Shown: positions 1-64,000 of the stretch, in pieces | How positions within the stretch are numbered: the first letter of the stretch is position 1 | Layout of the letters: the number at the start of each line of letters is the position of its first letter | NCBI RefSeq assembly: GCF_009834535.1 | Contig: NC_045701.1 | Coordinates: 92,566,001-92,630,000 of the forward strand | From: Camelus ferus | Taxonomy: Eukaryota | DNA length: 64,000 nucleotides | Direction: 5' to 3' | Position numbers and translations under genes: made by a program | The notes under the pieces: generated by a model | Told to the model about the DNA's origin: nothing | Database searches by the model: none | What the model saw: only the letters and a program-made list of their open reading frames with translations

Positions 1-8
1 CTTTTTAG

Positions 9-112
9 CTGTCTCCCCACCGGCTGGAGGAGCCATCGATAACTAAGGATGTGTATGAAGTCACTGTCTCCCTGATTCAGATGTTCGACGACCTGGATCT
101 GAAGGAGAGTGG
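9..112 (+). CDS. TDRD9: TDRD9 window exon 1/29
   Basis: tttttag| LSPHRLEEPSITKDVYEVTVSLIQMFDDLDLKES(G) |gtaaga. Confidence 0.95.
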
Positions 113-1289
113 GTAAGAGCTGCACTACGTGGCTGTGGCAGTGCGCTTGAATGTGTGTAATTAAAACTTCGTGACTCCTCGTGAAACTATTTAGTGTCTT
201 TACAAGGCTAGGATATAACTGTGGGTAGGTTTTCAGCAGTCACCGTGCATATTTTAAAATAAATATCTCGCACATTTTTTACTGGAAATTTCTATTTTAA
301 AGTAGTTAAAACCATGCTAAGTACAGGTTCAGGACTGACAGTTTAAAATCTAGAAACTACAGCCTGAAGCTAGAATAGTTTTTCCAGACATGCAGGAGTC
401 ACGTCGCTCACAGGCCTGAGGGGAAGACTAAGGACCACCTTAGGAGAAACTGTAGAAAGCCTTTCTTTGCCTTTGTTTCCCTTTATTGTAAAGATGGATT
501 CCCGATACTCGCTGTCTCCTGTTGTAATCCAGACGTTCGTTTAGCTGGCCCTTTGAAACCTGGAGCATGTTTTTCCCTTGAGAACAACTTCAGGCTGTAA
601 GTGGTGGTTAGAGTCTTTAATTTTCAAAGTATTATGCTGTGTGAAGAACTACTATGCTCATCTTGTGACAGCTCACGAATGCCATTTACACATCACAACA
701 GACAGAACGCAGATTCCACCTCCCCACGGCAGCCAGCACTTGGCTGCGGGGGAGGCTGGTCGCTTGCAGGCCCTAGACTCACACAGACACCGTAATTGTA
801 GACATAAAGTATCAGGTTGTTCATTGTCTTGCAGTCCCCCTGAGCAATACCTTAGAGTGAGGTGGCTATGTTCTGTGTCTTCAAAATAGGTTTTCTGCCA
901 GACATTTCCCTCCGGCATGGTGGGCGTCTGGCTCCACGCTTGCTCCAGTGACGGGGCCGGGGGTGTGCCTGTGTGGACCGTGCGTGTCGGGTGTCGGGAG
1001 TTGTGCTTGGCACATGAGTCGGAAAGTCTAGCTTACAGGCAATTGAGTACTATTTTAGCTCTGTTTTTAAGCTCCCACGATTCTTTATTTTTTATTTCGT
1101 CAGTGTGTTTAGATTTACTCAAATATATACTATTCGTTATTCTTTCGTCTTAGACTTTCCTTCTTAGATCATTTCCATTCTTCCTGAAGTATATCCTACA
1201 AAAGTTTGAGGAGTCTGCTGGTTAATGTTGTTTTTATCTAGCAAAAAATGTCTTTGTCTCTCTCTCTTTTTTTTTTTTTTAGTAAAGGT

Positions 1290-1765
1290 AGATCTATTTG
1301 GAAAGATACATACGGCATAGAGTGTAGGCTGTTTCAGAAGGTGAGAGAATGGTCACGAGGTGTCGGGGTTGGGTGCTCAGGTTGAAGTAAAAGCAGGTAC
1401 ACACTCCACAGACAGAGTGTGGGCCGTCTCCCAGGAGGAGGGAGTGAGGAGGAGGCCACCAGGCTTGGCGTTGCCGGTCTTTATGGGCTCGGTAGCTTCC
1501 CACGCCTGAAAGTGGGAGGATAATTCCGGCTGCCCTGGGGAGGGGGCTGGGATTCCCAGGAATTGGGCCGCCACCACTTTGACCTGTTGTGGCCAGCCTG
1601 GGGGCTGCCATGGCACCGGTGGGCGTGTTACTTAGCACGCTCACACGTTACGGTGCGCGTGTCACGGAGCGCACTTGTTTGCGTTACTCTCTGAGATTAC
1701 TCCACGAGGAGGACTTTTCCTTTATTATCCTGCCTCTTACCTTCCTGTCTCTCTCTACGACTGTC
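1290..1765 (-). mobile_element. ERV LTR-like remnant (family unassigned)
   Basis: Minus strand resembles recalled mammalian ERV LTRs (gccatggcagccccc...ggaattatcctcccact...ataaagac); boundaries approximate. Confidence 0.45.
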
Positions 1766-1789
1766 AGTGGACTCGTGGGTTTTTTTCTC

Positions 1790-2830
1790 TTCAGATAGAT
1801 TTTCTTTTTCAGAGCAGTTTCAGGCTCAAGGCAGAGCTGAGCAGAAAGCAGAGTTCCTGTGCAGCCTCTCCTGCGGACGCACAGCCCCCCCTGCCGTGAA
1901 GCCCCCCGGCAGCACACGCACTGTGATCGGCATGTGGCCGCCAAAGCCTTTACACTGGAATCCCCTCTTAGCCCCAAAGACTCCTTGGAGCCCTCTGTGC
2001 AGCCCCGGGTCTTTGTCTTGTCTCTGTGGTTTTGCTTTCCCAGAATGTGGTGTAGCTGGAATCTTACAGTTGCAGCCTTCGAGGTTGGCTGCTTCGACTT
2101 AGTGATAACTCACATTTGAGGCCCCTNNNNNNNNNNNNNNNNNNNNNNNNNNNNNNNNNNNNNNNNNNNNNNNNNNNNNNNNNNNNNNNNNNNNNNNNNN
2201 NNNNNNNNNNNNNNNNNNNNNNNNNNNNNNNNNNNNNNNNNNNNNNNNNNNNNNNNNNNNNNNNNNNNNNACTATAAACATCCAAGTGCAGGTTCTGTGT
2301 GGATGTGTTTTCATTTCGTTTGAGTAAATACCAACAAGTGCAATTGTTGGATCATATGGTTTAAGAGTATGTTTAGTTTTGTGAGAAACTGCCAAATGGT
2401 CTTCCAGAGCGGCTGTACCATTTTGCTTTCCTGCCAGCAGTGAAGGAGAGTTCCTGTCGCTCCACATTCTCACCGGCAGTTGATGTTGTCAGTGTTCGGA
2501 CAGCCCAGTAGGTGTGTAAGGGTACCTTGCTTTAATTTGCCTTTCCCTCATGGCATATGTTGTGGACCGTCTTTTCAGATGTTTATTTGACAGCTGTATG
2601 TCTTCTCTGCTGATGTGTCTCTTCAGAGCTTTTGCCCATTTTTGAAACTGCATTGTTCATATTCCTATTGTTAAATTATATATAGAGAGTTATATATATG
2701 TATGTAAGAGGTTTTAAAATATATTTAACAGTTCTTTGTATTATGTTTGTCTTCTGAAAGTGTTCTCTCTTGGTCTGTGGCTTGTCTTCTCCTTTTCTTG
2801 AGACTCATAGGTCTTAACGTCAGAGTTGAT
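1790..2830 (-). mobile_element. Old L1 (L1M-type) 3' end, antisense, spanning the first gap
   Basis: ttttcagagcagtttcaggctc 3'-UTR start; ataaacatccaagtgcagg...gtatgtttagttttgtgagaaactgcc typical of antisense ORF2 C-terminus. Confidence 0.7.
2127..2270. other. Assembly gap (144 N)
   Basis: Run of N. Confidence 0.99.
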
Positions 2831-3523
2831 TATAGTCAGTTTTCCTTTTTAATGGTCGGTTGTCCGTAATTTGGCCAGTGGGAGCCTCTGTGGGCCGGCC
2901 CCTGGGTCACTGCCGTGGCCCCCTGACTGGGGGACGCTTGCTTCCCGGCGCAGCGTGTCCAGGCCGTCCAGCTTGCTCTTTCCCTGCCCGAGGCCAGGAG
3001 TCCCTTTCCCAGGGAACCTGACTCTTGCAGTGAGGAGTGCTGTCCAAAAGCAGGGTTTGGGTGCTAGGTGTGCTCATTTCTTCTAAGTGGGCTGTCTGTC
3101 ATTGCTTGTTTTTTTTCGTGTGCTTATTGTCGATAGCTGGAAATGTATTTTAAAAATGATATGTATGAAATATTTCAACTCAAATTGAACTTTGGCTTTT
3201 TTCTTAGCTTTTATGTTATATTTTTGTTACTGAGCCATATTTACTGCTGCATGACTGACATGTTTAGTCTCAGATACGTCAGCGAACAAAAGTTTTTCTT
3301 GGTAGTGGGAAGGTTTGTAGTTTTGTTTTTGTGTTTATCTTTAATACCTCTGTGTAAGGCCCACAGTCTTCCTGTTCCTTCCAGAGGCTTGTGGTACTTG
3401 TCAACCTAAGAAAATTCTCCTTGACTTCCATGCGTTACCTCTGAGGCAGGCAAGTACAGTAAGTCCCTCTCTAAGCCCTCCATCCTCCTTTCTTCTCCCC
3501 CTCATTTTAAAAATGGATTAACT

Positions 3524-3657
3524 GGGGGGCAGGGGATGGCTCGAGTGGTGGAGCACATGCTTAGTCAGCATGCACAAGGTCCCAGGTTCAATCCCCAGCA
3601 CCTCCACATAAATAAGTAAATAAAACCTAATTACCTCTCCCTGCAAAAAAAAAAAAA
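3524..3657 (+). mobile_element. Camelid tRNA-derived SINE (Vic-1 type)
   Basis: G-run head, A-box-like TGGCTCGAGTGG, B box GGTTCAATCCC (3585-3595), aataaataaaacctaattacc tail and A13. Candidate TSD AAAAATGGATT at 3509-3519 and 3653-3663. Confidence 0.85.
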
Positions 3658-3659
3658 TG

Positions 3660-6600
3660 GATTTTTCGAGGTATAATTCACACACCACACAGTTCATGCA
3701 CTTAAAGGGTTCAGTAGTTTCTGGTACATCCACGTATATGTGCAGCCATCACCACGGTTGATTTTAGAGTGTTTTCATCACCTCAGAAGGAAACCCCAAG
3801 CCCTCTGGCTATGGCTCCTCACCTTTCCCGTTACCCCTGCACCTAAGTGACCACTGGTCAGCCCTCTGTCTTTACTAGGTTTCTCTAGTCTTGACTTCCA
3901 TGTGAACAAAGTCACGTATGACGTGGTCTTTTGTGGCTTCTTTCACTGGACATAAGCTTTCAAGTTCCATCCGTCTTAGAGCGTGTCAGTGCTTTATTTC
4001 TTTTTATGACCAAGTAATACTCTGTTGTATGAACATACCACACTTGTTTATCCATTTGTATGTTGGTGGAGATTTGGGGCGTCCCCTCCTTTTGGCCTTT
4101 TTGAATCATGCTGCATGAACGTCTTTGTGCGGGTTCCTGGGTCGATTGTACTGTTTCCTGGTGTGTCTGCATCATTTTACGTCCTCACCAGCAGCTTGTG
4201 AGGGTCCCCGTTTCTCCCCACCCTTGCCAGTCTGGTTGGCACCTGACGTTTTGATTCTGACTGTCCTCGTGGTTGTGAAGTGGCGTCACTTTGTTTCTCT
4301 GATGAATAATGATGTTGAGCACCTCTTCATGTGCTCACTGGCCTGTGTGTGCTCTGTGGATACGTATGTTATACTTACTTATGTTTAGAGACATAAACCC
4401 TTGTCCATTTTAAGTTGGGTTTTAATTGGGCTTTAAATTGTCTTTTTGTTATTGAGTCATAAGAGCTCTTCATATAGTCTAGATACAGGCCCCCTACCAG
4501 GTACAGGATTTGCGAATGTTTTCTTCCTTTCTGCAGGGTGGTTTTTTCACTTTCTTGATGGTGTCCTTTGAAGCACACGCATTTAATTTTGATGAAGTCT
4601 TGTCTGTCTGTTTTTCCTTTCGTTGTTCATGCTTTGGTGTCATAGCTAAGACTCTTGCCAGAGTCAAGCTCATGGAAGAGTCACCCCTGCGTGTTCTTCT
4701 GAGAGTTCGGTAGTTGGGCTCTTTTGTGTTAAGTCTCTGATCCATTTTGAGCTCATTTCTGTGTCGGTGTGAGGTCCGGGCCCAGTGTCCTTCTTCAGCA
4801 TGTGTGTTAGTCCAGCTGTCCCAGCGCTGCTGGCTGAGAGCCCGTGCTTCCCCGCTGTGCGGTGCTGGCACCTTGCTGAAAATCTGTTGGTCCTACATCC
4901 AGACTCTTTGTTCTGCTGTTTTACGTATCCTTGTGCAGATCCACACTGCCTTGACATTGCTTTGAAGTAATGTTTAGAATTAGAAGCATGAGTCTTCTTA
5001 ACTTTCTTGTTTTGGGGGATTATTTTGATTATTCTGAGTCCCCTATAATTTCATGTTAAGTGTAGAACCCGCTTGTCAGTGTCTGCAGAGAAGCCGGCTA
5101 GGGTTCTGAGAGGGGTTCTGAGCCTGTAGGCCCATCTCAGGAGTATTGTCATCTTAACAGCGTTCAGGATTCCACTACGAGGTGTTTTTCTGTTTTTTGA
5201 CAGTTTCTTTAATTTTCTTTCAACAGTGTCAGTAGTTTTCAAAGTGTAAGTTTTGTACTTATCTTGTTAAATTTATTCCTGTGTTTTATTCTTTTTTATG
5301 CTATTGTGAATGAAATTATTGTCTTAATTTTGGTGTCTGATTATTCAGTGCAAATGTGTAGAAATACCAGTTGATCTTGGTATATCAGGCTTGTATTCTG
5401 TTTGTGTTTTTTTGTTTGCTTGTTTGTTTTGGCAGGGGGAGAGGGGTAATTAGGATTATTTATTTTTTTAATGGAGGGACTGGGGACTGAACCCAGGACC
5501 TTGTGCATGCTGAGCCCACGCTCTACTGCTGAGCTGTACCCACTCCCCCCCGATCGTGTATTCTGCGGCCGACCCCCTCCCCGTTGTGTACTCTGCACCC
5601 AGCCTTGCTGGGCTTGTTTATTGGTTCTGGGACGAGCCCTTACGGTTTTCTGTACACGAGGTCATGTCATCTACTGAACAGGGATGGTTCTGTTTCTCCC
5701 TTTCTGATCTGGATGCCTTGCTTTCCTTTCTCTTGCCTGGTGGCCCTGGCTAGGACTCCAGGGCCATGCAGAAAAGAAGTGCACGTTCTTGTCTTGTTCC
5801 TGATGTGAGGGAAGGCCATCCTGTCTTTCACGGTTAGGTTAGAGTGTTTGCTGTGGGCTCTTTGGAGATGACTTTCATCAGTGGAGGAAGTTCACTTCCA
5901 TTTCTAATCTGTCGAGTATTTTAACTAAAAAGTGTTAGATTTGGTTAAATGCTTTTCCTTTGTCTGTTGAGATAATCGTGTGGTTTTTGTCTTTATTCTG
6001 TTGGAATGATGTTTTACCTTAATCGATTTTTAGATGTTAAGTCAACTTTGTACCCCTGGGATAAAGCCCACTTGGTCATGGTGTGTCCTTTTTATATGTT
6101 GCTGGATTTGGTTTGCTGATACCTTGTTGAGGGTTTTATGTTCATATTCATGAAATGTTGGTCTGTAATTTTCCTGCCTGGTTTTGGTATCAGGGTAATT
6201 CTGGTCTCATAAAGTAAGTTGGGAAGTATTCTGGTTTTGGGATGAGTTTGTGAAGAATTGGTATTACTCCTTTGAGTGTTCTGTGGAGTCCAGCTGTGAA
6301 GCTGTCGAGGTAAGGGCTTTTCTTTATGGGTAGTCTTAAAACTGCCAGTTCAGTCTCTTCATTTGTTATTGGTCCATTCCGATTGTCTTTTTTTCCTTGG
6401 GCCAGTTTCAGTAGTTCGTGTCTTTTTAGGAATATGTCCATTTCATGTAAGCTGTCTAGTTTGTTGGTGTCCAGTTCACAGCATTCCTTTGTAATCCTTT
6501 TTGCTTCTGTAACGTCAGTGGTAATGTCTTCTCCTTCATTTCTGATTGCAGCCACTTGACTTTCTCTTTTTCTCTGGATCAGACTAGCTAGATTTGTCAG

Positions 6601-6715
6601 TTTGTTGATCTTTTCCAAGAACCAGGTTTTTGTTTCATTGACTTTTCTTTGTTGTTTTTCTTTCTTTATTTCATTAATTTCCACTGTAATCTTTATTTTT
6701 TTCTTGGGAAAGCCA
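3660..6715 (-). mobile_element. Degenerate L1M (3' UTR into ORF2), antisense, interrupted by a SINE
   Basis: gaggtataattcacacacc 3' end; ORF 6190-6726(-) EINEI..TKTWFLEKINK..IPILHKL is an L1 ORF2 linker remnant. Confidence 0.88.
5401..5550 (-). mobile_element. Camelid tRNA-derived SINE (Vic-1 type)
   Basis: Reverse complement of gggggagtgggtacagctcagcagtagagcgtgggctcagcatgcacaaggtcctgggttcagtcccc plus (AAAC)n tail; TGTATTCTG at 5392-5400 and 5557-5565 as TSD core. Confidence 0.85.
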
Positions 6716-7343
6716 AGAAATAACACAGGCTGTGCCCAGGAGCGGTAACCACTGCACGTGTGGCTGTGTCTTCTCGGCTTGTGTCTGTCCTGGTCTTACC
6801 GCCAAACTGAAGGTGCACCCTCCTTGTTTCCTGTCTGCCGCTCCTGCTGGAATGCAAGCTCCAGAGAGCAGGGGCTTGTCTGGTTCACCCTGCACTGGCC
6901 TGCACAGGGAGGGCCTGGCACATGGCAGGGGCACCCAGCGGGGTGGGGGGTGACAGTGGTGACTTCACACGGTGCTGCTAGTCGGGGGGCGAGTGGATGT
7001 TGGAGAGCTTGATCTGTAAAAACGCTTCCTCGTAAGAGTTTGGATTCCTTAGTGTTCAGTGTTGTTTGTAGTAGTTATTTGAAATATTTTGTATTTTGAG
7101 GTTCTGGATTGTAATAACTGCTGACTTTTGCAGCTGGTGTGTTTCTCGGGGAAAACAGACTCGAGAGGCTGGGCCCTGGATGATCGCGGGGCTGGGGCCT
7201 CTGTGGTTTCTTCGTGAAAGAGTGGACATCATACTGGATGCTCAGATGTGAGAGCCTTTCCAGCTCGGAAGCCTGTCATGTTCGGATTCTGGAAAAGCAC
7301 TGCCGCTTAGCTTTGACTAACTGTGCACCTCACACTTTAGCAG

Positions 7344-7408
7344 GAGCAGGACCTGGTCGGGGGCCCCATCTGCGCCTGTGCGGAGCAGCGTGCTGGTGTT
7401 TCTGCCAG
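7344..7408 (+). CDS. TDRD9: TDRD9 exon 2/29 (helicase motif IV); alternative start 7341 (NAGNAG)
   Basis: tttagcag| (G)SRTWSGAPSAPVRSSVLVFLP(G) |gtgagt; phases fit both neighbours. Confidence 0.88.
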
Positions 7409-8376
7409 GTGAGTGTCATGCTTTTGTGGCCTGGAGTTGCGACCCGGGTAGAGGCTCCTTCCTTTTGCACAGATTGTGAAAAGCGGCGTTCGCAGTCATT
7501 TATTCTTTTTTAGACTCTTAGAATGTGAATAAATGTCAGTTTCAGTTTGACTTCTTACTATAACCTTTGTGTTCCTAAAAATGTTGATAATGAAGAGTTT
7601 AACTTTTTGAGGGCAGTCTTACCCCCTTCAGAACTTTGGCTTTGTTAGATTTGCGGTTTCACGCGTACGATTGTGTGAGGTCGCTGCTGTCAGCCTGTAC
7701 TTGAAGCTCAGTTAATGACAGCATCATCATTGCGCCAGGACGGCCATCAGCATAGTCCTTGAGTTCCTTTTTCTTTAGTATTTGAGAAAATAATCTTTTA
7801 AAATACTTGAAAAGGTTAATTTATGTTAAATTGTACTTCTTTTTCAAAATGATGATTTTTAAAAAATCAGGTTGTCTAGCGTGATGAGACCATGAAACAA
7901 TAACTCCTATCTTTTACTGTTGAAAGGTAACATACAGAGCGTGTGAGTGTTTGTGCTAACTCTGGTGGAGAATGAAAGGATGAATAAAATAACCTACTTT
8001 GCTTTGGATGGCAACATGTGAGTTTAAGACTTTTGACCCTGTGCTGCTTAGGTTGACACAGGTTAGTTTTGTATCCAGAAAATAACCGTTAGCTGACAGC
8101 GGGGTGGGGTCGCATTTGCCCCAGTAAGCATCCATCAGAGAGAGACTGCTGCGTGCATAACTTCGTGTCAAGGGAAAAATGACCCCAGTCAAGCCATGGC
8201 AGTATGTCTTAAGAATGCCTGGCGTGGGGTAAATGCTTCCTAACTGCTACACGCTACCTGAGTTAGAGTGTCTATGCATGGTATTTTACAGTTTAGTTTG
8301 TTGTCTTTCTGTTACATGTTTTTGTGAGTTCGAGTCTGATGATGTGTTTGTTTCATTGATCTTTTGAGAATAGTTC

Positions 8377-8821
8377 TGTATTAGCCTTCTAGGGCCACTG
8401 TGACAAAGTGCCATTGACGGGGAGGCTTTGAGCAACAGAAATGTACCCTCTCATTGTTCTGGGGGCTGGAAATCCAAAATCAAGGTGTTGGCGGGCCCTG
8501 CTCCCTCAGGGGCTCTGCTTCCTTGCCCCCTCCAGCTTTTCTGGTGGCCGTCAGCCTCCGTCCTTCTTGGACTGTGGCTGTGTCACTCCCATCTCTGCCT
8601 CCATCGTTACGTGGTGTTCTCTCTGTGTGTGTCTTTGTGTCTCTTCCCATTTTAAGAGGACACCAGTCCTGGTGGAATAAAGGCCCATTCTACTCCAGTG
8701 TGACCTCATCTTAACTAACTATATAAAGCAGTGATGCTTTATCTGCAGATTAAGTCACATTCTGAGGGGCTTGGGTTAGGACTTCCACACCTTTTAGGGG
8801 GACATAGTTGAACCCATCATA
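8377..8821 (-). mobile_element. MLT1 (MaLR) solo LTR
   Basis: tgtattagccttctagggccactgtgacaaag...ggctggaaatccaaaatcaaggtgttggc...ggggacatagttgaacccatcata matches recalled reverse-complement MLT1. Confidence 0.85.
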
Positions 8822-9275
8822 GGTTCAAATATTGATAACTCAGGATGTGGCAGAATCATGTGCAAGCTTTATATCAATGAAAGTATTTTGCAACTAATGA
8901 AAAAAATTTAGCACATCTGTGTAACCAACACTTTTTAAATACTATTTTTTGGTTGTAAAATTCTGCATGATCAATGTAGGAAATTTAGAAAGTGAGTGAG
9001 GGGAAAAAAAGAAATGTAGAATTACTCATATGGCCAGCACTCACAGGTAGGTGCTGTGGGAAGGAAAACAGTGGAAGAGTGTGGTGTTTCTTGTATTTTT
9101 GAATTACTAGTAATCAATGTCATCATCACTTACAATTCTGATACATTTAGGTGAAGAGGATAAAAAGTCAAAACGAATTGGTGGGGCCATCTTTGAAAAA
9201 GATGTCATCTTAATTCAAAGGTTGTTTTTAGCAATAAGTACAAATTTTTTTCCCTCCACTTTTTTTCTTCCCTAG

Positions 9276-9330
9276 GTCTGGGTGAAATAAACTATATGCA
9301 TGAACTTCTCACAAACATGGTTCACAAAAG
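9276..9330 (+). CDS. TDRD9: TDRD9 exon 3/29
   Basis: cttccctag| (G)LGEINYMHELLTNMVHK(R) |gtgtgt. Confidence 0.95.
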
Positions 9331-9494
9331 GTGTGTTTAAAATGATATAGTTAGTTATATTGTTCCTTGTAAAGCATTGTATTGTTTCTGCCTTAAATCA
9401 TTTAAATTACCTCAGTGAGTAGTCATTCATTTTTGAAAGTTCTCACGTATATTTGTCCTTTATGGGTATTTTGTTTCATTGATTTGTTTTGTAG

Positions 9495-9579
9495 GTTACA
9501 GGTCTATCCACTCCATTCGAGTGTGACTTTGGAAGAACAGAATAATGTGTTTTTGAGCCCAGTGCCCGGGTACAGAAAG
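9495..9579 (+). CDS. TDRD9: TDRD9 exon 4/29
   Basis: ttttgtag| (R)LQVYPLHSSVTLEEQNNVFLSPVPGYRK |gtagga. Confidence 0.96.
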
Positions 9580-10544
9580 GTAGGAGGCCTGGGAGCCCGG
9601 CTCGGAGCAGCGCCGAGCCTTTTCCTCCAAGGCTCTGCCGGTGGGAAACGGCGTTGCCGCGGGTGGTGCGCGGGGTTCTGTAGCTGGTGGTCAGGCACCT
9701 GCGCAGAGACTCGCCTGATGAGCCAGGTGGGTTCGTGGGTTTTGTCTTTATTTTGTAAGGCAGTTTTCTAAGGTTTTTTTACTGCCTCAGCTCCGGGGCA
9801 TTGTTTCCAGTGGATTTCAGGGCTTTTGACTCTGGCGTTTCTCAGGCTGTGGGTCTGTCCTCTGGTCCTGGCTCTGCTCTGGAGAGTTGGCTTGGACCCC
9901 ACATTTGTGGTCCTGGTTTATGGGTTCGCTTTGCTCTCAGGGCGGGTGTCTGTGAGCAGCGGGCCTGGCCGAGCGCCGCCTGCTGGTGCTTCCTGAGAGC
10001 CGCAGGCCCCGAGCCAGTGGCAGGGCCCTGCATCTCCAGGGCAGCCCTTCGTGTGAGTGCTGGGCTGTGCGTCCTGCCCCGGCCAGCCCCTGCGGCGCCA
10101 TGTCTGAGCTCAGGAAGGGCTGCCTTCGCCCTGGCTCTCGCCAGCTGCTTCTGGGCGCCCGCTGCGCTGCAGGGGCCTGGTTTCTGTGCGCGGGGGGGCA
10201 TCTGCTGGGCCCTTGCGAGGGAGTCCGCCGGGAAGAGGCTGTAACTGATGAGGTGTAGGGACGAAGAGCCTGCATGTGGACTTGGGCAGGTGGCCTGGGT
10301 CTGCACCTCTGTGGTTGTTGAGCAGGTTGGTCTCCAAGATCTAATTTGACTGAAAGTAGGGTCAGTAGCATCTACCTTGCGGAGCAGTTAGGAAGGCTGA
10401 CTGCGGTGGCGTGTGTCTGTGTGTGGGTTGCGGTGGCTCTGCAGGGCCTGGTGTGGCGTAGGCGTCCGGGTAGCGGATGACGTGTGACAGGTGAGAGCTA
10501 GTGCTTGCTGATCCCTGGGCTCTTGCCTGGAGCAGGTGTGCGCA

Positions 10545-10760
10545 TGTTACGTTTATTGACTCAAGTGGCCCTCACAGCAGCCCTGTGAGGGTGGGAGTTA
10601 TACTGTCTCCGTTTTTTGCATGAGGGGAGTGCGGTCATGGGCCAGGGCGCCCGTTGCCTGGAGCAGAGCTGGGGTCGCGGCCAGCCTGACTGTGGAGCCC
10701 GCGTGGCACCGGTGCCCCCTCCTTGCACCGCCCCCGGGACCCTTGCTCAGTTGTGATTTT
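10545..10760 (-). mobile_element. MIR remnant
   Basis: gtttattga...cctcacagcagccctgtgagggtgggagttatactgtctccgttttt core. Confidence 0.6.
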
Positions 10761-10903
10761 GTATAAAATAGGAAAATGACCCATTTCAAAATTTGCGTCC
10801 AGTATTTTTGCTTTTAAATAATTTTTGAGTTTGAGTCTTTTAACTTTGCCTAATTTCCAGCATGCAGTAAGAATGTCAGATTCTTCTTTTTGGTGTTTGA
10901 TAG

Positions 10904-10961
10904 ATTATTCTGTCCACAAACATTGCGGAGAGTTCTGTCACAGTTCCAGATGTCAAATACG
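10904..10961 (+). CDS. TDRD9: TDRD9 exon 5/29 (helicase motif V)
   Basis: tttgatag| IILSTNIAESSVTVPDVKY(V) |gtgagt. Confidence 0.96.
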
Positions 10962-11466
10962 GTGAGTTGCCTCTCTGTTTACCCACAAGGTCTAGGGGTT
11001 GTGGACTTATCTGTCCCCGGGGAGTTGTTCTTCCTCCTCTTCCCCAACCCTCCCCCCGCCCCAGTTCTGGAGGAGAGAATTTAGAAAAGCAGGTTTGTAA
11101 GTTTCTCCCACATTCTTTGTCCCCTGGGTCCTCCCCAGCCCTCAGGTCGCTTCGCAGGGGCAGCCCCTGGGGCGAGGTTGCTGTCAGGAGGTGTTCGGGG
11201 GGGGGGGGTTTCAAGGGGTCTGTGGGCAGGAGAGCTTCGGGGCAGCCAGCTGGAGTTCTGTGACGAGGGAGGTGGGGGTTGAGGAAGGAGCCCAAGTATG
11301 TCACTGAGGACAGTTTAGGGGGCGGCCGAGCACTCGCAGAGGCCTCTGTGAGTGCACTAATCCAAGGGCTCAGTGTGTCATAAACTGTCCTATCACTGTG
11401 TATTGCGCTTGCGACACAGTTGTTTCTTGTTAGCATGGTACTTACAGCCCCTTTTTTAAATGACAG

Positions 11467-11571
11467 TTATAGATTTTTGTTTGACTAGAACTCTGGTCTG
11501 CGATGAAGACACGAATTACCAGAGTCTGCGGCTGAGCTGGGCCTCCAAGACCAGCTGCAGCCAGAGGAAAG
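11467..11571 (+). CDS. TDRD9: TDRD9 exon 6/29 (first half of motif VI)
   Basis: tgacag| (V)IDFCLTRTLVCDEDTNYQSLRLSWASKTSCSQRK(G) |gtaagg. Confidence 0.96.
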
Positions 11572-12204
11572 GTAAGGCATCCGCGCTCCCGTACCGTTGT
11601 GGGGCCTGGCGCTCGTTCGGGGCTCTTTATATGTTTTGCTTTTTGTGTTTTGAGCCTTATTCAGATATTTCCCTTATTGGAACCAGTTTTAACTTTTAAG
11701 CAACATTTCATATTGTCAGATTCTCGATTTAAATCCACAGTCACCTTCTTGTTCATTGAATTGGGTGATAACCTTTGTCCGTAATGGCTGTCTTCTGTCA
11801 TCTCAACACTGTCATTTTTCACAGTGAATTTTAAAAATGTTTGGCGAATAGTAACAGAAGCCATGGGGATCACTTCGCTGAATTCTGCTGATCCTTCTTC
11901 TGACTTCTCTCCAAGTCTCGCTCCTTCTGGGGTCTTTCCTGCACTGGCTGCACGGAGGGTTTGGCCTTTGCTGTGACAAGCACACATTGTATCACTGGGG
12001 AGACGAGGGCCTGGGGGGTTTGGCCACAGCGGAGGTGCAGTCAGACTGAAGTCACCTGCTGGGGGCTGGCTCCTGGGCACAGCGTCCTCTGTGTGGACCG
12101 AGACATGGCTTGTGCTTTTTAGAAGTCCATTCGGGGAGGATGGGCGAGGGACCGTTCCAAGAATACCTGTTGGGTTAAAGAGCTACTGTATCAAAAAATA
12201 GCAT

Positions 12205-12430
12205 AGAGGCAGCGTTTACTGACTGTTTGCCACGTGCCAAGCGCGGTTTGGAGCCTTTTCTGTGCATTCGTCTAACCCTCATACCACCCTGGGAGGCAGG
12301 GCACTGTCACATCCCCACTTCTCAGGGACGCAGCTACAGAGTGGAGGGAGCCTGCTCAGGTCACCCGGGGGAAGGGGCAGGGTTGGGACGGGTCCAAAGC
12401 CCGGCTGCAGTCTGCCGTCCTGACCCCTTT
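12205..12430 (-). mobile_element. MIR remnant
   Basis: gtttactgactgtttgccacgtgccaagc...ctaaccctcataccaccctgggaggcagggcactgtcacatccccactt. Confidence 0.7.
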
Positions 12431-13145
12431 GCTGCTGTTAGACCTCTCTTGAAACCACTTGCCTAGAGACAGATTAAGGAGTCATTGAAATACGATCATA
12501 AAGAGCTTCTTACCAACTTGGAAAATCCTTATGTTATGTATTGTTATACAGACACCTCCCCCAAGGCATAAAACTATGCTTAGAAAAAAATGGCTAGAAG
12601 TATATATACAGAAATGTTTAAAGTGATTATCTTTGAGTCAGTCTTGAGATTTTAGGAATTTATCTTTTGTTTTTTTGTATGTTCAAAATTTCTAGGATTA
12701 GACTTTTTTCCTATACAGAAGGTTGCAAAAATCATTCCTAGAGTCTCTTAAACCCTTGCCCTGGTGTCTCAGCTTGTTCGTCAGTGACCCTCCTAACCAA
12801 CACCCGGCGCAGCATCAGCACCTTGTCCGCCTCCCAGTCCCCGCCGTGTGGGCTTCTCTCCAGCTGGTCGTATGAGCGCGTTCTCTAGACCAGCACGATC
12901 GGAACGCAGAGCTGCTCCACCTGCCACGCGGGGTGGCCTGGTGCTGCCTCCTTACAGCCATTCTGCCCCGCCACTCGGCTGACCGCAGCTGCGTCGTTTC
13001 AGGATGTTGTGCAGGTGGAACTGTACTGCACGTAACCTTCTGGGACCGGCTTTCTTCATTCCCTGTGGTGTTCTTAAGATCCATCCAAGTTGCTGAGTGT
13101 CCAATAGTTCATTCCTTTTCGTTGCTGAACAGTGTTCCGTCATCC

Positions 13146-13549
13146 TTTGGAAATTAATAAAGGGACCCGTCACTGGAATGGAGAGGGGGGCCCGCGGGGA
13201 GCGGCCCTGCAGCACCACTCCCAGCACCACTGAGGTCAGCTATGGAAGAACTGTCACTGCGGGCGCGGGAGAGGCGCCAGCCCCAGGTCCCTCCCACGAG
13301 AACGCCGCCTCAGCAGCTCGGCCAGTGAGGAGCTGTCACCACCCCGAACCATACACGTCTCCAGTGGACTCTGCTCAGAACAGCCCCTCCCAGCCTTCTC
13401 CTTTTTCTCTATACAATACTGTTCTTCCTCTTTGTCTGGGACATGGCTGTGGTTTTTGCCAGAGTTTGTCCCAAATTGCAATTCTCTGCTGTTTCTGAAT
13501 AAACCCATTTTTGCTGGTTAAATAACTACTTTTATTTTTAAGGTCAGCA
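13146..13549 (+). mobile_element. LTR-like insertion inside the L1M
   Basis: Interrupts collinear L1 sequence; ends gtttctgAATAAAcccatttttgctgg...ttttaaggtcagca like an LTR R/U5 end; family unassigned. Confidence 0.5.
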
Positions 13550-14020
13550 GTACCATTCACCTGTTGAAGGACATTGAGTTGTTTCCCGTTCTTGGCAATT
13601 GCACGTAAAGCCACTGTGGGTACTGATGGAGAGGCTTCTGTGTGAATGCAGATGCTCATTTCTCTGGGGTAGAAGCCCAGAAGTGCAGGCCCCGGCTGAC
13701 GTGGGAGGTCCACCTGCAGCTTTGTAAGACGTCCGTGGAGGCTACACCACTGCGCAGCTCTGCCGGCGTGGGTGAGACCCCCGTCCCCCACGTGCTTGCA
13801 GGCGCTGGGTGTTGGCACTGGTGTTCCCTCAGCCGCTCTGCAGGTGCGTCGTGATGTCTCCCTGCAGGTTGATGTGCGTCTCCTTAGTGCTCGCGAGGTG
13901 GGGCGCCTTTTCCTGTGCTGATTTGCCTTCTGTGTCTCTTCAGTGAGATGTCCACGTTTTTCACCTGTTTACTTTCTGATTGGGTGTTTGTCTTTTTACT
14001 GTTGAGGTTTGGGAGTTTTT

Positions 14021-14194
14021 GTTTTTGTTTTTTTTAACATTTTTTATTGATTTATAATCATTTTACAATGTTGTGTCAAATTCCAATGTAGAGCACAATT
14101 TTTCAGTTACACATGAACATACATATATGCATTGTCACATTTTTTTCTCTGTGAGCTGCCATATGATCTTGTGTATATTTCCCTGTGCTACACA
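14021..14194 (-). mobile_element. Young 5'-truncated L1 3' end with a perfect 17-bp TSD
   Basis: GAGGTTTGGGAGTTTTT at 14004-14020 and 14195-14211; T-rich tail then tttttattgatttataatcattttacaatg L1-type 3' UTR. Confidence 0.85.
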
Positions 14195-15439
14195 GAGGTT
14201 TGGGAGTTTTTAAAAAAATATATCCTAGATACAGTCTTTTGTTAGATGGGTGGCTTGCAAATATTTTCCCTTAGTCTATGTTTGGTCTTTTCACCTCTTA
14301 GCAGGGTATTTCATCGAGAAAAAGTTTTAAATGTTCGTGAGGCCTCATTTATCAGTTTGTCCTTCTATGGGTCATACTTCTGGTTCATGTGTAATGACTC
14401 TTCACCCAGCCTGAGGCTGCAAAGGTGGTTCTCCTGTGTGTTCTTATAAAAGTTCCATAGGTGCCTTTGTCTGTGGTCCATGTGGGTTAGCTTTTGTGGG
14501 CGGGGTGGGGCTTGCCTGTGGGTGTCCAGGTGTTCCAGCACCCCCGTTGTCCCGCCAGTGGGTGGCTTCCGCACCTCTGAGAAGCTCTGCGTGGGTGCAC
14601 TCGCCTGGGTCTGTTTCTCATTGTTTATTGCGTCCTGCTGCCTGTGTCTGTCTCTCCACCAGCACCGCCCTGTCTTCATCACTGTATATGAAAACTCAGC
14701 ACGAGCCAGGTGGATTCTTCCCACTTTAGTCTTCATTTTCAAAACTGTTTTAACTATTCCACTTTGCCTTTCCATGGGGATTTTAGAATTAGCTTGCCTA
14801 TATGCACAAGAAAAGCTTCCTGTGATTGTACTAGGAATTGTGCTGTCCTGTAGATCAGTTTGTGGAGAGTTCATGTTTTTGCTGCATTGAGTCTTCAGTC
14901 CCTGAACAAAGTGTGTCTCCATTTATTTAGGTCGTCTTCAGTTTCTTTAATCAGCATTGTGTTGTTTTCAAAGCATGCAGATCCTGTGCATGTTTTGCTA
15001 GATTTACACCTAAGTTTTTAGTTTAATTTAGAGTGATTAAATGGCATTGCATCTGTAACTCAGCTGTCCACATGTTCGTTTCTAGTATATAGGAATGCGA
15101 TTGAGTTTTGTGTGTTGTCATTATATCCTGTGACTTGCTGATTTCACTGATTAGTTCTAGGAGATGACTTTGGTTTTGTCATTACCTTGGGATTTTTATG
15201 TTTAAACAATCCTATCATTTGAAGATAAGGTGGGGGAGAAGGTGATGGAGATGGAAGTCTGGACTCTCCACTGGGTCTCCTGGTGGTGAGGGGAACCCCT
15301 GGGGGTAGACAGGGCAGGGGTCCAGACTCCACAGATGGGGAAGGAAAGCACCTCCCTGGACTACCCCATTTTTTAAAAGCTGTGTATTTATTGAGGGTTG
15401 CCCTTCTCTGCCCTTCCACTCGCTCTCATTTTTTAAAAA

Positions 15440-16985
15440 ATGATTTATTTATTATTACTATTTAAAAAATTTTATTTTTTAATTTTTAAACACCTTTATT
15501 ATGGTATGATTCCTGTACAGTAAACTACACATAGATGTACAATTTGATGACTTTTGATAGATGTAGACACTCATGAAACTACTGCCACAATCAAGGTAGC
15601 TAACATTTCCATCACTCTCCAATAGGTGCAAGTTTTGAACTCCCAATTTATCCCTTCCCACCCGCTTTATGCCCTGGTAACCATAAGTTTGTTCTCTATG
15701 TCTGTGAGTCTGTTTCTGATTTGTAGATAAGTTCATATGTGTCCTTTTTTTTTAAGAGCCCACATGTAAGTGATGCTATATGGTATTTTTCTTCCTCTTT
15801 ATGGCTTGCTTCACTTAGAATGACCATGCCCAGGTCCATCCATGCTGCTGCAAATGGCATTATTTTATCTTTTTTATTGATGAGTACTATTCCATTGTAC
15901 AAATATGCCACAGCTACTTTATCCAGTCCTCTGTCAGTGGACATTTAGGTTGCTTCTGTATCTTGGCTATTGTAAATAGTGCTGCTGTGAACATTGGGGT
16001 GCTTGTGTCTTCGGATTATATTTTCCTCCAGATAATATGCCCAGGAGTGAGATTGCTGGATCACATGGTAAGTTTATTTTTAGTTTTTAAAGGAAACTCC
16101 ATACTGTCCTCCACAGTGGCTTCCCCAATTTGCATTCCCGCCAGCAGTGCAGGAGGGCTCCCTTTTCTCCACACCCTCCCCAGCATCTGTCGTCGTGGAC
16201 TTTCGGTGACGGCCGCTCTGGCTGGTGTGAGGCAGGACCTCGCTGCAGTTTTGATTTGCGCTTCTCTGACAGTTATGACGCTGAGCGTCTTCTCACGTGC
16301 CTGTTGGCCGTCTGTCTGTCTTCTTTGGAGAGGTGTCTGTTTAGGCCTTCTGCCCATTTTTTGATTGTGTTGCTCATTACTATTTTTTTTGATACTAAGC
16401 TGCATGAGCTGTTTGTATATTCTGGGAATTCGNNNNNNNNNNNNNNNNNNNNNNNNNNNNNNNNNNNNNNNNNNNNNNNNNNNNNNNNNNNNNNNNNNNN
16501 NNNNNNNNNNNNNNNNNNNNNNNNNNNNNNNNNNNNNNNNNNNNNNNNNNNNNNNNNNNNNTTTTATTTCCATGACTTCAGGAGCTGGTTCAAAAAAAAA
16601 TATCGCTGTGATTGGTGTCATCCTCTAGGGGTTTTACAGTATCTGGTCTTACGTTTAGGTCTTTAATCCATTTGAGTTTATGTTTGTACACGGTGTTAGG
16701 GAATGTTCTAATTTCAGTCTTTTATAGGCAGCTGTCCAGTTTCCCAGCGCTGCTTGTTGAAGAGACTGTCTTTTCTCCCCTGTGTGTTCCTGCCTCCTTT
16801 GCTGTAGATTAATGGACCATACGTGCGTGGGTTTACTTTTGGACTTCCTTTTTCCATTGGTCTATGTGTCTGTTTTTGTGCCTGTCCCATACTGTTTTGG
16901 TTACTGTAGCTTTGTAGCATAGCCTGAAGTCAGGGAGCCTGACTCCCTCAGCTCTGTTCTTTTTCAAGACTGTTTTGGCTATTGT
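15440..16985 (-). mobile_element. L1 3' region(s), antisense, relatively young, spanning the second gap
   Basis: ORF 15696-15944(-) ...KIMPFAAAWMDLGMVILSE... is the L1 ORF2 C-terminus; ORF 16714-16920(-) resembles ORF2 YSNQNSM region. Confidence 0.9.
16433..16561. other. Assembly gap (129 N)
   Basis: Run of N. Confidence 0.99.
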
Positions 16986-17532
16986 GTAGATGCGTCCTTC
17001 AAGACAGCTGCTTTGTGTCGGATGAGTGATTACACACAGAGAACTAAAAGCCAGGCCTGGCCCACAGAGACCATCCTATGAACGGATGTTCTCTCGTGAT
17101 TATATTGCTTGTGGAACAGAAACTCCCTTATCCCAAAACACAATAAAATGAGAGAGAGCAGGGCCATACATGACAAACCCACAGCTTCTCTTGCCAACTT
17201 CATCACTTTTGTTTAGTGACCTCTGCATTTTTACCAGTATAAACCAGCATGCATTTGCAGGAAGTGTGTGGCATTCAGCATGTTTGGATTTCCACTGCAT
17301 TCTGGGCGCAGGTTGTTTGCTTTAGAAGCAGCACCGGGTTTTATCCTGTACACCGCTGAGTGGGGGTCAGCACTTCGGCTGTGTGTATACGATGACTTCT
17401 CCTAAAGTGTTTACTGACCTGGCTTGGCAGAAGAGAACAGATCTTCTTTATGTTTAATGGTTATTCTTAAATATATCTTTATGCTTGTGTTAAAGTAATT
17501 AATGCCAAAGTTCCAATGTTTTTCCTTTGAAG

Positions 17533-17630
17533 GCCGTGCCGGACGAGTGTCTAAAGGATACTGTTACAGACTTGTATACAAGGAGTTCTGGGACAACTCC
17601 ATCCCTGACCATGTCATTCCTGAGATGTTG
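17533..17630 (+). CDS. TDRD9: TDRD9 exon 7/29 (second half of motif VI)
   Basis: cctttgaag| (G)RAGRVSKGYCYRLVYKEFWDNSIPDHVIPEML |gtaata. Confidence 0.96.
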
Positions 17631-18079
17631 GTAATAAACTTTGGGCATCTTCACCCCTTGTTTTTTATAGACAGTTTTACTGAGCAGTCTAAGTGATATA
17701 ATTTTGGGTGTCATATAATTTTGATCCTGGAAAAATCAGTCTGACCAGAATCGTCTTGAGTTGCAGTACCAGCTTCCATTCATTAAGCACCAGGCCCTTG
17801 GCCGTGGACTTCACAGCTGTGTTCCTTCCTAACGAACCCAGCCTTGGGCATCTGCGGCTCCCAGGGGGCTCTTTCCTTTTGTAATTCAGGCTCTGTCCCT
17901 CTCCCCCGCATCCTCTGCTCCTTCTCACCCTTTCCCTTCCCTTTCTCCCTCCCGCCCCCCTTCCCTTTCTTCTCTTTCCCTCTCTCCTGCTTCTCTCTCT
18001 AAAAGTACTGGTCACGGGAATAGGTTCATTGTGATTTACTTATTTTACTGTTTCTGAATTTAAGTTGTGTTCTTTTCAG

Positions 18080-18211
18080 CGCTGTCCCTTGGGAAGCACA
18101 GTGTTGAAAGTGAAGTTACTTGACATGGGTGAACCGAGAGCCTTGCTGGCCACGGCCCTATCCCCGCCCAGCCTGAGTGGCCTGGAGCGCACCATCCTGC
18201 TGCTGAAGGAG
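18080..18211 (+). CDS. TDRD9: TDRD9 exon 8/29
   Basis: tcttttcag| RCPLGSTVLKVKLLDMGEPRALLATALSPPSLSGLERTILLLKE |gtagga. Confidence 0.96.
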
Positions 18212-19141
18212 GTAGGACCCTGCTGCCGGGCCGTGCTGGGGAAGCTCAGATTCCAGGGTGAATTTCAGAAGTCTCGCACTGCAGCTCTCTTGAAGGTATC
18301 CTGACAGTTGTGAATACTCAGCGTTTGCTTGGGGAAGCACGTGTGGTGACTGGTTGTTGGTTCCGGATTTCACACGCATCATCTGGACCAATTTGTTTGT
18401 TGTCTTGCTGAGGCGCCTCCTCCCCTACCTCTCTCCCCATCACTGTCCCCTTTGCTGAGAAGCAATGGGCTGTGGGCACCAGTGAGCCCTGTTCTCCGCT
18501 GTTGCTGCATCAGTCTTCTCCTCACTTCCCTCAAGTTCTGCCCTTCACCCTCATCCTGGCTTCTCCTCCTCCTGGTGCTAGATGCCCCGCTCTGCTCCTT
18601 GGAGTCTGACCACACACCTGACTCACGCCCTGCTCTTGCTACTGGCACCTGTGCCCGGGCACGAGCTGCGTCCTGGTCTCCCTGCTGTTGGTCAGGGCTG
18701 TGGATGTTCTGCCTCCGGTCCTTGACTTTGGGGGCACCTCTGATACCTCCGACACCTGCTTGGGTGTCCATGAAATGCACTCAGGGAAGATGAGGAAGCT
18801 TTTCTGTGCACAGTGGGTCCACTTTGTTGTGAGTGCCCACCGCGGTGTGGTGGTCGGGCTTTCGGCTTTGTGTTGGGCACGCCATGGTCATTTGTGAGTT
18901 AAGTAGACGTCTGTGGGCATATCCTTGAGTGTTACCTCCCGGTATTAAAAACAATGTGCTCTAACTTCCAAAAGACAAATTTAAAACCTTTTTGGTAGTA
19001 TCAGTCTTTCTGACATTGACTTAGATGTCTTTTAGAACCTGATTCACCAAAATTTGGTCTTCATTTCCTGTTTTAAACTCCCTGCCTGAAGGAGAAAGAG
19101 TGAATTGATGCTTGCTGATGGCACTAACTGATTCTATAAAG

Positions 19142-19307
19142 GTTGGAGCGCTTGCAGTGAGCGGGCAGAGAGAGGATGAGAACCCCCATGACGGTGAACT
19201 GACCTTCTTAGGAAGAGTGTTAGCCCAGCTTCCTGTCAGCCAGCAGCTCGGGAAACTCATCGTCCTCGGACACGTGTTTGGGTGCCTGGACGAGTGTCTT
19301 ATCATAG
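19142..19307 (+). CDS. TDRD9: TDRD9 exon 9/29 (HA2-like region)
   Basis: ctataaag| VGALAVSGQREDENPHDGELTFLGRVLAQLPVSQQLGKLIVLGHVFGCLDECLII(A) |gtgagt. Confidence 0.96.
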
Positions 19308-19388
19308 GTGAGTGGGGGGCAGAGAGCTGGAGGCGGGGTGTGCAGCGCCCCGCTGCCGTCTGACGTTCTGTGTCTTTTCTCTTGTTAG

Positions 19389-19452
19389 CGGCATCTCTTT
19401 CGTTGAAGAATTTTTTTGCAATGCCTTTTAGGCAGCATCTGGATGGATATAG
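19389..19452 (+). CDS. TDRD9: TDRD9 exon 10/29
   Basis: cttgttag| (A)ASLSLKNFFAMPFRQHLDGY(R) |gtattt. Confidence 0.95.
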
Positions 19453-19529
19453 GTATTTAACATTCATGTTTTTAAAAGCCACTGTTGTTTTAATGGTATC
19501 AAATGACATTCTTTGTTATCTGTTTATAG

Positions 19530-19593
19530 GAACAAAGTGAATTTCTCTGGCAACAGTAAGAGTGACTGTATCGCACTTGTTGAAGCATTTAAA
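19530..19593 (+). CDS. TDRD9: TDRD9 exon 11/29
   Basis: tgtttatag| (R)NKVNFSGNSKSDCIALVEAFK |gtaagt. Confidence 0.95.
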
Positions 19594-19855
19594 GTAAGTT
19601 TTCTCTGTGCTGCGGAGCAGCCACCAGAGATTGTTACTGCAGCTTTCTCTCAGAAGCTCTGTTAGGGCTTTTAATGTCCAATATTAAATAAACTGTGTTG
19701 GAAGAAGTAGATGGGGTGACAGTCCAGAACTATGAAAGTTGAGTGAAAAAAATTAAATTCATAAATTTTCTGTGGTCAGAATGTGTTGAAATTGAACTTT
19801 TAAAAAATTCAATTAGCCAGTGAAGTGTGTGAACCCGTGGGCCGTTTATTTTCAG

Positions 19856-19900
19856 GCTTGGCAGGCTTGCAGACAGCGAGGAGAGCTGCGGCACCCAAAG
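19856..19900 (+). CDS. TDRD9: TDRD9 exon 12/29
   Basis: attttcag| AWQACRQRGELRHPK |gtcggt. Confidence 0.93.
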
Positions 19901-20409
19901 GTCGGTGGGCTGTGTCTGTCTGTGTCGTGAGGTGGGGCCGGACGGCGGGGGCCCCTGGGAACCTGTCCTCTGCCGCAGGCCGGCCCGGGGCGTCGGGCCC
20001 CTTCCCTGCCGGCCCCCGGTGCCTGTGGGCACGCGCCCAGATGTGTTCTCTCAAAACTGAGAACCTGAAGCTTTTCTGCTGCGGTTGTCGGCCAGGCTTT
20101 AGATGATGGGCTTAAACAGCTCATTCTGTTAGCCTTCGTTTTGTGGCAGGTTTGGGGGCGGGGGAGAGCAGTCAGGCTCTGCTCTTCGGCTGTTGATGGC
20201 AGTGTATTTACATTTGCCGCGTCTGGTCGTCTGGACGTATCCTTAACGTGACTACACTCGCTAACGCTGCCTCTCGGTCGTGTTATTTTTCTTCGTAGTA
20301 TATGTTCTCTATGGTATATATTTTTAGCTGAGATACACATTTTATGGTAGCTGAATTAGCTTTAATGTTTTACATTAATACTGAGTATTACCTTTTTGTG
20401 TATGTAAAG

Positions 20410-20463
20410 GATGAACTTGACTGGGGACGGTTAAATTACATTCAAATCAAGAGAATTAGAGAG
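20410..20463 (+). CDS. TDRD9: TDRD9 exon 13/29
   Basis: tatgtaaag| DELDWGRLNYIQIKRIRE |gtaagt. Confidence 0.95.
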
Positions 20464-20791
20464 GTAAGTTGTGAATTCTATGAATGCAAATGAAGATGAC
20501 TTATCAAATGTTTATCAGATACCAGTAACACACAGGGTAGTAATGAGTATTTTAAGAAATACATTTTCTGTTTCCAGCTTTAGTAGAATTTATGTGTATA
20601 TAATTAATAATACAATTACTATGTTTATATAATAGTTGATGAACATTTTTATACTTGCATATAATTACATATTTTATATAATGTAATTACATGTAGTTTT
20701 AGGTAACACTCTTACCATTTCAAAATTGTTACCATCTTCTTTCTCATTTTGCATGTTATGTAGTTGTGTCCTCTGATTCTGATTAGATTTG

Positions 20792-21320
20792 TGTGTTTGG
20801 GGGTCCCCGAGACCACCCTTGGGTCCAGCGATTCACTAGAAGAGCTCACAGAATTCAGAAAAGCTGTTCCATTCATGGTTATGGCTTATTATAGCTAAGG
20901 AGACAGATGAGAATCAGCCAGGGTAAAGGGTGTGCGGGGAGGAGCCGGAGGAGACTGCATGCCAGCGTCCTCTCCAGGCGGGGTCTCCCGGGCAGCACCA
21001 GGTGACACCAGGCAACACCAGGCACCAAGTACTGCTTGTAGGGAGGCTCCCCCCGCCTCGGTGTCCAGGGTTTTCTGGAGGTTGGGTATATAGGCATGGG
21101 GTGCCCTGTGGCTTATGTTACCTCCTTAGTGTTAGCCCTGCCAGAGGTCACTGCTGGCCAAGGCCCCCACCATGCAGAAGTCACACTGCTCCTCCCTGCC
21201 GCTGGTTGTGGCCAGGGCCTCAGGTACACAGAGACACTCTTATGAGGCAGGATGTTCCAAGGGCCTGGAGGTGACCTGCCAGGAGCCAGACCTTTCTTTG
21301 GAACGTCCGGGCTGTGGGCA
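20792..21320 (-). mobile_element. MER21-like ERVL LTR
   Basis: tgtgtttgggggtccccgagaccacccttgggtccagcgattcactagaagagctcacagaattcag matches the recalled reverse-complement MER21C end. Confidence 0.7.
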
Positions 21321-22486
21321 CCGCAGGCCTGCTGAGTTGGTTGGCAAGATGCTTAGTGTGTGCTGTGCGTGTTTAGAGAACTGACTCTGGGCTTGGTGTG
21401 CCAGCTTTGCTGTGCAGGTGCTCTGGGGGTGGAGGAGAAATGGGGGGTGTTCCAGCTGATTGCTTTTTGCTTTTTTTCATTAATTTAGTTCTTCTGTGTC
21501 TCTTGGTTTACTTTTTTAGTCTTACTGAGATGAGAATTTAATTTATTAATATTTCAGTCTTTCTGGTTAGCAGCATTTAAAGGTTTGCGTTTTCCTGTGA
21601 GCACAGCTGGGGCCACACCCCTTTGGTGTTTGACATGTAGGGTCTTGGTGTTATTCCTGCTCGGAACACAGCTGTGGTAGTGTCGTCTTCCTCCTCGACT
21701 CAAGATTTTTTAGAAGGATTTGAGTTTGCAGGTAGAAATATTTTCAGATGTCTTGTCTTGTTGTTAATTTTAAAAGTGTTACTGTGTCTGGGTCAGAGAA
21801 GGTGCCTGGTATGATTTTAAGTTGTTTTTAATTAGAGAAGTCGCCTGTGCCACGGCCCACGGAGGATGTCAGTGGCATGGACACACACGGGCTGCCATGT
21901 GGACAGGCCTGGCCCTTCCTCCCCTGTCCCTAGGCTTCCTCCCTCCTCGCAGGTCCTGGCTTTTAGGAGTTTCCTTTTTGTAATTATTGAGATAATTTCG
22001 TGGTGAGTTCACAGGTATTGGGAGTTGTGTGCTCTTATGAGTGTGCATTTGAAGTTTGATGTGTTCTGTGTGAGATGAGTTTTATTGAAACGAGGTGGGA
22101 CTTTTCGGTTGAGTGACTGGCCATTGGTTACTTTGTTTTTAATCATAGAAGCCATGTACGTTTATGGCAGAAGTTCTGGAAGTGTTTAGAGGACCGAAAG
22201 CCAAGGCTGGGGTCGTGGCCACCTGTTCTTCTGATGCCTGCAGGCACATGGCTGTGCACGTGCGGTGGTCTCGTGTGTGCGCGCGCGTGCGTGCACAGCT
22301 TTGTGTGCGGGTGTTTTCTGCTGGGGTCCTGAGCGTCCACTCCGTTCTTCACTAAGCAGCCTTTAGTGAGACGGCTGACGGCTGCGGCGCCGCCTCTGGC
22401 CGATGGCCCGCTGTTTCCCCGTGCCGTGCCGCTGCTCTGAGCAGCGTGTGGCCTCGGAGATGTCACTTCCCATGTGTTTTTCGTAG

Positions 22487-22603
22487 GTTGCTGAGTTGTA
22501 CGAAGAACTGAAGACTAGAATCTCCCAGTTCAACATGTATGTTGATTCCCGGCGGCCTGTCATGGACCAAGAGTATGTCTATAAGCAGCGCTTCATCCTG
22601 CAG
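22487..22603 (+). CDS. TDRD9: TDRD9 exon 14/29
   Basis: tttcgtag| VAELYEELKTRISQFNMYVDSRRPVMDQEYVYKQRFILQ |gtgcgc. Confidence 0.96.
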
Positions 22604-23474
22604 GTGCGCTGGGGCCCCTGGCGTCGTCTCCCGGCTCTTCTCATTAGGTCTCATGGTGGTGGAAGTGCGTACTCCCCCTTTCTGATGCAGATCATGCCTC
22701 AAAGGAGGTTTTAGGTTACAGGTTCATACTGTGTTTGGGAATCAGGAAAAACTCTGGTCTTGCTTAGTTTAGGTTTTCTTTCTCTAATCTCTGGAGCAGT
22801 GTTTCTAAAAGAGTGCTGACTTTATCACTGCTCCGGGAGAGAGTCTTCTGCTGTATGTAGCTTTTAAGTAAAAATGTTCTTAATATTATTAGGTCATTCT
22901 TCTTTTACACTGAAAAATTGCTTTACCTTTGGAGGCCATAATCAGTTAGCTTTTGGACGTAACCTTCTAGGGATTGTGTGGAGGGAAGAGTAGACAAGGG
23001 GCCAGTGCTGCTGATTTCGGGGTTCTGAGAAGCACGCTCTGGAAGCGCCAGTGCTCTGGCCGGGGCGTGTGGAGCCGGTTCTAGGAAGAGACTGTAAACT
23101 GGGTGATGCTGGAAAAGGGAGTGTTTTCCTAGATGTCAGGTTGTTAAGGTTGGGGAAGTCTTCCATGGCTGTATGTTTCAAATGGTCTATTTTTATTGAA
23201 GAAGGGATCTTGGCAAAGTGCTTCTTAGAAGTGAGTATTGGGTACAAGCCTGCTGCACTAGATCTGAGTATCCCAGTTGGAATTTTATCTGAACATTTGG
23301 GAAAGTGCCTGACCCATAAAAGTAAGTACGTCGGGGAGAAGGTAGAAAAAGCAGACTAGTCTTGGGCTCTGAGCTGTTGCCTCAGCCTCAGGCTGGGAAG
23401 TGCTCAAGCTCCTTTGAAGAAAGACCATGTGGAAAGGGTTTCTGATATGGTGGAGTAACCAGCATTGTGACTTT

Positions 23475-24106
23475 TTTTTTTCATTTTTCTGTTTTATTAG
23501 GTAAAGTTGCTACAATTTGACTGCACATGCACAATATATTGCATGTAAATACACACAATATACTGCACGTATTTTTTAAAATTTACATGTATGTACTGTT
23601 CATTGTTTCTAAGAACATTTAGAGCTTTAGCTTTTTAAACTTACATAGTTATCAAGGAATAAAGCCAACCACAAAATAAAAATTAATTTAAAAAGATACA
23701 CACATTCCACTGTTAAAAGCAACATTCTTTAGAATTGCCAAGATATGAACACATCCTAAGTGCATGTCAACAGATGAATGGATAAAGAAGAGGCAGCATG
23801 TATTTGTCATGGAACACAACTCAGCCATAAAAAAGGATATTTTGCCATTTGTGGCCCTTCATTCACTTTTTTTCCCTTCAAAAACCCAGTTTTGTAACTG
23901 GCATAAACATTTCCATTGCATCAAAAACAACAAAATACCTAGAAATCAGCTTAACCAAGGAGGTTACCTATACTCTGAAACCTGTAAAACATTGATGAAG
24001 GAAACTGAAGATGATACAAAGAAATGGAAAGATGTCTTGTGCTCTTGGATTGGAAGAATCAACTTTATCAAAATGGACGTACTACCCAAAGCAATCTGCA
24101 GACCCA
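23475..24106 (-). pseudogene. 5'-truncated retrocopy of an unidentified polyadenylated 3' UTR containing two L1 ORF2 fragments
   Basis: 15-bp TSD CAGCATTGTGACTTT at 23460-23474 and 24107-24121; T10 tail at 23472-23481; minus-strand AATAAA (TTTATT 23493-23498) 11 nt from the tail. Confidence 0.8.
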
Positions 24107-24272
24107 CAGCATTGTGACTTTCTGCTTGGCTGGTTAAAGGTCCAGTTTTCTTGTCGTGTAAACTCATGTTTTACATTATAGATGTCAGTCACCCTAGGAT
24201 GAGATCAGGATGTCTGTGAGACAGCATGATAAAATAATTCTGTTGCTTCATGAAAATAAGTTTCTCTTCCAG

Positions 24273-24380
24273 GTTGTGCTGGCAGGTGCTTTTTATCCAA
24301 ATTACTTCACTTTTGGGCAGCCTGACGAAGAGATGGCAGTGCGGGAGCTGGCGGGCAAAGACCCAAAGACCACCGTTGTG
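24273..24380 (+). CDS. TDRD9: TDRD9 exon 15/29
   Basis: ctcttccag| VVLAGAFYPNYFTFGQPDEEMAVRELAGKDPKTTVV |gtaggt. Confidence 0.96.
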
Positions 24381-26252
24381 GTAGGTGGGCCCTCCCCGGG
24401 GGGCGGGGGGCTGAGCTGTCGGTTTCTAGCAGGGGCTTCACTCCAGCGTGGCTGATGCGGAGCGTTTTCTCTCTTCATTCGTCTCTGTTTGTATGAGTAC
24501 TGAGTGGATCTTCCCCTGAAGTGAGTGTTACGGCCTTTCACACACACCTCCTGCTTCCAGTCTTGCTTCCCTTTCTGCAGACCTGGTCGTGAAAGAAAGT
24601 CCTAAGATGTTATGTGTTCATTAGCCTGGTGTTGATCGATCGTGTGCCATTGTGAGGGATTTGAGAGACTTCTCCATGAATTTAAGGACGTTTAGTTAAC
24701 CAGCAGCTTCATTTCACACAAGTGGAGACAGTTTGGTTGGCAGCATTGCTGTGGTTTACACTCCAATCCCCATTCGTGCCCAACAGAACCACCTGGAGAG
24801 GGTCTGTTTCAGAATTCAGACTGAAGGGCCCCTGCCGCACAGCTGAGCTAGAGAGTGCGGCCTGGACAGCAGTGTTCAGTAGCCCGTGCTTTTAGCACAT
24901 GCTCTGGGAGAACCTGATGGTCAGTCACAGGCGCTGACTGTTGGGCCAACATCTGTGGACCTCTGTTTGAACCTGAGCACAGAACAGCCTCAGGACACAG
25001 CGGGAGTGGAGCGTTTGGGAACCAGACTCTTCTTGGCCTGCGTCTAATAAAGGGCACAGAGCACTTAGCAGAGTCCCTGGCGTACAGTAAATGCTCCATT
25101 TTCATTCCTGTTAGTGTTTCCATCGCTACTGTTACTGAAGAGGTGGAGTTCAAAGGGCGGGTGTCACGGATTCCCGGAGCACTGCAGACAGAGCACTGGA
25201 CGGGAGCTGGAGCTCACGCTGGGCGCTCGCAGCTAACTTGCAGTTTATACCAAGGGAGGGGATTTTCATTTAAAAGGTGGTCATTAGCCTTTGGTTGCTA
25301 TTGAGGAGGTATGATGGGGCCCCAGCCCTCCTGGTGGGCTTCCTCTCCCCGCTGGGGCTGATCTCCCTGGCCTGTGCGCTGGGGGAAGAGCCCCGCGGGA
25401 CACTCCCCCTCTGCGGAGCTGTGCCTGCCTGCTGCTCCCCGTGCCCCCGGGGGCCAGAAGAATGCCTGCTGTGTGTGTGGCAGAGCTGGCCTTACCGTCT
25501 GAGAGGGCCTCTGTTAAGGGCTTTGACTCGTTGTTCTCTGAGCGTCACGCTGACTCTGAGTGGGGATCTGTCTTCATCCTTAGCTGATGACGCAGCTGGG
25601 GAGTCCTGGGGCATCCATCACCTGCCTCAGGAAACTTGACAAGCAGGATTTGAACGCAGGCCTGAGTCCACAGCTCTTGTTTTTCGTCCACCCGCTGCCT
25701 CTCCTGGAGTTGTGTGGGCCCTGGGATAAGTAGGACCTGGTCCCAGGGGCAGGCACTCCAGGTTTCGTGCTGGAGCCAGAGCTCGGAGCGCGAGCCTCCC
25801 TGCCGTGGGGAGGAAGCACGTCGGGCGGCGGAGATGGGCAGCCCCGGCTGGGCAGGTGGGGTGTGAGTTTACCTCTGGCTCTGGGCGTGAGGAAATTCTG
25901 CCTCCTCTGACTAGTGGTGTATTTTCCTTGAAAGTTTAAGTTCCCGTTACTGTTTGTGTAGAAACAATTATGTTTTAAAAAGATGTGTTTAGTCAGCTTG
26001 ATGATTTTTAGGTTAAAAAAACAGGTCTTCATTTTTCTTTTGGACTTTTGAACTATTTTAACAGGAAGAATTAGCCAGTATTTGACATGTGTTTATCATT
26101 AAACTCACTTATAATCTAAACGTCATCAGTCATTACACACGGTGCCCTAGAGCCTGCCTCTGATGGTGAGAGGCAGCGTGCTCTGTGTGGACGCAGCAGC
26201 TGTCCTGCCAGCCCTTCGCCTGCTCTCACCGAGGCCCTGTTGTGTCTTGCAG

Positions 26253-26353
26253 CTGAAGCACATCCCTCCCTATGGGTTTCTCTACTACAAACAACTGCAG
26301 TCTCTCTTCAGACAGTGCGGCCAAGTCAAATCCATCGTGTTTGATGGCGCGAA
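26253..26353 (+). CDS. TDRD9: TDRD9 exon 16/29
   Basis: gtcttgcag| LKHIPPYGFLYYKQLQSLFRQCGQVKSIVFDGA(K) |gtaagt. Confidence 0.96.
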
Positions 26354-27639
26354 GTAAGTAGCGTGCTTTAGCTGTCTGCTGCAGTCGGGAAAGAACCGTG
26401 AGGGCCTCGCGTTTATGGGCCCAGTTGTGTAAAGTGAGCGCGTGTGGACATGGGTCTTCCCGAGGGCCGCTGCAGGCATGCTTGCAGTGGAGCTCTGCTT
26501 TCTCTTGTTGTCAGTAGCAGTTTATCTTGTCTTGCAACCAAGTGACCTCCTCCAGGTTCTAAGCTGTGTGGCCAGCGGCCTGATGCCCAGAAGGCTGAGC
26601 AGCGCGCCGAGGTGCTGAGAGCGGCTGTCCCTGGTGCGTCTGTCCCCGGTCTCACAGCGAGTTACCCCCAGGTCACTGGTGCCCACAGGAGAGCTTATCC
26701 GCCTAGAGTTACTTAGAACTTCCGAGGTCTGAATATTTTTGGAAGACAAAAACTGCAGTTACACCTGACCTTATTTTAATGGCAGGTGAGGACGGGCGGT
26801 GTGTTTTGGAGAATCGCTTTGAGTTTTCACCTCCAAGAAGGAATGTTTGTGCACAGAAAAGGCTGTTTACAGTTTTAAAATTGATTTTTAAGTTTTTAGA
26901 AATATTTTTCTGGTGTTCTATAAATTTTATTTAACATACAAAGCTGTGTAAATTTAGCACATAGGAAACTTAGTTTTTCTTTGATTAATGTCTAATAACT
27001 CAAGTTAAACATACTCACTCCTAAAATTTGGGCTAATTGCTTCAGACAGTTTAAGCTCCGTTCCTATGACTAATGTATTGGTTTTCTCTGTAAGTGTGTG
27101 AATGCCTCATGTGGCAAATTCACAACCCTAATTAGAACCTTTCTCAGTACTTTCATCTGCTGCAGGTTTAACTAAACGTACAGTGTCTCGAGTTTGCTCA
27201 GATAATCTACCACAAGTTACAGCAGTCAGACTCCTGGTCACGTGTGTGACGTTGCCTATTTGAAACTGGGCTCGCAGCTGTGGTCCTGCCGGAGTGTGCG
27301 GGGCCCCGGCTGCAGGCATGGGGCTGCTCCCCCGGCTGGTCTGGGTGGGCAGCATCTGGCCTCTCGCCCCTGGCAGCCCCTGGCAGCCCCTGGCCTTGGT
27401 CTTCACTGCAGGCTTGGAGTCTGTGTGCGCCAGGGCTCTCTCTGTAGATGTTTTAAGTCTATGATTCCTCATAGATTTCTGATGTATGGTCACAATACCA
27501 ATGTCATGCCAATCACTTGAGGGTGTAACAGTGTTCCTCTGGGTGTAACAGTTCCTGTGTGTCAAATTTTAAAGGCAAAAATGACATAAAATAGTGGTTG
27601 AAAGAGTAAAGCCTGCCCCTCTTGGCACCAAGCAGGGCC

Positions 27640-28600
27640 TGCTGAGAGCAGCGCCCGTGTGAGGTGAAGGGCCCCGGAGCAGGGCTCCTGTGTGGACGTC
27701 TGGAAGTTTTCGGTTCAGTGAGTTGGGGGGGGGGTGCCTGTCGTGAAGGGTCGTGGGAGAGGCCCGGGTGTTCGGAAGACCTAGCTGAGGCTCAGAGTAG
27801 GAGCAGAAGTGCTCACTTGGTGCCTCTCGGGAGATGTTTGGGTGGGCTTTGGAGAGGAGGAGGCCGCAGGCGAGCGGGCGGGGCAGGCAGGGTTGGCTTG
27901 GGCTCAGGCAGGAGCCAGGAGTGCAGAGCTGTGGTTTGGGGAAGTGCAGGGCATGGGCAGGAGCCAGAAGCCGCTTTGCCTGGAGCTGGTTTTGTGTCAG
28001 GTCGAGTCTGAACAGGGGGAGGTCAGACGTGGTCCCTTTTTTTGGGGGGGGGGGCGGAGGTTGAGGTGGTTAGGCTTTTGTTTATTTATTTTAATGGGGG
28101 TGTTGGGGACTGAACCCAGGACCTCCGGTACATTAAGCACTCCTCCACTGAGCACCCCCCCCCAGGCGCTGTCTTCTGGATGGTGTCTGTGGCCAGCTGA
28201 CTGGTATGGACATGACTAGATGGGCAGTTGAGACCCCTGAGGGTTCCAGTCTGAACTGTGTCTTGTGGAACTTAGGAAATGAGGACGAGGAGAGGAAATC
28301 AGAGTCAGTCCACTCAGCAGCCGTCCAGCCAGAGGGAGTGAGATGCGAGCGTGAGCTGGGTGGGCGTTTGCAGTGCCCGGAGGTGGCGGGGGTGGGGTGG
28401 GGGGGTGGTGATCTGGCTGCGGGGCTGGGGGTGGGGATGGAGGGAGCAGAGCAGAGGGTCAGGGCCTGGCCTCACACTGATGAGGGGGCTGCACGGGGTG
28501 GGGGGCTGTCACGGGCTTGGCTCCCGCCACATGTTGAGTTGGAAATACTCAGGAAAGATGAGAGTCTTGGAAATGAGGTCTAGGGTTTAAAAGGAATTAC
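27640..28600 (+). mobile_element. L2-like remnant interrupted by a SINE
   Basis: Purine-rich degenerate segments such as gagctgtggtttggggaagtg and gactagatgggcagttgaga recall L2 3' ORF region; boundaries approximate. Confidence 0.4.
28036..28163 (-). mobile_element. Camelid tRNA-derived SINE (Vic-1 type), more diverged
   Basis: Reverse complement of gggggtgctcagtggaggagtgcttaatgtaccggaggtcctgggttcagtccccaacacccccattaaaataaataaac. Confidence 0.75.
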
Positions 28601-29557
28601 TTCTGAGAGAGACTTGGAAGCCGCCTGGAGAAAGAGGATAGAAATGGAAGGGAGTGAATGAAGTGGAGGCCAGGAGGAGAGCGCGTGTGGTGGCTCCTGT
28701 GGTACGGGGGAGGAGGCTGAGAGGGAGGTGGGCTGGGACCGTGCAGTGGACAGAGGAGGGGAGGCCAGGGGCCGAGAGGGCAGGCCGGGCAGGGCACGGG
28801 CTGAACCGCCACTCCACCCTCACGCTGGGGCCACACTTGATGCTCTTCACAGCTCGGGGCCCTTCCAGGTCTGTCAGGTTGGCACAGTCCCACGACAGCA
28901 GCGGGAGGGGCGTGAGTCTGTCAGTATGATGTTTTGACCCAGGAGGTTTTGACCTTCACATATAAATAAATGCAAACTTGAAGCTTTTTTCCTTGATACC
29001 AGGAAATGCCTGGCAGGCACCCTTATGCGTCCTTGATTCTCCCCTCAGAGAGGGGCTGGGGTAGGACCCTGGGATGTGGGAGGGATGGTAAGGGTGGGTG
29101 CTCATCAGCATCACTGGGTAGTAGACTGGATGTTCTTGGAGGGAGGGCGGGGAGGTAACTGAACTCCTCAGTCGTGTGGGTGTCTCTGTCTGCATCTTTA
29201 CAAAAAAACAAACTCCCAAATCTCTCACTGTATTCTAATTATGAGGATTCAGGTTTCTTAGCTGAAAATTCCATTTGAACTCAGTCTCTATTCTGCATTA
29301 GATGCTGCATAATACATACGGGTGATCCTTGGTTTTACTTTAATGATACGGCATTGTAATTTGTGTTTCTCTTAAGTGAATAATTTCCTCTTAAGTGAAT
29401 ACTTTTTGATTAACTGCAGAATGAAGCGTTGCTGGTGTTCTGAGGAGACGTGTAACTGAAAATCTCTGTCTAGTCTTGAGAGAAACTAACATGCACTTAG
29501 TTCTTTTTTTACAGACACCTGACAAATTTGTTTTTTTCATTTGTATTTGTGGAGCAG

Positions 29558-29731
29558 AGCCTTCGTGGAGTTTTCACGGAATCCGACAGAGAGGTTTAAA
29601 ACTCTCCTCGCGGTGTACATGGCAATTAAGATGTCTCAGCTCAAAGTCTCCCTTGAACTCAGCGTTCACTCTGCAGAGGACATTGAAGGGAAGGTGCTCG
29701 GAGGGGCGGTGTCAAAGCTCAGGAACACAAG
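29558..29731 (+). CDS. TDRD9: TDRD9 exon 17/29
   Basis: ttgtggagcag| (K)AFVEFSRNPTERFKTLLAVYMAIKMSQLKVSLELSVHSAEDIEGKVLGGAVSKLRNT(R) |gtattt. Confidence 0.95.
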
Positions 29732-29869
29732 GTATTTTCAGACGGGAGGCGGGCATGACCTGTCTGCCTGCTCTCACATTTTCAAATATTATTTCTAAAC
29801 AGCTGTTCTCCCTTGCTCAAGCTCACACTGGAAGCGCTGGCGCTGTACCTGGGCAGCGCTGCTTCAGAT

Positions 29870-30030
29870 CCTGGGGTCATCATCTTCTGGCTGTGTGTGC
29901 TGGGGCACATTGCTTGACCTCTCTGAACCTCAGTGGTTTCACCTGTTTATAATAGATGTGATGCCTGCTGTGCAAGGCTCTTTGGAGGACTGAGTGGAGT
30001 CGTTTATGTAATTTTCAGTTTAGACCACAG
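29870..30030 (+). mobile_element. MIR remnant
   Basis: ctggctgtgtgtgctggggcacattgcttgacctctctgaacctcagtggtttcacctgttt core. Confidence 0.65.
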
Positions 30031-31259
30031 GGATTAAACGTAATGTAGTTTTCTTTTTCCTCCTTATATTTGTTAATTTTCTCTCTTTTTAAGCACCTTT
30101 ATCGTGGTGTGGCTCCTGCACAGTAAGCTGCACGTGTTTCAGATGCGCGCTCTGATGGAGTTTGGTAGCTGTATACACTGTTTTCTCTTTTTAAGCAAAG
30201 TGGAATATTTCTTGTCCTTAGCAGAGCCGACAGTGGGGCAGAGTGGAGATGCTTCCCTCCCGAGCCTCCCTTCCTTGTTGGGCAGGGTCTCTCCCTTCAC
30301 CTGCTTGGTGCAGGAGGGAGAGCTGCCCAGAGCAGTGGCCTCCCTGCTGGGCAGCTGCCATGGACATGGGACCTGGAACCTCGCTTGCAGGTTTCTCCTC
30401 TGGGACCAAATTAAAGTCAGCATTCTGTGTTATAGTGTGTTCTCACAGTACTGTCTGCGGGAATTCTCAAGTACCATTTCTGGTTTGCAGCCTTTTTAAC
30501 CCTATGAGGAAGGTGACAGGAGCTTGAGGCATTGGTGAGGAAGGGAAGGAGGTTCATTCAGTTTCATCCAGCGTGGGATGTTCTGCTTCGGAGAGCTGGA
30601 GAGTTCCGTGGGTTCAGGCTGTAACACAGAGTAGACCTGCCCTGCTGGGTGGTTTTGCCTCAGTCACTCCTATTTAACAAGTGGATCTGAAGATGAGGAG
30701 GAGAGGTGGACCAGCATTTCTTATAATTCCTCCTCTTCATTTAAGAATAAAGTTACGAGGAAATAAATTTTTGTCAAATTTATGTTTCATCTCCCAAAAT
30801 TTAAGCATCTACTATATTATTGCTTTAAGGGAGAAATGGTATTTCTTGGGTTCATTAGAAAATCTTGTGTGTGTCTTCTAACAACATTCCACGGGCGTGG
30901 ACTCTTGTGGCTTTCTGAAGTTCAGAGTCACTCACCTCGACACCACAAGCTAGGAGACACTGCAGGCCCCAGATTCAGAATTTACATCCTTGGAAGATAT
31001 TTCATCAGAGTCTGGACCTTTAGAATATATTCCTGAAGGATGGTAGGTAACTGCTGGGTGCAGCCCACCCCCGGGGGGCTCAGGAAGCTGCAGAAACTCA
31101 CATTTGAGACAAAATCAAATTTGACATCTCTGGCGTTAGGTATTTTATTAAAATGTTCTTTTCTTGTAGGAACAGTGGAATAGTTCAGGCAGTAACTGCA
31201 TGTGTAAACATGTTTTCTTTGTAACACTCGATTGCTTTTTTAAAAAACTGTATTAATAG

Positions 31260-31371
31260 GGTGAATGTGGACTTCCAGAAGCAGACGGTAGATCCCATGC
31301 AAGTCTCCTTCAACACACTGGACGGATCCCAGATGGTCACAGATCTCCTTTTAACAATCGATGTCACAGAG
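31260..31371 (+). CDS. TDRD9: TDRD9 exon 18/29
   Basis: tattaatag| (R)VNVDFQKQTVDPMQVSFNTLDGSQMVTDLLLTIDVTE |gtgaga. Confidence 0.95.
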
Positions 31372-32470
31372 GTGAGAATGGTGGGACCCAGTCACTGGAG
31401 CTTCTCTGTCTTCTTAATGCAGGCCTGGCACGCTGTGCACGTGACATACTGGACTGTGGACACATGCAGCCTGAGTGCGGCACCGTCTGCACTTGACCCT
31501 TGAGCAGCGTGGGGGTGAATTCCTGGATGGCTTAGAGTTGGCCCGCTCTGTGGTCCCTCTGTGCCCTTGGATTCGAACACCCACGGGCCGGGCTCACTGT
31601 TGCGCTGTGGTGCTCACTGTTGGAAAGCGTCCCTGTAAGGGCGCCCTGGCAGGTCAGACCCGGGTTGTTCGCACCTGGTGAGCTTGAATTGCAGTATTTG
31701 TTAAACGGAATTGTGGCTGTAACACAAAATGAAGGACAGATGCGTATTCTAGAATCAAAGTTTAATCTTTAAAATGTTAGTACGTTTAAACTGCTAAAAA
31801 AATCAGTTTAAGTGACAAGATAGGTGTGAAAATCTTAATTGGCCTCATGATATTTGTGTAGTTCAAAGTATAACAACAAAGCTAGCCCTGGCGCTGCTGT
31901 CTGTCAGGTATGGTTTCTGCTTATTCATAGTAAAATCCCAGTTAAAATGCATCGCGTCTCCTGGTGAGCCCGTGGCTGCCCTTTGTTGGGAGACTTCATG
32001 GAGAAACCTGGATTCCAGGCGATTGCCGGATGCTGGTGGGGTGGGCTCTTGCCGTCCCGTGGCCGCGGGGCGGGGCGCTCCCCAGCGGGGTCCTTTTGGA
32101 TGGAACGTCCTCTCTCCCGTTCCTCCGCTGCTCGTCCCCTGGGCTGTGCGTTCACACCCAGCCCTCGCCACCCTGGAGGGCGCCTGCCAGCCCGTGGGGC
32201 TGCTCGGAGACAGAGCAGTTCTTTCTTACACGCCCCTCAGAGCCTTCAGTGCTTGTGTGTGTGAGCGAGTCTTGCACCTCCAGGAGGGGATGTAGTACAC
32301 ACTTCCTCGCCTCACCTGAGCCAGAAACCCCTTTCTTCCTAGTGGGCACCTCCTAGAAGCCTGTAGAACACTTAGGTTCCCAGGACTGGAGTTGCGAGTG
32401 CGGTAGCTGGACGTCAGCCCTGCAGTTGAGCTTTCTAGGTTTCACCTGTGCTCCTCCTCCTCCTTTTTAG

Positions 32471-32683
32471 GTGGTTGAAGTGGGGCACTTTTGGGGATAT
32501 AGGATTGACGAAAAAAACTCCGAGATTCTCAAGAAGCTCACTGCTGAAATAAACCGCCTGAAGTTGCTGCCCTTGGCCGTCCACCCGCACCCGGACTTGG
32601 TCTGTCTGGCTCCTTTCGCTGATTTTGATAAAGAAAGCTACTTCAGAGCGCAGATCCTTTATGTTTCTGGAGATTCTGCTGAG
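32471..32683 (+). CDS. TDRD9: TDRD9 exon 19/29 (Tudor domain, first part)
   Basis: tcctttttag| VVEVGHFWGYRIDEKNSEILKKLTAEINRLKLLPLAVHPHPDLVCLAPFADFDKESYFRAQILYVSGDSAE |gtatgt. Confidence 0.97.
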
Positions 32684-32904
32684 GTATGTTCTTCTGTCAC
32701 AAATCAGTCAAAGGGAAATGAGAGAAACCTACAGCAGTTGGCTGGAAGCCTTTTCTGATTTTAAATGGGAATTAAACATAGTCTGGTGGGAAAGTTGTTT
32801 CTCTGAGTGACGGGAGGACTTAAGCCCCAGTCGCTGCGAATCCCGTGGTGGTGGCGCCGCAGCGGGGCTGACGGGGCTGTGGGGTGTGCGCCCTCCTCTT
32901 CCAG

Positions 32905-32994
32905 GTCTTCTTCGTGGACTACGGCAACCGGGCTCACGTCGCTCTGCATCTCCTGATGGAGATGCCCTGTCAGTTTCTGGAGCTGCCGTTTCAG
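32905..32994 (+). CDS. TDRD9: TDRD9 exon 20/29 (Tudor FVDYGN)
   Basis: ctcttccag| VFFVDYGNRAHVALHLLMEMPCQFLELPFQ |gtgaga. Confidence 0.97.
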
Positions 32995-33568
32995 GTGAGA
33001 TGGAGCGGCTCCCGGGGTGTGAGCAGGGAGGTGGGGGTGGGGTGGGGGGGTGGCCACGGCCGTGTGGCCCGCAGCCTCGCCCTCAGCTCAGGCTGAGGCC
33101 GCCGGCAGGGAGGACTCGCTCTGTCACACTCGCCAGGTTTGGTTTCTGCTTTTTTCCAAAAACACTGCTGTAGGTTTTTTTTTTTTTTTTCCAATACTTC
33201 TTTTGTAATGAGTTTAAATATATAGAGGGTTTTAAACTTAGTAAAAAGTAGTTGTTTTAATTCAGTGGTATTTTCTAATGCTGTGTCTAAGGTTTATGTT
33301 GAAAGCAGACAGTTAAGGCGGGCTGGAGACGCTCACACATGCACCTTCTGCCAGTGTGGAGAGGTGTAGAAGTTGTTTTGTTGATGTTGAAAAGCAAAAC
33401 TGAGTTTTTTTACCTATAAAGTCTTCCCTAACCCCCAAATTGTTTTTGGTAGGACATTTATGAGATCAGTGGTGAAGACACCTGGGCCAGGGGCACTTGT
33501 CAGTGGCGTGTGGCTGAGCATTCCACTCGTTTACAGGACTGGCTCAGCCGTGCGCTTCTGTCCCGTAG

Positions 33569-33829
33569 GCCCTGGAATTTAAGATTTGCAAAATGCGCCC
33601 ATCCGCAAGGTCTCTGGTGTGTGGTGAGCCCTGGAGCAGCGGGGCCAGCCAGCGGTTTGCCTCCCTGGTCAGCGGCTGCGCCCTCCTGGTGAAGGTCTTC
33701 TCTGTTGTGCACAGCGTCCTGCATGTGGACGTGTACCGCTGCTCGGGGGTCCAGGATGCCGTCAACATCCGAGACGTCCTGGTCACTGAGGGCCACGCCG
33801 AGCTGGCCGAGGAGCCCTATGCGTCCAAG
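33569..33829 (+). CDS. TDRD9: TDRD9 exon 21/29
   Basis: tcccgtag| ALEFKICKMRPSARSLVCGEPW...DVLVTEGHAELAEEPYASK (87 codons) |gtacgc. Confidence 0.96.
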
Positions 33830-34670
33830 GTACGCACTTCGCCCTGTTGGAGCGTGTGTGAGGGGGTGCAGAGAGCCGGAGGATGAACGCAGTGTCTGGT
33901 AACCGTGTGTTACCATCAGTACCATTTTAAACATTAGGTTTCTTTGAGACCAGATTACCTGGCTGGGTGTTTTTTTTGTTGTTGGTTTTCTATTCTGAAG
34001 CTGTTATCTGTTGTCTTTCTTCTTGGAATGAAAATTAGATGTGAAAACGTTCTCTGTTGGAGGGTTTTTTTTAATGGATTCCAAGATTTATCTCCCTAAT
34101 GAAATAATTAATAAAATGTTTCATGTATTTCAGACATTTCACTATGTTCAACTGTTTCTTCCAAAGTCAGTTCTGAAGCTATTTTTCTTGATCTGAAGTT
34201 TTCAGAGATGCCACTTTGAGGCTTATGTTGAAGACAGTTTTCCTTCTGTAATTTCTGCAGAGGAGTTGGGGCTGAGTTGGGGAAGGGACAGGCAGGCAGA
34301 AAAAACGTCCCTAGAGAGCTGGCTGGGTTTGTGTTTCCATGTTGGAGAACACTTCTGGGGACCCTGGTAATATTCCCAGTGTGAAACTGAAGTTTTATAT
34401 ACGAAAAAATTGTTTTTGTCACAGTTCTCTGATGGCTGAAAGGTAAAAAGACTAATGAATTGAGCCTTCAATGAATCCTGTCTTACTTTTTTTGTTTAGG
34501 TTTTAAAATGTTCTTAATGTACTTGATAAAATTGTCTTTTGACACCTTAATGACCTAAAGCTCACCCAAGAATAAGGTTATGCCTGCGAAATACTTTGAG
34601 TAGTTTGAAATGAAGTGCTCTTAATACAGTTTTTTCTTTCAGCAAAATGAACTTTTCTTATTTTGTTCAG

Positions 34671-34826
34671 CAAAACCATGAAGTTCTCAAGGGTCTCTTT
34701 TCCAAATCAGTAGACAGCGTGACAGACAGGTCTGTGCCATCCCCGGTAAAAGATGATGAAAAGTATCTGCTCCGGGTTCTGTTAGAGAGCTTTTCTTCCA
34801 ACAAACTGGGTCACCCGAACTGCAAG
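34671..34826 (+). CDS. TDRD9: TDRD9 exon 22/29
   Basis: ttttgttcag| QNHEVLKGLFSKSVDSVTDRSVPSPVKDDEKYLLRVLLESFSSNKLGHPNCK |gtaatt. Confidence 0.94.
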
Positions 34827-35572
34827 GTAATTCAGGAGTCGTTTTAGAACTTAAAAACGTGTAATTGTGCTACGTTTATAAGCTGAGCCATCACTGGTCA
34901 TACACGGTGTTTCTGTCTCTCCTGGGGGTTAACGCTGTTGCTTTTCTCACAATGGAGCCTGTATTGATAAGAGAAAAACCCAGGGTCTAGTGTAGAGAAA
35001 TGCTTTGACTAGTTCTTCTTTTAAACCAGCCTTTCCAGAGGCGGCCAGTGATTGTTTATCAGATGGAAGGCAGCGCAGTGTGGGGTTTGGGAAGCAGTGT
35101 CAGTGCTCAGCTCAGCCCGTGGGGGTGCTCCGGCCCCTCCCGCAGCGGCGCTGGAGGCGGGGCTGCCTGCGCTGTTTGGAGGAGAGGGCTGGCTGGAATG
35201 TCCCCTCCCCGGGGACATTGCTGTTGCTGCCCCGCCTCTTGCTGTGCTGTCTTAGGCCTGCTGATTTCGCTGGGCTGACGTGCTGCAGTGAGAAGGCAGC
35301 AGCTTTTCTAAAGCACTGGGCACGGTTTCCTTCTGTGACCAAAGGCCTTGTTAAGTATGTATTTTGAGGAATGTTAGTGAAACCGTTGAAGAGGTCTGTT
35401 GCATCCCAGAAAATAACCTTCTTTAAGGCGTTTCCCCCTCTGAATCTTACAGATGTTATGACTGAGGTGAAGCTTTTTCCTTTTTAAACCATGAGCTGAC
35501 TTTTGGATTTTTAAAATGTGTGTTAAATGATATTTCACTTATTGGTAACATTCTGTGTATTTATGTGTACAG

Positions 35573-35643
35573 GCGATACTTCATGGGCCGTTTAACCCTT
35601 ATGAACTGAAGTGTCATAGTCTGACCAGAATATCCAAGTTCAG
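35573..35643 (+). CDS. TDRD9: TDRD9 exon 23/29
   Basis: gtgtacag| AILHGPFNPYELKCHSLTRISKF(R) |gtatga. Confidence 0.95.
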
Positions 35644-36965
35644 GTATGATCATTACTTGTTTCCTGTGAAAAATTTTTTTCTCTGCTTTTCTATTTACAG
35701 AGCTCATTAGAAATCAATCTTCTTTATCTCTAACCTGTAGAAACGTGTTACTTTTTCTGACTCCTTCCAACTTCTCCATTAGCTCCAGATCTGAGATTGC
35801 CTTTCTTCCTTACCTGAAAGCCATTTTGTGTAGGACGTGTTGAGCCCTCATTTTTCCTGTTCCTTTTAGAATTGTTACTCATTTAGGAAATCTGTGAGTG
35901 CCTGCTGTGTCCTGGGAACAGTTTGGGGAGAACAGTGGAGAACAAAACACAGCTGGTGTCCTCCCCAGGTTACGGGTCCAGTGGGCAGTGGTTCAGAAAA
36001 GAAAACCAGCTATTCCAAGAGCAGTTGATGAGGGTCTGGACCGGGCCGCAGGGCACCCTGAAGGTGTCCAAGGGCAGCCCCTCACCACTCTTGGGAGGCC
36101 CTCGAGGTTTTCAGAGAAATGTGAGGCCTGAGGCACGCAGAGGAGTTCGAGCTGGCACAGGTGTCCGGCGGTGCCGGGAAGGCTTGGGGGGGTGGTGGTT
36201 CCAGCAGCAGGCGTGCAGGCCTTGCTTTAAGAGTCCGCTCCTCTTGAGTCGTGCAGGGGTGGAGACTCGGTGGGGAGGGGCACTGCAGGGGGAGCCTACA
36301 AGCCACGTCCTCCTGAGATGCACTGGACTCCATCCTCAGACAGGCGGGAAGCCTAATTGTGTGTGTTTTGAAATGATCACTCGGGCTGCGAGGGGAAACC
36401 TGGCTTCTCAGAGTCGCCTCCAGGACCGGCGGCGTGGGCGTCCTGAGCTGGTCAGGAGTGCGGGGGCCAGGCCCCACCCACCTTTGGAAGAGAGCTGTGG
36501 GTGGTCCACATGCACTTTTAAGTTTGCAGAGCCCCAGCCTGGAGAATGCATTGGATTTGGAGCAGAAGGCTCTCTGGGTGGGAGTGTTCCTCTGAGGCCA
36601 GTCACTGCTGTAGTCCATTGGGGCGGCATGGGCTGTGCTGAGTCCGTGGCAGGAGCTCCGGGTGTGGAATCATCAGGCTGGTGCTGAAGCGGGGGTGGCG
36701 GGAGTGGATGGCAGGGAAGAGCCAGAGCGGCGGGTGCCCGAGCCTGGGCCTCTGGGAGTGTGGGAGAGGAGGGGGGGTGGGCCAAGCCGCGATTCCTCTG
36801 GACGGACCTGGATAGCCTGGCCGGGGGTAGGCGGCGGCCCTGCAGGGTAGGGGCCCGGGACAGTGCGGGTGGCACCTGTGGTTGCGTACTTGGCCGCCTG
36901 TGGGTCTGGCACATGCACTGCCTGGTCGGTGGGCGACCCGCTGCCTCCCCACAACCTCCTCTCAG

Positions 36966-37072
36966 GTGTGTGTGGATCGAGAAGGAGAGCATCAACTCTG
37001 TCGTCGTCAGCGACAGCCCTGAAGAACACCAGAGAGTGCTGGTCGCAGCCTCCCTGTCGGTCAACGCCACGG
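36966..37072 (+). CDS. TDRD9: TDRD9 exon 24/29
   Basis: cctctcag| (R)CVWIEKESINSVVVSDSPEEHQRVLVAASLSVNAT(G) |gtgagt. Confidence 0.95.
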
Positions 37073-37592
37073 GTGAGTGGAGGCCGCCTGCTCCTGGCCT
37101 TGGCTCTGCTCCTCCTCCCGGGGCCCCAGGCATGGGAGCAGTTTGTCCTGGGATCAGAGAGCCACTGTACGTGTGCATGCTGTGTTATAGACCGTTTCCC
37201 AACTGTGTGGCGACGCAGGCTTGAGGGATGGGCACTGCCCCCGGTCCTGGCGTGCAGGGACGCGTAAAGTGGTGCCTTGGCCACGCGCTCGTTCGTCGTG
37301 CTTGCCTGCGGAGGACACGGGCCCAAGTTCCTGGTCCTGGGACAGACCCGATGGCCTAGGGGAAGAAAGGGAGACGAGTAACCCAACAGAGCCCGTCCCA
37401 GCGGGCGAGGGGCCAGACCGCGAGCCGAGGCACAGGGTCCCTCTCAGGGCGCTGCGGCTGCACCGGGGAGCGCTGTGCTACCTGGCATCTTGGGGGACAT
37501 GTCCATGCGGGAAGGGCTGCCTGAGGGGGGCGGTGCTGGCCAGGTGGGGATGTCGCGCCCCTGACGCTGCTCTCCTGGTGCCTATGTGACAG

Positions 37593-37689
37593 GGTCCACG
37601 ATGCTGCTGAGGGAGACCTCCCTGATGCCGCACATCCCCGGCCTCCTGGCCCTCCTCAGCATGCTGTTCACGCCAGTGATGGAGCTAAG
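37593..37689 (+). CDS. TDRD9: TDRD9 exon 25/29
   Basis: atgtgacag| (G)STMLLRETSLMPHIPGLLALLSMLFTPVMEL(R) |gtatgg. Confidence 0.95.
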
Positions 37690-40379
37690 GTATGGCGCGC
37701 TCACCCGCTCGGTGGGGGAGGACTCGGCGCCCCCCGACTTGGAGGGGAAGTGCCCGCGGCGTCCACTGCATCAGCTGCTGGCCCTTTCCTGTGCTTCGTG
37801 TGCCTCCAGGAGGCTTTACTTCCTTCCCAGAGCTGCACTTGGACTTAGAAAGAGGCTCAGAGAGCTTACCAGGGTTCTCTTGGGAGTGTGAGTTAAAGTG
37901 GGGCAGGAGCGGTGAAACTGGAGGCAGAATTAAGGCTCAGGGTCAGCACGTGGTGATGGACACCCCATGGTCAGTGGGCCATAGATGTGAGTGCACTTTA
38001 CGGTGGTGGCCGTGAGGTGGGAAGACAAACTGCAAGCGTTGGCAGCTCCCCTTGGCGCCAGGATCTCACGCCAGGGGCCTCCAGACACCTTGGTGGGGAG
38101 GGCCGCGTGGCAGCGTGAGCTCCGGGAGCGCCTGCCTTGGAGGCCACGGCTCCGCAGGGCTCTGATCTCAGCAGCAGGGTGTGCAGAGCACTCACTGCGG
38201 CCGAAGGCCTGATGGGCTTTGGCATGGGGGTCGGGGCAGGGAAGGAGGTCACGTGCGGCCGTTAGGAGCCCACGTCCTGGTGGGCAAGACGGAAGTGACC
38301 TTGGCCGTACTGAGTGAGGCCTCTGTGCACAGGAGGGGTGTGGGGTGCTCACCCCGTCCTCCGCTGTGGCCCCCTCTCCTCGTGGAGGGTGAGACCTGGA
38401 GGATGGAGGGCGTAAACCTGCGCTTTCCCCTCTGGCTGCTCTGACGGCCTTCTCGTCTCCAGCTGGACCGAACTCCTGCTTCGGTGCTTTTCTTTTAAAT
38501 ATAAGCTTCTTGAGGTTGTGACTAATACAGTATATTATTTTTAAATCTCCAAAGTGCAGGTGGTTAGGTGGTAGACACTCAAGAAATACTTAAATTTAAA
38601 ATAGTATCTTTCTAGAAAAAAGTAAGTTTAATAGGCTTATATCAACAGTACGCAGTGCTTTGCACATAACTGATACTTTGTATTCATTCTGTCTCATTTA
38701 GTTTGAATGAGCCAAAACGGGACAGTTTATATGACAACGTCCATGAGAGTAGTTTCTCTGAGTCCTCAGGCCCAGCGCGGGGATCATCAGGAAAGGCAGA
38801 CAGGGCCTGGGGGTGGGTTTTCATCCATACTCTGCGTCTGGTTAGTTGTGTGAGTTTTGTCGCTCCTGTGGAATCAGGAGCTACCATTTTTGAGATGAGT
38901 AGATGAGAGAGGCATTTGATCTGGGCGTGTGGCCTCCTGTGGCTCCCCAGTGTGGACCGGGCCTGGGGCCTGTCAGTGTCCTGGGTGTGCTCGCAGAAAG
39001 GGGTGTCCTTTGAGCCGTGGCCTCCCTGCTGCTGCCCGGGCGCCCCGCTGGACCTGGCTGCTGGCCACCGCATCGGTGGTGTCAGCCCGTCTCTGGTGCT
39101 GTGGCCGTCCTGTCCCGGTGGGCGGCAGTCCGACGGCCAAGGTGGTTCAGGAGGAAGGCGGTGGCAGCGGGGGCCAGGCGTGCACCTCCGAGGTCGCTGG
39201 TGGTCGAGGGGTGCAGGGAGAGGTGTCTGCGTGGTGACCACAGGGGCCGGCGCCCAGGGCTAGCGCGGGCGTCGGAGCGTCGCCAGGGCGGCCTGGGCAG
39301 GCGGGGAGCCTCGTTAGACTTCTCACGCTTGGCACGTGAGCGCCGTGCACATTGGCTACAAAGCATTGAACAGTGCTTCCTTCACATGCGAGTTTCAGAC
39401 TGACTACCATTTAACTTCTGAGGAAGTGTGTTTCCTCATGTGGCTTGTGTGAAGAGTTCTGGAATATTAGCTTGCAGGAGAGGCTCCCGTTTTGCTTTAA
39501 CAACTTTAAACATCATTTTCTGGAGCGGTGAGTCCTCCTGAGCGTCGCAGCCGTCAGCTTGTGCCAGCTGCAGCTCCCCTGCGCGCTGTTTCAGCGTGGC
39601 CGTCTGCCCTTGGCTGCACACTGTGTGGAGTGTGCTTGCTTTTGTTCCAGCCATGAGTGTTGCAGTCATAAATATGCTTTATAAAGGAGGTAAAAATCCA
39701 CGTTCTCAGTGACTCTCAGGTTCACATCGGTACGTAGGATTCCTCGAAGAGAATTAAGCCTAGTGCTGTGGTTGCTTTACTGAGTTCAGACTCTGAGCAG
39801 CTGAGCAGAGAATGGCAGCCCCAGGTTGGATTGGGTCAGGTCAAGGCTGAGGCTTTCAGGACGGTCCTTGCTGCAGGGCCGGTGTTGCCACATGTGGGCA
39901 GCCAGGGGCGTCTCGGCGGCTGTCAGTGCGGCGGGGGCGACGGCGACGCGGGCAACGCGACGCGGCGTCTCATTGCTGTGGGGGGTCGCTCTTGTTCTTC
40001 ATCTTGGTGACCTCTGGTTATTACTTCTGTTTTGGAAAGTTTTTATATAAATTGGAATAATAAAGTATACTCGTTAAAAATAACGTAGGGGAGCTTACTA
40101 TTTAAAGAAGCATTTTGGTGACTGTTCTGTAAAGCAAATACTCAGCACCTGATTTGTAAGTCTGAATTCTGAGTCTCTTCTTAGAGTGAGATTCTCTTTT
40201 ATCGTCATTAATGTGAAAAAAGGATGAGTTCATGTGTTTAGGACTAAGAAGGAAACTGTTTTTGTCCAGAGTATTTTCGTCAACATTTTATTGACCTAGA
40301 TGATGGGAAAGGTCTGAGTTGATTAGGAGTCAAAGAAAACTACCCGACTGTGTAAAATGTGTTCAGTATGAATGTTCAT

Positions 40380-40900
40380 TCACTTTGTATTTCTCTGTTG
40401 ACCCTGAGACTTACACTGATGCCTGGGACATGAGAAGGGCCTCGTGAGTCAAGGGCTCTGGGGGACGTGGTGGGGGAGAGGGGGCTTCTGCTGGAGGAGC
40501 TGAGCTCCTTAGGCTGGAGAGAGGCCTGGGGGTGAGGGCGGTGGAGCCCAGCAGAGCCCGGCCAGGCCGGTGGCTCATCATGTCGCTGAGAATGCAGCAG
40601 AAGCCGCCGGGAGCCCTGAAGCAAGGACGGAAGCCTACTGGGCAGGTTTTGAAAAGCCAGCACTGTCTGCTGTTGTGCAGAACGCATGGGGAGAAGCAGG
40701 AGCAGGTGTGGGACATCCGTCAGGGAGCTATTGCGCAAGTCCAGGCGGGAAACGACGGTGGTTTGGATGAGGCTGGTGGTCACAGAGGTGGAGGGGCCAA
40801 CAGATATGGGAAACCTGAGAAATGGAGAAGACAGGACTCAGGGTGGTTGGAGGGAAGCTGTGGGCTTTGTATCATTAGTGGGTGTAGTTGTTCTAGGGTG
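40380..40900 (+). mobile_element. L2-like remnant
   Basis: gggagctattgcgcaagtccaggcgggaaacgacggtggtttggatgaggctggtgg typical of the L2a 3' region. Confidence 0.6.
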
Positions 40901-41127
40901 AGAGGCGGAGCACAAAGTCTTGTAAGCTTTTCCTAAGTGCCAGACTTCTTTCCCAGGTCGTAAACACGTGCATCACCCTAATAAGCCTGTAACTCATAGA
41001 AGGAGTTCAAAGGTAGGGGAAAACTAGTTGTGATAAAATACTCTTTATGTTGTCTCATGTACTGCAGTAAGAATTAGAAACTTAAATAATGGATTAGTAA
41101 AAATACTTAACTTACTGTCTTTACAAC

Positions 41128-41130
<3 letters not shown>

Positions 41131-41163
<33 letters not shown>

Positions 41164-41182
41164 CTCTCTCTCTCTCTCTCTC
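41131..41182. repeat. Compound microsatellite (AC)15(TC)11
   Basis: Read directly from the sequence. Confidence 0.97.
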
Positions 41183-41348
41183 TATTATTTCTAATAAAAC
41201 TGGAAGAGAAAATGCAAAAATGAAATTAGTTGCTGTCCTAGAATTTAGAATGATTTTATTGGGCATTTTTATTGGTCAGTTCCTTTAACATTAAAACAGT
41301 GGCTTAACCATTTTGAAGTATTAACTTTTCTCCAAACTTTTCATTTAG

Positions 41349-41487
41349 GGTTGATCGAGAGGGAAAGTGTTACACTGGAGCCCTCTGTGGTTTGGGGTGG
41401 AGCCCGACCACAGGGGCCCCTGTCCTGCCGGAGCACGACATAGAGCTGGCGTTTGACGTGCAGCTCGGCGTGGAGGACGTCGTGGAG
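41349..41487 (+). CDS. TDRD9: TDRD9 exon 26/29
   Basis: tcatttag| (R)VDREGKCYTGALCGLGWSPTTGAPVLPEHDIELAFDVQLGVEDVVE |gtgaga. Confidence 0.95.
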
Positions 41488-41714
41488 GTGAGAGCAGTGG
41501 TTCATCGCTGCGTGGTGGCTCCTCCTCTGCCTTGTTTGCCAAGACACCCGTTAGGAGAGCACGTGTCTGACACGGTGCTTCAGACGGAGTTGCACCCTGC
41601 TGGTCTTGGAGGTGCCCGCCCTCCCCGCCCGGCCTGTGTTGCTCACTGTTCCGTGTCATGTAGCTTCCTGACAGTGCTACGCTCTCTGATTTTCTCCTTT
41701 GGTGGAGTTTGTAG

Positions 41715-42560
41715 ATGAAACACCAAAAGCACGATCTGTGAAAGGAAAAACTGAGAGGTTAGACTTAATCGAAATTAAAAACTTTTGCTTTGCTAAAGAC
41801 CCTGTTAAAAGGATGAAAAGACAGGCTACGTACTAGGAGGAAATATTTGCAAATATGTATCTGAGAAAGAGCTTTTATCCATAATATATAAGGAACTCTT
41901 AAAACTCAATAATAAAATAAGCAACTAGATTAAAGTATGTATGGCAAAAAGCAAATGAAAAGACGCTCAACATCATGTCATTAGGAAAATGCAAATTAAG
42001 ATCACAGTGACATAACCTCTCAGAATGGCTAAAGAAAAAATAAAAACCTGAAAATAACCATTGCCAGTGAGGATGTGGAGCAACAGGAACTCTGTTAATG
42101 CTGGTGGGAATGCGAATGAAGCTCCTATTTTGGAAGATAAGATTCTTCAAAGTTCAGCACATACCTACCATAAGACCCAGCAATCCGACTGTTAAGTGTT
42201 TATCCAAGAGATTTGAAAACTTACACCCACGTAAAACCTGTTTGTGAATACTGATGGCAGCATTCATAATTCATAGTCGCTAAAAACTGGAAGCAACCAA
42301 GATATCCTTCAGCAGGGGAAAGGACAAACCAACCGTGGTGCATCCACGCCCGGCCATGAAAAGGAGTGGGCAGTTGATTCACGCAGCAACATGAGTGAGT
42401 CTTACGTGCACGTTGCTGCATGAGCAAGGCCCGCGCTCGGGCTGGGAACGGTGTGGTTCTCTTCCTGTGACACTCTGGGAGAGGCCAGAGCATAGATTCG
42501 TGATGCCTGCGGGTGGAGGGGTGGTGGGCTGCAGAGAGTCCCACGGGCTGGAGAGGACAC
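41715..42560 (+). mobile_element. Old L1M 3' ORF2/3' UTR fragment, sense
   Basis: aaattaaaaacttttgc...ggatgaaaagacaggc...aatatttgcaaat...gcaatccgactgttaagtgtttatccaagag. Confidence 0.85.
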
Positions 42561-44149
42561 AGCTGCTCTGTGTGTCAGGGTTTTGTCAGCACCCTGGCCT
42601 GCCCCCGTGAAAGAGTGGGGCTCTCATAAATGCAGTCATCATCCCCCTCCCCCCAGGATCGGGGGATAACTGTGCACTGAAAGGGTGGGGAGCAGCTTTG
42701 GCAAGGCTCTGTCGCAGGCAGATAGAGCTGCACAGAAGCCCTTCCTCTGTAGCTGCGCTTGATGTACTGGGCTGGACTAATAAGTAGCTGGACGTGAGCA
42801 CTGGGCACTGGGGGTGGGCCAGGAAGGCGGGCCGGAACCGGCCCTGTGGCACCGGTGAGTGGGGGACACCGTTCAGTGCAAATGCCTGTTTATCGGCACG
42901 TCCTGTGCACAGCTGGGTGGGTGTGCGTGCACGTGGTCGCACACACGCACTTGTATTACCCTGCTCTCTGAGGGCCAGGAACGGCGACATCCCAGCAGCC
43001 CTGAACAAACCCAGTGGCCAGGTTGTGGTTTCTGATAGGATTTTCCAGTGAAAGGAACCAGGGCTCCTTGGAGAAGTGGCTTTGTCTAGGGTTGGACAAA
43101 GGAGATACAGACTAAGCCTGGAGCTGCTTGCAGTGCCGGGAGGTAAAGATGTGCTCAGAAGACGTGTCACAGGGACGCAGGAGCTCCCAGTGGCCAGAGC
43201 TGGCACAGCTAGAGCAACAGAACGAGCAACTGCTGTGTGGGTTCGTGACGCAATCATCCACGTGTCCACAGGGCTGTAAACAAGTGCCTGCGCGAACGGA
43301 AGGGGAGGGAGGGCAGGTCCTGCACACACGAGGCCCCAGCGGCGCCCGTGCCCCCCCGGGGGCAGGGCCTCCTCTTCCCTGGCCTGCGGGTGTGGGTGGG
43401 CCAGCCTGAGCGAGGGGCTTCCGCTGAGCCTGGCAGACCCTGCGCAGCGAGGTGCCCTGTCGTGATGACGGCACACACACCCCAGTGGGAGATGCTGAGG
43501 AGGCTCCTCTCAGGGGCTCTCCCCCGACTTTGCCACCCCAGGCGAATCATGAGGAAAGTGCCGCACCAGCCCAGACGGGGGCATCCTGCAGAACTCCTGA
43601 CTGCAACTCCTCAGAACCGTCCAGGACAGAAAGACAAGAGAAGGCTGAGAAACTGTCCTGGCCCAGAGGAGACCTGGGGGAGGTGACAGCGGGTGCAGTG
43701 TGGTGCCTGTGTCCGGCCCAGGGACAGAAAGAGGATGCGGAGGAGAGCTGCCAGGTTCCCGTCGAGCTGGAGTCCAGTGCGTAGCTGTGCACCAAAGTCG
43801 GCCTCTCGGCTGTGACAGGCGTTCCCGGGGGCGGGTGGGGCTCTGCCGGGAGCTTGGACTACCCCAAGTGGAGGGTTTATGAGAACCCCCGACACGGGCA
43901 GGTAAGGAAATGGGTGCTGTGCCCGTGGGGGCGACACTCCTCAGGGTTCAACGGGCCACACGGACGAGTGGCAGCAGGGCCGCAGGGGTGAGAGGGTGAA
44001 GGGGGCCAGTTACGCGGGGGCGGATGGTCCCCAGACTCACGGGGCCATCGCTTTGCAGCGCAAGTGCTGAGTTGCTCTGCCGCACGCCTGGTGCTGGCAC
44101 CTCGCTTCCCACCAGTTTTGCCTCGGCTGAGACACAGAGTTGGGGGAGT

Positions 44150-44440
44150 ACGTGGTCATCCCTCGGCACCCATGGGGGCTGGTTCCAGGGTCCCCAGGCA
44201 CTCAAGTCCCTTATGAAAGGGGGTGTAGTGTGTGCATGTGACCTGTGCACACCCTCCCATGTGCTTTAAATCGCGTCTAGGTCGCTTGTAGTGCCTAATA
44301 CGGTGGAAATGCTGTATGAATAGTTGCCAGCGCGTGGCAAATTCAAGTTCTGCTTTTTCGAAACTTCTGGGATTTTTTCCTGAATTATCTGGTCCAGGCT
44401 TGGTTGAATCCACAGATGCAAGGAATCCGTTCCTTGGTAT
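44150..44440. mobile_element. MER2-like (TcMar-Tigger) DNA transposon remnant
   Basis: gtcatccctcggcacccatgggggctggttccagggtcccc ... ggttgaatccacagatgcaagg TIR-like ends; ctcaagtcccttatgaaaggg internal. Confidence 0.75.
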
Positions 44441-44749
44441 GTGATACAAGTAGATTTTGAACTGTGTAACCCATCAGTTAAACTTCTACTTTAAAATGTA
44501 ATAGTTTAAAAAGTGTGCTTATGCTGAAAAGTCTGAACCTTTCTTGCTGAATTGTATTTTTTCTGTTGTTACTGCTTCTTAAATTATGATAGTGGTTATT
44601 GATGTTATTTGTGTTGTTTTAATAATTTGTTCCGGAAACCCTACTGATGATAATCATACGAATATGAATGTGAATGCTTATGAATTAATGATACGTGGAA
44701 TGAAATTCAGTTACGGTAGAAGCATGAGTACTTGTGTTGTCATTTACAG

Positions 44750-44868
44750 GTTAATATTCTCAGGGCCGCTGTTAACAAGCTGGCATGTGACGGACCACAT
44801 GGACCCAAGCGTCTTGGGCCTGAAGGGATCGCACAGTTGCAGGATGACGCGCGTCAGAAACTTCTGGG
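44750..44868 (+). CDS. TDRD9: TDRD9 exon 27/29
   Basis: catttacag| VNILRAAVNKLACDGPHGPKRLGPEGIAQLQDDARQKLL(G) |gtgagc. Confidence 0.95.
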
Positions 44869-45989
44869 GTGAGCTGAGTGATGACATGGGTTTCCCTCCT
44901 TCCTTGCGGTCAGCTGCCTTAGCTGTCTGGACTGTGAGTGCTCTGAGCTGTGTGTGATGTGCCGGGTAGGGCGTCTGGAGTGGGGTTCCAGTGCGGGAGG
45001 CGGTGTCCAGGAGGCGGCAGCTCATGGGAGAGCAGCCAGCTCTGTCCTGGGTGCCCGCGTCCAACAGGACACAGTGGGCACGTGCGGTGTGGGTGATTTG
45101 AGGAAAATGTAGTAGAGAGACCCTTTCAAACAGCACAGGCAGGGCAGAGGGAAACTGTGGTGGGCTGTGCAGTGCCCACAGGTAACAGTGGGCGCCTTGG
45201 GCCAAAGGAGGCAGTGGGGCCTGGGGTGGGGGATGTGTGGAGAGGACCACCTGCTGGGACCTGGCCCCTCTACTAAGCTTCCCCCAGGAAGGTGGTCTGG
45301 TGATAAGCATCCTGCCCCACCCTCACCACTCGCCGGACTCCCTAGGACAGGGGCCTCGTTGGTGCAGCCCACGAGCCCAGGTCAGCCTGGACAGCTAGAG
45401 GAGGCCGAGGAGAGTAGATGGGGTCGTGGAGGATCAAGCTAGAAGGCTCCCGGTGTGTGCGGCCCTGCACCCTGTCTCACCGCCCTCCCAGGCCAGTGGC
45501 AACTCCTTCCTTGCCTAGAACAGTGTCCTGTGCTGCCGGGAGGAGAGCTGTGTGAGAGCGGGTGAGAGAGGGATTAAATATACAGAGCTGCCTTAGTGAC
45601 TGTGAGAAAGGCTGATTTTCGTTTTCTCTCTTCATTTTTTACGTAAAAATATTTTTACGCGAACTTTGTGTTGATATTAACACACGTAAAGTGTGTTCGC
45701 ACACAGTGAATGCGCCAAGTGACCTGCACTTGGATGGAAACCATGTTATAAAAACATTCAAAGTGCTTCTAAAACTAAAAGAAATCCACCCAAAATGCAT
45801 ATGGGAAGGAGCGGAAAGTCAACGAGATGCCAGATGCTGCCCGTTCTTGCACAGCTGTGCCTGGCAGCGCAGGACCGTGACCTGCTCCGCTGCTTCTCCT
45901 CACAGCCCCGCCCAGCGAGGTGACTGCGTCCTGAGCGGTTAGGTCGTAGACGGGGCAGGGGATTTGGGTGGCAGTTCAGGGCTTTCAGT

Positions 45990-48900
45990 AAGTTTGTAGT
46001 TCTGCTAACCATCACCACATCTCAGTTTTATAGTATTTCTATCATCCCCACAAGTTCACTTGTAAATATTTTAAAACTGAATCATGGAGATAGTTACACA
46101 CTCTGTAAGTTTACCAAGATTATTAAGTTGTGTCCTTTAATTAACTTCTGGTATATAAATTATACCTCATTGAAGCTGTTTTTAAAAACATAAGTTCTTC
46201 CTGCCCATTTGTAAGCAACTCCTGTTCCCACCCCCAATTCCAGGCAACCACTGACCCGCTTTCTGTCTCTCTAGACAGGCCTTCTCTGAGAGTTTTACAT
46301 ACATAGCCTAGTGTTTTCTTCAACAAATCTGGCTGCTTTCGTTTTGCATAATATGTTTGAGGTTCCTCCGTGTTGTAACACGTTTGTTCTTTTTAATGAC
46401 TGAATAATACTCCACTGTTTGTACCTGCCACGTTTTGTATATCCATTCACCAGTTGATGAGATATTTGGGTTGTTTCCAGTATTTGGCTGTTGTGAATAA
46501 TGCTACTATAAAAAGCCATGTGAAGTCTGTGTGTGAACATATATTCTCTTCCCTCTTGGGCAGATGTGTAGAAGTAGAACTGGTAGGTTGTGTGGTAAGT
46601 TTATGTTAATTTTTTAAGAAATGGACAAACTTTCCCAAAGTGATTCCCACATTATAGCCCCACTGGCAACTTGTGACAGTCCCAGTTTGTGCGCCTCTGT
46701 GCCGGCACTGATATTGCCAGTGCACTCTTCATTGTCAGTCTGGTGGAATTATGGCAGTACCTCAGTGTGGTTTTACTTTGCACCCTTTAAGGGCTGATGA
46801 TACAGAGCATCTTTTTATCTCCTCATTAACCAGTCATACACCTTTTCTCATACACCTTTGCCTGGTTTTTTAATTGGGTTGTCATCTTACTACTGAGTTG
46901 TGGAAATTCTTTATAAATTCTAGCTAAGTCTCTTATGAATATGTAACTTGCAGACATTTTCCATGTCTTCTTGATTGTCTTTTCATTTTCTTAATGACGT
47001 CTTCTGAAGAACACACGTTTCTAATTTGGATGATGTCTCCTTTATCTTTCTTGAATGGATTATGCTTTTGGTGTTAAATTTGAAAAATCTTTGCTAAACA
47101 AGGTCACAAATGTTTTCTCCTCTGTTTTCCTCTAACTCTTATATTTCCTTCTTGTATTTACGTCTTTGATCCATTCTGAGATGACATTTGTAGATGGTGT
47201 GAGATGTAAGAGTCTTAAGTTCACTTTTTTTCCACATATGAACATCCAGGTGTTACAACATCATTTTATGAAGAGCTGCCTTTCCCCCCGTTGAATTGCC
47301 TTGGCACCTGTCAGAAGTCATTGGCCGTAAATGTAAAGGCTTATTTCTGGGCTTCCTATTTTGTTCTGTTGATTTATGTCTGTCTTTAATAGTAAGTCTT
47401 CAAATGGAGGGTATCAGTCCTCAGATTCTGTTCTCCGAAATTGTTTTTACTGTTCTAGATCCTTTTCCATATAAATTTAGGATCTGCTTGTCAGTGTCTC
47501 TGACAAGCCTTGCAAGAACTGGGGATAGGGATTGTACTGACTCTGTAGATCAGTTTGAGGAGAATTGCCACCTTAACAGCATTGACTTGTCCAATCCATG
47601 GAAACAGAGTGTCTGTCAAGTATCCTGTAATTTCTCTTTAATGCTTTTTTATGGCTTCCAGGGTGCAAATCTTGCACTTTTATTAAATTATTTCTAAATA
47701 TTTTAGTCTTTATTGATGCTACTGTGAGCTAAATTTTCTTAATTTTTAGGTTGTTCGTTACTGGAAACGAACAAGTGCTTTTTACGTGCTGGTCTTTTAC
47801 CCTGTGGCCTGTTACACCTGCTCATTAGTGCTGGTGGTTGTGTGGGTTCTTTAGAAATTCCTGCATTCAGGATCACATCTGTGGGAGAGAGTTTTACTCC
47901 TTCCTTTCCAATCTGTATGTCCAGAATTCCTTTTTCTTGTTGTTCTAACGCTGGCTGGAACCCTCGGAACTGAGCTGGGTAGCAGTGGTGAGAGCGCAGT
48001 GGTGAAAGCCTCTGCCTGCCTTGTTCCCAGTGCTACAGAGCAGGTGCTCAGCCCTCACCGCTGAGTGTGGTGGGAGCTGGGATGCTTGTAGAGGCTCTCT
48101 GTCGGGCTGAAGGGGTCCCTGTCGGCCCCGGTTTGCCGGGAGCTCTACCAGGAGAGGGGTCGCGTCCCGCCAAGCGCTCTCCCTGCATCTAGGGGATGAC
48201 CGTGCCTTTCCTTTCTCTCTTCTCTTACCCGATTCATGGTGGCGTATCAGTCGCTTCTCAGGCGTTAACACTAACCTTGTGTTCCTGGGATGAACACCAC
48301 ATGCGATGTAATTCTTTTTATGAACTTGCTTGCTACGTGTTTTTGCTAAGAGTTTCCCATCTGTGTTCACGAGGGTTACTGGGTTCTGGTTCTCTCGTGA
48401 TGTCTCTGTTGCATCGGAGTCAGGCATGCTGGCCTTGTAGGGTGAGTTAGGGAGCATCTCCTGTTACTTTCTGAAGGAGCCTGTGTATTTGATGGAATTT
48501 ACCAGTGAAGCCATTTGAGCTTGGAACTTCTCTTTGTGGGGAGATTTTAAATTACAGATGCAATTTCCTGTGTTTCAGGTCTAGTAAGATTTTCTGTTTC
48601 TTTTTAAGTCAGTTTTGGTAATTTGTGTCTTTCCAGAAATTTGCTCATTTCATTTAAATAGACTAATTTATTGGCATAAAGTTGTTCAGAATCTCTTTTT
48701 TATAATTCTTTTCTTTTCTGTACGGTTCATAGTTATGGCCCTTTTTTTTTTTTTTTTTTTGCTTCAGATTTGAATCATGTGTATCTCTTCTCTTTTTTCG
48801 TGGTTAGCTTAGCTAAAGTTTATCAACTAACGTTTGTTTTGTTCATTTACTTCCCCGCCCAGTGGTTATCCTTTTTCTGTTTCGTTGATGTTCACTCTTA

Positions 48901-49700
48901 TAATTACTATTCCCTTACTTCAGATTACCTTGGGTTTAATTTGCTCTTCTTCTAGAGTTCAGGCAATTTTGAACTCTTCCCTGGCTCTTACTTTTCGCCA
49001 GGGCTTTCCCTCCAGTCCGCCAGGGCCGCGTGGAGAGCCCTCGCAGCCTCCCAGCCTCCCAGCCTCCCAGCCTCCGTGGTACCCTCACTTCCAGGCTCTC
49101 CGTCTTGCGTTTCTGGATTGTCCTTCTGTCTGCTGCTGGCCGCGGGCGGGGCCATGGCCGAAGGCTCGCAGAGCTGTGGGCTTTCTCTGTTTATTGCCTG
49201 CTGAGTTTGCTGTTTTTACTGACAGTGCTGCCAGGCATGAGGGCTTTTACCCTCTAGTCCAAGTCAAGTAAACTCAGCCTGGCAGTGAAGGTGTTGTCTG
49301 CATGGCCAGCCTGGCCCTGGGACACTGGGGGGCCAGGTTGAGCCGGCACGGTGGGCGTAGGTGGTGGTGAGAGTAGCCGCGAGCAAGAATCCAGACTCCG
49401 CTGTCCTTCCCTGGAGGTCAGCAGTTTTTCCTGAATGAATACTTCTGAACTTGTCTGATTTTGGTTAATATCCTGAGCCTTCAGATGGGCTTTTTGGACG
49501 GTTTTGTTTAGTTTTCTAGTTGTTTGGGGCGGAGGTGCAGGGAGACGTGCGGACCTCTTTACTCTCTCGTTACTAGAATTCTCTGTCTCTGCCTCTTTAT
49601 GCTGATAGTATTCCCAGCTTCTCCTGTATGAGTAAGTGACAGAAAAAGATCCTGTTACATTTCCCAGAACCTGGCTAAGTGATGCAGCGAAGTGTGGTTG
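45990..49700 (-). mobile_element. Long degenerate L1M, antisense
   Basis: L1 3' UTR at ~46000-46600; ORF 47945-48457(-) LPNSPYKASM..PVTLVNTDGKLL is a decayed RT-proximal ORF2 motif. Confidence 0.85.
49044..49075. repeat. (CAGCCTCC)4 tandem repeat
   Basis: Read directly from the sequence. Confidence 0.9.
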
Positions 49701-49975
49701 TGGGGCAGTGTCCACGGGTCACTGAGCCAGCACCCAGGACAGTGTGGGGCTTATAGACCTGCTCTGCTCCATTTTTTTCTGTTTTTGAATGTTTAGTGGA
49801 TTAAAATAGTCTCTGATCATAACTACATAAATTTTCACCTTTGAAAAACTTACTGGAGTTAGAATTCTGAGGGACGGTATATAGGATTTAAAATTCTTTT
49901 TAAAAACCACAGTAGTGTTTTCAATTACTAATAATACAATTAAGATAACTTAAACTCTCTTTCTTTAAATTTTAG

Positions 49976-50048
49976 TTTGTTCTGTCAGTTGAAACCAAGA
50001 GAGAGAATTGTCCCTAAGTGGCATGAAAAGCCGTATGAGTGGAATCAG
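49976..50048 (+). CDS. TDRD9: TDRD9 exon 28/29
   Basis: aattttag| (G)LFCQLKPRERIVPKWHEKPYEWNQ |gtgagt. Confidence 0.95.
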
Positions 50049-50281
50049 GTGAGTGAGAGCAGCCTGCCGCCAGGACCGAAGGGAACAGGTGCGCCGTGAA
50101 CTCGGGGTCTCCGGAAAAGGGTCGGTGGAGGCTGCTGGGAGAGCGGAAAGAGGCTGGTGGCAGAGAGGTGGTTCTGTTGGTTAAGGGGGCGATGTCACAG
50201 ACCCCACAGGTGGCTTGTATCCATTCATTTTAGATAAAACAGGTGCGAGTGTCTGGATGAGCTTTTAGGTACATTGGTGGT

Positions 50282-50594
50282 TGTCTTAGTTTGCAACGTA
50301 CCATTGCCTGGGTAGCTCACACAGCAGAGATCGGGGTACCAGTGTGGCTGAGGTCCAGTGAGGGCTGTCCTCTGGCTGGGAGCCCTCCACCTTCCCATGG
50401 GGTCCTCATGTGGCAGAGGGAGTGGGGACGAGCTCCCTGGTGTCTCTTCTCATCAGGCACGAATCCTATCATGAATGCCTCCCTCGTGACCTCTAACTGC
50501 AGTGACCTCCCAGAGGCCCCGCCCCTGAAGACCATCATGGTGGGGATTTGCTCTTCAGTGTGTGACTCTGGGGGACACAGTTCAGTCCACAGCA
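50282..50594 (-). mobile_element. MLT1 (MaLR) solo LTR
   Basis: tgtcttagttt...taccattgcctgggtagct...ggtcctcatgtggcagagg...gggggacacagttcagtccacagca. Confidence 0.8.
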
Positions 50595-51317
50595 GTTGTG
50601 AAGTAGGGCAGGGCCCTACCTATCTCTAAGGTTTAAAAAATAGAGTAAAATGTGATTTCAGGGAAAGGAACTCAGGGAGGAATTCTAAGCTTTAACCCCA
50701 GAGTCAGAGACGTCTTTATAAACAAACCAGCTGGGGCACTAGTTCCTCGTCCCTTTGGCAGTGGAAGTGAGAAGGTGGCCCCGGAGAGTTTTCCCACCTG
50801 AGCCCAAGAGTCACTTGTGCCACAGGATGTCCCCCTCCATGTGCTCCACGACCACTTCCCTCCTGAGAGCCCCGAGGACCCGTCACTGGAACCAGCTCTG
50901 GCTGAGCTCTGCCCCGGCCGCTGGGGGCAATGCACAGACTCGGGTCTCCCGCAGACTTGGCAGAGGGGTTTGAAGCCAACGGTGGGACTGAATTTGAAAG
51001 CAGAATTCCAGCTGAGGTTGATGTGTTTAGAAAACATACATGCTTTCAGTGCGCCTGAAGCTCCTGTTCACATATACACAGGAAGGAGATTTCCGAGCCA
51101 AGATGACCATGTTATCAAAGGTGAATTAGCAGCTACAGAGTATTAACTGCTGGGAGAACAGAGAGGCATTCTGTAAATAGTCTTGGAAAACTGAAAGAGT
51201 ACTTTCTGCTGTCTTATTTGTCTCTGTATATGTGTGTGTAGAATTTTATTTATTTTACGTTTTGTCTAGAAAAGCCCCTCTGCAGAGCCTGACTGGCCCT
51301 TTTCTCTGCCCCACTAG

Positions 51318-51419
51318 GTTGATCCGAAGCTGGTCATGGAGCAGACTGACAGGGCGAGCAGCAGAAGCAAGAACACCTTCCTATACCAGCTGCACAAACT
51401 CATTGTCCTCAGTACCTAG
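51318..51419 (+). CDS. TDRD9: TDRD9 last coding exon 29/29, stop TAG at 51417-51419
   Basis: ccccactag| VDPKLVMEQTDRASSRSKNTFLYQLHKLIVLST*. Confidence 0.96.
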   Translation, partial: VDPKLVMEQTDRASSRSKNTFLYQLHKLIVLST

Positions 51420-51649
51420 ATGTGCTGCGGTGGTGTTCTAGCTCCTCCTGGGGACGCTCAGAGGCCGATAAAGGCTCCATCCACCACCTGCCTTCCTCTG
51501 ATCTGAGTGTCATGGTCTGTCTGCTGCGTCTGAGAGGCCTTCTCTGTCCTGGCCCCTCTTCTCTTTGGCTGGTGGCCGGAGAGTGGTGTTTCTGTTCAGG
51601 TGGGAAGGATTGGAAAGCCTGGTCTTTTCTAGAAACAGAAAATCACTGT

Positions 51650-51655
51650 ATTAAA
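51650..51655 (+). terminator. Candidate proximal poly(A) signal ATTAAA
   Basis: ATTAAA about 230 nt after the stop codon; use is not shown by the sequence. Confidence 0.4.
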
Positions 51656-52042
51656 CATTTCGGGAAAAATTACTCTGAAAGAAGATTTTGTTTGGAAAAA
51701 GAGCTATATTTTGCAGTAAATTTCTTAAGGTAGCTAATGTCCGTGTAAGGTTCCATAGTGTGCTTGTATGTTCTATTTTGTTACAGTGACTTAAACCTGG
51801 GGTACAGGAAAAACTAGGGCTCCCAGTTTAGCCCAAGGGAAAAGCCCTGGTTTTTTTGTTTGTTTCTATTTTTCAAAAACCATGTTGCATTTTTCTGACT
51901 TTTTTCCCATGGGGGAAGATACCTAATTTTGGTTAAAACTACTTCATTTTTGTATGTTTTAGATTTTCACTTAAGTTTCAATTCTTGGTACACATTTTGG
52001 AAATTAGAGATTATCTGGCCACTAGTATATCTATGTTAAAAC

Positions 52043-52048
52043 AATAAA
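52043..52048 (+). terminator. Likely main TDRD9 poly(A) signal AATAAA
   Basis: Canonical hexamer about 625 nt after the stop, U-rich sequence upstream, GU-rich gtttgtttatg downstream, then an abrupt switch to GC-rich DNA. Confidence 0.7.
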
Positions 52049-52149
52049 AGCATGAGACTAAGTTTGTTTATGACAGAGGAGATTAAAGTATGTTTCATTC
52101 TAAAAATTTGGAATTGATAAAACTGATAAAGGAATGGAGACTTTTTTCT

Positions 52150-53930
52150 AAAAGAACTTTTGTCAGACAGCGTCTCACCGGAAGAGCAGTGCGGAGGGCG
52201 ACAGCGGCAGGCAAGTGGAGGGACCGGGGCGGGTCCCTGGGCAGGTGGGGGCCTGCGAGGAGGCCGAAGAGCACGCGCCTGCGGTCCCCACGGGGGGACA
52301 CGGCCGGAGCTCCCGGAGAGGACCGGGCAGCCGCCGGGTCTGGGGGCCGCTGTCCGCTGGGCAGGCCCGGTGCCGTGTGGGCTTCTGCGGGGCAGCCGGG
52401 TGGGGAAGCCGGCGATGCGTGTGCGTCCGTCCGACCTTATGTGCACCGACCTCCGCTCCCGTGTGCCCGCCTCGCTCGGCTGCTTCTCGGGGCAGCTCTG
52501 GGCAAAAGCGGTCCAGCGTAAGACAGGAGGCGGTGCCGCCAAGCCGGCAGCTCAGGCCCCCTGCTCAGCTTTAAGGTGAAGATCTCACCTGCCTTTTCAG
52601 ACGGGCGTCTTGAGAAAAGAAGCAGGGTGTTTGGACCCTGCTGTCTGCTCTTTGCTCTGCGGGTGTGTGCACGGCGTGGGAGTGGCCGCGCGGGCTGATC
52701 TGAGCTCTCCGCTGGCTACTTCTTAGTCAGTTACGTGGATGGTTAAAAGTTAAATAGGACCAAATAGCACCCGAGGCTTGTTAAAAAAAAAAGAGACCCA
52801 GTTTTTAAATTTGTTTCTAACCCTCAAAGGAAACTGTTGTAACTCTTATTTTTTTCTGGAATCGCCTCCATCTTGCTAAGTATTTTGTTAAGTGAATTGT
52901 GCTTTTTCATGATTTGCGCTTCAGTCGCTAGTTGCCGCTCGGGTGGGTGACGGCTGCGCTCCTCACGCGCGCTCGTCGCGCGCCCGCGGTGCCGCCGCCG
53001 CAGCGGTGCTGCGGCCTCAGTCGGTCGCCGTCCTTCGTCACGCTGGCGTTGTAAACAGCGTTTTCTCCAAAAGCAGGTGTGTATCTGAGCGCATCTCCTT
53101 CCACACAACTTTAGCTCAGAGGGCAGTTGCCTTGCCTTTCACGTGGGTAATTCTCTAGCCACACTTCTCAAGAGGTGATTTATGTGCTTAGTAGTCACGT
53201 GTCCGTGGTACGACGAGGAGGCGCTAGAGGGGCGTGGCCAGTCGGCCTCCGCCCGCCCCGCCCACCGCCCAGCTCTCCCCGCGGCGGCCGCCTCTCTCCG
53301 CCCGCGCGGGCGTTCAGCGGCTGTTTGCCGAGCAGCATCCGCGCGGCCGGCCCCGGGGCACAGGCTTCCGGACACCGACGACCCACTGGGAGCGAGGTGT
53401 GCCCGGTTTCCCGGTCCCGGCGGGGCTGACGTCACAGTGGGCGGAGGCGGAGGACGGACGGCTAGCCCGTCCTCAGGGAGAGCTGTGAGAGCGCAGAGCG
53501 AGCAGGGGGGCGGGCAGGGTGCGCTGGCTCTCCGCGTGAGGGCCGCGGTGGACGCCCGCCCGCTCGGCCGCGGCAGCGCGGAAGCAGCCGAGGTGGTCCG
53601 CGGGCCATGAGGCAGGCTGTGTCCAGCGAAACGTCACTTACGGAAACAAGCGGGAGCGCGCGAGAGCAGGGGAGCGGTGCTGCGCTCTGGAGAGCCACCG
53701 CGGAAAGCCTTTCTGGGGGGCGGCAGGCAGGTGTCTGGCCTGGGGGTATCTGGGCAGCAGGTGTTCTGGGCAGAGGAAAATGCCAGGGCCCTGAGGACGC
53801 AGCACGTGCCTGGGGTATTTGGGGACCAGCTGAGAGGCCCCCGAGGCCGGAGCAAGAATGGTGAGGAGGTGAGTCAGAGAGAAGCAGGCTTCTCCGAGTC
53901 AGGCGGAGGGAGGGCTCGCAGAGGGCTGTG
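52150..53930. promoter_or_regulatory. CpG island with a promoter-like core at ~53130-53650
   Basis: Dense CpG; CACGTG at 53140 and 53196; GGGGCGTGGC and clustered CCGCCC at 53229-53270; CTTCCGG at 53365; palindromic CRE TGACGTCA at 53427-53434; GGGCGG at 53439. Confidence 0.75.
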
Positions 53931-53944
53931 AGCGAGAGCGTGAG

Positions 53945-54840
53945 TTGTTAATACTCCTCTGTTACCGTTTAATGCCCGTGGGATCAGTGGCGATTTACAT
54001 TTGTTGCTTTTCCTTGGTTAGCCTGGCTAGAGTTACCAGTTTCATCGATCTTTTCAGAGAACCACTCGCACGAGTGTTCTCTGGTTTTACCCGTCTCGTA
54101 GTTGCTGCTCTGATCCTCCTCTTTCTTTTCTCTGCGCTTTCTGTTCGTGTGTTTGTTACTCTTCTCTAGCTTCTCCAAGTGGAGGCTTAGAGGATTGATT
54201 TTAGAGTTCTCTTCTTTCTAGCGTAAGTGTTTCAATGCTGTAAATTGTGCCACATGTCACATATTTTGATAAGTTGTGTTTTAATTTTCATTTAGTTCAA
54301 AATACTTTGTGGGATTTCCCATCTGTCTTTGCTGTTGACCTCTGGTTTAATACCCCTGTGCTCTGAGAGTTCTGTTAAACGTGTTAAGGTGTGTTTTACG
54401 TCTCAGAATACAGTCCGTCGTGGTGAACGTTCTGTGTGAGCGCGAAAAGAATGTGTGCTCTGCTGCTGTTGGGTGAAGTGTTCTGTGAGGTGCCAGTTAA
54501 ATCCAGTTGATTGACGGGGCCTTTACTGACTCTCCACTCGCAGGATCCTGCTGGTGGTGGGAGGACGTTGACGTCTCCAGCCATACATGTGACGAGTCTG
54601 TTTCTCCTAAGTCTTCTTAGTCTTGGTCACAGGGGTCTTGACACTGTTGTCGTTAGGCGCGTGCACGTTAAGCCTGGCTACGTCTTCTTGGAGGACTGAT
54701 CTTTTTCATCGTCGAACGCGCTCCTTCATCCTAAATCGTCTTCTCCGTCTCAAGGCTCCGTGTCTGAAGTTAGCACGGCTGCTGCAGCTCTCTTCTGGTT
54801 TGTGTTAGGATGCTGTGTCCTTCTCCAGCCCTTTACTTTT
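53945..54840 (-). mobile_element. Old L1 ORF2 (EN/linker region) remnant, antisense
   Basis: ORF 53984-54178(-) ..EKIDETGNSSQAN.. and EN-type antisense sequence ttgataagttgtgttttaattttcatttagttcaaaatac. Confidence 0.75.
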
Positions 54841-56570
54841 TAAATTTGGGGAAACTCACGTCTCTTACCATTAACCATTTTAAAGTGTACAATTTAGGGT
54901 GTTGACTGTATTCACACCGTTTCTCCTTTCCACCTGTTTTCATTACCCAGAAAAATGCCCGATACCCGTTCACTAGTCACTCCTGTTGCCCCTTCCCCCA
55001 CTTCCCGCTTACCCGTCCCCTCGTGCCTGCTCGCCTGCCTTCTGTCTCTAGGTTTGCCTACCCTAGGCACCTCACGAAGGAGGCTCACGCAGCGTGGGGC
55101 CTCTGCTTTGCTCGCTGAGCATAATGTGTGTTTGAGGTCTGTCCAGGCTGTAGTATGCATCGGTACTCTGCTCCTTCCGTGGCTGAATGATTTCCTGTTA
55201 CTGGTGTACAGCAGGGCCGGTTTGCCTATTCATCCACTGATGGGCGTTTGAGTTGTTTCCACCTCTTGGCTGGTGTGGATAATGCTGCTGTGAACGCTCA
55301 CATCCCGCTTTCAGTGTGGACGAGAGTCTTTATTTCTCTCGAGTGCACACCTCGGGCCAGCCTTGCGAGCCGGACAGTAGCTCTGTGTTTACCTTTATGG
55401 GGAGCCGCCAGACCGCTTCCCACCATTCTACATTCCCACCCGCGGTGTCTGGGGGCTCTCATCTCTCCACACCCTCACCAGCAAAGGGTACTTGTGTGTC
55501 ACCAACCCCCCCCTTTTCTTAGAGTGATGCCATTGTGGTAGGTATGAAGTGGTATCTCCCCATGGTTTTCATTCTATTTCCTTAATGACCAGTGATGTTG
55601 AGCATCTTTCCACGTACTTGTTGGCCATTTGTGTGTCTTATATTCAAGTCCTCTGCCTGTTTCACAGTTGGTGGTTTTGCTTTTTGTTGTTGAGTTGTGG
55701 GAGCTCTTCGTGTATTCTGGATGTTGACGCCTCGTCAGATACGTGGTTTACAGGTGTTTTCTCCCACTCTGTAGGTGGTCTTTTAAAATTCTTGATGATG
55801 TCCTTTGATGCAAAAAGGGTTTTCTCCCACTCTGTAGGTGGTCTTTTAAAATTCTTGGTGATGTCCTTTGATGCAAAAAGGGTTTACTTTTGAGTAGGTT
55901 TAATTCAGCTATTTTTCATTTTGGTGTTAAATCAAAGACTCTATTGCCAAATCTGAGATCGTGAAGATTTACTCCTGTGTTCCCCTTTCCCAGTAGTTTT
56001 ATAGTTTTAGCTCCAGTTGTTGATCCCTCCTGAGCTGAATCTTTATACCTGGAGTGAGGTCGAGGTCCAAGTTCAGCTCAACGGAGAACAGAACGCACAG
56101 GTAAGTCAGGACTTTACTACCAACCTTACAGAAGTTAGACGTGTTGTAAGATTTATTGCTGTGAACAGTTCTACACCAACAGACTAGGTAGTCTAGGTGA
56201 GATAGACAAGTTTCTAGAAACACTCAAGAAGAAGCAGAAAATCTCAGCAGACCATCACAAGGAGAGACCGCGTAGGTTAGAACCTCCCAACAAAGAAAAG
56301 TCCAGGAACATGTGGCTCCGCTAGCAGACACCGTGCGAAACAGTCATGGGGGATTAGCACTCATCCTCCTGAAACTTCCCAAGGAGGAGGAGGAGGGAGC
56401 ACTTCCTAACCTGTGAGGTCAGCGTTAGCTGGCTGCCTAAGCTAGACAGACAGCACCGGAAAACCACGGACCAGCCGCCCTCTTGAGTATAAACGCAGAC
56501 ATCCTCAAAAACAGCAGCACGGCGAATCAGACGGCACGCGGAAAGGTCACCCACTGTGATCCCCCGGGGG
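54840..56570. mobile_element. L1M with 5' inversion: antisense 3' part 54840-~56077, sense ORF2 linker part ~56078-56570
   Basis: Antisense ends at gaggtcgaggtccaagttcag; then sense actttactaccaaccttacagaag...agacaagtttctagaaac...acaaagaaaagtccagg...cagacatcctcaaaaa. Confidence 0.7.
55756..55881. repeat. 63-bp tandem duplication (2 copies, 1 mismatch)
   Basis: gttttctcccactctgtaggtggtcttttaaaattcttg(a/g)tgatgtcctttgatgcaaaaagg at 55756 and 55819. Confidence 0.95.
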
Positions 56571-57691
56571 CCTGCCCTCAGCATGTGGCTGTCCCTCCAG
56601 GGTGACAGAGCCTGGGTCTGGCTTCGTGGCCCTGCCTGCACAGATCCTTCCCGCTGGGCGGTGCAGGGAGTGAGGGAAGCCCCTGCGCTGTCACCCTGTC
56701 ACCGTTTGTGCCTCGTGGTTTGGCTTTCAGTTGTCGGTGGTGGTGATGTTAAACACGTGTGGTGAGCCTGTGGGGGGGGCAGGTACCTCAGCTTTCCTGA
56801 CACTCAGGACTGTGGGCATAAAGAACTCAGACGTGTGCAGAACCTGGTGTTTTTGAGGCCAGATTCTTCCTGTTGTCTTGCCCTCCGGTGAACCCCGCCT
56901 GATGGGGACAGGCCCCTGGCTTTGTGCTTTTGTTCATGTTGTTTTGGTGAGGGACACGGGAGGCGGGCCGTCTCCTTGTTTTCAGCCCTGCTGAAGGGCA
57001 CCTCACTTGACCTTGATATGGCCACCCTCTGGACTAGCCAGGAAGCGGACACGGCCTCGGTCATTGGTACTTTTTCTGACAGTATCTGTTATGAATTACA
57101 GCATGAAATGTAACGGGCTGGTAAGATGGATTCCAGGTAAAGAACTGAAGAGTCGTATCTGGTTGGTGACATTAGGGAAAAGGAAGCCAGGTAGGGATCG
57201 TCAGTCTTGAAGCCGTGTTCAGTGGCAGTTGTTACTGTCTAACAATGGATAGAACAGTCATCTTTATAAAATCTAATGTGTGGGAAAAATGGCTGCAGAA
57301 AAACCCCACAAGGACAGAAGCTCTGACTGATAAAACCGTAGCTAGAACCCACCACCCCAGATGTTCTCTGGAAGAGAGTTAACCCCAGTGGAAGATCTTT
57401 TAGGAGGAAAAAAAGAAAGAGGAGATTAAAAGAAAAAGAAAAAGAAACTCACTACATTGTTTAGAAAGTTGAACAGGGAATTATACAGACGTAGTGAAGT
57501 TCCTTCCAGAAAATGCTTCTCCCCTGAAAATCCATCCTTGCTGGCAAACGCCGACTAGCTTGTGCAGACTCAGACACACGTCGTCAAAGTGGTGTCCGGG
57601 GGCAGGGAGCCTTGTTGCTGAGGTCTCCTCCATGTCTGGTTGCTGCCCCGCCCTGCTCTGTGACCCAGGTGCACATCACCTCAGCAGTGCC

Positions 57692-58067
57692 GCCTCCCCA
57701 GCTGGGGGGGCCTCCGGTCCAGCCTGCACGTGCCTCCCTGGCTGGGGGGGAGACTCCGGTCCAGCCTGCACGCGCCTCCCTGGCTGGGGGGGATCCTCCG
57801 GTCCAGCCTGCACGCGCCTCCCTGGCTGGGGGGGGCCTCTGGTCCAGCCTGCACGCGCCTCCCTGGCTGGGGGGGGCCTCTGGTCCAGCCTGCATGTGCC
57901 TCCCTGGCTGGGGGGGAGCCTCTGGTCCAGCCTGCACGCATCTCCCTGGCTGGGGGGGCCTCTGGTCCAGCCTGCACGTGCCTCCCTGGCTGGGGGGGGG
58001 GCCTCCGGTCCAGCCTGCACGTGCCTCCTCCCTGACTGGGGGGGGGGGCCTCTGGTCCAGCCTGCAC
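57692..58067. repeat. G-rich minisatellite, ~42-bp unit, 9 copies
   Basis: Core GTCCAGCCTGCA at 57717, 57759, 57801, 57842, 57883, 57925, 57965, 58008, 58055 (spacing 40-47). Confidence 0.97.
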
Positions 58068-58907
58068 ACAGCCTGCAGTGGCTGCTGTGTCACTGCTTGG
58101 CCTTGCAGCCCGGGCCTGGGCCTGCAGGGCAGTTTCTCATCATTTCCTGAGCATGTTGTATACTTTGACATCCTCTCCTTACATGCACTGTTCTGCTTGG
58201 ACTGAGTCCTGCCCCTGCTGGCCCCCCGGTGAAACCTCCTCTGTGCAGCCCACACAGGCGTCCTTTGGCCTGCAAAGCTATCTGTGAGTCTCTGGGCACA
58301 ATTAAGTATCCCTTCCCCTGCGTCGCCCACATTTGCTTATGCTACCAGAATTAAACAGTTCATCTGTTTCACAAGCGTTTTGGGCTGCCTTGTGGGGATT
58401 TTGGTTAAATGACCGAGCCCTTACTAAGTGGTAAGCCTCCTACGAGGGGACTTTCCACGTTGTGTTACAGGTCTCTGAAGGGCAGAGTGTGTATTGTGTT
58501 AATTTCTGAATCTCACGACCTGACACCTATTTGATATTCACATACGGGTTTGAGGAGAACCCACAGTAGTTTGGGGAGGGATTACTTTTCTGTGGGGGAG
58601 GGCCTGCCCACGACTGTCCAGGGAGGAGAGGCTTAGACGGGCAGCCCCTGCATGGAGGGGCAGCACGTGCCCCTGCCGTTGCTCACAGCTGACGCCGTGG
58701 GGACTGGCAGCTGAACCATAGTGTCGGGGACTGGTGCCACTTAAAGGAATGAAAACTGGAAACCAGCAGCCAGTGTTCGCTTAGATTGCAGAGCAGCATT
58801 AGGGTGTCCGCGGTCCCTGTCATTAAGATGCGGTAAGCTCGGCAGGTGGAGTGACTGACCCAGCTTAGGCCGAGGTCCAGCTCTTTCTGCCAATGTGACG
58901 TGTACCT

Positions 58908-59290
58908 GTGTGTTGGGGTCCTTAGGACCACCTCCAGGCGTGGCGGTTCACCGGCAGGACTCGCGGGACTCGGGTGTGGTTGTCTCTCAGCCCAGATTTC
59001 CTGCGGTGAGAGGCTCCAAAGGGAAGAGGCATACAGGGCAATTCCAGGAGTCCTCCTCTGGTGAAGCCACACAGGTTGTGTTCAATTCGTCCAGCAACGA
59101 GCTGTGACAACTTGTGTGCGATGGTGTCTGCCAGGAAATTCCTTGGCGTCTCGGTGCACAGGGTTTGTGTCAGAGGCTGGTCACAGGGGCACCCTCTGCC
59201 CCACGTGTACCATGATTCCCATCTCTTGGCTCAGCATACACCTCGAGTGTTTCCGCAGACAGTTCAGGCACAGTGAGCCATCCTAGCAGT
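58908..59290 (-). mobile_element. MER21-like ERVL LTR (second copy)
   Basis: tgttggggtccttaggaccacc...ccagcaacgagctgtgacaacttgtgtg...ggctggtcacaggggcaccctctgcc...caggcacagtgagcc. Confidence 0.7.
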
Positions 59291-59539
59291 CAGGACGGCG
59301 GGGACCCTCCCAAAATCTCAGCTCCCAGATGCTCCTGGGTGCCGGGTGATGCCAGCCTTGCAGGCACTTCCTGAGGAGCCCCGCGTCGGGCCTGCTGTGT
59401 GGGCTCCTGCTCCACAGCCTGTCTGCATATCACAAGATGCTTGGGGAAGGCTTCTGGGTGCAGGCTAGAGATCCAGAGTCATTAGCTTATCTCCATGGCA
59501 GTAAGAGCCTAGAAAACGTTCTGTGTGCGTGGTGAGAAA

Positions 59540-60550
59540 ATAAACACGTTTCAGAGTAAAGGTGTAGGACCTATACCCATATGAAGAAGACAGATCTTAC
59601 TGAAAGACACAAAACCCAAGCAGGTGGAAGCATGTGTGGGAGGCTCTATACCGTGAAAGGTGTCGTTGATATGCAGATACGGTGCAGCTCCAGCAGGAGT
59701 CCCAGTGAGGTGTCTTGTTGGAATTGGATAAAATTACCTTAAGATGTTTGTGGATGAAAAAATGCCTGAGGATTGACTCCTATTCGCGGGGCAGGGGAGC
59801 CTTGCCTAGACTGGGAAACCAGGGGCCGCTCAGGAAGGCAGAGGCAGACGTGGTCAATGTGGGAGAACGTACGGCCAGAGATGCCATGACCCGGCCGCTG
59901 TTGGTTGGAAAATGCTTGTGATGTAGATGACAGAGGGCTAATGCATACTGTACAAAAGCCTTCTAAAACTTTCCAGGAAAGAACAGCAGTCAAACAGAAA
60001 CACAGGACAACTGTATGGATGGGAGGCCCAAATCCTAATGGCCAAGAAACGTGGAAGTGCTCAAGCTCTTAATGGTAACGGGCTAGAAGCCAGGGCGCTT
60101 CACCCCACACGCTGGCGGCAAGGCTCTGGAAAGTGCCGTGTCGTTTGTTGCTGGTGGGAGGTGGAGGAAAACAGTAGTTACAGTTGCTGGTAGGTTATGA
60201 AGTGTTTTAGCTTCTTTGGGAATCAATCTGGCAGCACCCATGAGCGTTGAAAGTAGGCCTCTCCTGTCGCTTTGGTAAGTTGGAACAGCCACATGCACGG
60301 CGCGAGGCGGAGCAGCAGAAGCAGTGAGCTCCCATGGAGGGGAGCCAGGGAGGTGTGGCGTGGACGTGGGGTAGAGTGTGCTCTGTGCCAAGACCGAGTT
60401 CGGGGTCACAGCCATTACCTGAAGGGGTTTCCACGAGGAAGGGCACGTGGGAGCAGAAAGATGCAGAAATGCACAGGGTGTCATTTGGAAGTAAGCAGCT
60501 GAAACCCCCACTTTACAGGTACACATGTGTGCTGGTACATGTCTGGGTGG
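59540..60550 (+). mobile_element. Ancient L1 (L1ME-like) fragment, sense
   Basis: Decayed ORF2 3' segments (ggataaaattaccttaagatgtttgtggatgaaaaaatgcctgagg; ggaaaacagtagttacagttgctgg). Confidence 0.55.
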
Positions 60551-60599
60551 GGTTGAGAGCACAGAGGAATGTGGAAGGACAGGTTCTAGAGAAGGACCT

Positions 60600-60905
60600 C
60601 CAGAAGTCACCTGGGATGGGAGGTGTGGGAGGGCCCTTTTCATTCAGCTTTCTTCCTGCTGCTTTCCTAGAACTCAGACCTGATGACGGGAGCTTCAGCA
60701 GCCATCTTCAGCCCTGAGGCAACCTTGATGGTGGAAGCCACCCACAGACAGTGGCAGAACCTGGTTCCTGTCACCCACGGAGCCATCCCACTGGCCCTAC
60801 CTGGACCGCCCTCCTCTAGACTTTTTTTACCTGAGAGGGAGGTGAACTTTTTAAAGCCTCCATTGTTTTTGGTCTGTGTTACAAGCAGCCAAGCATAGTT
60901 CCTGT
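60600..60905 (+). mobile_element. Old MLT1 (J/K-like) LTR
   Basis: ggagcttcagcagccatctt...cctcctctagacttttttt...ggtctgtgttacaagcagccaagc. Confidence 0.6.
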
Positions 60906-61964
60906 TTGATATAGTACGTACTTTAAAAAAAAAAAAGCTTGAAAATTAAAAGAATACACATTCAGTCAACAAAGTGCTCAGTTACACGAGGAGTAGTGAC
61001 ACTCATGGCGGACCATGCACATGGCTTGGTCCTGGATGAAGTGTGGTTGTGCGTATTTTTTTGGACCTGCCTGAATTCCACATAACTCTTGACCCCTTGC
61101 CTCCCACTCTGAAAAGCCCAGGCTTCCTTTTAAGAGCACGGACTCCAGGTCATCGGAACTCAAGGGAGTAAATACTAAGCAGCTTGTCTCTCCAGCCTGA
61201 AGTTACCCTCTGCATTCAGGAACACGAAGGATGGGTCCGACCCGGGCCCTGCTGCGCGGACACCAGGAGCCAGGAGGGTGAGGTGGTCCACCAGTGGGCA
61301 GGTGCCACGGGAGCTCTGCCTGCAGACACGTTCCAGGACACCCCCTGGTCCTGCTTTTGTGCTGGAACGTGATCGCAGAACATTTAAGCTGAAGAGAGGG
61401 ATGCTGTTACAACCTCAGAGGAGGGGTTCAGTGTTGGAAGCCGTTGAGCAAAGACTTAGAGGAGCCTCACGTTGGGCTGAGCTGTTTAAGCCCTGCAATT
61501 GGGGGGCGGCACATTTTCTACATTTATAATATTTTCTTGCTTAAATTGCATTTCATAATGAGCTACTTAGACGGTTCAGCAAACCCAGTCTCCTAGACTG
61601 AGACCCGTGGAGCCGCGGCGCTGCCACCTAGCCATTTCCCATGGGGTTGCAGGTTTTGCCCCCACTGCTGGCGGTCCTGATAGCAAAGCTTTGGAAGCTT
61701 TTCTAAATGCTAGCTTGCAAATGACTAATAGTAGGGAATACCTAATAAATGAAATAAAAAAGCTGAGAAATCATGATGAGAAAGCAGAACTCCCAACTTT
61801 ATGGAAGCATTTTTATAAACATTGTGGAGAGTTATGTAGGTTTTATTGTTTGTATATTGTTGGTTATTTAGTTTTATTATAGAATAACTTGATTTTGGAT
61901 TTTATAATGTGCAAAGATATTACTAACTTTTTGATGTTCTCTCCTTTTTTTCATATAGCTCTAA

Positions 61965-64000
61965 ATAAGAGGTTATTTTTTAGGTGAGGTATAGCTTATA
62001 CACTTGGAAGCATACAGGTCCGTGTCACAGCTCAGCGAGAGCCGGAGGATTCACGCGGCCGCCCTGTGCTAAGGTAACAGACTGTTTCCATCCCCACGGG
62101 AAGCCCCCACGCACACGGCAGCGCTGGCTGCCCCCTCTCACGGTGGGGGGGCCCCGGCCCCCGCGGCCCTGGTGCGGATGGAGCCCGCGGTGCCGGCGCT
62201 GGGGCGCGTGCATGCGTGCGAACTGGGAGCTGGTTCTCTGACTGTTCACTGTACAAACACACCAGTTGTTTATCCTCTCTCCTTCTGATGGGCACGTGGG
62301 TCGTTTTCACTTTGCGCCCATCATGAGTACAGTTGCCACGAACAAGTCTTCACAGACGTGTGTTTTCATCTCTCCCGGATGGAAGCCTCCGAGTGGTTGG
62401 GTCAGGGTCGCAGAGCAGAGGGTGGTTTAGCTCTGAACACCACCGGGTTTTCCGAAGTAGTGGCTGCTTCGCGTCTTCTCTTCCCGTGTTCTTTAGAATT
62501 CTGTTCACCCCTCTGAGGAGTTACTTGCCTTTTATTCATCATTTATCTTACATTTTACCCGTGTCTTCCTTTAGGAAGTATTTGTTCAAGTCTCGTGCCC
62601 ATTCAGTGGGGCTTGTTTGTGTGTTTACTGTTGAGTTGCAGGAGTTCTTTATTTAGGATTTAAGTTCTTTGTCAGATACATGTTTCAGAAACATTTTACC
62701 CAGATCTTTCCTTGTGTGTTCGTTTTATTGTGCTAAAACCAAACAAAAATTACCATCTTAACCATTGAAAGATGTTAAGTGTATTTATATTATTGTGAAA
62801 CAGATCCCCAGAACTTTCTCATCTTGCAAATCTGAACCTCTGTCCGCATTGAACACCACCTCCCTTTCCTCCTACCCCAGCCCCTGGCACCTCCTGCTCT
62901 AAGTGTGTCTGCTTTAGAGACCTCGTGTAAGTAGGCTAACACAGCATTTAACTTTTCGTGACTGACTGACCTCGTTTAGCATAACATTCTCGTGGCTCAT
63001 CCATGTTGCAGCATGTGCAGAATTCCCCTCCTTTTCAAGGCTGAGTAATAGTCCGCTGTGTGGACAGGCCACGTTATCCTGCCATCCACCCGTGGGCACG
63101 TGGGGTGCGTGCACCTCGTGGCTGCTGTGAATAGTGCTGCTGTGAGCATGGCTGCAGGTACGTCCTCAGGATGCGGTTCCTGGTCCTCGTGCATGTGCAC
63201 CAGAGGGGGGGTTGGCGGGCCGCCTGCTGGCTCTATTTGTATTTTTTGAGGGAACTCCATACTGCTTCCCATGGTGACTGCTCCTTTAACACCCCACCCT
63301 GCGTGCACAGGCTTTAAGTTTGTCTGCATCCTCGCCAGCACTTGTTGTTTTCTGTTTGCTTGGTCACTGTCATCCACTGGATGTGAGTTGGTCTCTCCCT
63401 GCAGTTACGATTTGCACTCCTCTGATGATCCGCGATGCTGAGCACCTTTTCATGTGTGCATGGGTCATTTGTATATAATCTAGAGAAACGTCTCTCCAGG
63501 TCCTTTGTTCATTTCTTAATTGAGTTACATGATTTTTGCTGAGCTGCAGGGAGCCGTTATACATTCTGGATATTAGCCCTTATCATGATTTGCAAATATT
63601 TCCTTTGATTCTGTAGGTTGCTTTTTCCCTCTGTTGGTTGCATCATTTGATGCACGAAAGTTTTTAAGTCTGATGTAGTCCCGTTTGTCTCTTTTTTCTT
63701 CTGTTGTCTGTGCTTTTGATGTCACAGCCAAGGACTCACCGCCAAGTCTAGGGTCACAAAGCTTCCCCCGAGGTTTTCTCCTAGGGGTTTTGTCAGTTTC
63801 AGGTCTTACATTTAGGTCTTTAATCCGTTTTGAGTTATTTTTTATATGTGGTCTATTCATTTTTTTTAAGTGTCTTTAGATGAACAGTAGTTTGAGCTTT
63901 TGATGTTTATCAGTGTAAAATTTTTATTTTATGGTTAGTTCCTTAAGTTTCCTGAGAAATCTTTGTTGAAAACCAAGTCACAAAGAAGTTCTTCTGTTTT
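61965..64000 (-). mobile_element. Two adjacent old L1M 3' regions, antisense (~61965-62720 and ~62730-64000)
   Basis: ttttttaggtgaggtatag 3' end; cagaactttctcatcttgcaaatctgaacc L1MA/MB-type 3' UTR; ORF 63573-63860(-) IKNNSKRIKDLNVRPET is L1 ORF2. Confidence 0.88.

What the first reader, a model, noticed from the sequence alone, without database searches (positions are those of the whole stretch)
23460..24121. Orphan retrocopy: TSD-flanked, polyadenylated 3' UTR fragment carrying scrambled L1 pieces
Seen: exact 15-bp TSD CAGCATTGTGACTTT (23460-23474 and 24107-24121) around 632 bp. On the minus strand the insert ends ...tgtagcaactttacctAATAAAacagaaaaatg(A)10, a cellular-type poly(A) end, not an L1 end. 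Inside, opposite to the tail, lie an L1 ORF2 C-terminal piece (~23686-23855), a ~50-nt non-L1 spacer and an L1 RT-region piece (~23905-24106). These pieces are out of L1 order. The insert ends ~150 nt before exon 15 (24273). Known: L1 machinery retrotransposes mRNAs and 3' transductions with TSDs and 5' truncation. Inference, preferred because the L1 parts look diverged: a copy of the last 0.6 kb of an unknown transcript whose 3' UTR holds old antisense L1 fragments. Alternatives are template-switch chimerism or an orphan 3' transduction. If many copies exist it would be an undescribed non-autonomous composite element.
Basis: partly seen in the sequence, partly recalled or inferred. Interest (0 to 1): 0.7.

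Follow-up and report, generated by a model that had tools for sequence, protein, structure and literature searches.

The report
L1-made retrocopy in camel TDRD9 intron
A 632-letter piece of DNA in a camel gene intron is a reverse-transcribed copy of the tail end of some repeat-rich RNA, pasted in once by the LINE-1 machinery; this is a real but ordinary kind of genomic scar, and its parent RNA remains unidentified.

Summary
An exact 15-bp duplication (23460-74 and 24107-21) brackets 632 bp. On the minus strand the insert ends AATAAA, 11 nt, then a 7-10 A run. Two LINE-1 ORF2 fragments lie on the plus strand, out of L1 order.

Two new results:
- Contigs from a non-camelid mammal have an empty site with one copy of the 15-mer, contiguous with both flanks. 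The whole block therefore arrived in one step.
- An independent contig (L001, host unknown) has the same C-terminal-piece/spacer/RT-piece joint and the same frameshift in the RT piece (89% identity). It continues with more L1 ORF2 beyond the camel insert's end.

So the scrambling and decay were already in the source RNA, the camel copy is 5'-truncated, and template switching at that joint is rejected.

All 14 DNA runs of two camel labels hold the insert. The source locus and copy number could not be determined. A single-locus transcript, an orphan L1 3' transduction and a low-copy non-autonomous family all remain open.

Verdict: a new member of a known kind, of low interest.

The parts
23460..23474 (.). 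Left copy of the 15-bp target-site duplication, next to the poly(A) end
   Evidence: Exact 15-mer with two copies only in the window and 0 of 100 shuffles. The outgroup has one copy at this site.
23475..23481 (-). Poly(A) tail. 7 A lie beyond the TSD. The T-run 23472-23481 is 10 long if the TSD's TTT is counted.
   Evidence: Read directly.
23493..23498 (-). AATAAA polyadenylation signal, 11 nt before the A-run
   Evidence: Read directly.
23482..23692 (-). 3'-terminal segment with no recognised L1 coding similarity. It contains a 24-nt tandem duplication (23525-23571).
   Evidence: No second copy in the window. Direct repeats D1/D2. No protein or DNA relatives found.
23693..23853 (+). Decayed L1 ORF2 C-terminal fragment with one in-frame stop, antisense to the retrocopy's tail.
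   Evidence: Translation. 70% nucleotide similarity to the L1 fragment at window 16011-15851. The motif was recognised from knowledge of L1 ORF2p.
23854..23908 (.). Spacer of about 55 nt between the two L1 pieces, not recognisable as L1
   Evidence: Conserved together with both neighbours in contig L001.
23909..24106 (+). Decayed L1 ORF2 fragment from just after the RT domain, with an internal frameshift. It ends at the 5' truncation point of the retrocopy.
   Evidence: 73 L1 ORF2-fragment hits. The frameshift is shared with P0001/L001. L001 continues with L1 ORF2 past this point.
24107..24121 (.). Right copy of the 15-bp target-site duplication
   Evidence: Camel RNA-run contigs L005 and L006 cross this junction without a gap.
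24273..24380 (+). Downstream host-gene exon (108 nt, 36 codons), 151 nt from the right TSD. The insert is antisense to the gene.
   Evidence: cag acceptor and gt donor read directly. The peptide is invariant across the 15 ORFs aligned, out of 50 homologous ORFs from other mammals. The gene name TDRD9 comes from note s1-149715 and is unchecked.

Best explanation
This is a single LINE-1 ORF2p-mediated retrocopy, made by target-primed reverse transcription. It copies the last 0.63 kb of a polyadenylated RNA polymerase II transcript.

The plus strand was nicked after ...GACTTT. The TTT end primed on the RNA's poly(A) tail, and reverse transcription stopped or was cut off 632 nt in. A second nick 15 bp away gave the duplication.

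The RNA most likely came from one L1-rich source locus, such as an lncRNA, an unspliced transcript or a long 3' UTR. That locus was already a mosaic of two decayed, antisense L1 ORF2 fragments plus about 210 nt of other sequence carrying its own AATAAA.

The copy sits antisense in a TDRD9 intron, is present in two camel labels, and shows no sign of function.

Shown: the one-step insertion, the TPRT hallmarks, the composite existing before the copy, and the 5' truncation. Inferred: a single source locus, and that the transcript did not start at an upstream active L1.
For: - Exact 15-bp TSD, with 0 of 100 shuffles giving two matches.
- AATAAA, 11 nt, then an A-run on the minus strand.
- Empty site with one copy of the 15-mer (13 of 15 identical), contiguous with both flanks, in outgroup contig L007. 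L008 and L009 give the same BLAST pattern, with the same 159-nt gap between the flank matches.
- Contig L001 aligns to 23801-24106 across the C-terminal-piece/spacer/RT-piece joint. Identity is 89% at aligned bases, K2P 0.117.
- L001 shares the reading-frame shift inside the RT piece. Both read KIPRN.LNQG.YLYSE where intact L1 reads KYL.INLTKE.
- L001 continues with L1 ORF2 sequence where the camel insert stops.
- Only one other composite-bearing ORF turned up among 5.8 billion proteins.
- All 14 DNA runs of organisms A and B hold at least 0.75 of the sampled words of 23200-24400. A run lacking the insert could hold at most about 0.46.
Against: - The source locus was not found, so 'single locus' and 'not L1-initiated' are not shown.
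- Finding even one more composite copy in a database that samples camelid-like host DNA thinly could hint at more than one genomic copy.
- The nick site TTT|C is only a loose fit to the L1 endonuclease consensus TTTT|A.
- The left 70 nt of L001 are unrelated to the camel sequence (foreign-looking; possibly a chimeric contig). L001 therefore says nothing about the 3' half of the insert.
Confidence: 0.5

Rival explanations
1. Orphan L1 3' transduction. A full-length L1 read through its own weak poly(A) signal and ended at the downstream AATAAA. Reverse transcription then stopped inside the transduced flank, so no part of the driving L1 was copied.
For: - Same TPRT hallmarks.
- The content is L1-rich, AT-rich, non-genic-looking DNA, as found around full-length L1s.
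- In L001 an L1 ORF1 fragment (Pfam PF02994, E = 5e-22) lies on the retro-transcript's strand about 0.45 kb 5' of the camel truncation point.
- First-stage notes report several candidate transductions in this genome (unchecked).
Against: - In L001 the sense ORF1 is followed directly by antisense ORF2 debris, not by a sense ORF2, a 3' UTR and a poly(A) signal. It is not a full-length L1 upstream of the segment.
- That ORF1 is itself broken (it stops at L001:699).
- The L001 contig may be chimeric.
- No source locus was seen.
Confidence: 0.25
2. A 5'-truncated copy of a low-copy, undescribed non-autonomous L1-dependent composite element. It could be HAL1-like: L1 5' end and ORF1, then inverted ORF2 debris, then a private 3' end with AATAAA. 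Copies would be mobilised repeatedly by L1.
For: - A second, independent composite copy exists (L001), with K2P 0.117. That is below the 0.21-0.35 seen between camel and the outgroup in the flanking introns.
- L001 has L1 ORF1 ending near the ORF1/ORF2 boundary just 5' of the composite.
- HAL1 families arose several times in mammals (PMC5753468, citing Bao & Jurka 2010).
Against: - Only one further copy in 5.8 billion ORFs.
- No copy elsewhere in the 64-kb window.
- L001's ORF1 is broken and the contig has a foreign left end.
- L001's host is unknown, so the low divergence could simply be orthology in a slowly evolving lineage.
- No tail or TSD was seen for L001.
Confidence: 0.12
3. A rearranged L1 insertion in its own right (twin priming or similar). 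On this reading 23482-23692 is a lineage-specific L1 3' UTR in sense orientation and the ORF2 pieces are inverted.
For: - L1 3' UTRs are about 200 nt, lineage-specific, and end in AATAAA plus a tail.
- From memory only, the last 130 nt or so contain three collinear 10-12-mers resembling the common L1M-type 3' end.
Against: - Twin priming puts the L1 position nearest the 3' segment at the TSD side. Here the order is the reverse.
- The joint and the frameshift predate the insertion.
- No similarity to any other L1 in the window.
Confidence: 0.06
4. A chimeric retrocopy made by template switching during this insertion event. The reverse transcriptase would have jumped from a polyadenylated RNA (23482-23692) to a second RNA carrying the antisense L1 mosaic.
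For: L1 reverse transcriptase is known to switch templates. The 23692/23693 joint could not be examined in L001, because that contig diverges earlier.
Against: - The L1-L1 joint is certainly older than the event.
- The second template would have to be an antisense-L1 RNA.
- There is no extra A-run or microhomology at 23692/23693.
Confidence: 0.04

Closest known systems
L1-mediated processed retrocopies (processed pseudogenes), especially 5'-truncated copies holding 3' UTR or lncRNA sequence only
   Same: TSD of 7-20 bp, a poly(A) tail after a cellular-type AATAAA, 5' truncation, one-step arrival with an empty site in an outgroup, and a dead, non-coding copy.
   Different: No parent gene was identified. 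About 60% of the copied RNA is old L1 debris in antisense, which is unusual for an mRNA 3' UTR.
Orphan L1 3' transductions
   Same: Non-L1-terminated sequence with all TPRT hallmarks and no sense L1 body; repeat-rich intergenic-type content.
   Different: Membership needs a source lying just 3' of a full-length L1. That could not be tested, and the one related contig does not show it.
HAL1 (half-L1) non-autonomous L1 derivatives
   Same: In the related contig L001, L1 ORF1 on the retro-transcript strand ends near the ORF1/ORF2 boundary and is followed by non-ORF2-sense sequence.
   Different: No ORF1 is present in the camel insert. L001's ORF1 is broken. No multiple copies were shown. The HAL1 consensus was not available for comparison, and the Bao & Jurka paper is not held.
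L1 twin-priming inversions
   Same: L1 coding pieces are inverted relative to the poly(A) end, inside one TSD.
   Different: The piece order is opposite to what twin priming gives. The joint predates the insertion. The tail segment is not demonstrably an L1 3' UTR.

Membership tests
L1-mediated (TPRT) retrocopy | Target-site duplication of about 7-20 bp flanking the insert exactly | tested here: met
   15 of 15 identical at 23460-74 and 24107-21; 0 of 100 shuffles gave two matches.
L1-mediated (TPRT) retrocopy | Poly(A) tail at the 3' end, preceded by a polyadenylation signal 10-30 nt upstream | tested here: met
   AATAAA (23498-23493, minus strand), 11 nt, then 7-10 A.
L1-mediated (TPRT) retrocopy | Empty orthologous site with a single copy of the target sequence | tested here: met
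   L007 has CAAAATTGTGACTTT once, contiguous with both flanks. L008 and L009 give the same BLAST pattern, with the same 159-nt gap between the flank matches.
L1-mediated (TPRT) retrocopy | First-strand nick at a T-rich L1 endonuclease site (consensus 5'-TTTT|A) | tested here: inconclusive
   The site is 5'-ACTTT|CTGC on the plus strand. It is T-rich 5' of the nick, but C rather than A follows.
L1-mediated (TPRT) retrocopy | An identifiable source locus or transcript collinear with the copy | not testable with these tools
Pattern scans gave only chance 20-mers.
Ordinary 5'-truncated L1 insertion | L1 coding sequence in the same sense as the poly(A) tail and collinear with L1 | tested here: not met
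   Both ORF2 pieces are antisense to the tail and out of L1 order.
L1 twin-priming inversion | One inverted segment whose 3'-most L1 position abuts the 5' TSD, with the joint created at the insertion event | tested here: not met
   The RT piece (the upstream L1 position) abuts the TSD. The joint is shared with independent contig L001.
Orphan L1 3' transduction | Source segment lies immediately 3' of a full-length sense L1 | not testable with these tools
   Only L001 is available. It shows a broken sense ORF1 but no sense ORF2 or 3' UTR.
HAL1-like or other non-autonomous composite family | Multiple dispersed copies, each with its own TSD and tail, sharing one consensus | tested here: inconclusive
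   One further composite copy with no tail region. None in the window. The genome-wide count cannot be obtained.
HAL1-like or other non-autonomous composite family | ORF1 retained and ORF2 lost in the full-length element | tested here: inconclusive
   L001:699-1025(-) matches Pfam PF02994 with E = 5e-22, but the ORF is interrupted and the contig may be chimeric.

The most novel reading that the evidence does not exclude
The insert is a 5'-truncated member of an undescribed, low-copy camelid (or wider laurasiatherian) non-autonomous L1-dependent element. The element would be built from an L1 5' end and ORF1, inverted ORF2 debris, and a private 3' end with its own poly(A) signal. That would be an independently born HAL1-like family.
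Probability: 0.1. Interest if true: 0.5.

Novelty: new member of a known kind. Interest (0 to 1): 0.2.

Why it matters
As it stands it matters little. It is one more dead L1-made retrocopy in an intron, antisense to its host gene, with no sign of function.

It is a clean worked example. The TSD, the tail, the empty site and an independent relative of the source together show that 'scrambled' repeat content in a retrocopy can be inherited from the template RNA rather than made at insertion.

It would gain interest only if a genome-wide search showed many copies, meaning a new non-autonomous family, possibly HAL1-like. A source next to an active L1 would give a marker for tracing that L1's activity in camelids.

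Tried and rejected
   - Those places were sent to no search tool afterwards. All later queries and local BLASTs used the pieces beside them.
2. Pattern scans gave only isolated chance 20-22-mers with no extended homology:
   - spacer 20-mer in metagenome contigs: 3 hits;
   - 3'-end 20-mer in genome contigs and viral contigs: 6 hits.
3. Exact look-ups of four short window ORFs found no record: two inside the insert, one spanning its right junction, one in the left flank.
4. The search of earlier findings by sequence and for HAL1 words came back blank.
The L1 3' UTR idea stays an untested memory lead.
6. Pfam found nothing on the neighbouring exon peptide. The gene name rests on another note.
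7. The Bao & Jurka HAL1 paper (PMC2923044) is not held. The assembly accession of L001 appears in no paper.
8. I considered and rejected reading anything into both camel RNA contigs stopping at 24034. The shared 30-mer there is a conserved L1 stretch that many L1 copies could carry.
9. I considered and dropped the 117-codon plus-strand ORF 23764-24117 as a feature. It is antisense to the copied RNA, and its openness in L001 is a selection effect of searching an ORF database.
10. Contigs for P0076 (521 contigs) and for P0074, P0078, P0082, P0086 and P0044 look primate or human and were not fetched.
11. L001's host is unknown. I did not take it for human, because K2P 0.117 seems too low for camel-human neutral DNA. 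I still made no further search for it.
12. I did not run the big representative search or the third word search. Neither could reach the non-coding 3' segment or the camel genome.

Full report
**1. The observation**

The 15-mer CAGCATTGTGACTTT occurs exactly twice in the 64-kb window, at 23460-23474 and 24107-24121. No dinucleotide shuffle gave two matches (also family D3).

The 632 bp between the copies start on the plus strand with a T-run at 23472-23481. Its first three T belong to the duplicated 15-mer. On the minus strand the insert therefore ends AATAAA (23498-23493), acagaaaaatg, then 7-10 A.

Six-frame translation shows two L1 ORF2-like stretches, both on the plus strand:
- A C-terminal piece. 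Its limits, 23693-23851, come from 70% nucleotide similarity to another L1 fragment at window 16011-15851.
- A piece from just after the RT domain, about 23909-24106. Used as a protein query, it gave 73 hits to L1 ORF2 fragments.

The C-terminal piece comes first, so the order is not that of L1. About 55 nt of unrecognisable spacer separate the two pieces. The 211 nt next to the tail (23482-23692) have no second copy in the window.

**2. One event, shown by an empty site**

The ORF that contains the neighbouring exon (24210-24452) has 50 homologues among ORFs called on public contigs. The closest, P0075, lies on Logan contigs L007-L012 from several runs.

L007 aligns to the window on both sides of the insert:
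- L007 2122-2336 aligns to window 23129-23349.
- L007 2496-2923 aligns to window 24111-24534.
- Only 159 nt lie between these in L007, where the camel has 761 nt.

I then made a global alignment of L007 to the camel flanks joined through a single 15-mer. It shows ...AAACCAAAATTGTGACTTTCTGCTTG... in L007, which is one copy of the target with 13 of 15 bases identical, continuous with both flanks.

The flanking introns differ by K2P 0.21-0.35, so L007 is from a non-camelid mammal. The whole 632-bp block, L1 pieces included, therefore arrived in one step after that split.

**3. Spread in camels**

Notes from other windows identify the genome as a camel (unchecked by me).

All 14 DNA runs of two organism labels hold 0.75-0.80 of the sampled words of 23200-24400. 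A run lacking the insert could hold at most about 0.46.

Two RNA-run contigs (L005 and L006) are 99.5% identical to the window. They cross the right TSD into the insert without a gap.

**4. The scrambling was in the template**

It found one protein, P0001, that matches 95% of its length. P0001 covers the end of the C-terminal piece, the spacer and the RT piece.

Its contig L001 (NCBI GCA_024712465.1, 1027 bp) aligns to window 23801-24106:
- identity is 80% counting gaps;
- identity is 89% at aligned bases, K2P 0.117.

Three points follow.
- The C-terminal-piece/spacer/RT-piece joint is shared. It was not made during this insertion.
- Both sequences read KIPRN.LNQG.YLYSE in one frame, where intact L1 reads KYL.INLTKE...LY.EN (compare P0015 with plus frame 2). 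They share the frame-shifting indel, so the L1 piece was already decayed in their common ancestor.
- L001 continues with L1 ORF2 sequence (…RSNATPVKILTTFLTELEQ…) exactly where the camel insert meets its TSD. The camel copy is therefore 5'-truncated relative to a longer source.

It rejects template switching for that joint.

**5. Limits of L001**

- Its first 70 nt or so are unrelated to the camel sequence. By eye they look like a CxxC...CxxC coding fragment.
- The contig may therefore be a chimeric assembly. It says nothing about the 3' half of the insert.
- Its host is unknown.
- Beyond the ORF2 piece, L001:699-1025 on the minus strand is an L1 ORF1 RNA-binding domain (Pfam PF02994, E = 5e-22). 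This is the same strand as the copied RNA. That ORF1 is interrupted.

This arrangement allows a HAL1-like reading or an L1-initiated transcript, but one possibly chimeric contig cannot carry that conclusion.

**6. Mechanism**

The geometry fits target-primed reverse transcription by L1 ORF2p:
- The plus strand was nicked after ...GACTTT.
- The TTT 3' end paired with the RNA's poly(A) tail.
- cDNA synthesis ran 632 nt.
- A second nick 15 bp away gave the duplication.

The nick site TTT|C is only a loose match to the TTTT|A consensus. The copy lies antisense to the host gene, 151 nt from the next exon and outside the usual branch-point zone. Nothing suggests a function.

**7. What stays open**

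The decisive question is whether the source is one locus, a locus just 3' of a full-length L1, or many copies. Answering it needs a search of the camel genome, which these tools do not offer.

- Pattern scans of the metagenome, prokaryote-genome and viral collections returned only chance 20-mers.
- Exact ORF look-ups were blank.

My odds:

| Reading | Odds |
|---|---|
| Single-locus polyadenylated transcript (lncRNA-like or long 3' UTR) | 0.50 |
| Orphan L1 3' transduction | 0.25 |
| Low-copy non-autonomous family | 0.12 |
| Rearranged L1 whose 3' UTR I cannot recognise | 0.06 |
| Template switch at the 23692/23693 joint | 0.04 |

The L1 3' UTR idea rests only on remembered 10-12-mers. Two remembered 20-mers of that L1 end did not match at up to 3 mismatches.

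- Places 23755-23793 were sent to no search tool.
- Contigs likely to be primate or human (P0076 and its relatives, P0044) were not fetched.

**9. Verdict**

It is an ordinary L1-made retrocopy of a repeat-rich RNA 3' end. The source is still unknown, and interest is low unless a genome-wide search reveals a family.

Noticed in passing
window 23764-24117 (+): A 117-codon ATG ORF runs through the end of the L1 C-terminal piece, the spacer and the RT piece, and stops inside the right TSD. It is antisense to the copied RNA. I take it for a leftover of L1 coding sequence plus chance. The matching ORF in L001 was found because the database holds only ORFs.
   Followed up: partly
L005 and L006 (Logan SRR36380800 and SRR36380802) = window 24034-27455 and 24034-25598: RNA-seq runs labelled 'reproductive system metagenome' assemble a contig of up to 12.5 kb. 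The 3.4 kb fetched is colinear genomic TDRD9 sequence (introns and exons) at 99.5% identity, which points to pre-mRNA or DNA carry-over. Both contigs stop at the same base, 24034, inside a conserved L1 stretch.
   Followed up: partly
L001:1-70: The left end of the NCBI contig JAMQYI012716561.1 is unrelated to the mammalian L1 mosaic that follows. It reads like a small CxxC...CxxC zinc-ribbon coding fragment, so the contig is probably a chimeric metagenome contig.
   Followed up: no
window 23525-23571: A 24-nt tandem duplication (CACAATATATTGCATGTA / CACAATATACTGCACGTA, 89% identity) lies inside the non-L1 3' segment.
   Followed up: no
window 23658-23663 (+): The insert brings an AATAAA in the sense of the host gene into the intron. 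There is no evidence that it is used.
   Followed up: no
window 14918-14953 and 15851-16011 (-): Another pair of L1 ORF2 fragments lies on the minus strand, again with the C-terminal piece 5' of an RT-region piece, about 900 nt apart. This is probably two separate old L1 insertions. An N-run (16433-16561) lies next to them.
   Followed up: no
window 2127-2270 and 16433-16561: Two runs of N (assembly gaps or masked stretches).
   Followed up: no
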